Positions 1 through 64,000 of a stretch of DNA of 64,000 bases are shown in pieces. How positions within the stretch are numbered: the first letter of the stretch is position 1; every line of letters starts with the position of its first letter. A program made the translations under genes and the position numbers. This stretch comes from Ginglymostoma cirratum. Lineage: Eukaryota. The stretch covers positions 46,106,456 through 46,170,455 of the forward strand of contig JAHRHZ010000266.1 of NCBI GenBank assembly GCA_024137785.1, read 5' to 3'. The notes under the pieces were generated by a model. That model was not told the origin of the DNA and ran no database searches. It saw nothing but the letters and a program-made list of their open reading frames with translations.

Positions 1-556
1 GTAACAGTAAAGCAGAAGTTTATTACACATAAATAATACAAATAAAAGAAACTGAGCTGTCTAAATGCATTACAGTTTGAAAAATTTCAAAACATCGTCA
101 TGTCTATTCTCCAACACCATAATTTTACAGGCAGTCAAAATCCAAACAATATTTTTCCCTTTCTGTCCAATCTGTAGATTTGATAGAGCTGCATCTTCTC
201 AGTTCCAATATATGACCTTTGAGGGCTTTTCCCATGACCACTCACACAACAGAACTTAGATTTCCTTAAATCTTTTAATAATCTGCAGAGTTATAACCAA
301 ATATTTCTGGTCTAGAAATTTCACAAATTACACCCTTTCTCTGAGGTAACTTATTTCTTTAACTTCTCTAAACAAACTTCTTTCTAAGAGATACTACACT
401 TGCTTCTGGTCTCCTTCAAACTGAACCAAAATCATTTGAATTATATTAGAAACAACTTGGACATTCTAGATCCTACTAAACTAATAGCTTATTATCATCT
501 TTCTGAGGTCATTAACCAAAGTATAAACAAACTCCCAGTAACATTCCATATTGGTT

Positions 557-773
557 TGCAAGGTCCCCTCCAAGTCACACCCGACACTAATTTGGAACTA
601 TAGTGCCATTTCTTCAGTGTCGCTAGGTCAAAGTCCTCAAACTCCCTTCCTAACAGTAGTGTAGGTATACCTACAGCACATGGACTGCAGCAATTCAGGG
701 GGACAGCTCACCAGCAACGTGTCAAGGACATTTAGGGATTAGCAATAAAAGCCGGTGAAGCCTACATCCTGTG
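557..773 (+). mobile_element. 3' end fragment of CR1-group LINE (family B, same as 41868-43275)
   Basis: Aligns by eye to 43040-43260 (e.g. 'catggactgcagc..ttca', 'tagggat..gcaataaa'). Confidence 0.8.
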
Positions 774-2482
774 TAAATGTTTTCTGTAAAGCCTATTATC
801 ATTGAGTGTTAAAATGGGTGATGAAATGTTACAGTCGTGATGTGGTGGCACTGTGAATTGTGCATAATCAAACTCAGTGTACCAATGCAACGATCGTTCA
901 AAAGCAAAGCAGGTGTCCTTCTGTTATATTGAAGAAATAGGAGCAACCAAATAATTGGCATTTATTTACATGTATGAAAATCTTGAAATGAATTTCAAGA
1001 GCTAGATTTTCTTTCTCCAAGCCAAGAGTTGCAAGGACTCACTCCTAATAACATTGTGCAGATGATTTGGCTGGGACGGTTGACCAGCTTCACTGAAGGA
1101 CACCAGATAGATTGGGTTTTATTGTGCTCTATGTTCCCAAAGAATCAAATTTGACCCCTATTATTAGGTCATCACTTTGCTGTCTGTAGGAGCAAGTTGC
1201 ATACAGACTGAATGCCATATTTTCCGCCTTCAGGGTATTTTCGGTGTGAGGAATGTTAAATAGGTCGGTTGGCTACAGCCCCATTTTCCCACTCACCCCT
1301 GAACTGATCCCCATAGGATAAGGTGAGCAGATGCAGAACCAGTCCATCATAAATAAAATAAATAATTCAGGATCAAAAAAGTCAGTCAGCAGTTAGATGG
1401 AAGTGGGTAGGCAATATTTAAAGGCATACATGAACTAAGGTTGGATCGAAGGGAGGCATTTAATTCAAAGGGTGCTCTGCATGCATCAGGGGCATCTCTT
1501 TCCAAGATGCCATCCCAATCCTTCCATGCAATCTGTCCCCACTTTTATGAGTTCTGGGATTCTTACCCACACTTAAAAACGCTAAGATCTACCGTCTTGA
1601 GCAGCCATTTTCCTCTTCTAACTTCTTCCTTTAGTCCGAGCAGTGCTCACTGCTGAGCTCAGGCAGCATCCAGTGTGCTGAAGCTACTGATGAATCAGAT
1701 TGGCCAGCAGCTCCATGGACAATGTAGCTTCCTGCAGTGTGTAACCGGAGCAGGGTGGGATTCATTGGATGGGGAAGTCCCCCATTGAGTCTTTTGCCTT
1801 ACATTTTAAAAAAGTATTTGTTGGCTTTAGGATGCACTGTGGTTGTGAAAGGTATTATATACATGCAAATCTCCGAAGGGTAGGAAACAACGGCCCATTG
1901 ACAACTTGTGCTGTGAAGCCAGACATGATTCTTGTACACTCTAAGACAACAGGCCATAATTGTTATTTGTTAGAATATGACTTAAAGGAATTTAGGACAA
2001 AATCTTGTAAACAACTACTTTCTATAGTCTTTCCTGGATGGTGAGTCTCTCATGTGTTCTTTAAAATGTTATATGTCAATTACAGATGACAAAATTACCC
2101 ATGTGATTAATTGCAGTCCGAATAAGTAACACTCAATCTTTGACTTATAGATGAATTGTCAGAAACTGCTTTACAAAGTCATTTTCAATTTAAAACCAGC
2201 CACAATGCCCAAACCTAGTTTACTGTACGAAATAACAGTGGCACAGATGGGAGAGTGAGCCCATAAAGTAATCCATTTTATTAAGATCATTAACTCTATG
2301 CCTGACTTGGCATGAAATATTAATTTGCTGATTGCACTGTGTGGTTGTAAGATTTGCATAAATTAATTGTTAATAAAATTGGCATTGCTTTGACAAAATC
2401 AACTTTTCACTAAAGGTTTATGATTTTTTGTAAAGCCTGAATTCTCCTGAAAAGCAGCAAACAGAGATAAGAAGTCTGTTAG

Positions 2483-2790
2483 GGCATAGGAAGAAACATA
2501 GGAACAATTATAGGCCATTCAGCCCCTTCAGCCTGTCCCAGAATTTAAATAACTCATTGTTGATCTGCTTAACTCCGTTTACTACCCTTCCTCCAACATC
2601 CTATAGCACCCTTTAGCTAACAAAAATTGCTCAAAGTCAGTTGTAATTTTCTGGCATCATCTGCTTTTTTTTTTAGGAGTGAGTTCCAGATTTTCACTCT
2701 GCTTTATGTGAAGGATCACTATTGTGTGATACATCATCATTGTACTGAATCATTCTAACTTTAAGGTCACTTTTTCTGTATTCTATGCTC
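2483..2790 (-). mobile_element. Degenerate CR1/HER1-type LINE 3' fragment
   Basis: 'taggccattcagccccttcagcctg' and 'gagttccagattttcac' are reverse complements of the CR1 3' tail/C-terminal motifs seen at 27430-27650 and 44200-44400. Confidence 0.55.
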
Positions 2791-2954
2791 CCCTACTGGA
2801 GAAAACCGTTTCCCTCAGCCCATCCTATCACAACGTATAATTATTCCAAATATTTAGTGCTTTCTGTTAACTCAGCAATACATCTTACTCATGCTGACCA
2901 CTTCTTCACAAGAATTAGTACAAACAGTTCTTTCTTGAGTAATAAGCATTTTGC

Positions 2955-3060
2955 TGATAGAAAAGTGCGTTGAGGCCACAAACAGATCAACTGTGATCTT
3001 ACTGAATGGAGGAGCATTTTCAAGGTGCAAATTGGCTTATGTTTGCTTCTAACTTATTCA
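2955..3060 (+). mobile_element. CR1-type LINE 3' tail relic
   Basis: 'gatcaactgtgatcttactgaatggaggagca...' resembles the tail at 27575-27640. Confidence 0.5.
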
Positions 3061-4384
3061 TTTCTATATTTAACTTGATGCACCCAATTTGTCCATCAGA
3101 TTTGTTTCATTCAACTAAAGTTGAAATTCCAATAGTATATAACCCTTCATAGATATCAATTCATTTGTTTATTCTTTATATAATACATTTGTTGGCATAT
3201 GTCAATGAGTTGGTAGGTGAGTTGGTATATAATTTATTCATTGTATAATATGAGCTACATGTGTGAAGAATGGGGCTAGTTGAAGCCAATCTGTGAAACA
3301 CAAGTTGAGATGTTAATTCAAGTTGAGATAAAGTCTCAAATGACATCTGTTACCATTTCTATGAATAACTGCAATACAGAAACTTAATTACTTTGTCTAA
3401 CTATTGTAGTTGCCCTGTCTGTTGCTTACTTTCAGTTGGCTTTCGTTACTTAAAATTAGGATGTTTTTGAACATAATCAGAAGATTCATGTAGCAAAGGG
3501 GTTAGCATGACACCATCAGAACACGACAATGATCAATACGAAAGTCTACCATTATTGTCAAAATCAAGTTTTTGCTATGTATCACTTCAGGAAAGACATC
3601 TGATGGAAATGTTATTATTAGCAAAAGTAATCATGTACTTCTGCATTGGTAATGTCTGTACATATATGGTAATGCTGTGCGAGGTTGCTTCCCGGATTCT
3701 TAGCAAAACTAGGGTGAAGGCAATATCAAATTGACATTTCTAACTTACGGCTCACTCAGAACATCAATGGCGCCTACATTTGATACAGCACAGAGCTGAA
3801 CCAGTTCTCTGTTAGCCATCAACGTGCATCAATAACGTAGCATCAAGTACAACTTTCCAAAAATGGCCTTCTCTCAAATTGAAAATATTTTCAATCTCCA
3901 TGTTATCACTTAATGCTGATTGTCCTAATATGAATTCCCAGCTTTTATCTCAGATTTCCATGAAACAAATTAAGCCAAGTTTAAACTATTGAAAAACTGA
4001 TGTTGTATTAGCTCATGTTGACAAGTTACAGATGTTTTTGTCAATAGCATAATTTTGGTTAAGAAAAGCCAGTTGAATTGTTTAAGATTGAGGAAGGTTT
4101 TAAGTGGTTAAGGAATTAAAGATATTTTCTGCTTGTTCATGAGGGACACAGACCGAGCATGAGAGAAAAATGTTTTTAACCAGGAGAGTATGAAGGTTAT
4201 GAAAGCAATGCACTGAGATGCTGGAAATCCAAAATAAAAACTGATAGCATTGCGATATCTGCTTGGTATTTCAATAAATCTTCTGTTTTACAGTGAGTAG
4301 CTATTGAGGCTGAGCCCACGGCAAGGAATTTGCCCAGAGTTGTTCACACTACCCTGCTATTGCTTCACCAAAACGTAGCAGAAA

Positions 4385-4667
4385 GAAAGAAGGAATTTGT
4401 ATTTAACTAGCACTTTTCATGACCACAGGACTTTCCAAAGTTCTTCCTTGTAAGTGTCTTTGAAGTGTAGCCATTGATTTAAGATTAGGAAACACAGCAG
4501 TCAAGTTGCACACAAGGTGGTGTCACAAATAACAAGAAAAACCATGAGGTAATATGTCTTTAGCAAAGTGGTTGAGAGATAAGCATTGGCCAGGACACGG
4601 GGTAAAATATCCCATTCTTCCTGCACCTTTTTTGAAGTGTGCCATAGGATCTTTTACATCCACCTGA
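4385..4667 (-). mobile_element. Deu-domain SINE fragment (SacSINE1/AmnSINE-like, 3' half)
   Basis: Reverse complement reads 'tcaggtggatgtaaaagatcctatggcac...gtgtcctggccaat...ctacacttcaaag...', matching the recalled Deu domain and an L2-like tail. Confidence 0.7.
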
Positions 4668-5374
4668 TTTACAGTGAGCAGCTGCAGCAATTCAGTTTAT
4701 AAATATCAAAAAAGATGCAATGAGTTTTTAGTTTAACTTTTTGAGTTGAAAACTTCACATGATGAAGTCAAAGCCTCTGCCAGCCGCACTGTTTCATGCT
4801 GCGCCCAACATTTCACCGTCTGTCAAATGCTGACTTGGTTGCATGCCAAAATTCTAAAAGTTTGTTAGCCAGAACAACAACTTTTGTGTGGATTTCTTTT
4901 AAGGAAAAGATCTGATATTCATTAAGCTCTGAATTACATTTTTTTCCTTTAAAACTGAAGCCAAGAATTGAAAAAATGCCTCTGGGAACATAAAAACTTT
5001 GTTCTTTATTCCTCTGAAATTGAGCCATGTGTGAGTAACATGACATTAACGAGAACTGTTGCTTATACAACTTGCGGTGGGACACACTAAAAGTCCAAAT
5101 TAATCAGTTGAAAATCAACTTTCAACTTTCAAAGTCTATTAAATAGATAACACACTGCATCACAATTACATTGGGAGAGATTAAACTAACAATGTAAATC
5201 ATCCTTTCAATAGCCTGCACATAAATTAAAAATATGAATTCTGCAATAATTTTCACATTATATTTACCAGCATAAACTGAACGATCAAAAGAGAGAATCC
5301 TTATGCTGGTGATCTCAAATACAATGGATAAAAATGGAAGCAGGGTAATTCAATAAAAACAGGAGCTTGAATAG

Positions 5375-6565
5375 TTAATCAACTTTACTAACACATTTTA
5401 CCCCAACCTCAAGTTCACCTGGACCATCTCCAATACCTCCCTCTCCTTTCTGGACCTCTCTGTCTCCATCTCTGGTGACCGCCTTGAAACCGACATCTAC
5501 TTAAAGCCCACTGACTCCTACAGCTACCGAGACAACACCTCCTCTCACCCACGTTCCTGCAAGAATACGATCCCCTACTCCCAATTCCTCCACCTCCACT
5601 GCGTCTGCTCCCAAGATGCGGTGTTCCACTCCCGCACATCCCAGATGTTCTCTTATTTCAAGGACCATATCTTACCCCCTCCCATGATTGAAAATGCCCT
5701 CAACCACATCCCTTGCATTTCCCGCACTTCTGCCTTCACATCCCCTCCCCCCAACAAAATCCCCATTGTCCCCACATATCACCCCACCAACCTCTGTATC
5801 CAACGTATCATTCTCCACCACTTTTGCCACCTACAATCCAACCCCACAATCAAAGATATATTTCCCTCCCCACCCCTATCTGCCTTCCGTAGGGACCGCG
5901 CTCTCCACGAATCTTTCGTTCACTGCACACTCCCCACTAGCCCCACCAACTCCGGCACATTTCCCTGCAATTGCAGGAAGTGTTACACCTGCCCCTACAC
6001 CTCCCCACTCACCTCCATTCAAGGCACCAAACAAACCTTCTACATCAACTTGGTCTACTGCATCCCCTGCTCCCAATGTGGCCTCCTCTACATCAGTGGG
6101 ACTAAGTGGAAGCTTGGAGACCATTTTGTAGAGCACCTGCGTTCTGTTCACGACCAACAACAACACTTTCCAGTCACGAACCATTTTAACTCCCTCTCCC
6201 TGGGTGGCATGTCCATCCTGGGCCTCCTCCAGTGTCACAGTGATGCCACCCGCAAACTGGAGGAGCAACACCTCCTATTCCACCTCGGGAGCCTACAGCC
6301 CAATGGCCTAAATGTGGATTTTACCAGTTTCAAAATCTCCCCACCCCCGGCCTCATCCCATGACCAACCCTCCCTCTCATCCCCACCTCCTCGACCTGAC
6401 ACAACCTGTCCATCTTCTCTCCCATCTATCCACTCCTCCCACCTCACTGACCAATCCCCACCACCCCCTACCTGCACTCACCTATCACCATCCCACCTAC
6501 CTCACCCAGCCCCACTCTCCTCTCTCTATTTATTTCTGAGCTCCCTTCCCCCTCCCCATTTCTGA
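5375..6565 (+). pseudogene. PLE ORF remnant: RT thumb + Cys linker + GIY-YIG endonuclease
   Basis: Stop-free frame LINFTNTFYPNLKFTW..FLDLSV..DIYLKPTD..SSHP..CKNTIPYSQFL..PCNCRKCYTCP..NLVYCIPCSQCGLLYISGTKWKLGDHFVEHLRSV..LQPNGLN. No N-terminus or start codon; YIGET is degraded to YISGT. Confidence 0.9.
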
Positions 6566-6594
6566 TGAAGGGTCCCGACCTGAAACGTCAACTT
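6557..6594 (+). ncRNA. Minimal type-I hammerhead ribozyme motif in PLE pLTR (weak stem I)
   Basis: CTGATGA(6562-68)-A-GGGT cccg ACCT-GAAA(6582-85)-CGTC; only about 2 bp of stem I are visible. Confidence 0.6.
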
Positions 6595-8028
6595 TCCTGC
6601 TCCTCTGATGCTGCCTGGCCTGCTGTGTTCCTCCAGCTCCACACTGTGTTATCTTTGACCCCAGCATCTGCAGTTCTTACTATCTCTGAGTTAAAAGTTT
6701 AAACCTGTTGGAGATGATGGATTAGGGGCTGAAACAGGATACGGATGTGCAAATAGCTTGTCCCAATTGATACTGATCTCATTTGTGTCTCCTGGAAGTC
6801 TTGAAGCTCTAACGAAAAGTTACCTGCAGTACAATGATGTCCAAATCGGGAAATAACCTAAATAAAGGCAATAATAATGTGCATCATGTTACATGGCATA
6901 TTTGTCACATGGAGAATATGTATGTGATACAAATAAGGCTGTGGATTATTGAAGTAGTTTGAATCTACCCAACCAGGATGGAAAATTAATAGTTGAAGCT
7001 ACATTAAGATGGTACATTCTGAGAACTGATCATCCTAGAAGGTTTATCTGTGGGTAATAAATCACTCACAGTTCGGTACTGGGGTGTGCACCAGGTTCCT
7101 GCTATTCTAGTGTTAATTGATATGTCATGGTGCTCTGATTTTTGGGAAAGGCTAATATGCTGTCTTGGGTTTTAAGTAACTTTAGTTGTCTTTGTGCTGG
7201 TTTTATTTCAAGAAAATGGCTTTTCAGTTACAGTAGAATCCATTTCATTAATGGCCTTTTGGAGGTCTATAAGGAGAACACAATAACAAGAATTGTAATG
7301 TTATCAACAAGGCTATATACACTGCTTTCCTTTAGCGGTCACATAAAACCATATGTCTTGTATTAAAGTTATGAACTATCTGCACGTTAGAAAAGGGTAT
7401 TCTAGCTAATATTTGCTGCAAAAGTCATTATATTTAAAGAATTTGATATTACATAAGAAATTACACTGTAGAAACAATGTCCTCCTGTTACAAGATTGTG
7501 CTAGTCAATGTTTACCAAGAACAGCAATCAAATTGTGTGTTAGCTGTTACATAAACAAACACCAAAGATATAAAGCTAATTAGTAGTTAATTTCTGAAAA
7601 TAAAATTGAAGTATCTGCTATATGACATTAAATGCAACCCCACAACTACCATATTTCATTATGCTATGAATCTCCTAGCTCCTGGCTATAAAATTGTGTT
7701 CCATTATGAAGCAGTTCAACATCTCTGCAGTTCTTACTTTCATTGGAGACCAGAATATTTGTTAATTTTAACCAGTAGTCCTTTGGTATGTATCTGAGTT
7801 CTCAGTTGTAAGCATATATTAACTCTTGTTCCATATTGGTGTTGGCAATAGCAGGAATTTTGTATTCCACTGAGTCCAGGGATTCCCTAGCTTTGGTTTT
7901 ATGACTATGTTAAATCCAACCTTCTAAAGTGAAATGGCAAAATATATTTCTTCTAATCCCAACATTGTTCTCTCTAGGGTAATTCCTTCTCCTACCATAC
8001 TCCTCCATCTTTTTAAACCACTACTTCC

Positions 8029-8340
8029 TAGCACTGCTGCCTTATAGCACCAGGGACATGTGTTCGATTCCACCCTCGGGTGACTGTCTGTGTGGAGTTT
8101 GCACCTTCTCCCCGTGTCTGCGTGGGTTTCCTCTGAGTGCTCCAGTTTCCTCCCACAGTCCAAAGATATGAGGTTAGGTGGATTGGCCATGATAAATTGC
8201 CAGTAGTGTTCAAGGAATGCCTAGATTAGGGGGGTTAAAGGGTCTGGGTAGGATGCTCTGAGGGTCACGTGGACTTGTTGGGCTGAAGGGCCTGTTTCCA
8301 ATCTGTAGGGATTCTATGATTCCATGATTCTATGATTCCA
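8029..8340 (+). mobile_element. HE1-type V-SINE, slightly 5'-truncated
   Basis: B-box 'gttcgattcc', V-domain 'gtgtggagtttgcac.ttctccccgtgtctgcgtgggtttcctc', CR1-like tail ending in (GATTCYAT)n. Confidence 0.9.
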
Positions 8341-10543
8341 TCTTTAACCTCTCCTTTATTTGCAAACTTCTTGAATATGATGTCATTTCCTAGTTCCTAG
8401 TTATGAGAGTGGACATCCACTCTCATTATCCACTCATTAATACCAGTTATGACTTTCCGACTTATCCTTCCTTCTCATCTCAGATCTTCCCTACAATCAA
8501 GCATTAGCAATTTTTCTCCCTTATCTATACATTGGCCTAACAAGGGGTCAGCTTCAATTCATGACTTGATTAATCCCAGGCCTATCACCTTTCTCAATCC
8601 GTATAATGCATCTGTGCTATGACTGCTTATGCAGCATCCCAACTTGGGTAAGTCACTATTCTACAACTAATGATCAGGAAGACCACTTTTGGCCCTATCT
8701 GCAAACTCTATACCTCTGCCACTGACTCCATCCTCTAACACATTTCGCTTCGGGCGAAATGAGTTTAATTTCAATCTTGTTCTCATATTCGACTATAAGC
8801 TTAGTTTTTGACTCTACACAATTGTCATCATTGCCACTTCTTACTTTGACAAAGTTTCTCCTCTCCACCCCTACAGCAGTATGGAGACAGTGAATTTGTA
8901 TCCATATCTTGGCGATCTCCTATTTGAACTTTTAAATGCACTATTTATCAACTGCACTCCTCAGAAATTAAATAATCTAAAAGCCCTTCCTATATTCCAC
9001 CTGAAAATGCCCTGTTTGTGTATCATTCCTACATGCATTAATCTACAATGTATTAATAGTATCCATTGTGTTTAAATCCCGCTTTGGCTTTATTTATCTG
9101 TTAAACATGCCATATAAATGCATTTTCTTAAATTTTTGCAGTAATAGATTCCTAGCTATTCTCTCCTTGGGAGCCCTAAAAGGAATGAATATAGTTTGAA
9201 GCGTTTCTTTTAATATGGATGCTATCTCAGTTCTCTATTATAGAAAAATGACGCACATTACATAAGAATTTACTGGGACTTTTACCATTTTAAGAAGAAA
9301 CCTCCTCATCCAGAATGCATGTGATGAAACATCTCAGCTCCTTTTCTATTTTATTTCTGCATGACACCAACTTTTTTAATCCACATTGGAAATTTTGTAT
9401 GATGTGTTACCTCTCACAGTTAATATGTCAGTATAACTTCTAGCGACATGCTTGTGATATCATTATCCTATCATAACACGTGATGTGAAATTTTAGAGGT
9501 CTCAGATTCTCTCTTAACTCGAAAACTTGAAACATGACATACTGACAGAGACATGCTACTCTTGTAACCAAATAGCTTGATGTTAACCCAGGAACTGAAA
9601 TGCCTATAAACATAACATGTTTATATATTAGTGAGCTGTAACAAACATCTGTTGATGTTTAAATATCATGTTAACCCCTACTGTGGCAAAAGACACACCA
9701 CCATACATGGAGACTGCTATAGAAATGTAAACCTTTGGAGGCTGATCAATAAGCATATGATTAAGCAATATCCTCTTCAGCTGGCCTGCCAATATCAATT
9801 GTTAAGAATCACACAAGAATACCCACTTTAGTGAGATATTGAAATGTTATTATTATTGTTGGAAGAATACTTAACATGAACCTATATTTTCGCAAGGCAG
9901 AAAATGATTTACTTAGTAGATGCCCATACAGCGAATACAATTCATGGCCACTTAATCCAAGATCCATACTTTGTACATCATCCACATAACAGTTTAGTAA
10001 TTGTACTGGTCACTTCAAAGCCAATATATTACATGAATCTTTTGATCGATATTGTTTTTAAAACCTTGTCGCAGCTACAAGTTTGGTGTGAAATTATTGA
10101 TGAGTATTTACATGAAAGAATGTGCTAGATACTAATTCATTTCAATGTTCAAGTGACAGCTAAATATAGGTTCCCATTTTAGCTCTTTTAGATTTTTAAG
10201 TACTTGTGAAACCCAAATCATGCGTGCATGGATATTAATGAGCAGGTGCTGTGCTTTAGTCTGCTATGTTACCCAATGATGCATTCGAGAGGAAAATCAA
10301 TTATAAGTCCCAGCCATGTTAATCAACTCTTCAATCCTGGCAGCATTTCTAACACTCCAACTGTAGTTATATGCACATATTTTAATTCTTGCTGTGTTCT
10401 GGTTTAAACAAGTTTTTTAATGCCACAGTACAAGGGTCGTGGTTTTTGTAATGGCATTCATAGCCTGAATGCATCATTTTAAACTTACCACATTAATTCG
10501 TCCACCAAAATTACTAAAATTACACATTAAAATCTAAGCTTAC

Positions 10544-10613
10544 CAGGTCTACATGTGGCAGACAAGGTTTTGTATCAATAGACACCTCCAGGATTGAACT
10601 CGGAGAAAGAAGT
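10544..10613 (-). other. Candidate internal exon (70 nt), unidentified gene
   Basis: Minus strand cttttaatacAG|...CTG|GTAAGC; one open frame, xLLSPSSILEVSIDTKPCLPHVDL. No homology recognised. Confidence 0.2.
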
Positions 10614-13117
10614 CTGTATTAAAAGATAGTCGACATTGGACTGCAAGAGCTCATTTGCACAGTGAAAGTAAACTTCAAGATTATAAATTTACTAGTCTTC
10701 AAGGCATCACTGAAATGAATTGAGAAGCAACCATGTTATAACATGTGTCCAGTAAGCTCTGACAGAAAGAGTCCCATCTATTTACATAAGAGCTAAAGAT
10801 GCCAAGTTCAACAATCAAATTTTTCTCCATCCCCCTGTAGTACGCTGCCTCTTTTTCTCCCTCTCCCAACAGATTCCCACTTACCCTGAATGCTCATAAA
10901 CACAGTTTTGACTCAATAGATTTTCTTTCTGCACCTACTAAACATAACAGAGTAATTATTTACAACATCTTAACTGTTGCAGAACTTTCTGCCTGAACTA
11001 AACATTGTTGCTGCTGTTAGTCATTACTGTAAAATACTTAATCCCTTTCAGAGTCAGAGTCATTCACTTCTACCTCCATCTGTTGTTTCATTAACTACTG
11101 AAATAGGAATCCTCCAGGACCAACCTCATGCTCCTTGGAAGTGTTATGGAGCTGGTAATGGTTTGGGAAATCTCTCTTTTCAGGTTTTAAATTTACAGTC
11201 ACTGTAGAATAGGACACATTTCTGGTAGAATGAGACTTTCATCTGTCACAAAAATCTGCCCTACTCTTGGGCTAAACACTGGCCTATAATTAAAATTTTT
11301 GTTTAATTTAAGTTTTGATTTAACGTAAATACTGAAGATAGGATTCATAGGAAAACATTTATGAAATCGAGGTGGAATGGTACAGCAGGAAAGCCTGCCA
11401 CAGCAGAAGGGTTTAGTCAAACTGTGCAAAAGTGGCATTGCTCTGTGCAGCAATGTCATCAGCTTTTCAGAAGGTTTTGCTCTGTAAGTTTCCCTTTGTA
11501 TCCAGCTTTCAACTATTTGCCTCATCTGCCTATTCACCACTGATATTCTTTATGCAATTGGTTCTGGTCACTGAAAAATAAGAAGGCACACAGAGGCAGA
11601 GATGTGGTGAAATGTATCCTTACAAAGTCTTCTGTGTTCTCCAATCCCACAAAAAAGGTCTGAATCCCACTGTTCACCAGTGGGTGAGCATAAAACTTGC
11701 ATTTGGTGGGGTTTCCGAACTACAACTGAACAGACTCCCACTGCATTACTGTCTGTGCTAATTTTACAGTCACGGACTGTTCTTTTTAATTCTTTTAATA
11801 TTTACAGGAAAATAATACACAAAGTCACGTCAGACAGGTGCTTTCAGTATTTGCCTATGAACATTCACTGGAGATTCTGCCTTGTAAGGTCTGAAGCGAA
11901 CAAAGTTTCTCATTGTTGGTTGTTCTGCAATGGGAATGGAAGTCAAAAAGAGAGGTGCCTTAACTTCAGCTGTATAAATTCTGAGGCAGAGTGAGAGCAC
12001 TGAGAAACCAAATGCACGGTTGAGGATCTTATCCTGAAGGATTTTGAAACCCATAGTCCTACTGCAGTAATAGAAAATGGGCTGGATTTCAGTGTCCCCC
12101 AGTGGGCATGTTTTTGATTGGGGCACACAAAATATGTCACCAGCTAGCCTATTGACTTCCCATCTACCCCTAATCACACCTGTAATATGGGGTTTGGGTA
12201 AGGCATCCAGTAACTTGCCTGCATGTAGGTATATTATAGTTCCAAAGTACCCATAACACCCATTTAAACTTCATTGTTACTTTAAGATGAGCAGTAGAAG
12301 GTATGAAAAAGGGAGAAAGCCTTCTTTCTAAAACAACTTTAATTAATGGCACAGGCGACATCCCCAAACAAATACTATCCCCCACCTTGTACTTCCCTGC
12401 CTGGTTCCAAAATCCACACCTCCATCACCCCTCTCCCTCTTGCTTGGGACCTAAACCCCCCACCAGCCAAAAAGCTGGGATTTACCTGGGTCTGGTGTCT
12501 ACCTTCAGGCTCATAGGCCTGCCTGCAGTCCCAGCAACATCCACTACTGAGCATTGGTGTCATTAACATTTATTTTCAAAAGACTTTTAATAAGGCCTCA
12601 TAACAGAGTATTGAGTAAGGTCAAAGAATGTGAAGTCAATGGACAATTGCTAGAATGCTTCTAGACTAAAACCAAAGAATATCGAGTAGGTTTGAAGGGT
12701 GGCAGAAATTGGAAAGTGATGCTAGAGCCATTTTTGCTCCCAACTTACATCAATGATTTGCACTATAGAATCAAAAACAATTTGTAAATTTGAGGATAAC
12801 ACCAAATTTGCCGAAAGCATTGTTTATATTCAATGCAGAGGAGGGCCACAAAAAATTATAGGAAGACATTAATAAACTTATAGAATGGTGAATAATTCGC
12901 AAATGAAGTTCCACACAATAAAAGATGAGGAAATGTTTTTGGTAGAAAGAACAAGGAAGTTATGTATTACTTGCAAAGTGAAAATCTATGTGGGAGAAAG
13001 GAGAAATAGTCCTGGTAAAAATATATTAATTGCTGGGAGTTGTACAAGGCCATAAAGTTATTTCTAGAGGGACAGAACTGAAAAGTAGCCAAGTTATTTT
13101 AACCTTGAATTGAACCT

Positions 13118-13386
13118 TGTGTTTTCAAATGCAGGTAGGTCTGAGATAACATGGGTTTCGTTAACGTAAATTGGCTGTAACACGATTGATGAATAGTGGA
13201 TGCTGTTTGGATAATGCCAACTTTCTGCTGTACAGGCATAGCGATTTTCTATAGCATTTTCCCATGGCAATTTTCTATAGCACAATTTTCTATAATGCCA
13301 TGTCATACAAGAACACAACTATCATGTTATAGGAGAACTATCTGTAAACCTGTTGCACAAAACCTGGTGTCGTGTGATTTTTAACC
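13118..13386 (+). mobile_element. PLE pLTR 3' fragment interrupted by a MITE, flanked by an 11-bp direct repeat
   Basis: 'tgtgttttcaaat'+'aaacctgttgcacaaaacctggtgtcgtgtga' matches the reverse complement of 21330-21376; flanks ttgaaccttgt at 13110-13120 and 13387-13397. Confidence 0.7.
13132..13344. mobile_element. MITE-like non-autonomous DNA transposon (Tc1/mariner-pogo-like)
   Basis: Imperfect 22-bp TIRs caggtaggtctgagataacatg / catgttataggagaactatctg, TG/TA flanks, three internal 'attttctata' repeats. Confidence 0.65.
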
Positions 13387-14144
13387 TTGAACCTTGTTTA
13401 GACCACATTTAGACAATTACATACAGTACTGGTTATCATATTATGAAAAGAACATAGGCGCACTGGGGATGTCAGAAGATTCATAGGTGTGCATGGATAT
13501 ATGTTTCTGGTAAGGATTAACATGCTATATCTCATATCTCTTGGAAAAAAAGTTGTGCCCTATCACAGTCTTTCAAATTATGAAAGGTTTTGATAGAGTT
13601 GATACAGGGAAAATGTTTCTACTTGTGAGGAATAGCACAATGATAGGTCATTGATATAAGCGAGTCAGGAAGAAATCCAATATAGAATGGCGAAGGAACT
13701 TGTGTTAGACAAGTATGTGCTGGAGACGTGAATAAATAGATATGGTGGTGTGTTTAGATGAGAAAAGGTTGTTCAAGCGGAACATAAATACCAACATAGA
13801 CTAGTTGGACATAATGGTCTGTTTCCATGTAGTATATCCTTTGCAACTCAATGCAGTATCAACAGGTAAATGTTAAAGTAGTGGAAATTCTATGATTTGA
13901 TACAAATGTGTCAATCTTAATGGCGTAGTTTCATATTCAAAGGTTTACAGAACCACATGTCCCATGTTGCACTCGCATAGCCTGTATTGACAATACATTG
14001 CCCGTGCCCAATTCTATAAATGCAGTGCACTATTTTCACACTCTGATGCCACTTGAGTTACTTACCTAATATTCAGTATAGAGTAAACAATGCAGTTCAA
14101 TTATATATATTTTGCATTTAATTATTTCTCTAATTAAGTAATGA

Positions 14145-14308
14145 GTTTTGCTGTGCCAGAATTTGTTGTCTATCCTCAGTTGGCCTGGAGAAGTTGGTGG
14201 TGAGTTGGCTTCTTGAATGCTGCAAGCCATTCCTCAAAGGCAAGTGGGGATGGGCAAAAATGCTAGCCCAGGCAGCAATGTCTATATTTCATGAATAAAT
14301 AATAAAAA
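14145..14308. mobile_element. Two family-B LINE/SINE tails in opposite orientation
   Basis: 14145-14232 matches 28750-28830 (minus tail); 14233-14308 matches 43202-43272 (plus tail). Confidence 0.6.
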
Positions 14309-14901
14309 GATTACCTTCATTATATATATGTGAATAAACTAGTGAGTAAATACATGACTTATTGCTGCAGGTCTACATCTCTATAAGTCTGTTTGCATCA
14401 CACCTCACCCCAGATATGACAGATTAGTTAGCTAACCTCATCTTTATCTATAGTTTGCTTTGCGTTTGAACCAGCTGCTAAAAGGTATGGAAGAATAAAG
14501 CAAATCAGATGCAGAATTACCACTTCACTAATTTTGTCTCTTCTTCCTGGCAGAAATGACTCAGATCTGGGGGACACCTCGAACAGCCAGGCTTTGAACA
14601 CCAATCCAACATCTCGAGAATACAAGAATACTTTTGACTCATTTTTAATTATAATTGTAATATTAGTAGTACAGAAATTGAGTATTACTGAAAAATTGCT
14701 TGTGCAAGACAAAAAGCTTTGTCAAAATGTGTCTTTTTCTTAGTATGACTCAAGTTTTAATTATATGATAACAGACTGAAATTTGACAGCCACTATTTCA
14801 ACTTGAATTGTATTAAGAAGGTTGATAGAGGAAGAGACATTAAAACTGAACTATGTAGGTTAATGTTGAGGTTGGTTGGCTTGCCGAGCTGGTTTGTTGT
14901 T

Positions 14902-14945
14902 CCGCAGACTTTTCGTTACTGTGCTTGGTAACATCCTCAGTGCAG
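14902..14945 (-). ncRNA. Mutated hammerhead copy in the left inverted arm
   Basis: Reverse complement ctgca CTGAGGA t gttacc aagcac agtaac GAAA AGTC tgcgg; two substitutions relative to 15044-15087. Confidence 0.6.
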
Positions 14946-15043
14946 CCTCTGATGAAGCGTCGGTGTGTTTTCCCGCCTGGTTTTTAAACTCTGGGGTCCA
15001 ATTGCGATGGATTGCCTCACTTCTGGGTTTCCTTCATCAGAGG

Positions 15044-15087
15044 CTGCACTGAGGATGTTACCAAGCACGGTAACGAAACGTCTGCGG
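15044..15087 (+). ncRNA. Minimal type-I hammerhead ribozyme, intact-looking
   Basis: Stem I ctgca/tgcgg, CTGAGGA (15049-55), extra T, stem II gttacc-aagcac-ggtaac, GAAA (15075-78), CGTC with a GUC cleavage triplet ending at 15082. Confidence 0.8.
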
Positions 15088-16261
15088 AACAACAAACCAG
15101 CTCGGCGAGCCAACCAACCTCAACACCCACAAGCCGATCTACAGATCTACTCCAAAATCTTATTCAGGTTAGGTAAAAGATGTGAGATATGGGAAGGTTG
15201 AAACTCACCAGCATTCACTTAGCTTCTCTTTAAATTAAGATGAAGACAAGTTAAATTTTCTGGAGAAATGCTGGAAAGTAAATGTCACAAAAATACTTCT
15301 GAAGCAATGTTAAACTGAATTGTAAAACTAATTTCAAAGTCCTGGGTTTCAAACTTAGTTCCTTATAAAAATATCAAACTAGTAACAAATGGCACATAGT
15401 CATTTTTCTACTGACTCAACAGTTTGTTTATGGTCCTGAAGCAAAATGTTTTTGTGTTCGGGGAGGGGGGGGGGAGGTGAAGGGAGGGGGCAAGGACATT
15501 TAATCAGGTGGAAAGATGAGGAATGGGACCCAGCCATATTCTCATCATTAATATGATCAAGTCCATAGTAGAAAAGACCATGCTTTCCTGTAATTAATGT
15601 ATACTTAAAGACTTCATCCACTGCTACTGGTATTAATCTGCAAATGGTCACAAGGCATAACCAAACAGGGAGTTCCACAATCAGACAGCAGCACGGCTGC
15701 TAATGCACTCCTGGGAGGTGGGAAGGGCACTCGGTGCCTGATTTAGGAACTGGCATCGGGAAGGAGGGAGTTTACTTACAGCTACCCCACCTTGCTTTTA
15801 CTGCCAACTCTCCTGCACACACACTCTCATCTCCATGACTTTCATCCCCAAAGCCCCCTCTTGCCATTACTCATCTCTGGCCGGAGATCCAGAGCCAACT
15901 TTTAGCTTTGGGTGACGGCTGTACTGACAGTAGCCTCCTTCTCGCTGGTGACGCTGTCATTGAGTATAACTGCAGACCTCTGATTGGCCGGCAGCTCTGG
16001 ACAGGCTTCCATTTCCAAGGTCCTTGTTCCCAGGGTACACCCACTGCTGGCCTGTCAACTGCCTGAGTGGAGCAAGATGTAGTGGACCTTCCAAGAGACA
16101 ATACTGGCCTCTACCATCTCTCCAGCCAGTTGCCAAAACCCTCATCCCCTCCATAAGGTTTCAGTTCTTGTTTCTATAATTCATTGTCTTTCATCTGCTG
16201 TCAAAAATGTTATCATGGCATTTCCCACAGAAGTAATTAAAAAAAAAAGCAAAAACAAAGT

Positions 16262-16661
16262 NNNNNNNNNNNNNNNNNNNNNNNNNNNNNNNNNNNNNNN
16301 NNNNNNNNNNNNNNNNNNNNNNNNNNNNNNNNNNNNNNNNNNNNNNNNNNNNNNNNNNNNNNNNNNNNNNNNNNNNNNNNNNNNNNNNNNNNNNNNNNNN
16401 NNNNNNNNNNNNNNNNNNNNNNNNNNNNNNNNNNNNNNNNNNNNNNNNNNNNNNNNNNNNNNNNNNNNNNNNNNNNNNNNNNNNNNNNNNNNNNNNNNNN
16501 NNNNNNNNNNNNNNNNNNNNNNNNNNNNNNNNNNNNNNNNNNNNNNNNNNNNNNNNNNNNNNNNNNNNNNNNNNNNNNNNNNNNNNNNNNNNNNNNNNNN
16601 NNNNNNNNNNNNNNNNNNNNNNNNNNNNNNNNNNNNNNNNNNNNNNNNNNNNNNNNNNNNN
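16262..16661. other. Assembly gap (400 N)
   Basis: Run of N. Confidence 1.
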
Positions 16662-16763
16662 GTCAAGTTTTCCTGCTCCTATGATGCTGCTTGACCTGCT
16701 GTGTTCATCCAGCCCCACGCTTGTTATCTCGGATTCTCCAGCATCTGCAGTACCTTTTATCTC
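16662..16763 (+). mobile_element. PLE pLTR 3' end (same family as 6587-6686), cut by the gap
   Basis: 'gtcaagttttcctgctcctatgatgctgcttgacctgctgtgttcatccagc...ccagcatctgcagt' aligns with 6587-6686. Confidence 0.85.
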
Positions 16764-16849
16764 TGATTCCTATCCTATGTGTGGTGCAAATACAGGGATA
16801 GCTCTACGCTCTTCATAGGACAGCATTAACACATATTTATGTATCATCT

Positions 16850-17570
16850 TTAATATCATGGAATGTCAAAAGGTGATACAGACACAGGGTCACAACCAAA
16901 CAAAGCACATCACCAAGCCGCATAAGATTATGTTAGTTCAGCATGATCAAAGAGTTAGGTTTTAAGAAGTGAATTTAAGGAGGAAAGAAAGAGAGAGAGA
17001 TTGGGAGGGTAAATAAAGGGAGAGATTTACAGAATGTGGGGTTTCGGCAACTGCAGGCACAATGTGGAGCAAGAGGTCAAATTTAGTGAAGCACAAATAT
17101 GTCTGAGGTTGTGGAGCTGGAGCAGATTTCAGAGATACTGAGGGTTAAGGACATGGAAGTATTTGAAAACAAGGATGAGAATTTTAAAATGAAGCTGTTG
17201 CTTGACCAACAGCCAATTCAGATCAGTAAGCACAGGGCTGTTAGTGGAAGGGGACATGTTGTGGTTAAGACATGTGCAGCAGAGTTTTGTTTAGATAATA
17301 TGGGACACCATACAGGAATGTATTAGAATGTTCAAATCTAAACGTAAAGAAGGAATGGATGAGGACTTCAGCATCAGGTAAGCTTAAAAAAAGGCCAAAA
17401 TCAAGCAATGTTACAGAGGTGAAAACAGACAATCTTAGCAATAACATGAATATGAGATCAGAAGCTTACTTAGGGTCAAATGTGATACCAAGATCACAAA
17501 TAGACTAGCTTAATCTTAGACACTGCCAGATGAATGGATAAAGTCAGTTTTAGGGAAAAAGGTTTGGAAC
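16850..17570 (-). mobile_element. L2-type LINE 3' fragment
   Basis: Reverse complement is similar to the plus-strand L2 at 54480-55290 (e.g. 'gtaacattgcttgatt', 'tgctgaagtcctcatccattcctt'). Confidence 0.7.
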
Positions 17571-19324
17571 AAGATTAGAGAAGCCTTGTAACTTCTATGG
17601 CAACATACAGGGTATGAAAATCCAACAAAATCTATCTTCTTTGTTCTTATCTGGACAATACACCCAAAAATGAGCATTCAATGATAGAAACAGTCAAGAA
17701 AAAAGGCTCCTTAATACCTTACCACAATTACCAAGTGGCAGTGCTAAAACCAGTGTAACTGGCATTCAAAAATTGCCTTGTATAAGGATTCCCTCATTGT
17801 CCAGTTAAAATTGATACAATTTTCATTGCAGTATTTTTATATCTAGTAGATGCTCACTATCTTTAAAATCTAAAATCATTTAGTGTTTCCATTTGAATTT
17901 CTATTTCTTGATCACTTTTGTACTTTACTTATCTACACATATGCAGGATTCCTAAATTCATGTAGAAAACAGACTAACTTTGTAATGAAATTATTTGCTT
18001 CCACCATCAAGGTCTGGTGTTAGTATAATATCTAGTTTTTAGTGCTATCACCCCTGCAAACGAACAGGCGAACTAAGTGCTATTCTTCAAATGTTCCTCA
18101 TTATCTGAATATGAGCAGACAAACATCTGACAGTCTAATCAATTGGAGATGCTCTATAAACTTTAGGATTGTTAAAATTCTATTTTTGAAGCAAAACTAA
18201 TGAACAAATAATGTATTTAGGATTAAGATGGCAGATAATATCTGTGGTCAGTGTTTATCATAACAACAATTGACTTTTATACTGAAGGACATCAACTACA
18301 GATCAACCTTCTGCAGCAGGGTATAGCTCCAACTCAAAACGTCTGTTCAATTTGAGCTCCAACACTCATTTTTGTCAAACGCAGACATTTTCTGGCAAAC
18401 TGATCAAGGCTTTCTGTCAGTGACTCAGCTGCTTTTTGCAATGCATACAGATTAAACATGCAGTGTGTTATGCCTATTTTCATCCATTGTGGGTCATGAC
18501 ATCACTGTCAGCCAATAATAATGCATTTGTACTAGTTTAGAAACTTATTCTCTAGAAATAAGTATAACTTGTATTACAAGCTGTAGTTTAAATTAGAAAC
18601 AATGATTGTAACTGGTCCTTCATATTTATATAACGGTAAGATTTCATAAAACAAATCACTTGAATTACCTTATCATATCCACAGTATAAACGGGAAGTTT
18701 TTTTTGCAATCTTATTCGATAACAGTTACTTGGTCACTATCAATAAGTCAATAATTAGGGGTCTGTGTTTTGCATCAAAATGTGCAGCTAGTATCAAATA
18801 CCTATCAAAGGTACCAAAGATGTAACAGGAAGGATGTTCTGATTAAGATTAATCAACCCGTATTTCAGGTTGACCCATTTAACTGCACAGAGAAAGTTGT
18901 GAGTTGAGAATATGGTAGCATATCATCAAGGCTGATGCACAACTTTGAGTGGAAGAGCACGCTTTACTAAAAACTTTCCAAAGGGAACTGAATAAATACT
19001 TCAAGAGAAAAGTTGGTTAAGTCCATGAAGAATGACATGTGAGAGTGGGATTTATAACTCTTCCAAAGCTCTTTGGAAGTGCTGGGACAGACTTGATGGA
19101 TTAAATGTGGAATTTCTGTCTTCTACTATTCAATCTCTGTATAATTTATTGTGGGGCCTTATAAAATCCAAACTATTTTGCAAACAAAGGACTGTTTTTT
19201 TTTCTATCTCTGTTGTTACAGTTCTAGAATGGAGCTGCTCTGACAATGCTGGTTGTGCTGTCAACCAGATCAGTCATCCAGGGAATATTCTTTCACCTAC
19301 TCCATGACTTTGAAGAAGTGCTCC

Positions 19325-19436
19325 TAGTCTGGCACAGTGATAGTGCCTCTACCTCTGGACTGGGAGGCCTGGGCTCAAGTTGCAACTGCTCCATAAATAT
19401 GCAATAGCATCCCTGTGCAGGTTGATGAAAAAAAAG
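19325..19436 (+). mobile_element. Short tRNA-head SINE relic with A-tail
   Basis: A-box-like 'tggcacagtgatag', B-box-like 'gggctcaagtt', ends in 'gatgaaaaaaaa'. Confidence 0.45.
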
Positions 19437-19825
19437 GACGAGGTAGAGGAGCAGGATTAGCTGAGCTGCTCTCGCAGACAATCCACATGAACGTGATAAG
19501 CTGAATGGCCTCCTATGTTCCTAACACTGTAATATATTGGTGTATACATCAGTTCCTGATATATTTTTGTTCATTTGTTTTCATTGCCACCACAAAACTT
19601 ACTTTACCCTTTGATAACAGTGGTCCAACTGGGCCAAACTGAAACTTGATGCAACAAGATGGCACACATGTCAAGAGCTTGCAATTTCCTCTAGATGCAC
19701 GGTTTCCAAAGTGGAAGTCATGCTTGGCATGACAATCAATGTGCACATGGTTAAAGTATTCTGCTGGATAGCAAAATCAACTTTCATGGAATCTGCAATC
19801 AACAGTTGACACGCGCCACATCTTC

Positions 19826-20154
19826 ACAGAATCCCTACAGTGTGGAAGTACACGATTCAGCCCACTGAGGCCACACCAACCCTCTGAAGAGCATCCCACC
19901 CAGACCCACCAGTTCCCATGGCCAATGCATGTAGTCTGCACATCCCTGGATATTATGGGCAATTTAGCATGGCCTATCCACCTAACCTGCACATCTTTGG
20001 ACTGTGGGAGGAAACTGGAGCACACAGAGGAAATCTACACGGACACAGGGAGAATGTTCACACTCCACCCAGACATTTGCCTGAGGGTGGAATCGAACTT
20101 GGGCCCATGGCGCTTTGACACAGCAGTGCTAACTGCTGAGCCACTGTGCCATCC
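19826..20154 (-). mobile_element. HE1-type V-SINE, full length
   Basis: Reverse complement of the copies at 8029 and 53837. Confidence 0.9.
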
Positions 20155-20184
20155 AGTGGAATCCATGGCTTTATGCCAATAATA

Positions 20185-20560
20185 TCCTTCCTGAAATAAG
20201 GAGATCATAACTGCAGATATGGACCAACCAAGCTCCTAAACAAATAAAATTTGGCATCATTATTCCTGGACCTAAATCCTCTTTGATAAAGGCTAACATT
20301 CCATTAGCCTTGCTAATGGCTTGCTGCACATATATGTTCACCTTCAGCAGCTTATTGACAGGATACCTAGGTTCAGTTGTATATTTTTATTCACTCATGG
20401 CACATTCACTTGTTGGGCCAACAATTACTGCCCAAACCTGATTGTCCTTGAAAAGGTGGCAATGAGCTGTCTTCTTGAACTGCTGCAGCCTATGTGCTAT
20501 TGGAAGACCAACAATCTACACATCTTAACCTCCTACAGATTAAGAAATACTCTACCAAGC
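20185..20560 (-). mobile_element. CR1 RT fragment with a nested family-B tail (about 20380-20500)
   Basis: 'ataaaggctaacattccattagccttg' is the reverse complement of a KANGMLAFI motif; the internal segment matches 28715-28830. Confidence 0.6.
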
Positions 20561-21319
20561 TAGAAAGTAGAATAGAAAGTGAGTATTGCTCTCCTCTCAC
20601 ATAATAGAAATGTTGTTCACTTTTTACTCTGGTATTTCTTTTAGAATGTTCTGATAAGCACAGACAAAATATGTAAACAGAATGTGTCTTACATTACAAT
20701 ATAACACAGCCTCTATAAAATATGCCATTCTATTTTGCAACAGTAAATGGAATTTACTGCAAATGGAGTTTGCTTATTTTGGAAATCAGTTTATCATTAA
20801 TATACACAACTAACCAACAGTGACTGATCGTATGAGACTGTGATAAGAATGCCAATTGCTCCTATTGAGCAATTGATGAGACCTTTCTGGTGAGAAAGTA
20901 GACCTAGGCTAATCAAGAAGTTAATCTTCCACATCCTGATGAACAATTTTATTGATAAATGAAATGCACTTTCAGACTAACATTTTCTCAGTTCTAACAT
21001 GTTTATGCACAAGAGTCTACACTGAAAGTACCTATTAAATACACATTTATCAGAAGCCACAAATATGATGACAAATCATTAAGTTTGGTGTCATACATAC
21101 TGCAGTCATACTTGGATGTGTCTGACTGATAAATTACACCTCCAAAGCAAGATATAATGGGCGTCAAACGCAGATTGCAGCATTGTGTGGTATTTTAAGC
21201 TTTTGGTCAATGTGTTTAAATTGCATTTACAAATTTTTCCAGCATGCTCATGAATAGCGTAAATCAATTGGGAAGCTGTGATTTCTTTTTCGGTCTATAT
21301 ATGAAGCACACATTACTTC

Positions 21320-21405
21320 AAAGTCAGAAGTCACATGACACCAGGTTATATTCCAACAGGTTTATTTGAAATCACAAGCTTTCATAGCACTGCTCCTTCA
21401 CCATG
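21320..21405 (-). mobile_element. PLE pLTR fragment with decayed hammerhead
   Basis: Reverse complement 'atggtga a ggagc agt gctat GAAA GCTT gtga tttcaaataaacctgttgg...'; same family as 13118-13386. Confidence 0.65.
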
Positions 21406-21737
21406 TCATCATTATTGCAAAGTGTTATGAAACTGGCACAGAAATGAAAGAGATAGCGCATAACATTTTTTTTCAATTTACATTCATAAATATTTGCTTG
21501 TGATTGTATTAAAAAATAAACTACCAACCAGGGCAGGAGGATGAAGCATGTGGTACTGTCATAAAAGGCTGTGAACTTCCCATTAACTTGACAGCAACAC
21601 AGCGAAACATTCTGAATCAGCACAAAGCTGCAATCGGTTTATCTTTGGCCCTCTGCACATTCACAGTTGCAGCTCAATTTTTATCCAAAAATTTTAGATT
21701 TTTAGAGACCAACATCAACCAAAATCAAAATCGTTAA

Positions 21738-22095
21738 TTTGGGACTGCCAACTCGAGTTGAATGTATTCCTGGGGGTTTCAACATGTCCTACTACCTTCT
21801 ACTAGCCTGGCTGCGCACTCCCACCATTGGTTGTACGTCATGTCCATGCTCACAACACATCCCCTGCCAACTGCAAAGTGAAAAGACTATCCATTACCCA
21901 ACTGAATGAACTTTGGCCATTGGCCAAACAGCCTCTTTTTCCTAAAACAATTATAAGTAGTAAAGTGTAGAAAGAACAACACATTTTATTTAGCAACCTC
22001 ATGAATTTTCACCTGGGTTATTTACAGCAGCATCTGGAGATGAATTTTTAATTCCTACATACTCCAGGTCAATTTTGTAGGAGTGACAACTTGAA
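21738..22095. mobile_element. Possible degenerate hAT-like MITE
   Basis: Ends 'tgggactgccaactc' and 'ggagtgacaacttg' resemble decayed TAGGGTTGCCAAC-type TIRs. Confidence 0.3.
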
Positions 22096-22384
22096 TTAAC
22101 CTCCAAAAGAAAGGCACTTCAAGCATTCTCCATCATTTGATCCAGTTAGTAAGGCACTGTGAGTCAACAAATTTGTTTTCTCCGGCATTATCTGTGGATA
22201 GGATTTGAATGAAAGCAGATGCCATTCCACCTCAAATCTCTCGCTCCATATTTGAGCTGATAATTACAGTAGTCATGGAGTATGAAACACCAGTTCTCTT
22301 CAGTAAAGATCTGCCTTTCACCATACTTGTGGTGAGGAAGGGTGTTGGTAAATACTATTGCGACAAGTATTATATCACAGTCGT

Positions 22385-22610
22385 TGGATGTCTCATCAGG
22401 GAGTCGGATAGGATAAAGAATTATTTGTTCTGGTCCCATAGGCTGTCATATAGTTGTCTAGTTCAATGAGTGATCTGCAGACTCTGTCGCACTGCAGGCA
22501 GGTAGTGATTGAAAGGTTGGGCAGACTAGATGTTTGGAGATTTGTGCATTGTCTTGAATGCCCTGCCTTTATCTCTGCATGCTTTGAACAAAGTCTCTTA
22601 ATGTTGAACT
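22385..22610 (-). mobile_element. RTE-type LINE 3' fragment (C-terminal zinc-finger remnant)
   Basis: ORF peptide TTCLQCDRVCRSLIELDNYMTA resembles the RTE C-terminal CxxCxRxCxSRIGLxSH motif. Confidence 0.5.
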
Positions 22611-23762
22611 CTGAGGAGCTACAAAGTGCAGGATGATTTGCATACATTCCAATTATCGTTGTAAAAACAGCAGCTCACCCATAACCTTCCAGGAGTTGCA
22701 AGAAATTGGTGCATTTCCACATTAATTACTAATTAAACACCCAAAAAATGTTAGAACTGTTATTTAACAATGCAACTGCATGTTGACGTTTAGTTTCTTT
22801 CAACACAACTAAACCTTTGGCCTAGAAAGACAACATTCCAAACCAGGGTGGCTCATTTTTGCAGATAGTTAATTGTTCTCAGAGATTTCTTTCTTTTTTT
22901 TCTCTGCCTCTAAGTTAATCCAAACTTTTGCTTCTTCTCATGGTTAAGGAGATGGCCTGCAAGTTCCATCATTCACCCATGTCCCATTGATCTCACTGCA
23001 CTTTTAGTAGTTTGTATTTATTGGCATTTTTGTGATGCAGAACATTTATGAACTGAAGGTCAAAGGACAAAAAAAATTGCCAAAGGAATATACAGAGACA
23101 TGCCCCTCTCTAGTACATTCTGAGCAAATCACTGGTTAAATACTAGGCATGCAATTGTCTTACTGGCCTTGATACAAATGCACAGCAAAAATTTCCTACA
23201 ATCAGTTCAGTCTTGTTCAAGAACCGATGTCTTAAATATCAGAGATGGGCATAACCTAAACTGAAAATGTGCCATCAGCTAAGCAAGTCTAGAACCCTTA
23301 CAATGTAGCACAATATTTTCACTCTTAAGTTCAAGAGCATGTATTCTGTTCAAAGTTTAAGTCCTGCAACATTCTTGCAGTTGGTGAGATATGAAGCATT
23401 GCTCTGAAAATGGCAATTTGTATATTATATCCGAACGTTCTTTCTGATCCCAGTCAACGTTGTGCAAGTGGCTATCATCGCCAACAACAAAAATAAATGC
23501 CATAGAAATAAACTTAGTATTGAGCTATTCCCTCCATATGTCATTATTTTCTGTGCATTTGAGTTACTTTGTATCTGAGAAGTTTATGTCTTACTAAGGA
23601 GGCTCTCTTACCTCAGGAATCACAGATTATTTTCTGTTTCTGGACTTTACACATTTCAATTCCAAATTGGATTTGGCTTCCATCAGAGTTTGTATGTCTA
23701 ACTTAAACAAAATTCATTGCTAACAGCTTTATTTTTTTCAATAATTTTATGCTCCAACCAAT

Positions 23763-23985
23763 GGGAGGCGGTGGCATCATGGTCATGTCAGTAGTCTAGT
23801 CATCCAGAGCTCCAGACTAATGTTCTTTTCTTTTGGTCTTATGTTCTGCAGATATGGCTATGACTCCCTATGGCAAACTCTTACCTCTGAAATGAACTAG
23901 ACTGCATCAGTTCAAGGGCAACTAGAGATGCGCAGCAATGCTGGCCCTGCTAGCAAAGTCCACATCCCATACAAGAACAAAGAAA
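23763..23985 (+). mobile_element. Internally deleted tRNA-head SINE with family-B tail
   Basis: Head 'gggaggcggtggcatcatggtc...catccagag' and tail 'agggcaactagagatg..gcaatgctggcc' match 50289-50635. Confidence 0.65.
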
Positions 23986-25844
23986 TCCCAAGCATTCAAT
24001 TGGTTTGAGTTGCCTTTCAGATATAACTAATTTGAGGTGGTTAACTGCAATGCATATGAATTCAACCAATGCTGCTGTTATTAAAATATGATCTAAAGTC
24101 AATCTGAAACAGCAAACTGAACTATTCAGTATGCACTGTGGTTAAGAAAAAGCAAGTATAATTAGCTTCCAAGAAGTAAATTGTTCTCAGGCTGCGTGCA
24201 TCTATGTAACAAGTACCTTCCTGTTTACCTAAACTATTACACATTATGAAGGATCATGAGTTTTTAAATGTTTTCAACTCACATATTGTGATCCTGTACA
24301 GCTGGTTTGTAAATTATTGGTTTCCTTCCCTTACAATATGTTCACTGACTTTTATGACTTTGCAATATCAATTAACGTAAAAGAGAGACCATCATTTAAT
24401 ATAATAGTTTGATGAGAAATACATCCTTAATGTGGATGCGCATGAGCCAGTCCAACACTTGATTAACCTGTGATGAGGATCTGAACCCACCATGGAAATC
24501 GTGCGAGAAACTATGCTACAACGGGGTGCCTTAATACAGTTGAAAATTGACTATAATGGCTGGCAAGGTGATGCAAGGATAGAAATGACAGTTAATTCTA
24601 TTAACCTTCTATTCTATCCTCAGACTTTCAGTCTATACCAATTCTATTAAAAATAAGCAATCCACACATGAGAAAGATGTTTACATTGCAGCTCTCAAAT
24701 TCTAGATTTTGAAGTGGGATATATTCTTTCCGAGCAATAGTAATCTTTTCAGGCAAATATCTGGATAGGCAGGTCACCTTATTAATGTATGCCATTCATT
24801 TCTGTACATAGGTAAAACATGTAGAAATAATCTGATTACTACCAGTACATCTAGAAACTCAATGTGATCTTAACAAATTAGTATGTTTTTATCTAGAAAT
24901 AATACAAGGAGATGAATGTAAATAGTACATCATATATTGAGAAAAGTTGGATTTTAAAATATAAGAATGAGATTATCAATTGTACATAATGCACGCAAAG
25001 AGATAAATTTTATAAATCTGTGCTCCCTAGGCAAGGATCCCTGCCAACAATATAATCATAGCTTTGAAATGGACCAGCCTTTTAGAGATGTGTTGGGAGG
25101 CCTATAAAATAATGAGGTCTAGGCAGGGAATTGCACACCTATCACTTTCCCTCATATCATCTCAACAGTGGCAGGGAAGATGGTGGACATCTTCACCAGC
25201 CAAAGCTCAACTGAACTACAAAAGTACCCAGCTAAGGGATCTCCACTTGCTGCCACTAACACTTTCCCAATTGTGAAGAGACCATCCACTGAAACATGAT
25301 GTCCTCCACAGGGGACTCACGGAGAAGCCCTCTTATTTGGGTACTGTTTGGATCACAGAGGTTGTGATGATTCATTTAGATGCAAAAAGATAGTTAGAGG
25401 CTTGAATGGAGCCAAAATGCCAACAACAACTAGTTGGGCTGAACATTTTGCTTGTGCACAATTTACCCTCTGTAATCCCACGATGATTTAAAATGATTGA
25501 CCTTGAAATTTCTGATCCAGGAATGTCCCCCACATCCTGTCACAGCTTTGATGAACTCCCAGACATACAACATTAACCGTTGCTTAGGTCAACTCACTAA
25601 ATATTCTACTCATCTACTAGAAAATTTGCAACAGGAGATAGGGAGACCTCGAGTGAAATTTCAGGGCTGCTGGCATTTCCTGCACCACAGTTTTTTCTCT
25701 CAGTGCAATGAGAATAAATCAAAAAAATACAGTGGAAGAAGGCCATCTGCCCCAGCCTGCCTGTGCCAGATCTCTGTCAGAATTAAAAGCTCTTAGCCAA
25801 CTTAGCAGGCTCTTCCTCCAGACTCTCATCCTCAATGAGTCCTA

Positions 25845-25937
25845 TTATTCTACAGATGTTGGCTGAGCTGGTGTGTATTTCCAGCCTTTTATTGTTTGAT
25901 TTTCAGATTTCTAGCAACTGTCGCATTTTGCTTTTCT
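25845..25937 (+). mobile_element. PLE pLTR 3' relic (family at 63370-63480)
   Basis: 'ctacagatgttggctgagctggtgtgtatttccagc...ttcagatttctagca' aligns with 63390-63470. Confidence 0.55.
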
Positions 25938-26296
25938 ACTGCTCAAATATGGGTGGAAGCCTTCCCTAAATTTGGTCTTTACTACTTTCATGATTGTTTC
26001 TGCTTGAATTCTATGTGGTATCATGCCACCATGATATCCTTTAAATGTCTCATTAAGGATCAAAAGATCATGGTCTTTGAAGCAATGACACCAAAAGAAC
26101 GGAAGACTCTCAGACTTTCAACTCATAGGCTTCTTACAGGCACTAAACAAGAACATTGACCAGGTAACCTCAATTAATCTCAACTATCTTTAGGCAACTC
26201 CTAAAAGCTTTCCCTTATAATCTGCTTTGATATGAAGTATGACTTCACATGATAATCTGCTTCAAGATGAAGTGTGACTAAATGAAGGATTATGAG

Positions 26297-26428
26297 TAAT
26301 AAATTTTGCAGTTTAATTTGAACTATGAAAGCTTTTTTTCTCTAAAAAGGTGTAAAATAGCCTAATAAATTTTGCAGTTTAATTTGAACCATGAAAGCTT
26401 TTTATTTCTATAAAAACGTGTAAAATGG
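26297..26428. repeat. Tandem duplication, 2 x about 66 bp
   Basis: 'taataaattttgcagtttaatttgaac.atgaaagcttttt' starts at both 26297 and 26363. Confidence 0.95.
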
Positions 26429-27239
26429 AGTCTTGCATCATCAGGAAATTCCAATTGCAAATGCCAAACAGCTGTATGTAATCAGACTTTAAAAGGAGTC
26501 TCAGCTGTCAGACAATATCGTGATTTGACAATGAAATCATCATAGTTGAATATCTGCAAAGCAATATCTGTTGTTTTTCCCAAACCAGGTATTCCACCTA
26601 ACACATAGCAGAAGCCTACTCCAAGTCACCATAGGTCAATTTCGCACATTTACATTGGTACCAGGGTAAGACTTTCCTAAAGCTGATTTTCATTTGCAAT
26701 GCCAAAATATAAATTATACAACTTGAATGACATAAAGCTATGGCTAAAGGAGGTTTAGTGGCAGTGTTTTACTAACTCAGTGGATTTGACTGCTTCTAAA
26801 CTTTCGAGTGTTGCATCACCTTTTCAAAACAGCACTCCTGCTTCTGCAATTCCAACCACCGTATACAATAATCTAGAAACAGGATGTCACAGTGTTTTGC
26901 AAAAATTTGTTCGAGTATATTTACAGAAACATTTAAAAAGATGCTGCATGCCACCAATGTATTTGGGTAGCTTTGAATTACCAATGCAAAGCTCCTCAGT
27001 ACAGATCCAAATCATTCAGAGGCATTGCTGATTTCTAGCAAACACCCTGAGGCCCAAATCGCTCGTCATTTTTGCAGGCACATGTCCACAAAATCCAACC
27101 ACCTACAGGTGTAAGTTAAAAATTATCATCAGATATTCTCATTGAATATTCATTTTAATATAATGTCATCATCAAAACAACCATACTTGGCTTCCGTAAC
27201 ATTGCCCAACTTCATTTACATTTTCAAAGCTGCTAAGGG

Positions 27240-28712
27240 CATTGGTTCCTCAAAAGAGTGATGACAGAGTCAAGCTCCGGTCCCACAAGCTGCCTGGCTG
27301 TTCAGGAATGGGGGAGGAAGGAATCAGGAGAAAAGCTGTTGGGTTTTCATTAGTTTGGGGAACAGTCACAGATGGGCCTTGATGGGGTTGCCTCCCTGGT
27401 TCCAGGGTTAGAAACGTCACTGAGCGGCATCCCTAAATCTGCGGAACTCCTTGCCACAGAGGGTTGTGCAGGACAAATCATTGAGTATACTTAAGATAGA
27501 GATAGATAAGTTCTTGATTAGTAAAGGGATCAAAGGTTGTGGGGAGAAGGCAAGACAGAAGGGCTGAGAAATATATCAGCCATGACTGAATGGTGGAGCT
27601 GACCCAATGGACTGAGTGGCATAATTATGCTCCTATACCTCATGGTCTTACGGCTGTAAGGCGTCCTGATGGGGAAGGGTGACAAGACAGAGGTCATCAT
27701 ACACATTGGTATCAACTGTATACATAGACTAAAGTCTTGCATCAAGAATTTAGGGAGCTAGGCAGTAGACTGAAGAGCAGTACCTCAAACTCTGGATCAC
27801 TCCTGGAGCCACGTCTTATCAAATGTAGAAATAGGAGGATAAGGCAGATGAATGTGCGGCTCAAGAGTTGGTGCAAGACGGAGCGATTTAGGTTCTTGGA
27901 TCATTGGGACTATTTCTAGGGAAAGTAGGACAGTCTGCACCTGAACTAGAAAGGGACCAATGTCCTTGTGGATGGGTGTGTGAATGCTGTTGGGAGGAAC
28001 TTAAACTAGTTCAGAAGAGTGTTAGTGCAAAGAGACACAGCATATTTGAGAAAAGGAACCAACGCAGAGAGAGTTTAGCCATGTTGAGCTACAGGACAGT
28101 AAGGCAAAGTTGGATGGGCTCTATTTTCATGTTAGGAGTATTGTAGCTAAAACAGATCAGTTAAGAAGTTGGATTGATACGTGGAATTGCATTATTGCTG
28201 CCATCACAGAGACCTGTTTAAGGAACAGTAGGACTGGCAACTCAGCATTCCGGAGTACAGGATTTTCAGGCAGGGCTGGGGAGGGTGTATAAGAGGAGAT
28301 GGTGTTGTAGTATTAATTAAGGAGTCAGGTGAGAAAATATCACTGAAGGATCTTCAAGGAGGTTTTGGAAGTATATCGCAGGAACAAAAAAAAGGTAGTC
28401 ACATAGATGGGAAAATATTATAGACCCCAGGACTATCAGTGGAATATAGAGGACCAGATGTGCTGACAATTCACTGAGGTGTGTAAAAACAAAACAGATT
28501 AACTATATTAGGTGATTTCTACTTACCCAATATCAGTTGTGGTAGTCATAGTGTAAAGGGTTTAAGGAGTGGATATTTCTTGAAACATATTCAGAAGAGC
28601 TTTTAATATTCACATGCCGAAGGTCCAACAAGGGATGCTAAGAGCTGGGTTTAATTCTGGGAATTAAAGTTGGACATGTGTTTGAGGTGGCAGGGGGAGA
28701 GCATTTTAGTGA
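27240..28712 (+). mobile_element. CR1/HER1-type LINE 5' part: ORF1 esterase and ORF2 APE remnants
   Basis: Peptides EFRELGSRLKS..RNRRIRQMNVRLKSWCKTERFRFLDHWDYF (ORF1) and LYFHVRSIVAKTDQLRSWIDTWN..AITET (APE); 'ggtgatttctacttacccaatatc' corresponds to GDFNxPxI. Confidence 0.8.
27430..27655 (+). mobile_element. CR1 3' end nested in ORF1 of the CR1 relic
   Basis: 'aatctgcggaactccttgccacagagg...gagatagataagttcttgattagtaaagggatcaaagg...tcttacgg' is a typical CR1 terminus interrupting ORF1-like sequence. Confidence 0.75.
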
Positions 28713-29948
28713 TTTTTTTTAATTCAGTCATGGGATGTGGGCATCACTGACTGGCCAGCATTTATTGCCCATTCCTAGTTGCTGTTGAAAAAGTGGTGGT
28801 GAGATGCCTTCTTGAACCGCTGCAGTCCACCTGCTGAGGGATGGCCAACAATGGCAGTAGGGAGACAATTCCAGGATTTTGACCCAGTGACAATGTCCAA
28901 GTCAGGATGGTGAGTGGCTTGGAGGCAAACTTGCAGATGATGGTTATCCCATGTGTCTGCTGCCCTTGTCCTTTTTGATGAAAGTGGTCATGAGTTTGGA
29001 AGGTGTTGTCTCAGGAGTTTTGGTGAATTTCTGCGGTGCATCTCGTAGATAGTTCTCACTACTATTACCGAATATCGGTGGTGGAGGGAGTGGATGTTTG
29101 TGGATGTGGTGCCAATCAAGCAGGCTGCTTTGGCCTGGATGATGTCAAGCTTCTTCAGTGATGTGGGAGCTGCAACCACCCAGGCAGGTGGGAAGTGTTC
29201 TATCACACTCCTCATTTGTGTCCTTTAAATGATGGACAGGTTTTAGGGAGTCAGGAAATAAGCTACTTGCCAAAGTACTCCTAGCCTCTGATCTGATCTT
29301 GTAGCCAATGTGTTTATGTGGTGAGTCCAGTTGAGTTCCTGGTCAATGGTAGTCCCAAGGATGTTAACAGTGGGAGATTCAGTGATTGTAACACAATTGA
29401 AAGTCAAAGGGCGGTGATTAGATTGTCTCTTATTGGTGATGGCCATTGCCTGGCATTTGTGTGGCATGAATGATACTTGTCACTTGTCAGCTTAAGCCTC
29501 GATATTGTCCAGCTCTTATTGCATTTGAACATGGACTGCTTCAGTATCTGAGAAGACGCAAGTTGAGCTGAACATCGTGCAATCGTTAGCGAACATGTCC
29601 ATTTCTGACCTTATGATGGAGGGAAGGTCACTGATGAAGCAGCTGCAAATGGTTGAATAGGACACCTCCCTGAGGAACTCCTGCAGAGTCCTGGAGCTGA
29701 GATGGCCAACCTCCAACAACCGCAACCATTTTCCTATGTGCCAAGTATGACTTCCACCAGCATGATACCCATTGATTCCAGTTTTGCTAGGGTTCCTTGA
29801 TGCCACACTTGGTTGAATGCAGACTTGACGTCAAGGGCTGTCACTCTCATCTCACGTCTGGAATTCAGCTCTTCTGTCCGTGTTTGAACCGAGACTTTAA
29901 CGAGGTCAGGAGCTAAGTGGCCCTGGTGAAACTCAAACTGGGCGTCAA
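28713..29948 (-). mobile_element. 5'-truncated CR1-group LINE (family B), RT remnant
   Basis: Minus-strand peptides DAQFEFHQGH, ALDVKSAFNQVWHQG, FISDLP..MFANDC, ILGTTIDQELNW, LKKLDIIQAKAACLIG; paralogous to 41868-43275. Confidence 0.92.
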
Positions 29949-30034
29949 TCAACACTAAGATTTAGAATAGTTTTTTATTGGTGCAGACCTGATGGGCCAA
30001 TTGGTCTCTTCTATATTATATGATGTTACAATTT

Positions 30035-30230
30035 ATCTATGTCTCTCCTCATCTAATGCTGAAACACCAATTCATGCTTTTGTTACCTTGAGTTCAACAA
30101 TTCAACACACTCCTGACTGGTCTCCAAATTCTAACCTCTATAAACTTGAATTATTCCAAAACTCTTCTATCCATGTCTTAACTTGCAGCAACTCCCCTTC
30201 CTGTATTATCCCTGTGTTAACTGACCTACA
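30035..30230 (+). mobile_element. L2-type LINE fragment
   Basis: Peptide LSSSNAETPIHAFVT..YKLELFQNSSIHVLT..IIPVLTDL, typical of L2 ORF2 C-termini. Confidence 0.7.
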
Positions 30231-33200
30231 AAAAAAAGGACTCAAAGCCTTTCCAGTCTATTCAGTTCAATTGAATTTTCCCATTAAAAAGCTCCAAAAT
30301 AATAGGTGAACTTAAGATTATTTTCATTCCATTTCAAAACAAAGTAATATTTTGACAACAGATGCAATTTTTTTTCAAAGTTAAGATCAATTATTTGATT
30401 TGCCAGACAGTGTCATCAATTTTAAACAGTCAAGAGACATCACAGATCATGGAGCTCAATTCCATTTTTAGATACTTTTGAGTAAACAGAACCCAGCTGA
30501 GATCCAGTGGTGAGTAGAGAATTTCATTATTATGAGCAATATTAGGAAAATGGGGAACAAAACTGGGATCAACAGACAAAAAACCACATAAATAAGGGCA
30601 ACAAAAGTCAATAGAATATTTAGAGTAGCAAGTCATTGGAGAGAGCAAAAAGCCATAAATCACTGGTCATCATCCACCATACTCAGCACAGAACCCATTT
30701 TGAAGCAGGTGCAATGTGCACCCTCTGGGAATAAATCTGCCTGTGGGGCCTTGTAGTTGGGCTGACATTATGTTGTGAGTGTTTGGTAACCAATTAGAGA
30801 TAATCATTCTAGTGTGAATAATGCTTATATACCTGTCTATGCACGTTGTGCGGATTTCCCTACTGCTTTGCTTTCTGTCATACATGGTTCATTACCTCTG
30901 AAGAAAAGGCACAAATTGTAAACTGAAGGAATATAAAAACCTCTGCAAAGATTTTTAATTTACTTACAAATGCTTCAGCTTGTTTAAAGATTGTCTGCTG
31001 AGATTTGCCTCAAACAACTCTGATGAGTTTGGCTTGAATCATGCAGTCCTTTTACAGAAGGAACGAAGAGCCTAATTGCAAGAAGACTTTACCCAATCAA
31101 AAAATCCTGCGCATAAGGTCAAGATTCTCACTCTCAACACTAGGTCAATAAACTATCTTGGGCTTTTATTTATATTGCAACTACTGTTACTGTTGCTGTG
31201 CTTCAATTGTTCTCCAATTGCTTTCTAAATCTTTTCAATATCACCTGTTTTTCTGTTTCAAGATGACACTACTTTCAAATCCGGATATACATTTGCAAAT
31301 TTGATTCTAACAGCTTCTCACAGTCGGCCTGGCCAGTTAATCCTATAATTGAGGTTCATTTTAAGTATGGGCTTACTTATTAGAATGTAAGCACACACTT
31401 GTTTGTCCCTCTTTAGTATTGACATGATGCCTTTCCTCATACATCAGTCTTTAATTACTGGGCTGTAAATTCCTGTGTCGTGCTGCTAAAAATGTTGTAG
31501 ACCAGCACAGCACAACTGAAAGTGCTCTCATTTTTATGGATTATTTCTCAAGAAGGTATTATTTTTGAACAGGCAAGAAAAAAAATCTCACACTCTACTT
31601 GTGACTTGGGGGAAACTTATGCTATTTGGGAACAAATGAAGGAAAATCAAAAACATAAAAAGTCATGGGATTGCTAAATAGACAAAAAATAGGTAAAGGG
31701 GCAAGAAATTTTAAGGATGCAGCATCCAATTTTCAGATAAATATTGACACAAACGGGTTAAGCCAAATAGCTGTTTCTGTCTTGTAACTTTTGTACATTA
31801 ATAAATTGTGCTCAATTTTATACGGCCAATTTTTAAAAATATTTCTCAGCCTGAACTGTGAAAATTAGAGCCATATCAATAAAACAGTGCATTATTACTG
31901 ACTATTAAAGAAACATCACAGAATAAACACGAGCGATAGACTTTTTGTTACTTCCTATATCATTTAACTTTAAGAGGACTACTATGTTTTGATGCTCCAG
32001 ATTTTGTAGATATAAAAAAAACAAGATTAGGAACCAACAAAAAACATAAATATGGCTGAAAAAAACAATGATGCTATTAAAGCTTTTCATTATGCACTAA
32101 TTAGGACAGGTGCAAGAATACTAAATTTCAAAGGGAATCATAATATATATTGTGTGAGAAAGGGAATGCTGTTTGGCTGGCCTGGCTTGGTTGAGGTGTT
32201 GGCATGGAACAAACAAATGCACATGAAGAGGATTTACTTACTTCCTGCAGAGTTTTTATTGCTCTTTTCCCGATGTCTCTTTGTTCTGCTGAAAGTAAAT
32301 ATAACCACCTAATGCCAAAATTATGCAAACACTGGTGTGTTTCAGACATGATTATCAGGAAGCTGTATACCTTTGCATAATGAACAAATCGCTCTACTGT
32401 AAGCACCTCTTACTGGCTAGTATGTAGAAGTCTAATAATGTTCATGCTGTTATTAGCATCAGATGATGGGCTTAGTTTTGTTTATACAGCTGCTGTGCCT
32501 ACCTCTCATGCTAAGCAACAGATGGATTATATGATATCAAAGATTCTTCCTGAGAAATTCAGAACCCTGTTTGGTTTGCATATTATCTACTGAATGCAGA
32601 ATCCCCACTTAAGACTGTTGTTAAGATGAACCCAGATTATACTTGGGCTCATTTCTAAGTCCCTAAGCCCAAATATCAGACACAGCTAAGATACATCAAC
32701 CAGATAGTGGATAATCTAAACTTAACCATAAGCTCTCAGTCAAACCTTTGAATGGGACACAAAGCACTCAGCACTTTAATAGTGAAAAACAGAAGCTAGC
32801 AAACTTCCTCACACCTTATATGAGGATATGTTTCTTCTGTTTTCCCTCCCTGAAATAATACCATCACATCTCTAAAATAGTGAACTGAATGAGCACAACA
32901 TTTCCAACCTTTCCTTCTAGCCAGTGCAAAAGACCCCAAGGGCAAGCTCTACAGGTAACTTTTTTGAGCTCATGTCTACCTTCATTCAAATTATTAGTTT
33001 ACACATTTTTTGCATTACCAACAGCTTTATAAAATCATCACGTCCGAAGACCTTTCTAGATTGTGAAAATCGATATTATAACATCTGTCACAAGTGCCAC
33101 TCCCTTCTACTGCTTGTTGAGTCAAGATCTATTCGAAATTAACATAATCGTAACAGAATTGCTTATTCAGAACTCAAACAGGAAATAACTCTTCAGTAAG

Positions 33201-33382
33201 ATAAGCCACTAGCAAAATGTATGCGGTTAAGTATTAAAGATAGTAAATGCCCTCAAGTGTTTCGACCTACAAGTTAGCTCATGAGCAGTTCCTCTAATCA
33301 GTTTTAGATTTGTTATTTGAAACATAATTGCTGTCTAGTGTCCTATATGAAAAATTGCAGATAAAATCTAACAAGTACTTTA

Positions 33383-33679
33383 GCCGGCATGGTGGGCACA
33401 GTGGTTAGCACTGCTGACTCAAAGCAACAGGGACCCAGGTTCGATTCCAGCCTCAGCAATGGTCTGTGTGGAGTTTGCACATTCTCCCCATGTCTGCGTG
33501 GGTTTCCTCCGGATGTTCCAGTTTCCTCCCATAGTCCAAAGATGCGTAGGTTATGTGGATTAGCCATGAGAAATGCAAAGTTAAAGTGTTGGGCAGTGTG
33601 TCTGGGTGGGATGCTCTTCAGAGGGTCAATGTGGACTCAATAGGCTGAATGGCCTGCTTCTGCACACCGTAATGATTCG
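33383..33679 (+). mobile_element. HE1-type V-SINE
   Basis: A/B boxes, V-domain and CR1-like tail as in the other copies. Confidence 0.9.
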
Positions 33680-34129
33680 AGTAAGACTTTTTTATTGCTG
33701 ATTCAGGATATTCATAACAGCTGTCTTTGCAATCAGTGTGTTACTTCTTTCAACAACTCATGGGCCCTAGAACCCAGGCCTTCTACATTGTGAGTACCAT
33801 GTTGAAGGCATCCCCGATGACTGGCTTCAATATTGATCAACTCTTTTAATGAGTCAATCAACACCAGCTACTTATTAGGCCAACTAAGACAAGCTAACAT
33901 TGGCATTCAAAAAAGGAGATAAAAGTCTGAGAAACTACAGATCAGTATTCTCACCAGCATCATTTGAAAATTTCTTGAATATACTGTTCACTCTCAATTC
34001 ATGAAGCATTTGAAGGTTCATAATATCCGAGTAAATAGCTTGGCTTTTGGCCAAAACAATCTACCAAAACACAGCTTTCCCAGACTGTCGATGACCAAGT
34101 TCCAAGCTGTGCAAGCGAGAAATCTACTC

Positions 34130-34515
34130 ACGTAACAGAACTAGATTTCTCAAAAGCCTTTGATAAAGTTCCTCATAAAATCTTCTGTCCAAACTTGATT
34201 ACCATGGAATCAGGAGACAACTGGATTTGAAACTTTCTTACAGCAGAAGACAGAGTGAGATCAGATAAAGAATCATCTACATGCTTTTGCAAAAGAGAGA
34301 TCATGTTTAATCAATCAATTGGAGCTCTTTGAAGAGGCGACAAATGCCGGAGGTAAAGGATAACTGGTGAATGCACTGTACTTAGATTTGCAGACTGTAT
34401 TTGAGTTAAGGTGCCATGTCAAATGTTGCATCACAGAAAAGTTTGTAGTGTAGGGAGCAACATATTGGCATGGATGGGATAGTAGCTAACTAATAGGCAG
34501 CTGACTGTAAGCACC
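34130..34515 (+). mobile_element. Two adjacent decayed CR1-group RT fragments
   Basis: 'ctagatttctcaaaagcctttgataaagttcctcat' (LDFSKAFDKVPH) and 'tcatgtttaatcaat...tacttagatttgcagact' (SCL.N..YLD). Confidence 0.65.
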
Positions 34516-36372
34516 TGCATATATTCATTAGACCTTTTGTAGCACTGATGCCAGCTCCCAAGGTCCAGGCTTTCCTGGTTTCATTCTCTTTAAAGGGCAG
34601 TTCTTCAGGGTCTCCTGCACCGTGCAGAACCTTGTATCTTGATTTCTTCCTACCTGCACCACTAATGCCTCCAATACTACATCTGTCCTCCAGATGCTCC
34701 TAGTTTTCTTTTTATTAAATTTTATATTGCAGTAATCTTTTAGATTCTTTAAGAAAGAAAACGCTTTCCTCTACAACAAAGCTGGATTTCCTGCTGTGTA
34801 CAGCGGTTATCCGCGGCATCCAGAGCAGAGGGAGAACTAGAAGTGCAACAGTTAGTATTACAATCATGAAAAAAAGTCAGGTGAGTTTACTTTGGGTGTT
34901 GCCCACCTCAATCTGAATAGACAAGGTGACAGTATGAATCATGGCTCCTGTGTTCAAACATCAGAGCAAAAACTTTCATGTCTTATTGAATGAATATAGC
35001 AGAGAAGCTGTTCCTTATAGCATCTCATAAACAGGACTGTACTCAGATTTGAGTTTAGCTATAGAACTATTTCAGTTTGATAGACAATAAAGTCAAGTTG
35101 AATTACCTCAAAGATCTTCAATATTAAATACATTCAGTCATCATATAAAACCAATAACATAGTGCAACAAAGCAAAGGAAAACACAAAGAATTCTGTCCT
35201 AACACCACATCAACAAGCATTTGTTAACAATACACAAGAGACCAATCAAAACAAGAATAATACTCCTCTTCTGCAAATCGTATTTGGAGTATACAAATAC
35301 TGTTTAAAAGTTAAGCAGTTAACCAGTATCCTTGCTAGTTGATATCATAACTTAAAATCTCTCCAGAAGACAACAAAATCAACAAACATTTAAGTCAGGA
35401 ATGAAACATAAATGAATAATTGTTTTTATGTAGAAGTTAACACATTATGCTTAGACGTAAATTTAATTCATATTTAGATATCATGTAGTTATGCTATGTA
35501 TTGAAACCCAATTCAATATTTTTCAGTAAGGTTGTACAGAAAACTTATTTAATGAAATTGTATGTGATTGTGAGAATGTTCAGTTACTGCAAATGACAAA
35601 ACAGACTCAAATCATCACAGTGGCATGCCCAAATATGAGCATTGCACATTGCTATACCTCTCAATATTACCATGTTCTGATCAACTCCGCACAGAACCAC
35701 AAATTGGGAGCTCACATTTTCAGAAAAGAAATTCGTGCTGCCATAGTACCTATGCTCATCTTTCTGACAGCCTATCTGTAATACCTCTGGGAATCTAAAC
35801 AGCAGCAAACATTGAGACCTGGAAGATAAAACTTATTAATACATCTGTCTTGATGACAACATTCCGTTCCCTCTCCAAAAAGAACCATGGAAGTGCTTTT
35901 ATGTTTGACAATGTTTGTTTAATAGAATTTATGTAGGGTTTCTGCCAAAGACCATCACCTTGTATAACTTGTTTCAACTTTTCTCTCTACTGCCAGGTGC
36001 ATTCTTTCTGACTTTACAGTGCAGCTGAATATTTTCACAATCAAACTTTCCTTTTTCGAGTACACTGTTTGTTACCAGAGTGATGGAGTAGTTGGTTGGT
36101 GGATTTGCTTTCATCCTGCGAATTAATGTTATGATATGTACACTTAGGCAATTTTTCAATTTCAGAGAAATCTCTAGAACCTTGTGAGCTTGGTTAAGTT
36201 CCGTTTACCTCATGCATCTCTACAACTTTGTTATTAACCTGCTCAGATCTGTGTTTACTGGTGCAGTCTGATATTCTCGTTTCTTCAGAACATGACAAGT
36301 ATGGGAAAAAGTGCAAAAACACTGAGATCTTAGTTCAGAGTTAAGGTGGAAAACAGGCTTGTCCCTATATGA

Positions 36373-36439
36373 GAGATAATAGGAACTGCAGATGCCGGGT
36401 GCTGCTTGGCCTGCTATGTTCATCCAGCTCTACACCTTG
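36373..36439. mobile_element. 67-bp inverted PLE pLTR mini-insertion with 14-bp target-site duplication
   Basis: Flanked by ttgtccctatatga at 36359-36372 and 36440-36453; first part is the reverse complement of 6661-6686, second part matches 6610-6650. Confidence 0.85.
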
Positions 36440-36589
36440 TTGTCCCTATATGAACTCAGGAGCACCAGGAGAAATAAATCTGCATTTTCAGACAAAAACA
36501 AAACTCGCATAAGCACACGATCTAAGTTTCACATCAAATAAATTAAGGAAAGGCGCTTATTAACAGAAAAGCAGACGAATTTTACACAG

Positions 36590-36755
36590 TCTATGGGTCA
36601 ATATTAATGTTTGCCAACAACAGTTCAATTGTGTTATCTTGTCATTATTTCAACGTGCTCTGTAAATTGTGCTGCCCACATATTGGTCACAGTGATTTCT
36701 CTGTTACACTTCAAAAGCACTTTGTCAGCTATACAGTGCTTTAGGGCATGATAGC
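36590..36755 (+). mobile_element. Degenerate Deu-domain SINE 3' fragment
   Basis: 'ttacacttcaaaagcactttgtcagctatacagtgctttaggg' resembles the reverse complement of 4430-4470. Confidence 0.45.
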
Positions 36756-36775
36756 TAATAATAATAATAATAATA
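36756..36775. repeat. (TAA)n microsatellite
   Basis: taataataataataataata. Confidence 0.9.
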
Positions 36776-39171
36776 CTGCTGAAAAATGGGATTAGAAAGG
36801 ATCAACGTTTGATGACTGGCATGGACATGTTGGGCTGAATGGCCTGTTTGTGTGCTGCAAAAAACTCTGCCTCTTTAGGTTTGGACACATAGTATAATAA
36901 ATATGGCTAATGTTAGAACGCCAAAGCACAGAGTATTGTGGTAATGACAGATAGAAAAATTGTGCAATAAATTCAAAGTTGTTGGCAAGCTTCAGTGGTA
37001 CTCAATATTTGTCAAATAATATTATGGCACTCAAAACCTTGTTATTGCAAAGTGCATTATAAACTAAGTCAGTGGGAAGACACATTTTAAGTGTCTCCAT
37101 GTTGGGAGGTAGGTTATGCTGACCGGCTGTTACAAGTTTAAAACACCTGTCAAATAAAGTAACTTCAACGGCCATCTGATATTGTGGTTGCCAAAGACGG
37201 CATGTAATTTCACCGTCAAGACACTGGGTGCCAGTACAGGAATGTCTGAGCCTGTAATCAAAGGTTATCTAGGTGCTTCAATCTGAAATACACTGCAAAA
37301 ATTAAAATGTAAAACTCTTCTTCAGAATTAACATCTCAATATGCCTTGAATCTCCATTGAAACACTACCTATCTATTAATTCCATGTGTTAGCTATCCAC
37401 TGAAAGTTCCAGTCACAGATACAGCACTATTCTTGCAGACTTATTTCTAATAAGTGGCACCGTGTACAACCGGCATGAAAGGTTACCACACAACAAGATT
37501 TTAGCTTCTTTAGCAACTGCTCCCCGAACCCTTCACCTCATTAATGTAATTATCCTTTGCTAAGCCAACTTTTCACTTCCTTTCTAGCTGCAGACTGTGT
37601 CAGCTTCAACTGTACCTCCTTTCCCATTTGTCATTAGTGTGGTGTTGCCTCCTGCAACATCAAACCTCAAGGCAGGAAAGAAACTAAGCCTTAAAATACA
37701 TATGTGGCAGAGAGTGGTGGAAAAGAAAGAGCCAAGGAGTGAGATACAGACATTCAAAGGACATCTTCTCCCTACTGTCCAACCACCCCTGTCCCAAATT
37801 AAGTGTATATTGACCACTAAGTACTTAATCCACAACACAACAGATCACTCCCACGTTCAATCCTCAAAATGAATATCCATCCCTTATTATTTCTCGCTTG
37901 CTACTTGCATCCTCCTTTGACACCATTATCAAAGGAACCTTCTGTTGGGCAGCTAGAATACTCAACGCTTACAAATAGTGTGAATTCCCATCCGTTAACA
38001 TACAAAGCATCCTAACTACAATTTTGGTGGACAACTGAACTGAACATATACCATGCACTCACTGCCCAATTTTATCAGGTGAATGAAGCAGAAACGGAAG
38101 CATACACATTGACGTAAGATTATTTTTATGGACCAAGAATGCATTCCAGCTGCCCTGGGGTTTAGATTGGAACTGCCAGGCTGCAGGCAGGCACTTCAGC
38201 TTACTAGGGGCAAAGGATCTCAGCCCTGAAAACAGACCTGGCTCCCACTGGCAGAATCAGGTGGTGAGTCCAACAACCAATTTCTTAACTGTCATTAACT
38301 GGATGGGCATTTACATATCGCATCACATTTTGGAGTAAGGAGAGACAAAAGGAGGTAATTTTAACTTCCTATGACAGTGTAAAATAGACGTCAGTGAATC
38401 AAGCACCTGTGCTACATCGCTCCTCATTTTTACTTCCATTAACATCACTATCACCAGTTTTGGGCTTTTAGACAAAGTAGGAATTATCCTTTAGAGTTTA
38501 ATTCAGCATGCATAAAATTGCTTTGTAACTACAAATTTTTAAATGAAAATGAGCTCAAAATCATAGCTGTATACCATATACTGGAATAAATTTACATGGA
38601 AGGAATTTCTCAATTGTTAGTACACTTGGCCACGTATGATTATGCAAGCTTCAGTCCTCTCTTGTTTATTCTGGCACATCTTCAGTCCAGTGCTTCGCAT
38701 GTACCAATGCCCTTGTGTTTGCGCATTTGTCTAATAAATGTTTCAAAGATATTGTAACTGTGTGCTCGAAAAGGGCATGGAACAGCTTGAACTGAAAGGG
38801 CCACCCAGATAGCAGGTGTTAATGTCATCTGCATTGTGCGTTCTCCTCCCACCATCTCCACTTCAAGTCTGCTCCAGTGATATAACCGTATTTTCCACAC
38901 TGTCAAAGGAGACAATGAATACACTTAGATCTTGGAGATGTCAGTTTAGGGTCTGACTAGTTCACAAATTAAAACAAGGAGCTAGCTTCAGCAGATTTCC
39001 AAAGACACAAAGAAAGCACAATATTCCAAAGAATCATCTAGGTCACATGCTAAAAACATAACAAAAGATCATTATTTCACAATCATAGATATTCTACTTT
39101 ACCACTTATAACAAATACAACACAGTTCATTTATATTGTGTTTCTAATTAGCCTATATTAAGGCACTTCTA

Positions 39172-39255
39172 GTCATATAGCCATACAGCATAGAAACAGA
39201 CCTTTCAGTCCAACCAGTCCACACTGACCATAATCCCAAACATAATCCCAATCCC
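39172..39255 (-). mobile_element. CR1/HER1 3' tail
   Basis: Reverse complement of 58935-58997. Confidence 0.75.
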
Positions 39256-40569
39256 AGTGATTTCCCCTGCTGCTACATATGCAGGCCTCCTTTGCACCCT
39301 CCTTAATGATCACCGCATGGACCCTCAGGATTGCATTTGACCCAGACCATTGACCGACTTGGACAAACAATCCCAAGGCTGTACTGACCAGACGCCTGAC
39401 CGCTGTCTTTGCAGCTTCTTCACTAATAGTACATGATTCCCCAACTGCTGTTGCTGTCCCACAGGACAGACCATTGAACCCTCCTCAGATAACAATCAGA
39501 CAGATCCCCTGACGATGAGTGTTCCAGGCTGAAGACTGAATGTAGCCAAGCCCCAGGACTGTCTGTGTGCCTGTGCCTCTGACTGATGGTACTAGGACCC
39601 CGCGACTGACAGCAATTCCTTCCCCCACCCCAGACTGGTTTGAAGACTTGAAGATGAGCACCCAGCCAATTTTGATGGATAAACGTGCAGTGTGTTTGCT
39701 GTGCAAGCAGGTGCTAAACTGCTGTATGGGTGTGCAGTGCATTAAAATGTCCCCCCACTCCCAGACAGATCCATACTAACAAGCAGCCTGCCAGTGAGTC
39801 TGCACATAACAGTACATCAATGCAGCATTACTGACAGCCTTTGACTCCGCCTGAAGCACGAATGCGCTGACAGCATGGATGCTGCAAGTGTATAGCTAAG
39901 TTTTAAGTGAGGGAGCACTGAGACAGCACGCAAGCAGCCCTGAGATACAGTCTGGTCCAGTCTGTGAACTGGGTGCACCCCCCTGCAGGCAATGTATGCC
40001 TGCTGCAGCATTTGAACACGAGCTGTCAGTGTGCGCTGCAGTATGGGTCTGTGCTTCATTAGTGGCAATCATGTGGATCAGAGAAGTACCATGATGATCT
40101 TGAGAGTTGTAGGACGCCAATGTCTGTTAATGAAGGGTGAACATGGCTACAGTCCATGGATTGTGTTCTGCGCAAAATAATGGCTCCTCGCAGCCAGCAG
40201 TGAGCTGAAGTCATTCAATTTCTTGCCACAGCGTAGCGTGAAAATCACCTCACCAGTCGGCAAAACTATAAAAGATGCAGCAAGATGCACACAATGTCAA
40301 AACTGGCCTTGCCAGGCTTCTTGTCTGATTCAGCCACAAAGCTCGCCAAAGTCCATGTGGCTCAGAGCCCTATAGGCTCTGCGCAATGCTTTCAGTCTTT
40401 CCAATATTTATATGGAGAAAAATCTCTTTGTCAGGTATGCCTCATGTAAACTGACTCTACAGAAGATACAATCATTACTTTTATCACCCATTGTCCAGGA
40501 AGTAGTTACAAGCTGCTAATCAGAAAGCAGATGTGAGTTTCAAAACACAGCTCATTAAAACAGGAGTTT

Positions 40570-40780
40570 CATAACTTTTGTAGCATAGCTTCTTGTTCCA
40601 GCGTTGAATAAATTTAAAGCAGATTTTTGGTCTCTCAGAGGATCAAGAGAAATGTGTTACAGTCAGTTAAGTTTCATTGAAGTCAAATATCAGCATCAAT
40701 CAAATTAAATGGAGAAGCAAACTCAGCAGACTATACGGTCTATTACTCCTGTCTGCTTGGGTTCTTGTTTCTTTCTATGC
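40570..40780 (+). mobile_element. Degenerate CR1 3' end
   Basis: Similar to 27480-27650 ('gttgaataaatttaaagc', 'ggatcaaga', 'aatggagaagcaaactc'). Confidence 0.55.
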
Positions 40781-41867
40781 TATTAGTTCTTATCAGCAAT
40801 ATTTCCAAATTTGCAAGCGGTGTTTCACGGAAAATTCGCACCTAGCAGAAACTGTGTTGATTCCATTCAATTTTATTTTATATCAAGTTCCATAAGACAA
40901 GTAGACAAGCAAAATTTATCTTCCATCAGTGTGACTGAAATTCAAACGAACTATAGAATGATCACCAGACATTAAAAGACACCATGGCTCTTAGTTTCTG
41001 TGGGCAACTTTGCGTTCTCCTGTCACAAATCTGGTGCATGATCAACAGAACTCCCAGACAAAGGCCTGTTTTTTCAAAGTCTTTTTTTTCCCTTCAGCAG
41101 GCAGCACATATTAATCCTACCGTCTCTGTTCAGGGAGAGGCTCTGCACAAATGCTGGTAAAGTTATCAGCAGGAAGGAGAATCTGTGGTTTGCAGAACAT
41201 CCAGTTCACTCAAACTGTGGTGGGACTTTGCAACAGATAGATTTTGATGCCTGCAATAGACATTCTTTCATTCGTTTTCTGGAGACATCTCTCACTTAAA
41301 TGTGTTAAAAACAGACAAGAATTTATCCACACAACGATCCACAGCAAGGTTTATTTTTATTATGTTATCACACTAGGAAATATTATACCAGGAAAGCAGA
41401 CTACCTGGTTCAAAAAAGTAATCAAGTGAATGAACCTCTGTGGGCTATTAAGCACATTAAAATTAAATGCTATGTCAATTTGAATCTAGTTGCTAGCTGA
41501 AGCTGAGCAAAGTGCCTAATTGATTTAATCCTATGTGGAACCTTCTGTAACCACTGTTAAAACTCCTCATATTACACTGACATTGATACATCTAGTCTAA
41601 GATAGCTTATTCTGTCATTGCCTAATTCCAAATAAAAAAGTGATGTAAGTCAAAGTTCTGACAGTGTAACTCTACTCCTGCCGTATTTTACGCTTTCTTC
41701 ACACACAAGCTGGCATATGTATAATCTAAGTGCATTAGGAGTCAACACTGCAAAAGTTCTGCAAGTTGGAAACTATAAATAAATTAAAATGCCCTTAATG
41801 TCCACCTGCTTTACAACATTTAATCAGCTCTGCCGAGAGCATCTAGATTTTAGTTTCTACTTTCATA

Positions 41868-43275
41868 CATTCCAGCAAGAGTATTGAAATCATGCGCTCC
41901 AGCACTTACCACTCCCCTAGCCAATCTGTTCCAGTACAGTTCCACGAATGCATTTACCTGACAATGTGGAAAATTTCCCACCTATGCCCTGTACATAAAA
42001 AGCTGGACAATTCCAACCCGGCCAATTACTGGGCCATCAGTCTACTCTCAAATATCAATAAAGAGATGGAAGGTGTCATCAACAGTGATATCAAGCAGCA
42101 CCTGCTCAGCAATAACTCGCTCAGTGATGCCCAGTTTGGGTTCCTCCAGGGTCACTCAGCTCCTGGCCTCATTACAGCCTTGGTTCAAATCTGGACAAAA
42201 GAGCTGAATTCCAGAGGTGAGGTGAGATTGACATCCCTTGACATCAAGGCTGCATCCGACCGAGTGTGGCATCAAGGAGCCCTAGCAAAACTGGAATCAA
42301 TGGGTATTGGGGGAAAACTCTCTCATGGGTAGAGTCACACATGGCACATAGGAAGATGGTTGTAGTTGTTAGAGGTCAGTCATCTCAGCTCCAGCACATC
42401 TTTGCAGGAGTTCCTCAGGGTAGCGTCCTAGGCCCAACCATCTTCAGCTGCTTCATCAATGACCTTTCCTCCATCATAAGGTCAGAAGTGGGTACATTCG
42501 CCAATGATTGTCCAATGTTTGGCTCTGTTCGTGACTCCTCAGATCCTGAAGCAGTCCATGTGAGCATCACCAATAAGAGACAATCTAAGCACCGTCCCTT
42601 GGCTTGCAATGATGTTACCTTCACTGAATCCCCAACTATCAGCATCCTGGGGGTTATCACTGATCAGAAACTCAACTGGATTCACTACATAAACACAGTG
42701 GCTACAAGAGCAGGTCAGAGGCTAGGAATACTGCGGCGAGTAACTCGCCTCCTGACTGCTCAAAGCCTGTCCACCATCTACTAGGCACAAGTCAGGAGTG
42801 TGATGGAATACTCCCCACTTGCCTGGATGAGTGCAGCCCCAACAACACTCAAGAAGCTTGACACAAACCAAGACAAAGCAGCCTGCTTGATTGGCACTAC
42901 ATCTACAAGGATCCATTCCCTCCAGCACTGATGGTCAGTAGCAGATGCTCAGGACCAAGATCCTCAGACAGCACCTTCCAAACCCACAACCACTTCCACC
43001 TAGAAGGACAATGGCTGCAGATATGTGGGAACACCACTACCATCAAGCCTCCAAGCCACTCATCATCCTGACTTAGAAATATATTGCCTCTCCTTCACTG
43101 TCACTAGGTTTAAATCCTGGAGTTTCTCCCTAATGCCATTGTAGGTCAACCTACAGCTGGTGGACTGCAGCGGTTCAAGAGGCAGCTCAACCAGCACCTT
43201 TTCAAGGGCATCTAGGGATGAGCAATAAATGCTGGCCAGCCAGCAATGCCCACATCCCAGAAAATGAATAAAAAC
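41868..43275 (+). mobile_element. 5'-truncated CR1-group LINE (family B): RT domain and 3' UTR
   Basis: Peptides CPVHKK..NPANYWAISLLS..QFGF..LDIKAASDRVWH..GVPQGSVLGPTIFSCFINDL..FANDC..LGVITDQKLNW; contains a frameshift and stops; tail 'aatgaataaaa'. Confidence 0.95.
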
Positions 43276-43280
43276 AAAAG

Positions 43281-44415
43281 AAATGTGGTCTACCACAGAG
43301 TTTAGCAAGGCTTTTGACAAGGTCACTCATGGCAAATTGATCAAGAAAGACAGAGCCAATGGAATCCAAGGCACTGTGGCACAATGTATCCAATATTAGC
43401 TGAGAGTCAGCAAGCAGAGAGATGTTTATATGTCTGGAGTCTGTTTCAATTGGGGTGCGGCAGAGCTCAATGATAGGGCCTTGCTATTAGTGGTGTAGAT
43501 AAATGATTTGACAAAGTGGGGCATGATCAAGAAGTCCATGGATCACCAAAAATTGGTAGCATGGTAGACAACAAGGAGGACAGACAAATGCAAGGGGATA
43601 TCAATTGGCTGGTCAATTGGGTAAAGCAGAGGCAAAATGAATCCAAATTCATAAAAATGTGAGGCAATGTATTTGGAGAAAGCTAACAAGGCAAGGACTG
43701 CTGGAAGTACTGAAGGTAAGAGGGTCCGTAGTGGGCATATCCACAGATCCCTGAAGGTAGTAGGGCAGGTAGATAAGTTTGTTAAGAGGATATACGGTAT
43801 ACTTGCATTATTAGCCAAGACACAGAGTGCAAGAGTAGGGAGATTATGCAACTAGGCCACAACTGGAATATGGAATGCAGTTCTGGTTGCCATATTGTAG
43901 GCAGAATGTGACTGTGCTAGGGAAGGTGCTGGAGAGATTTACCAGGATGCTGCCAGTGTTTGGCGCAGTCTAAGCTATGAGGAATCATTGGGTAGACTTG
44001 GGTATTTTCCCTGGAGCAGCAAAGCTTGACTAGAGGGGACCTGATGGAGAGCTACAAGATCTACAATGGTCAAAGATAAGACGGATAGGAAGGCACTTTT
44101 TCCATTAGCAGAGGGGTCAATAACCAGGGGACATGGATTGAAGTTAAGAGGTAAAAGGCCAAGAAGAATGTTAAGGAGAAATTATTTCACTCAGAAGGTG
44201 GTGAGAATCTGGAACTCACTGCCTGAAAGAGTGGTTCAGTCAGAAATTTTCATAACATTACAACAGTGTTTAGATATTGACTTCTGTTGCCACAGAGACT
44301 TCACAGTTGTGGGTCAGGAGCTGAAAAATGGGATTAGTATACCATAGATCTTTGTTGATCAGCGCAGTCATGATGGGCCAAATTGCCTCATCCTGTGCTG
44401 TAAATGTCTTTGAGT
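43281..44415 (+). mobile_element. CR1/HER1-type LINE 3' part (RT to tail)
   Basis: 'tttagcaaggcttttgacaaggtc' (FSKAFDKV), RPQLEY..QFW, and peptide TRGHGLKL..LRRNYFTQKVVRIWNSLPERVV. Confidence 0.85.
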
Positions 44416-44469
44416 CAATGAGCCATGGTGATTCTTACTTGGGGACAGTCCCAAAGGTACGGACAGCTT

Positions 44470-44740
44470 CTCATACCTCACTCAGTTTGGTTGAATTTAG
44501 AGTGCTAATGTTGGTGTACTACTGGGCCATATTAAATCACAGTCATGCCAGATTGCGTCTTCATCTGAAAGTAACTTGCACGGAGTGTTACCTGGATAAA
44601 AATATCAAAGCAGAAATAGCTGATGTTTCACCACTCTCAAGTCCAAAGGCAATAAAACTGATTATCATGCCTCTACTGCCATATTAGTCCAGATCTATTG
44701 GTTCAACTCAATTCAAGTCTGGGATCTTCCTGATCAATAA
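44470..44740 (-). mobile_element. Ancient tRNA-derived SINE relic, family uncertain
   Basis: Reverse complement begins 'gatcaggaagatcccagacttgaatt' (B-box-like) followed by 'ggcagtagaggcatgataatc', resembling an old vertebrate SINE body from memory. Confidence 0.35.
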
Positions 44741-47700
44741 ATGAGGTATCAACCAGGTCATGAGTGGTTTTCATATGATTGAATCCTCTGCCAAAAATTA
44801 CCAATATATATAGCCAAGTGAACTCATTCAACATGTACGCCATAGTGACATTTTGATTCAATCTCCATTGCTTGTGAACTGTTTAAATTCAAGTGGAAAA
44901 TCAACTGATGATCTTCACTGATTTAGAAACATAAAACATAAGATCACTAACTCATAGTAATTGGCAAATTTCATCTACATAACCATTATTGTTGACTATA
45001 ATTGCTTTCCATCACTGTTCATACTTAAAATAATTTCTACCATAATGTAACAGTTCACTATCTACTTGACATAATTAAAAGACTGCTATTAATTGATGCT
45101 TTTTATAGCTACTCAATTATGAAAGTGCAGCTAGCAAACGTCAACCTTTATGTGGCATTTGTAATTCTTTACTGCAGTTTTTGCCACTATAGAATAGGCA
45201 AGATATTTCAATAAAAAAAGGGAAATACCTGAAATTAAGTTAGAGTCTTGGTGGTTTGCTTTTGCTCACCTTCAATTTACACCATGACACGCACAAAGGT
45301 AATTAAACTTGGGCACAATTTTAACAATGACACACTTATCTTGACCATGGGAACCAGAAATATGTACCACCTCACTGCCTCTTTTGTCCTGCTTGTCATC
45401 AACTGCAATTAAAATTTAAAGTGTTTGTAACATTCAGTTCTGTGATGGGAGAAGCTGCTCAGTGGGGAACCTCCCAACACCTGACAACATTGCATCTAAG
45501 AGTGAGCTAGAAAAGCATCTCTTGTTCAAACAGCTAGGCCCTGCAACATGGTCCAAATTTTCTTGCTCAACTCCATTGGAGTTAACATAAGGCTTATTGA
45601 GTGTACAAAGGCAGCACATGTGCATTTTCAAATTTAACTTGAAAAAATTACATGGATTTCACTTTATTCACACATGCATCACTGTTATTTGTTGAAACTA
45701 ACTTAATCAGAGATCTAATTGTACTGGCATGCCTTATAGTTGGTGGGCATTAATGACTATGGGAGAATTAGGGATATTTCCTTTATTGGGGAAGAAACAA
45801 TGTGTTTCTTTTTATTAACAGTTTATTGAACATTTATAATAGTGTCCAGTGTTGTACTTGCTACTCTGTACGATATGCTTGAACTTGTAAGTTCAACAGG
45901 TCTCCCTTCTATACATTGTAAAGGAGTTTGTCTATTATCACTGTCAGCTAGGATAATTGAAACATTCTAGGTGAATGGAAAATCCTTGAAGGACTCTGTC
46001 AGCCAACAGCCACATATGGACAGTGCTGAATACCAACCATCCTTTGGGCACCTCAGTCTCTTATCATGTGTAAAGAACACAGCTTTATAGTTTGGACTTT
46101 GGACTGAAATGGGAAAAATAGATACTGCTTTAAAAATGGGAAGTAAGTGTGCAAAGTTTGATTCCAACATGTGGAAACAAGTGAATTTAAGTGATGCATA
46201 TGAGACAATGTTACTTTTTATGGCACACTATATCCAGGAAAACTGGTACCATCTGTTGTGGGTGAAAGGGAGCTCAACATAGTAACAGCTTTCTGATTGT
46301 TATGGGTATAGCTTAAAACAGATCCTGTGATTGAAATGCAGACAGAAACTTCCATGAGCTGCAGCAACATTTCCCTGTCCCTGTCTTAGCTGAGTGCTCT
46401 CACTCCCTGTCAAAAGAGCAGGAGAAACGACATTCAGAGGCATTGAAGAAAGAATTATAAAATATAAAGGAAAAGGAAAAACCCTGGGTCCATCTAATCT
46501 ACCACTGAAGTAAAACTGCCCATCGCTTTGCAGACAACATTGTTCCATTATTGATAAGAAGCGAGAGGATATTGACGTCATCTTATTCTACTTTTGGGGT
46601 CTGGACTTGTGATACAGAACAGCTTTTTTCACCAACCATATTTTCTTCTCTGAAACCATAGAGATTTATGTCAAAGTGTCTGTCATTTTTGTTATTCATG
46701 AATAAGTAGGCAACGAGGTAAACGCGGTATAGATTAAATTTAGTAGTAGTAATTTAGTAATTAATCATTTGCCTTCCTTATTATTTTGTCAAACATAACT
46801 ATAAAATTAAAGATACTTTTCTTGTTCATGACAAAACCTGGTCTGTATTAGTTTTGGGCTTTAACTTGCAGTCAGTCAGGTAAATTGATTATGGCGGTTT
46901 AACTAGATTCACGCACATCTGTCACAGTTCGTGGAATAGCGGGGCTCGATTATCAGCACGCTCTTCCCATTTGAATTTTGACACTGACTGACTGCTCCAA
47001 TGCCACATCCCCATCATCCTCTGGATGCCAAGTCTTTCCTACTTCATCTTATACCCTTCCCACATCTTCTATCCTCCCCAGGATCCTTCCTGTGCTCCAT
47101 TATATGGACACCAACCTTTTAATTTCAACCAGCCCATCTCACCTCAAATAACCTGACTCACCCTTTACAGTTCTGAGCATTTGTGCAAACTGCTATTCTC
47201 CTGCTCTGCACCTATTTCCTGCAGAGTTCAACAAGGGAAACCACTAACCTTAAACACTACTGTACAAAGCAGGGTTGGCGTACTTGAATTGTGTACCATA
47301 AAATCGTTTGCATTGTTGCCTTTATCTTGAAATTGAGGACATTTGTGTCCATTGCACACAAATGTTTTACAAGGATGAGCCCTCAACTGGCCTGTCTGAG
47401 GCCCAATATGCCATGAACATGCCAGTAACTTAATCTCTGCATCCCACCTGAATTAAGTGACCCTACTTGCCACATGTCCCACTCTTCTGGGTTTTTATAA
47501 ATCTGTGCCATTTTACGGGAACAATTGTGATATCGGCTTCCTCAAAGTGAGAAAGTTGTTCTCATCGATCAATGAAAGCTAATAGACTTTGTTTATTTTG
47601 CTGGAACTGCATGCACATTAATACCAAACATATGGCATGTCCTTACACATTAATGCAAGCAGAAGATAAGCAGAATGTAAAGGATTACAGTAACATTGGC

Positions 47701-50014
47701 TCACTGACCCATTCCGTAGCAAATTAACATAGAAACAGATGCTGGGCAGATGCATTAATAACACCCCAGGCTACTGTTTTCCCTTGGCATCCTCCTTGTT
47801 GTAAACAGCTCCACACACAACAACAAATTGCTTTATCGTACAAGTTAACCTTTTCTTTCCATAAACCCTAGCAATAGAAACTTATCCTACTCTGTTAGAT
47901 ATTCTTTCTTAATAAACCTTTCCTCTCAATTATTAATACTCAAGCATGACTGCTATGACACATCAATAAAGAGTGAAAATGAGAGGCACAGTTAGTTACA
48001 ATTCTCAACTTTTATCTCTCAAAATGATCTTGCCGGTGAGATGAAAAGCTCTTGGCTCTGCCAGCTGCAAAGGATGAACATGAGTTTAGACAGTCTTAAT
48101 TAAATCAACAGTGGTTGCAGTCCCATTGCTCAATGATATTCCCAAAGTGGCATGAAAGTGAGATAACCTCACACAGTCAGGATGTAAGATCATATTTCCC
48201 TACCCAGTGTTAAGGCAGATGAACCAGAACATGGCCCATCTTCCACATACATCAAGCAAAATGGGCTGACAGCACTGGATTTTCACATCAACATTCATTT
48301 AACATGCAAGTCAAGGTTCTACGCTGAATGAGGTTTGCAGGCAAAACCCTGACAAAGACGACAGGATTATGGTAAAGTCAGCACCTAGAATTAAAGGGAT
48401 ACATTCAAATTCAAACCAGTCATACTGCAGACAAAACTACTTTTCAGCTTAAAACCTGAATGGGATGTAAGATGTATTGGGCAGGAGCTAGTGGAGAAAA
48501 AATACAGTGGAAGGAAACAGGAAGTAGATAAATGTCTAAATCACTTTCTTGATAGCTGGCAAAATCAAAGTGTTGCTGCAAGAGGCAGGTACAAGAAGGG
48601 TTATCTTGTTAACCCCTCAAAAGTAATCTCCCCAAAGAACAACTGGACAAAATGCCAATTAGGAGGCGACTAATAAGTTCACTAAAGTGTGACCCTATCA
48701 CATGACGCAGGAAAAGATGCACAAGGAACACCTGAACGAAGTTGCCATGCTAAGTCAATGCAATAGATGAATACCAACTAAAGGCAGAGTAAGCTCAAAG
48801 GCTGAGTTGCTTTCCCCTTTGTATGATTTAACAGAAGGTCATTCCAGTTTATATGCCACAGTAAAGTATTGCAGTCAACCTGGTAGCAAGTACTAGTGGG
48901 ACTCTCAAGTCCTCCTTAATCAGCTCTTTCATTACTAATTACTTGAGTTAACTTTGCACTGCTGAAGGTGCAGTCATATACTGGCACCCATAGCTGAAGT
49001 GAAAGTTGGACACATTGTTATTGTTGTGTGCTTCTTCCAGGTGACACGTCAAATCTATTACTTGGTTTACATAATGACAAGATGATACATAAAAGAAAGG
49101 AACAGACCTAACCTGAAAGATGATGAGATAATAACAGCTTTTATTAGAAGGAGTTAGACTTGAAAGCCTTCCCCAAGGTAAAGACTAGGATCATGCTACG
49201 CTTACATCTTAAAATCAGTTCTAATTGACTCCAACAAAGACATAAGCACAACCACACAAAAGTCACACAGACAGCCTTGCAATACAAATGCAATTTGAGG
49301 ATTTTATGTTGAGCCAGCAGTCTAACATTTGTTTTGTCCTAACAAATCAGAAGGAACTGATTTTACACATTTTGACAAAACAAACTGGAGGATGACCTAG
49401 ATACGGGACACTGGAAGTCAGCACTATTCCATGTAAAAGTTAGTGTTTTATCGGTCACCTATGAATTTGTCCATATCATTTAGGATAATTAAGCTGTCAG
49501 GTACCTCAGGTTTTAGAATCTTCAATTAGCTTTGAGTTTTTCTTTTAAAGGAGAATTACCGGGATGGTCTCCAAATTAAAAATATCACAATAGTGAATTA
49601 AACTATTTTATTGGATAGTAAAACATTCTTTATTTCTTGGAGTTAAAAATCTCAAGCTTAGCACATGTGATGGCAAAAGATGGCAAAGCTAAATGGTAAC
49701 ACTCATGACGTTCAGATTGACACTGGAAAAGAAAAGGTGAAAACAGATGCAAACTCCACAGGTACTTTGACACAGGATAAGATAAAGTGCACATGTCTCA
49801 CAAGGAAGACAATCATTTACACTGTTGTTGTATGTCACAGTTATTACTATAAACATTAACATCTTTGCTCTGATCTCCTCTATTGCATAAATTTCTCACT
49901 ACGCATGGACAATACATTAAATTTTACTATAGGACTGAATGTTTGTACAACAATTACAGACCCACAACTGGGCTACAGAAGATAGAGGTGTATGTAGTGT
50001 TTCCTTTAAAAAAT

Positions 50015-50200
50015 GCTTTATTCTCAGGACGTAGGCACTGCCAATGAAGCTACATTATTGTTCCACTTCAGACAACTTCAGAAAACAATCATGTAGTGTG
50101 GGAGTGGAGTCACAAGAAGGTCAAACCAGACAGGACCAAAGTTTCTTTTCCTGTAGGACATTAGTAAACAAGTTTCTGTCTTTATTTATTTCTTACACAA
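50015..50200 (-). mobile_element. Degenerate family-B SINE 3' half
   Basis: 'ggagtcaca...accagacaggacc...ggacattagtaaacaag' is the reverse complement of 50455-50545. Confidence 0.6.
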
Positions 50201-50288
50201 ACCTGTCATTACTGGGATTATTAAATTAAATTGTAAAACTTGACACAAAACAATAATAGCTGTACTACGTACCCAGATCCTTCATGTA

Positions 50289-50635
50289 TGGGGGAGGCGA
50301 TGGCCTCATGGTGTTATCAGACTGTTAATCCAGAGACCCAGATGGGGAGTGGGTTCAAATCCTGCCTTGGCAGATGGTGGAATTTGAATTCAATAAATAT
50401 CTGGGATTCAGAATCCAATGATAACCGTGAATTTGTTGTCGATTGTCAGGAAAATCTATCTGTTTCACTAATGTCCTTTAGGGAAGGAAACTGCCATCCT
50501 TTCCTGGTCTGGCCTACAGGTGACTCTAGACCCATAGCATTGCGGTTGACTCTGAAGTGCCCTCTGGGCAATTAGGGATGGGCAATAAATGCTGCCTAGC
50601 CAGTGACACCCTCATTCCATAAATGAATAAAGAAA
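50289..50635 (+). mobile_element. Full-length tRNA-head SINE sharing the 3' tail of family-B LINE
   Basis: A-box 'tggcctcatgg', B-box 'ggttcaaatcc'; the last 65 bp or so align with 43206-43272. Confidence 0.85.
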
Positions 50636-53317
50636 AACAACATAATTGAGCCACCAAATCTCACTTGTTGAGTCGAAGTGAATCAGATGCCAATCAAGTT
50701 TTCCTTAACCCTCCTGCTCCTCCTCTAAAAGGCTGATGACAGGCACAGAAAGGGAAGTTTTTTTTTGTTTCTATCCTCTTGCTGGTTATAGTGAAAGTAC
50801 TCAGCCCTTTCATAACAAATCTCTGAGTTTAACTTCCAGCCAACATCCAAGCATGTGAGGTATATGAACAAAACCTCAAAGTTATATTTGATTGGCCTGC
50901 CAATTATGGTCCTCAACTTTCACCAACCTAAATGTGCCATAAATTCTTTGCCAACAATTTAGACCTGTCGAAACTGTGATCATCCAATTACCATAGGCAA
51001 ACTTTTTAGACTATGTCACTTATCAGCAAGATTGCCAATAACAAAAAGCATCCAAACCCAGAAACTGAGTATTTATTTTTTCATTACCAATAATCAGATT
51101 GAAACAGCATGACAATTTAATGAGAAGTAAATGGTAGTATTTACAATGACAAAGGCCACGTCAACAGCTGGAATGAGCCATTGCCTGGAGCACCAACTTA
51201 TTCACCTAGTGGCCAAAAAAATAAATTGAATTTCATCCTGTCAAACAAAGAGCTTTATTTTATTCTGCAATTTGGAACTACATCAAAGCTCTCGTTTTGC
51301 ATTTTAAAAATATTCTCTGCCTTTAAAGTTGAGATTGCTCTCCGAGACAAACATAGCTGCCAACACCTAAAATCAATAATATTGTCGAATTTAAAATGAG
51401 TAGCAAAATGACAGAAATTATGAAATTAACAGCCTTGAAAATTGCACTTCACAACTATTTCAATTATTGATTTCCACGATAAATCTGCACAAAAGAATGC
51501 TCTGTATCTTGATTCTCTGTGTTGGAATTGCATTACTTATCCCTTGACTGATAACAAAAAACACCAGCTAGAAAAGAACACATCAGATAGTATTGCCAAG
51601 CTATATTGACAGTGGAGAAGAAGGGATGGACAAAGCAGAGTTAACAGAAAGTAATTGAGGGTCTGGGATTGGTTTGAGAGCAAAGAACACAATTTATATT
51701 CTGAGAATAGAGGTCTGGAAAAGAGTTCCAAGTTGAATAAATGGGAGAAATGGAACTACTTCAACATGAACTAGGAGAGTGGAAGAAAGATTCTAATTTA
51801 AAATAAAACTTTGGAACAGGAGAAGGCAGATTTTTAGGCTGAAATGTATGTAAATATACAACTAAGATTAAAATGGCCAGTTGCGATGATGACATACATG
51901 GATGCAAAGTACGTCCATGAGTATCCTAAGCTTCAGATGGTACTTAAGGGCCAAGATTACGTAACTGCGTCAAAAAGACAACGTTCACACATTGAAACTA
52001 CTTACACTTTAAGTTACAAGCAAAGAGGCTGAAACTTCGCCACATATCTCACCACACAGAAAAGCAAAGACTTTCCCTTGTCAGACAATCGTTTTTGATA
52101 GATTGATATCTTTACATAAGTAATTGCAAGCAAAGATTAAATGGGACCAGGTGAGCTATTTTTAAACACAGTAGCAGGGAATGATGTTACTATTTGTCAT
52201 GACCTGACTTTATGATTCAGAATAATTGGAAGTTTTTCAGCTGTCCTAACATTACAATATTTTGAAGTCCTTGCTAAGGGGATCAAGGAAAAGGATGGGA
52301 ATATCCACTATGTATTTTTCTTTTCTGCTTTCCTCATTTTTTAAATGAATTTTGTGCCATTCAATGCAACAGCTATTAAAACCAATACAAATTTTTTTCA
52401 ATGCAAATTTTCTTTAAAATCAGATTGTGACTTTAATTCATCATATCTCAGATTAAAATGGTTAGTAGTGAGTCAGGTTGTTGAGTTGACCATAATTTAA
52501 AAGGTCAGTCAATAGGAAGAATGAGAAGTATTATTGCAAGTCATTGACTGTTATTGATATCACACTTAGTTCTTTTAAGATTTATTTCCATTTATATCTT
52601 GATAGTTTCTCAAATATTGACTTTAATCCCTCTGACTTGCTTATGTGTGCTTTATGCATTCCAATACATTCCCAACTGCCACTACTCCAGTCTCAGAATC
52701 AGAACGTGAGTCCTGACGAAGTTGTGTGATTAAATCTTAAAAGGTTCTTGTTTATTTTAGAAATTGTGAAAGTTATGACAAGAAATTCCAAAATTCAAAA
52801 CATTATTCACATATAGCTTATTTTGGTAAACGCACCTTAAACATAAAAATTTCAGATCTGGGTATATTTTAAATCTAGATTTCTGTATTATAAACTGCTG
52901 AAGTTTTGACCCAAAATAATTTCACATTCAACCTTAATCCTGAAGGTTTCTTTACAAATTTTCCCCACAAAAATGTTTTTGATGACTAGGAGCACCATGT
53001 CTTAAATTGAAACATGTAAAGGGAAATATGTAAATCAAAGTTTCTTCAAGGTGAATTGGACCTTTTCCCTTTTCTCTAAGTATCACTGGGATATAAAGAC
53101 TCAATAAAGGCTCACGGTACAACAAACTACATCAAAACATGTGGCAAACTGGGGTGGGTAATCACAAAGCATTACAGCACAGTAGACAACAGACAACAAA
53201 CTATATTTGAAACTGCTGATTTAAGCTCAGTTGAAATTGGAAACCCTCCAGGGGACATGTAAAGGTGTACTGCTATCTCTTTAGCACATTAATTACCTCC
53301 CTAAGGTAGATACTTAC

Positions 53318-53368
53318 TCCAGAATCTTTTGATAGTCCAATAACTCCTTGTGTATGAGTGAACTGAAA
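53318..53368 (-). other. Candidate 51-nt exon, unidentified gene
   Basis: Minus strand attttcttctgtAG|...GGA|GTAAGTA; all three frames are open, e.g. xFSSLIHKELLDYQKIL. Confidence 0.25.
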
Positions 53369-53836
53369 CTACAGAAGAAAATATTCACGAAGAAAAATGG
53401 GAAAGGTTTCTGTTAAACAGATAATATGCAAGGGCACACAGAAAAGGAGCAAAATCCAATTCCAGGGTTGCGCTGTTCATTGCCCTAAAATTCATTGTTT
53501 CACATATAAGTCCCTATTTTATTAGGGAATGATTTTTGGTATCCATTTAGCGGTTTCAAACACCTGTTATTATTTTGACATATTGCTGAAAATTCATTTG
53601 TTAATTACTATGAGAAATAAATCTCCATTTTTCATTCTTTCGCTGTTCATTGGATTTTTCTGAAACGTATCTCCTATGATAATGAGGACTCCCTGAAGAC
53701 TTACCTGAATAAATAAAGCATTTAGAAAAACATTGAATACTCTTCTATTTCAATATATTGATCATGTGGAATGCCATGAAACATGGTAAAACAGCAATTG
53801 TGCATTTCCATAAGCAGCTATTATAATGCATCAAAT

Positions 53837-54163
53837 GGGGTGGCACAGTGGCTTAGCAGTTAGCACTGCTGCCTCACAGTGTCAGGGACCCAGGTTCGGT
53901 TCCACCCTTGGGCGACTGTCTGTGTGGAGTTTACACGTTCTCCCTGTGTCTGCGTGGGTTTCCTCCAGGTGCTCTGGTTTCCTCCCACAGTCCAAAGACA
54001 TGTAGGCTAGGTGGATTGGCCATGCTAAATAGCCTGAGGTGTTCAGGGATGTGCAGATTAGGTGGGTTATATGGAGATGGGTCTGGGTGGAATGCTGTGA
54101 TGGTCAGTGTGGACTTGTTGGGCTGAAGGCCCTGTTTCCACACTGTAAAGATTATATTCTATG
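53837..54163 (+). mobile_element. HE1-type V-SINE, full length
   Basis: Same architecture as the copies at 8029, 19826 and 33383. Confidence 0.9.
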
Positions 54164-54479
54164 GTTACCAAGCACACACTTTTCCATTTACATGATGAAC
54201 TAAACAGGCTTTTCCCATAATTCACTGTTAGTTAGCTTATAATTTATTTATTTCTAATGTTTTTCTTCGACATCTTTCATGCCACACATAGTACTCCAAC
54301 TGAGAAAAACATCAGGTAAGCTTGGGTCTCAACTTTTAAGTGCACCTGTTTCCTGATCTTTAGCGATAATATTCACAATACTAAAGATAACCTGCCTGTC
54401 TACAGTTTGAAAGCAAACATTAAAGCTTCTTTCATGCATAAGTCTCATGTCTCTTCACCATGTCTCTCCAGACTTCCGT

Positions 54480-55290
54480 TACTCCTAAATTGTCTGATTG
54501 TAGTTGAGAAGCAGTATGATCAGAAGATTCCTCCAGTTAAAGACTGAGAAGACTGTAGCCTTTGTTTTTGAGCCCGACTTCAAAATTCATTCCATAGCTA
54601 CTGACTTTATCCCTCCCCCAGACATCAGCCTGAGGCTAAACCAGGTATATTGATGAACTTTCAACTGTATATTTGGACCATCATGAAGTCCACCTACTTT
54701 CAATCCTGGAACATCGCCTGACTCTGCCCCTACCTGATCTCTTCTGACGCTTAAACATTCCTTCATGCTTCTGTTACCTTTAGATTTGACATTCTGATTG
54801 ACTTTGGATAGTCTCTCACATTCTATCCTCCATAAATCAGGCCCCTTTAAATCTCTACTGTCTATTTTGTAATTCTCACCAATTCCATTCACTATTCACG
54901 TCTGAGCTTGCTGATCCACCTTGGCTTCCACACTCAAGAAACAACTCAATTTTCAAATTCTCATCCTTGCTTTCAAATTCCTCTAACCCTACTTCCTCTC
55001 CATCTCAAGATTCACCTCCAACCCGAGAATCCCCAGTTTTGATTATTACAACACTGGCAGCAAATTATCAGTTGTCTGACCTCTAAGGTTCTGCAATTTC
55101 CTGTACAAACCTCTCTGTCTTTCTAATTCACTTTTCACCTTCAAGACTCTCCTTAAAATTCCTTAGATTGTCTGCTCTAATACTTCCTAATTTAGCTGCT
55201 GTTGTCATTTTATTTTATAATACCTCCTTAAAGCGCCTTGGGATGTTTTATGCTAAAAGGGGCAATGTAATTGCAAGTTACTGTTATTGA
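54480..55290 (+). mobile_element. L2-type LINE 3' fragment with tail
   Basis: Remnants of YFHLRNIARLRP-like and IHAFVTSRLD-like motifs; tail 'aagcgccttgggatg...attgcaagttactgtt'. Confidence 0.75.
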
Positions 55291-55344
55291 TTTCCCAATT
55301 TAAGATTGTTTTAGTTAATTTCCTTATTAGGTATGAAAAGACAT

Positions 55345-55565
55345 TATGCAGCAATTGGTCAGGATCTGGAATGTACTACCTCAGAGTCTGGTGGAGGCAA
55401 TAGTGCCTTTCAAGAAGCATTTAGATAGGCACATGAAGAGCAACATTTCCAGAGCTAAGGAAAATGGCAGGGGAGTGGGACTAGCTGAGGTGCTCTTGAA
55501 AAGAGCTGGCATAACCACAATGACCCAAAAAGCCTTCTAATATGCTGGAATCATCTAGTATTCTG
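55345..55565 (+). mobile_element. CR1 3' end relic
   Basis: Peptide QQLVRIWNVLPQSLVEA..FKKHLDRHM. Confidence 0.7.
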
Positions 55566-56237
55566 TGAAAAAGCCTACCAGTTGTAGAATTGCATGTTGA
55601 CAACTGTATAAACACTTGCTGAATTGTCAGGTATCAAGGTGAAGAAGACAGTTGTCAGCAGGTTTTAGAAATATGAGGTGTGTAGAAGTTGGCAACAACA
55701 ACTCCACTGGAAGTTCCTATTTATGCAATTCTACCTCCCTTCATTAGGTGAAAGGAGATGGCATGAGAGACAGATGACCAACTCACCCTACAGCCTTGAG
55801 GCAGCATGCATCTAGTTGCTGCAAAACCTGAAACAGGACACACTTGTCATATTCCAGGGATCATAATATGTTTATATAAACTACTAAAGAAGAATTATAA
55901 CTCCTTGTTAGATTATTAACTTCTGTGGCAGTTCTAACACTCCTGTCCTAATAAGTATTCCATTGGAGTTGCTGATCTGTTAATTAATACACAACTTGCA
56001 ATCGTAACAAGTCTCGGCAGTATGTGATACCGACAGCAACTCCAGAAGGTGATCACAACCGTATGATATTACATGCTTATATTGGGAACCATGCCATCTG
56101 ACTAGTTAACTTTTAACTGAAGATTGCTGGTACCAGATTTATCTGTAGAAAAGACTGTGAGAATGACAGCAATAGATTGGAATGGAGAGTAAAGTTGTAT
56201 ATTACCAGTCTTGAATACAACAGGACTTATATAAAAA

Positions 56238-56462
56238 GGTAAAGGTAAGGTAGCCATAGTCTTAACAGGCAATTAGGCTTCTCTCATTACAGCAAGACAT
56301 CTGGTGAGCGTGCAAGCTGAAGTCATCATGTTTCAGCTGGGGGAGAGATTGAGAAGGACAGCCCGTCATAGTAACCTCATCCAGTGCAGGAATTGAACTC
56401 ATATTGTTGGTATCATGCAGCATATGAACCAGCTGTCCAGCGAACTGAGCTATCTGGCCTCC
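56238..56462 (-). mobile_element. tRNA-derived SINE (family C)
   Basis: Reverse complement 'ggccagatagctcagttcgctgga...gagttcaattcc...' with a (CCTTTA)-like tail; paralog at 61326. Confidence 0.65.
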
Positions 56463-56789
56463 TGTAGGACTTTTATATATACATTAAAAAGTATGAATCA
56501 TATCGTGTTTAAATATTAAGCACATCTTTCCTTCAAAGTACTGATCTTCTCACGTATTCCAAACTCTTTTGTTTTAAGTATTCTCAGCAAGTCTTTGTAC
56601 TTTTATGTCTTTTATACATTAACTTGAATATGATTTCCTAATTTAACTTAAGTTCAACACTAAAGGTTTTTTACATATACATTAAGAGAAGGAGAGTAAT
56701 TTGAGACCACTAATAACAGATGCAGATAATATTGTAATTTTTAATCAGAAAAAAAATCTAGATTTGCAAATTAGCAATTCTAAAAAATT

Positions 56790-57005
56790 ATTTTATGGGA
56801 TGTGGGCATCACTAACAAGGCTAGCATTTGTGCTCATCCCTAATTGCTTTTGAAAAGGCAGTTAAGGATCAACCATGTTGTTTGGGTCTACAATCACATG
56901 CAAGCCACACCAAGTAAAGATGGCAGATTGCCCTCTCTAAAGGGCATTAATTAACCAGATGGGTTTATTAAAACAATCAAGAACAATTATCATGGTCATT
57001 ACTGA
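56790..57005 (-). mobile_element. Family-B SINE 3' portion
   Basis: Reverse complement of about 50415-50630. Confidence 0.7.
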
Positions 57006-57164
57006 GATGCTGAAAGCACATCTCTGATTGGCCCACAGCTTTTGGTAACCTGACACACTCGCGTCAAAGTGACTGATAGGAAAAGAAATATGCCTACACC
57101 TTGCTTAACAGTTCTAAATAAACAGATAGATGTGCAAAAAAACAGTTAACTATCTCACCAGTGT

Positions 57165-57398
57165 GCGCAGTGGGAACACTACCACCTGTAAGTTCCCCTC
57201 CGAGCCACTAACCATCTTGGCTTGGAAATACATCACCGTTCCTTCAGCGTCTCTGAGTCAAAATCCTGGAATTCCCTCCCTATCGTAGGTCTACCTAAAG
57301 CACATGGACTGCAGTGGTTCAAGACGGCATCTCACTACTACTTTCTCAGGACGAGGGACAGCCAGCAACGCCCATATCTCACAAGAGAATTTTAAAAA
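57165..57398 (+). mobile_element. Family-B LINE 3' end
   Basis: Aligns with 43025-43272. Confidence 0.85.
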
Positions 57399-57989
57399 AG
57401 TATGTTAGTCTCCACCTCTCCCTTGGCCAATTATGAGAAACTCCTGGCTTTGGATTCTGAAATTGTATCCTTGAATCTGAAATCTTCCAATACTCAACTA
57501 ATACTTAATACTGAAGTAGCTTACAACAGATAAATTAAGTGATTAAAGAGCCATTTAGCCTAACATCTGTTGTGGAGAAGTTCCTAGAATCAGTTTAGAA
57601 CAGTGACTGGCTAGTTGAAAGAATGTAAGCTGACCAGTGGGAACCAGTATAGATTTGTAAAGAATAAGACATGTCCAACAAACCTAGGTGTACATTGCTA
57701 AAAAAAAGACATAAGTTGGCAAAACTTTTCATCTTGAACACATCTGGGCAATTCACAAGTAGTAGCTGAAGATGCCACTTGTCAAAAGGACAGCACTGAT
57801 TGGTAGAGGCATTGTCATGGAGATGGACAGTTAAACAAAGCTGGGCAGTTAACTGGCAGTCATCATTAACTGGTACATTCTCCAAGGCAACACCTTATAA
57901 AGTTCATTTGTCAAACAATCAGTCCTCTTCTTTTACACATTATAAACATCGATGAGTGTAACATGAATGGGTTTGACTTTTTTTTCAAT

Positions 57990-58365
57990 AATACTTGGGT
58001 TCCATGCTAACAAATGACTTTGTGTATCCTGAGTTTATATGCCGAAGGTGAAGAAGAATTAACATAGAAGACTAGATTCTGTTCATATTATTGGTATGAA
58101 CTTCCAGAAGCATTTAACAATGTTACACCTGATTGTTACCAAAATGAGTGTGAATGGAGTTGAAAATAGTTTATTGAAGTCGACAGGAATTAGTTATGAG
58201 GTAGTTAACAGATAGCAAGGTTAACAGGTATATAATCCCATTGGTTTTGTAATTGGAGGTTATCCCTCAGGATCTGTATTAGAACCATAGCTTATCAAAT
58301 GACCTCAATTGAGTAACAGACAGTTGAATATCCAAGTTTTCTGATGATAATAATTATAGGACAGT
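57990..58365 (+). mobile_element. Very degenerate CR1 RT fragment
   Basis: 'aacttccagaagcatttaacaatgtt', 'ccctcaggatctgtattagaacca' (PQGSVL.P), 'aagttttctgatgataat' (KF.DD). Confidence 0.6.
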
Positions 58366-58726
58366 GACCATAATGGGGAGAGATGGTGGTCAGTGGCAAG
58401 GGTAAGGGTGTGGCTTTTAGCAACCACCCCTGCTCAATTCCTATCTATCGATCAGACAGAAAGTATTGGGCCATGAGGGATCACCCCCCCCCCATTACAG
58501 GCCACTAGCAAACGTCCAACAGGACATGCTGAGTGGCCTTCCAAAGACATAGGATACACATATATAAAGGCTTCCACTGAATCCCTAAGTTATCAATAAA
58601 TTAAGGTGGACTCAGGGACATGCGATGAGTAACTGGCTCGTTAATGAATCAACATGTTTCAGATAAACAAAATGTATTCAAGTAACTTGCAAGTATCCAA
58701 ATCAAGTACAACTGCTTTTTGCTTTA

Positions 58727-59060
58727 GGGTGAGGCAATGGTGTGGAGGTAATGTCACCAGCCTCGCAATGTAGAGTACCTGCACCAGTATCCTGGAGACC
58801 TGAGTTCAAATCCCACTATAACAGATAGTGAATTAACTAAAATCTGGAATTTAAAAGATATTTGTATAGGTACATGAATAGGAAAGGTTTGGAGGGAAAT
58901 GGGTCAGGTACAGGCAGGTTGGACTAGTTTACTTTGGGATTATGTTCGGCATGGACTGGTTGGACCAAAGAGTCTGTTTCTGTGCTGTATGACTCTAAAA
59001 GCTATCTGATGGCTATGTAGCAATTACTGTAAAATCCTATCAAGATTTTATACAAGGTAC
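58727..59060 (+). mobile_element. Family-B SINE head interrupted by a CR1 3' tail (about 58855-58997)
   Basis: 'gggtgaggcaatggtgtgg...gagttcaaatcccac...aatctggaatt' followed by 'atgaataggaaaggtttggaggga...ctgtatgactcta'. Confidence 0.65.
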
Positions 59061-60283
59061 AACTGCCTATTCTCCTTACTTCTCTAGCACCCTCCTCTCC
59101 CAAAGGCAACAGGCAAATAGAACTTCAGTGTCAGTCTACTGTTGATGCGTCGAGAAATGGTAGAGTTAGTCATGTGCTTTGCAGGTTGAATGTCTTAATA
59201 GCAAACACTGGCAAAGATTCCTCAGTTTTTGTTATGTTCTCTAAGCGCATAAGAAGAGAAATGAGAGACAGGGCTGTCCCAGTAAGGGATGGGGGAAATT
59301 TACATGGATTGTAATTTTCTCAAATTATTTTTTACTACCTAATAACTCATTGTTATCAAGATATTATAGCAAGCAAATGCCCGCACAATAGTATCACAAA
59401 TTTAGAGTGTCAAGAAATACATTTATTCACAATTGTATTTTATAATACAGTATTGACCGGGCACGATTGAGTAAATTATTGTATGGTTGCACAGTGATTC
59501 TCAATACCGATTCACCAGGCTGCACTTTTATGTTATATTAGAGGTTCATTGAATGGAGGTTTGGTTTATTTCTTAAAACATAAAACAGCATTACCAGAAT
59601 GATGCATAGCAAAAATTTCCTTTCGTCACTCTACAGCAACACAAGCACATGCAATGTCACTTATTGTTAAAATGGAAGAGACCATACATAAACTTTAAGA
59701 TAGCTTAAATTATCTGTTTCTTCAAATGTGTCACTCAAAATATGAATTTATAATGTCATCAGCTGGATTTCTATAGTGTTCTTTTAAAAGATTCCTTGAA
59801 AATATAATTTACTTGAACAAACATTTTTCAAAGCAAATGACACAGGCCAATAATAGCTAACATGCTGCATTTGTGAAGAATACAAACTATTTGACAGTTT
59901 AAAGGCCGCTCAGGGAGCGATCTCAAGACTTAGCTCTTGAGGGTAAATAAACTACTGGACTTTTAACTCACAAGGAGAAAATATGCCAATGACCGGAATG
60001 GAAACAGCTGTCTGCCGCTCTCTTTTTCTTTGAAATAATCACATTAATGCTGAGCTGTTGATTTGAAGGTCCATCAGAAGTCTCCGTTGCCACATTGAAA
60101 ATCAACTCTGCGAAAACTGCTGAGTGACTGCTCCAGTAAGAAATTCTAGTACCAGTTACGAATGCAGGGACCCTTCAGTTGAAAATAAAATTCTGGACTG
60201 TGTGTGAATCCTTCTTCCCGACCTTACTTGTTACTTGGCCTAGTTTTAAGATCTGATATCCTGCAAATTTTACTGCATTTTTT

Positions 60284-60284
<1 letters not shown>

Positions 60285-60352
<68 letters not shown>
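60285..60352. repeat. (GT)34 perfect microsatellite
   Basis: 68 nt of uninterrupted GT. Confidence 0.99.
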
Positions 60353-60354
<2 letters not shown>

Positions 60355-61325
60355 TCACATCAGTGAAAATGAAACACTCTACTCTACAAGATAGTGCACC
60401 TAAGGGCCAATCAGATGTGATGCAATTGTATGCAGCTCCCTGGTAAACTCTGAGTTGTATCTCATGATCAGTGTGTCAGTATATCTTTAAGAGATATAAT
60501 ATCATCATTGTATCATCACATGTGCCTTAAGGAAATAAAAATTTGATACTCCACCTTACCTTGGTTCACTTGGAGATCAGTACTCTACTGGAAGCATGTT
60601 TTTCTCTCATAAACCAACAGCTTAAAACTAGCTCAGACATTTATGTGAGTGAGGAATATAACTGACACCAGTAAGTATGAAGAACAGAAAAAACATCAGG
60701 TATCAATTGCAATTATTGTTGGAAGATTCTGCAGCCTCAGTAGGGCCTATAAATATGGAAGAAGACTCGAGCTTGACAGGTTGATATTTTGAATGACAGA
60801 TTTAAATGTCACAAATTAGTAGGTGGTACTGTTTATGCAGAACATTGAGTTGGAGAATCAAGATTATCACAAAGTCAAACTGCAATAATTTTGACATTTA
60901 TGTTTTTATTGTAAATGGTGATTAAGTCAAAATAAATAATTCAAACTTAATAACTGTGATTTACTATCAATCGATATAATTCTCCTTTGCCCATTCCCTA
61001 TCTCCAACATGTTATCTCCAAATCAAAAGAAGGGACATCTGGATGGGAAACTACATATTTGGTTCAGGTGTCAAAAGTCATTTAAAATTAATGACATACT
61101 TTACAGTAATGAGGGATTATAAGTGCAATGCCTCACTCCTGAGAATCGAGATTGACATTCCATTCTTTGAGGATTATCTGTTAAAATTGTTACATGAACA
61201 TAATTGAACATGAGGGATTCAATTGTGGTCTGATAATTTACAGCTAAGGTCAGGTACAATCAATCATAAGATGTGCTGTACACTGTACATAATGCTTGTT
61301 CTCGCTAGCTGGTCATTGCTGACTT

Positions 61326-61535
61326 GGGAGTTCATTAGCTCAGTTGGCTAGATGGCAGTACAAGGCCAACAGCATAGGTTCATAACCCTGTACCAGCTGT
61401 CATCGTCCATAAAGGCCTGCCTGATCAATGCTTATGGAGTGGCTTCCCTCAAGCTATGCATAACAAATTGGCTTTCTCCAATTGAGAGAGACGTCTATGG
61501 TCATTTGTGGATTATGGCTCCTTATCTTACTTACC
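61326..61535 (+). mobile_element. tRNA-derived SINE (family C)
   Basis: 'ttagctcagttggctaga...ggttcataacc...ctatggtc...cttacttacc'; paralog of 56238-56462. Confidence 0.6.
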
Positions 61536-62989
61536 TCTCATTGTAACGAGCATTTGTACACACAGTCTGCCAGCTAATGATCAGAATTCTCAGCATCAGT
61601 AGAGTCAGTCATTCTTGTGTCCTCCACTATTATTGAATGCTGTTTAATATGAATTTACTGTAAACAATCTATCATTGCACTAACAGCTTTGTTGATAATT
61701 TTCAGACACTTTTTTTAAAAACATTTTCTTTTTGTATTTGGAACTGATGCAGCATATACGCCAGGTAGCGTAAGAGCAGCATGTTTCATTCCTTGATAGA
61801 CAATGAACCAGTTGGGTTTTTATGAAAATCCGACATCTCCACAGTAACTTTAGTGATACTAGCATTTCAGTTACCAATAGCTTCAAGAAAAGTAAGGGAG
61901 AGTGAATATTACTGAGCCAATACCCGGCAGTGGCGTTTTGTTGAGACACACGTAAATCCAAGCTATCTTTTCCTCTGGCCAATCTATCATAAATTTCAAA
62001 GCTAACACAATAGGAGAAATTACTCATGTGATAATGGCACATGAATGCTTCAAAAGATTGTTCAGTATTCTGTCCTCCGTTATTTTAACGGATGATTGCA
62101 GGGTTAAAGTAATTTAATAATTGGATTAATTGCAGACCCCTTTTAAAATTTCAAGAAAAGGGAAGTCATGTGTTAACCTGCAATAACGTTCGAAAGTAAT
62201 TGCTTGCATACGTTGCGTTTCTAATAATAAAAACATAATTTTCTAATATTGGAAATTAAACCTATTGCACAGAAGATTCAATGAAATGAGAACTAAACTC
62301 TGCATAACCACAGTTTGCAGAACTGCACGACTAGACCCTCTGGATCCTCTTAATTATTAATATCACTCCTCACGTTTCCCTGGAGGCAGAATATATAGGG
62401 TGAGGGCTTTCTCTTTGGGTTCTACACAGTAATGAAGAGAATCTCCAACATGGCACTAATAAACTGACTGAAAATCATTTTCAAAATTATAGACATAGCT
62501 CAATTCTGTAACACACTCACTAGCAGGACGATTGTCAACAACATAAATTGAATTAGCACTTAGTAGTAACTGTGAAAACATGGGCTCTGAATGCTTTAAA
62601 TGAAGTAAAACCTTCATCATTCCAACACACTATTTCTACATCCTTGCCACAACTGGAAGTGCAGCGACAATCATGCTAAAATAAAGCCAGCTAACATAAG
62701 TACAGAAGGACCAGTCTTCTTGTTTCAACTAATGCATCTGAGACTAGCCTTGAAGAAAAGCAGACAACTCTCAGACATATTCCAGAACATTCCTCCAAGA
62801 TCAACAATTTAAGTAGTTCATCATTACTATAAAACAGCCATGAAATTTCCTCGCAGAAATTCACTGAATTCCTAATGAAGTAGCGTCTGTGCCATTATGA
62901 AATCTCAGTTCCATCTCTTTTGGTGGCAAACATTAAGTACATTCAAATAAAAGCATAATACAGATGACATTAGAGATCTGAAGTACTGT

Positions 62990-63555
62990 AAAAACAGAAA
63001 GTGCTGGAGAAACCTGACAGGTCCAGTAGCCTCTGCAGAGACAGCAACAGAGTTAATATTTTACATCCAATGACTCTTCTTCATCTACAACCCCCACACC
63101 GTGTGTGGTTTGTAGGGGTTTGTAATCAGCAGAGCTAGCCTATTTTCATAATTAACAGTCACAGTCATTTTGCATTTCAATTTGTCTTTTGCACTCGGCA
63201 CCTTCACCATCTGTTCCATCCGCTTCCCTTTCTACCCTTGTCAACAAACTAAAACCATCCTTTATCGGCCACCTCCCCTTCCGAAGAAGAGCTAAAACAG
63301 AAATTGCTGGAGAAACTCAGCAGCTCAGTATCTGTGGAGAGAAAGCCTGTGACCCTTCCTCAAAACTTGAAACGTTAACTTGGTTTTCTCCCCACAGATG
63401 CTGCTAGACCCGTTAAGATTCACCAGCACTTTGTGTTTTTGTTTGTTTCAGATCTACAACATCCACAGTTCTCTGTTTTATATCAAAGAAGAATTAACTC
63501 TGTTTCTGTCTCAAATGATGCTGCCGGAACTGCTGAGTTTTTCCAGCCCTTTCTC
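62990..63555. mobile_element. Cluster of PLE pLTR fragments (one family) in both orientations
   Basis: Minus pieces at 62990-63083 and 63293-63360; plus pieces at 63367-63480 (starting 'tgaaacgttaactt') and 63494-63555; all mutually alignable. Confidence 0.7.
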
Positions 63556-63659
63556 TCTATATATTGAATAAGTATATCTATCTGAAAATCCTAAAAAGTA
63601 ATAACTGAGAAGATGTATACCTCGATTTCTGCCAATAGTGGAAGAAAGTAGGATCTGAT

Positions 63660-63878
63660 AGACCAATAAATGTTGGAATCAGTATCTATAGGTGTGAAGT
63701 TTGAAAAGCACAGCAGGTCAGACAGCATCAGAGGAGCAGAAAAGTCAACACATTGGACTAAAACCTTTCATCAGGATTGGTCCTGCTCCTGCCTCTCAGA
63801 TGCTGTCTAACCTGCTGTGCTTTTCCAGCTTCACACCTATAACTCTGACTTGCAGCATCTGCAGTCCTTAATGTCTCC
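63660..63878. mobile_element. Inverted PLE pLTR pair (family of 6560-6686)
   Basis: 63687-63729 pairs with 63799-63841 (43 bp, 3 mismatches); decayed CTGATGA core on the minus strand at 63768-63774. Confidence 0.8.
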
Positions 63879-64000
63879 AAATGTGAGAATCAGTCACCCA
63901 ATGAATTTATTTAGCTGCTATAAAGACTCTCTAAATCTCGACCTTTCTGGTAAATAGCAAATATGCGGGTTAAAATGTTGGAACAGTTAAAATAATGGGC

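Follow-up and report, generated by a model that had tools for sequence, protein, structure and literature searches.

Head-to-head insertions of PLE retrotransposons have been described before. For Pen2a_Av an inverted pseudo-LTR (pLTR), a one-sided tail of 31 bp and a 9-bp target site duplication (TSD) are reported in the available part of PMC3846280, and in the accessible text of PMC8557442 the inverted pLTR, the one-sided tail and the TSD are given as general PLE features; the same text names a Zn-finger motif in the linker as the mark of Neptune and Nematis. Minimal hammerhead ribozymes (min-HHRs) of PLEs are the subject of PMC4209133, the available sections of which already document dual min-HHRs lying 100-700 bp apart on opposite strands, and state that lone min-HHRs do not cleave and that dimers cleave weakly. 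For PAc of Anolis it is reported, in the part of PMC11167929 that could be obtained, that the element nicks both target strands, that reverse transcription starts at two sites bounding the tail, that the ribozyme cleaved only with the protein and was dispensable for insertion in vitro, and that the start codon overlaps the ribozyme.

The insertion considered here occupies 14864-15162 (299 bp) of a 64,000-nucleotide stretch of the Ginglymostoma cirratum genome, referred to below as the window. It is very probably a single, doubly truncated PLE of Poseidon type, in which two 5'-truncated pLTR pieces stand head to head, most likely as a result of twin priming, and the hairpin which they form is likely an unselected by-product. 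The locus shares with Pen2a_Av and other EN+ PLEs (PMC3846280 and the legend of Fig. 2 in PMC8557442, both available in part) a 5'-truncated copy inverted head to head, a tail at one end only (30-40 bp in those elements, 37 nt in the window) and a pLTR that includes the ORF's first codons; at the level of its family it also shares a TSD (~8-15 bp). What is different is that the arms in the window have been shortened down to the ribozyme region, that the family is of shark type, and that its ends have been counted over 47 pairs. It can be said that the locus is an ordinary dead stub of an abundant retrotransposon, and its shape has already been published.

A repeat search of the window returned an arm pair at 14864-14957 and 15032-15125, each of 94 nt, with a complementarity of 97% and a gap of 74 nt, which reproduces in full the 94-bp arms, the three differences and the 74-nt spacer of the first-pass annotation. 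The extent of 14864-15125 given there had to be enlarged to 14864-15162: a 37-nt tail extends the plus arm, and the spacer belongs to the minus arm. When compared by BLAST with the near full-length genomic copy L032, element positions 2361-2529 correspond to 15033->14864 (94.7%) and positions 2436-2566 to 15032->15162 (93.1%). The tail-less arm, of 170 nt with the 74-nt spacer included, covers 14864-15033 on the minus strand and terminates at the tail-less end of the family, which falls within element positions 2527-2533 in 41 of 46 pairs; the tailed arm, of 131 nt, covers 15032-15162 on the plus strand, and the two overlap by 2 nt (CT) at 15032-15033, the junction overlap recorded for the window locus L001. 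Because the arm lengths are unequal on the element alignment, the "spacer" at 14958-15031 (minus strand) is the segment of the longer arm which is absent from the shorter one. It holds the last codons of the PLE ORF, past the GIY-YIG endonuclease, and a one-base insertion near 15000 shifts its frame, so that the translation is divided between two frames; other copies have a single continuous frame, and public contigs have one base fewer than the window at 15000/15001.

The tail at 15126-15162 (plus strand) is present on one arm only, and loose ends of contigs from public runs accumulate at 15123/15125 and 15162. On both sides of the insertion stands the word AGGTTA (14857-14862 and 15166-15171, plus strand), probably a decayed TSD in register with those of the family; taken alone this exact 6-nt flank word is not significant, because 13% of control pairings reach a word of that length, and the TSD is documented family-wide, at 37 of 47 inverted pairs. 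No direct repeat of the unit was found in 12000-18000 and no other copy in the whole window, hence the site has no tandem array of retrozyme type. A run of 400 N occupies 16262-16661.

The three mismatches between the arms lie at 15069/14920 (stem II of the ribozyme), 15079/14910 (its ACGU palindrome) and 15107/14882 (outside the ribozyme), and all three are CpG sites. It had been pointed out previously that two of them fall in the ribozyme of the minus arm; the positions are right, and as a signal this was dropped, as for a ribozyme of 44 nt the chance probability is 0.45 and every mismatch is a CpG. Nor are the arms of 14864-15162 unusually alike: an equally close match is reached in 19% of comparisons with other copies. 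Folding of 14850-15170, which had been proposed as a check, gave strong hairpins on both strands (-208 kcal/mol on the plus and -206 kcal/mol on the minus strand, z about -23 and -24), and none of 100 shuffles was equally stable. A match to MIR1031 in Rfam (40.7 bits vs a gathering score of 100) reflects the hairpin only.

The hammerhead of the plus arm was identified by reading the motif against the min-HHR description in the available part of PMC4209133, and all the features named there are present, which bears out the complete minimal hammerhead announced at 15044-15087. Stem I is formed by 15044-48 and 15083-87, followed by CUGAGGA (15049-55), an unpaired U (15056) and stem II of 6 bp opening with G-C (15057-62 and 15069-74), then by GAAA (15075-78), ACGU (15078-81) and C17 at 15082. 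The plus arm therefore contains what defines the minimal type-I hammerhead: CUGANGA...GAAA...UH, helices I and II, the extra base 9/10.1, G10.1-C11.1 and a palindromic 15.1-16.1. The cut is predicted after C15082, and stem III would consist only of the ACGU palindrome, for which a second copy is needed. With the PLE min-HHRs of PMC4209133, as far as its accessible text describes them, it shares a helix I of 5 bp, a helix II of 6 bp plus a possible U.G, the unpaired base 9/10.1, G10.1-C11.1 and the palindromic 15-16 region; helix II is of 6-7 bp in the window vs 7-8 bp in the Schistosoma family. The counterpart in the minus arm, at 14902-14945, is damaged: a G>A change at 14920 removes one pair of stem II and a change at 14910 breaks the ACGU palindrome, and its isolated fold is of -9.5 kcal/mol vs -15.2 for the copy in the plus arm. 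A search with the Rfam hammerhead covariance models, also proposed as a check, detected nothing at the gathering score in the whole window nor at E<=10 in 14700-15300.

The ribozyme core at 15050-15057 (plus strand) holds the stop codon of one ORF (TGA, 15050-52) and the start codon of the next unit (ATG, 15055-57), which are 2 nt apart. Family copies terminate with "...LHQRLH*" at this TGA; the 36 codons from 15055 align with the protein P0004 from residue 1 (17/36 identical, E 1e-07), and the frame from 15055 continues into the ORF in L032 and L033. The conserved extra base 9/10.1 of PLE min-HHRs is the U of the AUG at 15055-57. While the overlap of start codon and ribozyme is already described for PAc, no mention of an overlap of the stop codon with the ribozyme core was found in the available part of PMC11167929. 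By the same partial source, PAc resembles the present family in the ORF start at stem II of the ribozyme, in the reverse transcriptase (RT) with a C-terminal GIY-YIG, in an AC-rich region and in the two ends bounding the tail; the distance from the cut site to the A of ATG is 28 nt in the window vs 26 bp in PAc, and the tail end lies at +108 in the family of the window vs 111-118.

The window covers only the end and the start of the PLE ORF, and the presence of RT and GIY-YIG in the family was established through the locus L031, the open frame of which has 671 aa with a match to RVT_1 in Pfam (E 4.8e-11) followed by GIY-YIG; the Pfam match of the latter is weak (E 0.79, residues 544-580), nevertheless YIGQTGR and the motifs downstream still align with relatives. 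The nearest named relatives of L031 are shark proteins (64-67% over 59-66% of the query), and RT proteins of flatworms are also found. In L032 and L033 a pLTR piece lies directly 5' of the ORF, so that pLTR and ORF start overlap, and the end of the GIY-YIG endonuclease frame is located upstream of solo copies. The family had been expected to map to PLE ends, and the BLAST alignment to L032, the RT and GIY-YIG of L031 and the N-terminal match to P0004 agree with this. The linker of L031 has no Zn-finger motif of Neptune or Nematis type, and the family is therefore placed, by its anatomy and not by an RT tree, as an apparent member of the Penelope/Poseidon clade of EN+ PLEs. In the genome (4.36 Gb) the sequence of the window yields 4111 candidates at the DNA level, the best 40 of which were scored, and the protein encoded just upstream yields 49883, the best 150 of which were scored; these are candidates and not copy numbers. 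The family is very common, with thousands of copies in the genome.

The geometry of the family was recorded at 70 loci, of which 30 were taken from the DNA search, 10 for a visible opposed pair, 10 for long open frames and 20 by rank. Opposed 3' ends are present at 47 of them, and all 47 pairs are divergent, that is, directed outward. In 46 of the 47 inverted pairs one arm is tailed and the other tail-less; the exception is L062, a complex locus with two tailed ends, and in L068 the tail-less call adjoins masked bases. As 30 loci were chosen by their likeness to the repeat and 10 by a visible pair, a fair frequency of inversion can be taken only from a subset of 24 copies (ranks 2-25 of the protein search, taken without regard to inversion), among which at least 17 are inverted, a lower bound set by the limited flanks. 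This fits the background given with the initial reading, that PLE pLTRs with min-HHRs are often inserted together with an inverted copy. An exact flank word of at least 8 nt accompanies 37 of the 47 inverted pairs vs 17 of 2162 mismatched control pairings. The word touches the boundary of the element in 24 of 46 pairs, and in 11 of these it enters the tail-less end by at least 2 nt, where about 1.5 would be expected by a rough estimate of chance.

Inner junctions vary between copies, arm lengths run from ~50 nt to >2 kb, and either arm may be the longer one. On the inner side it is the tail-less arm that is longer in 27 of 46 pairs, and BLAST places an overlap of 1-9 nt at the junction in 27 of 46 as well. 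Over all 46 pairs the arms differ from each other by 7.3% on average vs 8.2% from other copies (closer in 32/46), and in the 21 pairs with an overlap of at least 300 nt by 5.0% vs 6.7% (closer in 20/21); the closer arms of long pairs fit a shared source or a shared age. The solo loci among L016-L070 end in the tail-less end in 12 of 23 cases and in the tailed end in 11, and at some of them the partner may be hidden by masked bases or lie beyond the flank. In L032, L033, L041, L047 and L051 extra inverted or displaced internal pieces of 80-450 nt stand between the arms, which suggests further template switches.

The steps of such an insertion may be pictured as follows. The GIY-YIG endonuclease would nick both target strands ~8-15 bp apart; one nicked end would prime cDNA synthesis at the tail end (ORF base ~+108) and the other one at the tail-less end (~+71), aided by 1-5 nt of complementarity; both cDNAs would stop early, and their inner truncated ends would be joined through a short overlap, 2 nt in the present case. 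What speaks against this scheme is that it would need two molecules of RNA, or one tandem RNA, since both arms cover the same sequence of the element, and that the site has an exact flank word of 6 nt only and no observed empty counterpart. The ribozyme lies just 5' of both start sites, and therefore even the shortest insertions would have one ribozyme per strand, each placed after its antisense copy. In L1 twin priming the inverted segment is primed at the second target nick, the TSD is kept and the junction has microhomology, while separate parts of a single RNA supply the arms and the internal priming site is variable. The PLE arms described here, in contrast, represent one and the same stretch, and their two starting points are fixed. 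That the two RT start sites of Poseidon are used together, one for each nicked strand, in nearly every inverted insertion is a proposal with about equal weight for and against it. The tail-end site would then be used with little or no homology and the tail-less site via pairing of 1-5 nt with the target, with a dimeric protein holding two RNA copies, one for each start site. If true, the tail, the inverted pLTR and the TSD would all follow from a single step of joint use, and PLEs would routinely seed the genome with thousands of dsRNA hairpins silencing their own ribozyme. An assignment of the two start sites of PAc to the arms of inverted insertions was not found in the available part of PMC11167929. 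A literature search for twin priming of Penelope, or for A-to-I editing of inverted hammerhead copies, returned nothing relevant, and as subscription papers are poorly covered by it no novelty is implied. The end geometry of the family offers a modest mechanistic lead and useful material for studying the integration of PLEs; from the one-tail rule (46/47), the TSDs and the microhomology of the tail-less end, predictions can be drawn for a test in the PAc system in vitro.

The inverted arm could also be thought to derive from a fold-back (self-priming) of one cDNA or antisense RNA and not from priming at the second nick, and in the accessible part of PMC3846280 inverted junctions are read as self-priming from palindromes. 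Arms that are more alike in long pairs are what one template gives, although a common source or age would have that effect too, and the BLAST-defined junction overlaps speak for self-priming too. Against it, the tail-less arm is longer on the inner side and the tail sits on the shorter arm, both in the window insertion and in the 27 pairs mentioned above; neither arm is a plain copy of the other because the shorter one is tailed and the longer one tail-less, an argument which applies to the cDNA version only. The microhomology between the target and the tail-less end points to target priming, and a fold-back is considered unlikely. It is hardly credible that the 299-bp palindrome is a mobile mini-element of MITE- or retrozyme-like kind which is copied as a unit: 14 other short two-armed copies rank at the top of the DNA search and the junction of L006 is near that of the window, however nearly every copy has an inner junction and arm lengths of its own, and a retrozyme-like tandem array is missing at the window site. 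Twin priming by the two nicked ends is the preferred reading of the insertion.

A separate matter is whether the hairpin serves the element or its host. The first-pass annotation had noticed that on either strand the antisense arm is made first, which holds by geometry, because the layout is head to head, the default product of the family. The sequestration of the ribozyme proposed there is reproduced by modelling: the predicted pair probabilities of its stems are 0.82-1.0 without the left arm and 0.000 with it, and to enforce these stems inside the hairpin would cost 70.6 kcal/mol in equilibrium folding. A transcript, if made, is thus predicted to form the 94-bp hairpin and to be prevented from folding the ribozyme. 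From this a function was suggested for the hairpin, that of a safety catch on an otherwise harmful ribozyme, by which inverted insertions would be tolerated in introns and dsRNA would be provided for ADAR or Dicer. The antisense-first order on both strands and the complete predicted sequestration are in line with such a role; retrozymes bearing a hammerhead are under-represented in introns and exons of Xenopus, according to the available part of bioRxiv 10.64898/2026.07.22.740005, so hammerhead inserts in introns may cost something, and Penelope copies yield small RNAs in Adineta (PMC3846280, accessible part). Yet each strand has one sense ribozyme, without stem III, and lone min-HHRs did not cleave in the sections of PMC4209133 available; by this analogy a lone minimal hammerhead is likely to be nearly inactive anyway. 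Intact-core solo copies exist and are no fewer than intact inverted arms (10/23 vs 27/86, Fisher p 0.32, in a solo sample biased to high identity and unstratified by intron), both arms have an intact core in 6 of 40 fully covered pairs, and the arms are free to diverge, by the mean of 7.3% given above. CpG positions in the ribozyme core have decayed in ~10-25%, while most other positions are retained in >90%; the decay is equal in solo and inverted copies, and nothing indicates that intact ribozymes are protected by the hairpin. Sequestration as a function is not supported, the layout being the default of the family and inverted arms holding no excess of intact cores, and the safety catch is very improbable in a window that yielded no host-gene exon among the frames scanned. 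Were such hairpins subject to large-scale editing or dicing, this would matter for the silencing of transposons in large genomes, an idea that finds no support here.

Host exons were sought by a Pfam scan of 188 of the 204 stop-to-stop frames of at least 62 aa, the 16 omitted ones overlapping the PLE, a fragment of Neptune type or a LINE; none was found among frames of this length, which short exons would escape. The scan yielded RT fragments, weak matches with E 0.005-0.01 and a match to Fer4_20 at 40181-40372 (plus strand, E 2e-4), the latter rejected as a host exon and held to be spurious, as it has no match in PDB and real matches of the family are on another contig. Contigs assembled from three presumed-RNA runs cover only repeats within 13600-15440 and not the unique flanks, and have no bearing on expression; their changes are mostly C>T and G>A, with many copies mixed, and hence they are uninformative on editing. 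No empty site was seen among the contigs of public runs. One contig of the X2 run spans 13600-14893 with 51 differences and reaches 30 letters into the element, one letter too few to count as bridging, and is at most a hint of an insertion shared with a relative. In the left flank a high contig depth marks three more short repeats (13786-13847, 14158-14343 and 14654-14777), and a piece at 14180-14307, which some contigs link to the PLE end, may be a related fragment. Elsewhere in the window, RT fragments of LINE type are located at 29737-29961 (minus strand), 34039-34227 (plus) and 41847-42781 (plus), with RVT_1 at E 1e-5 to 3e-5, and a frame of 396 aa at 5375-6562 (plus strand) encodes the C-terminal part of another PLE, with a Neptune-like linker (CNCRKCYTC) and 22% identity to the studied family.
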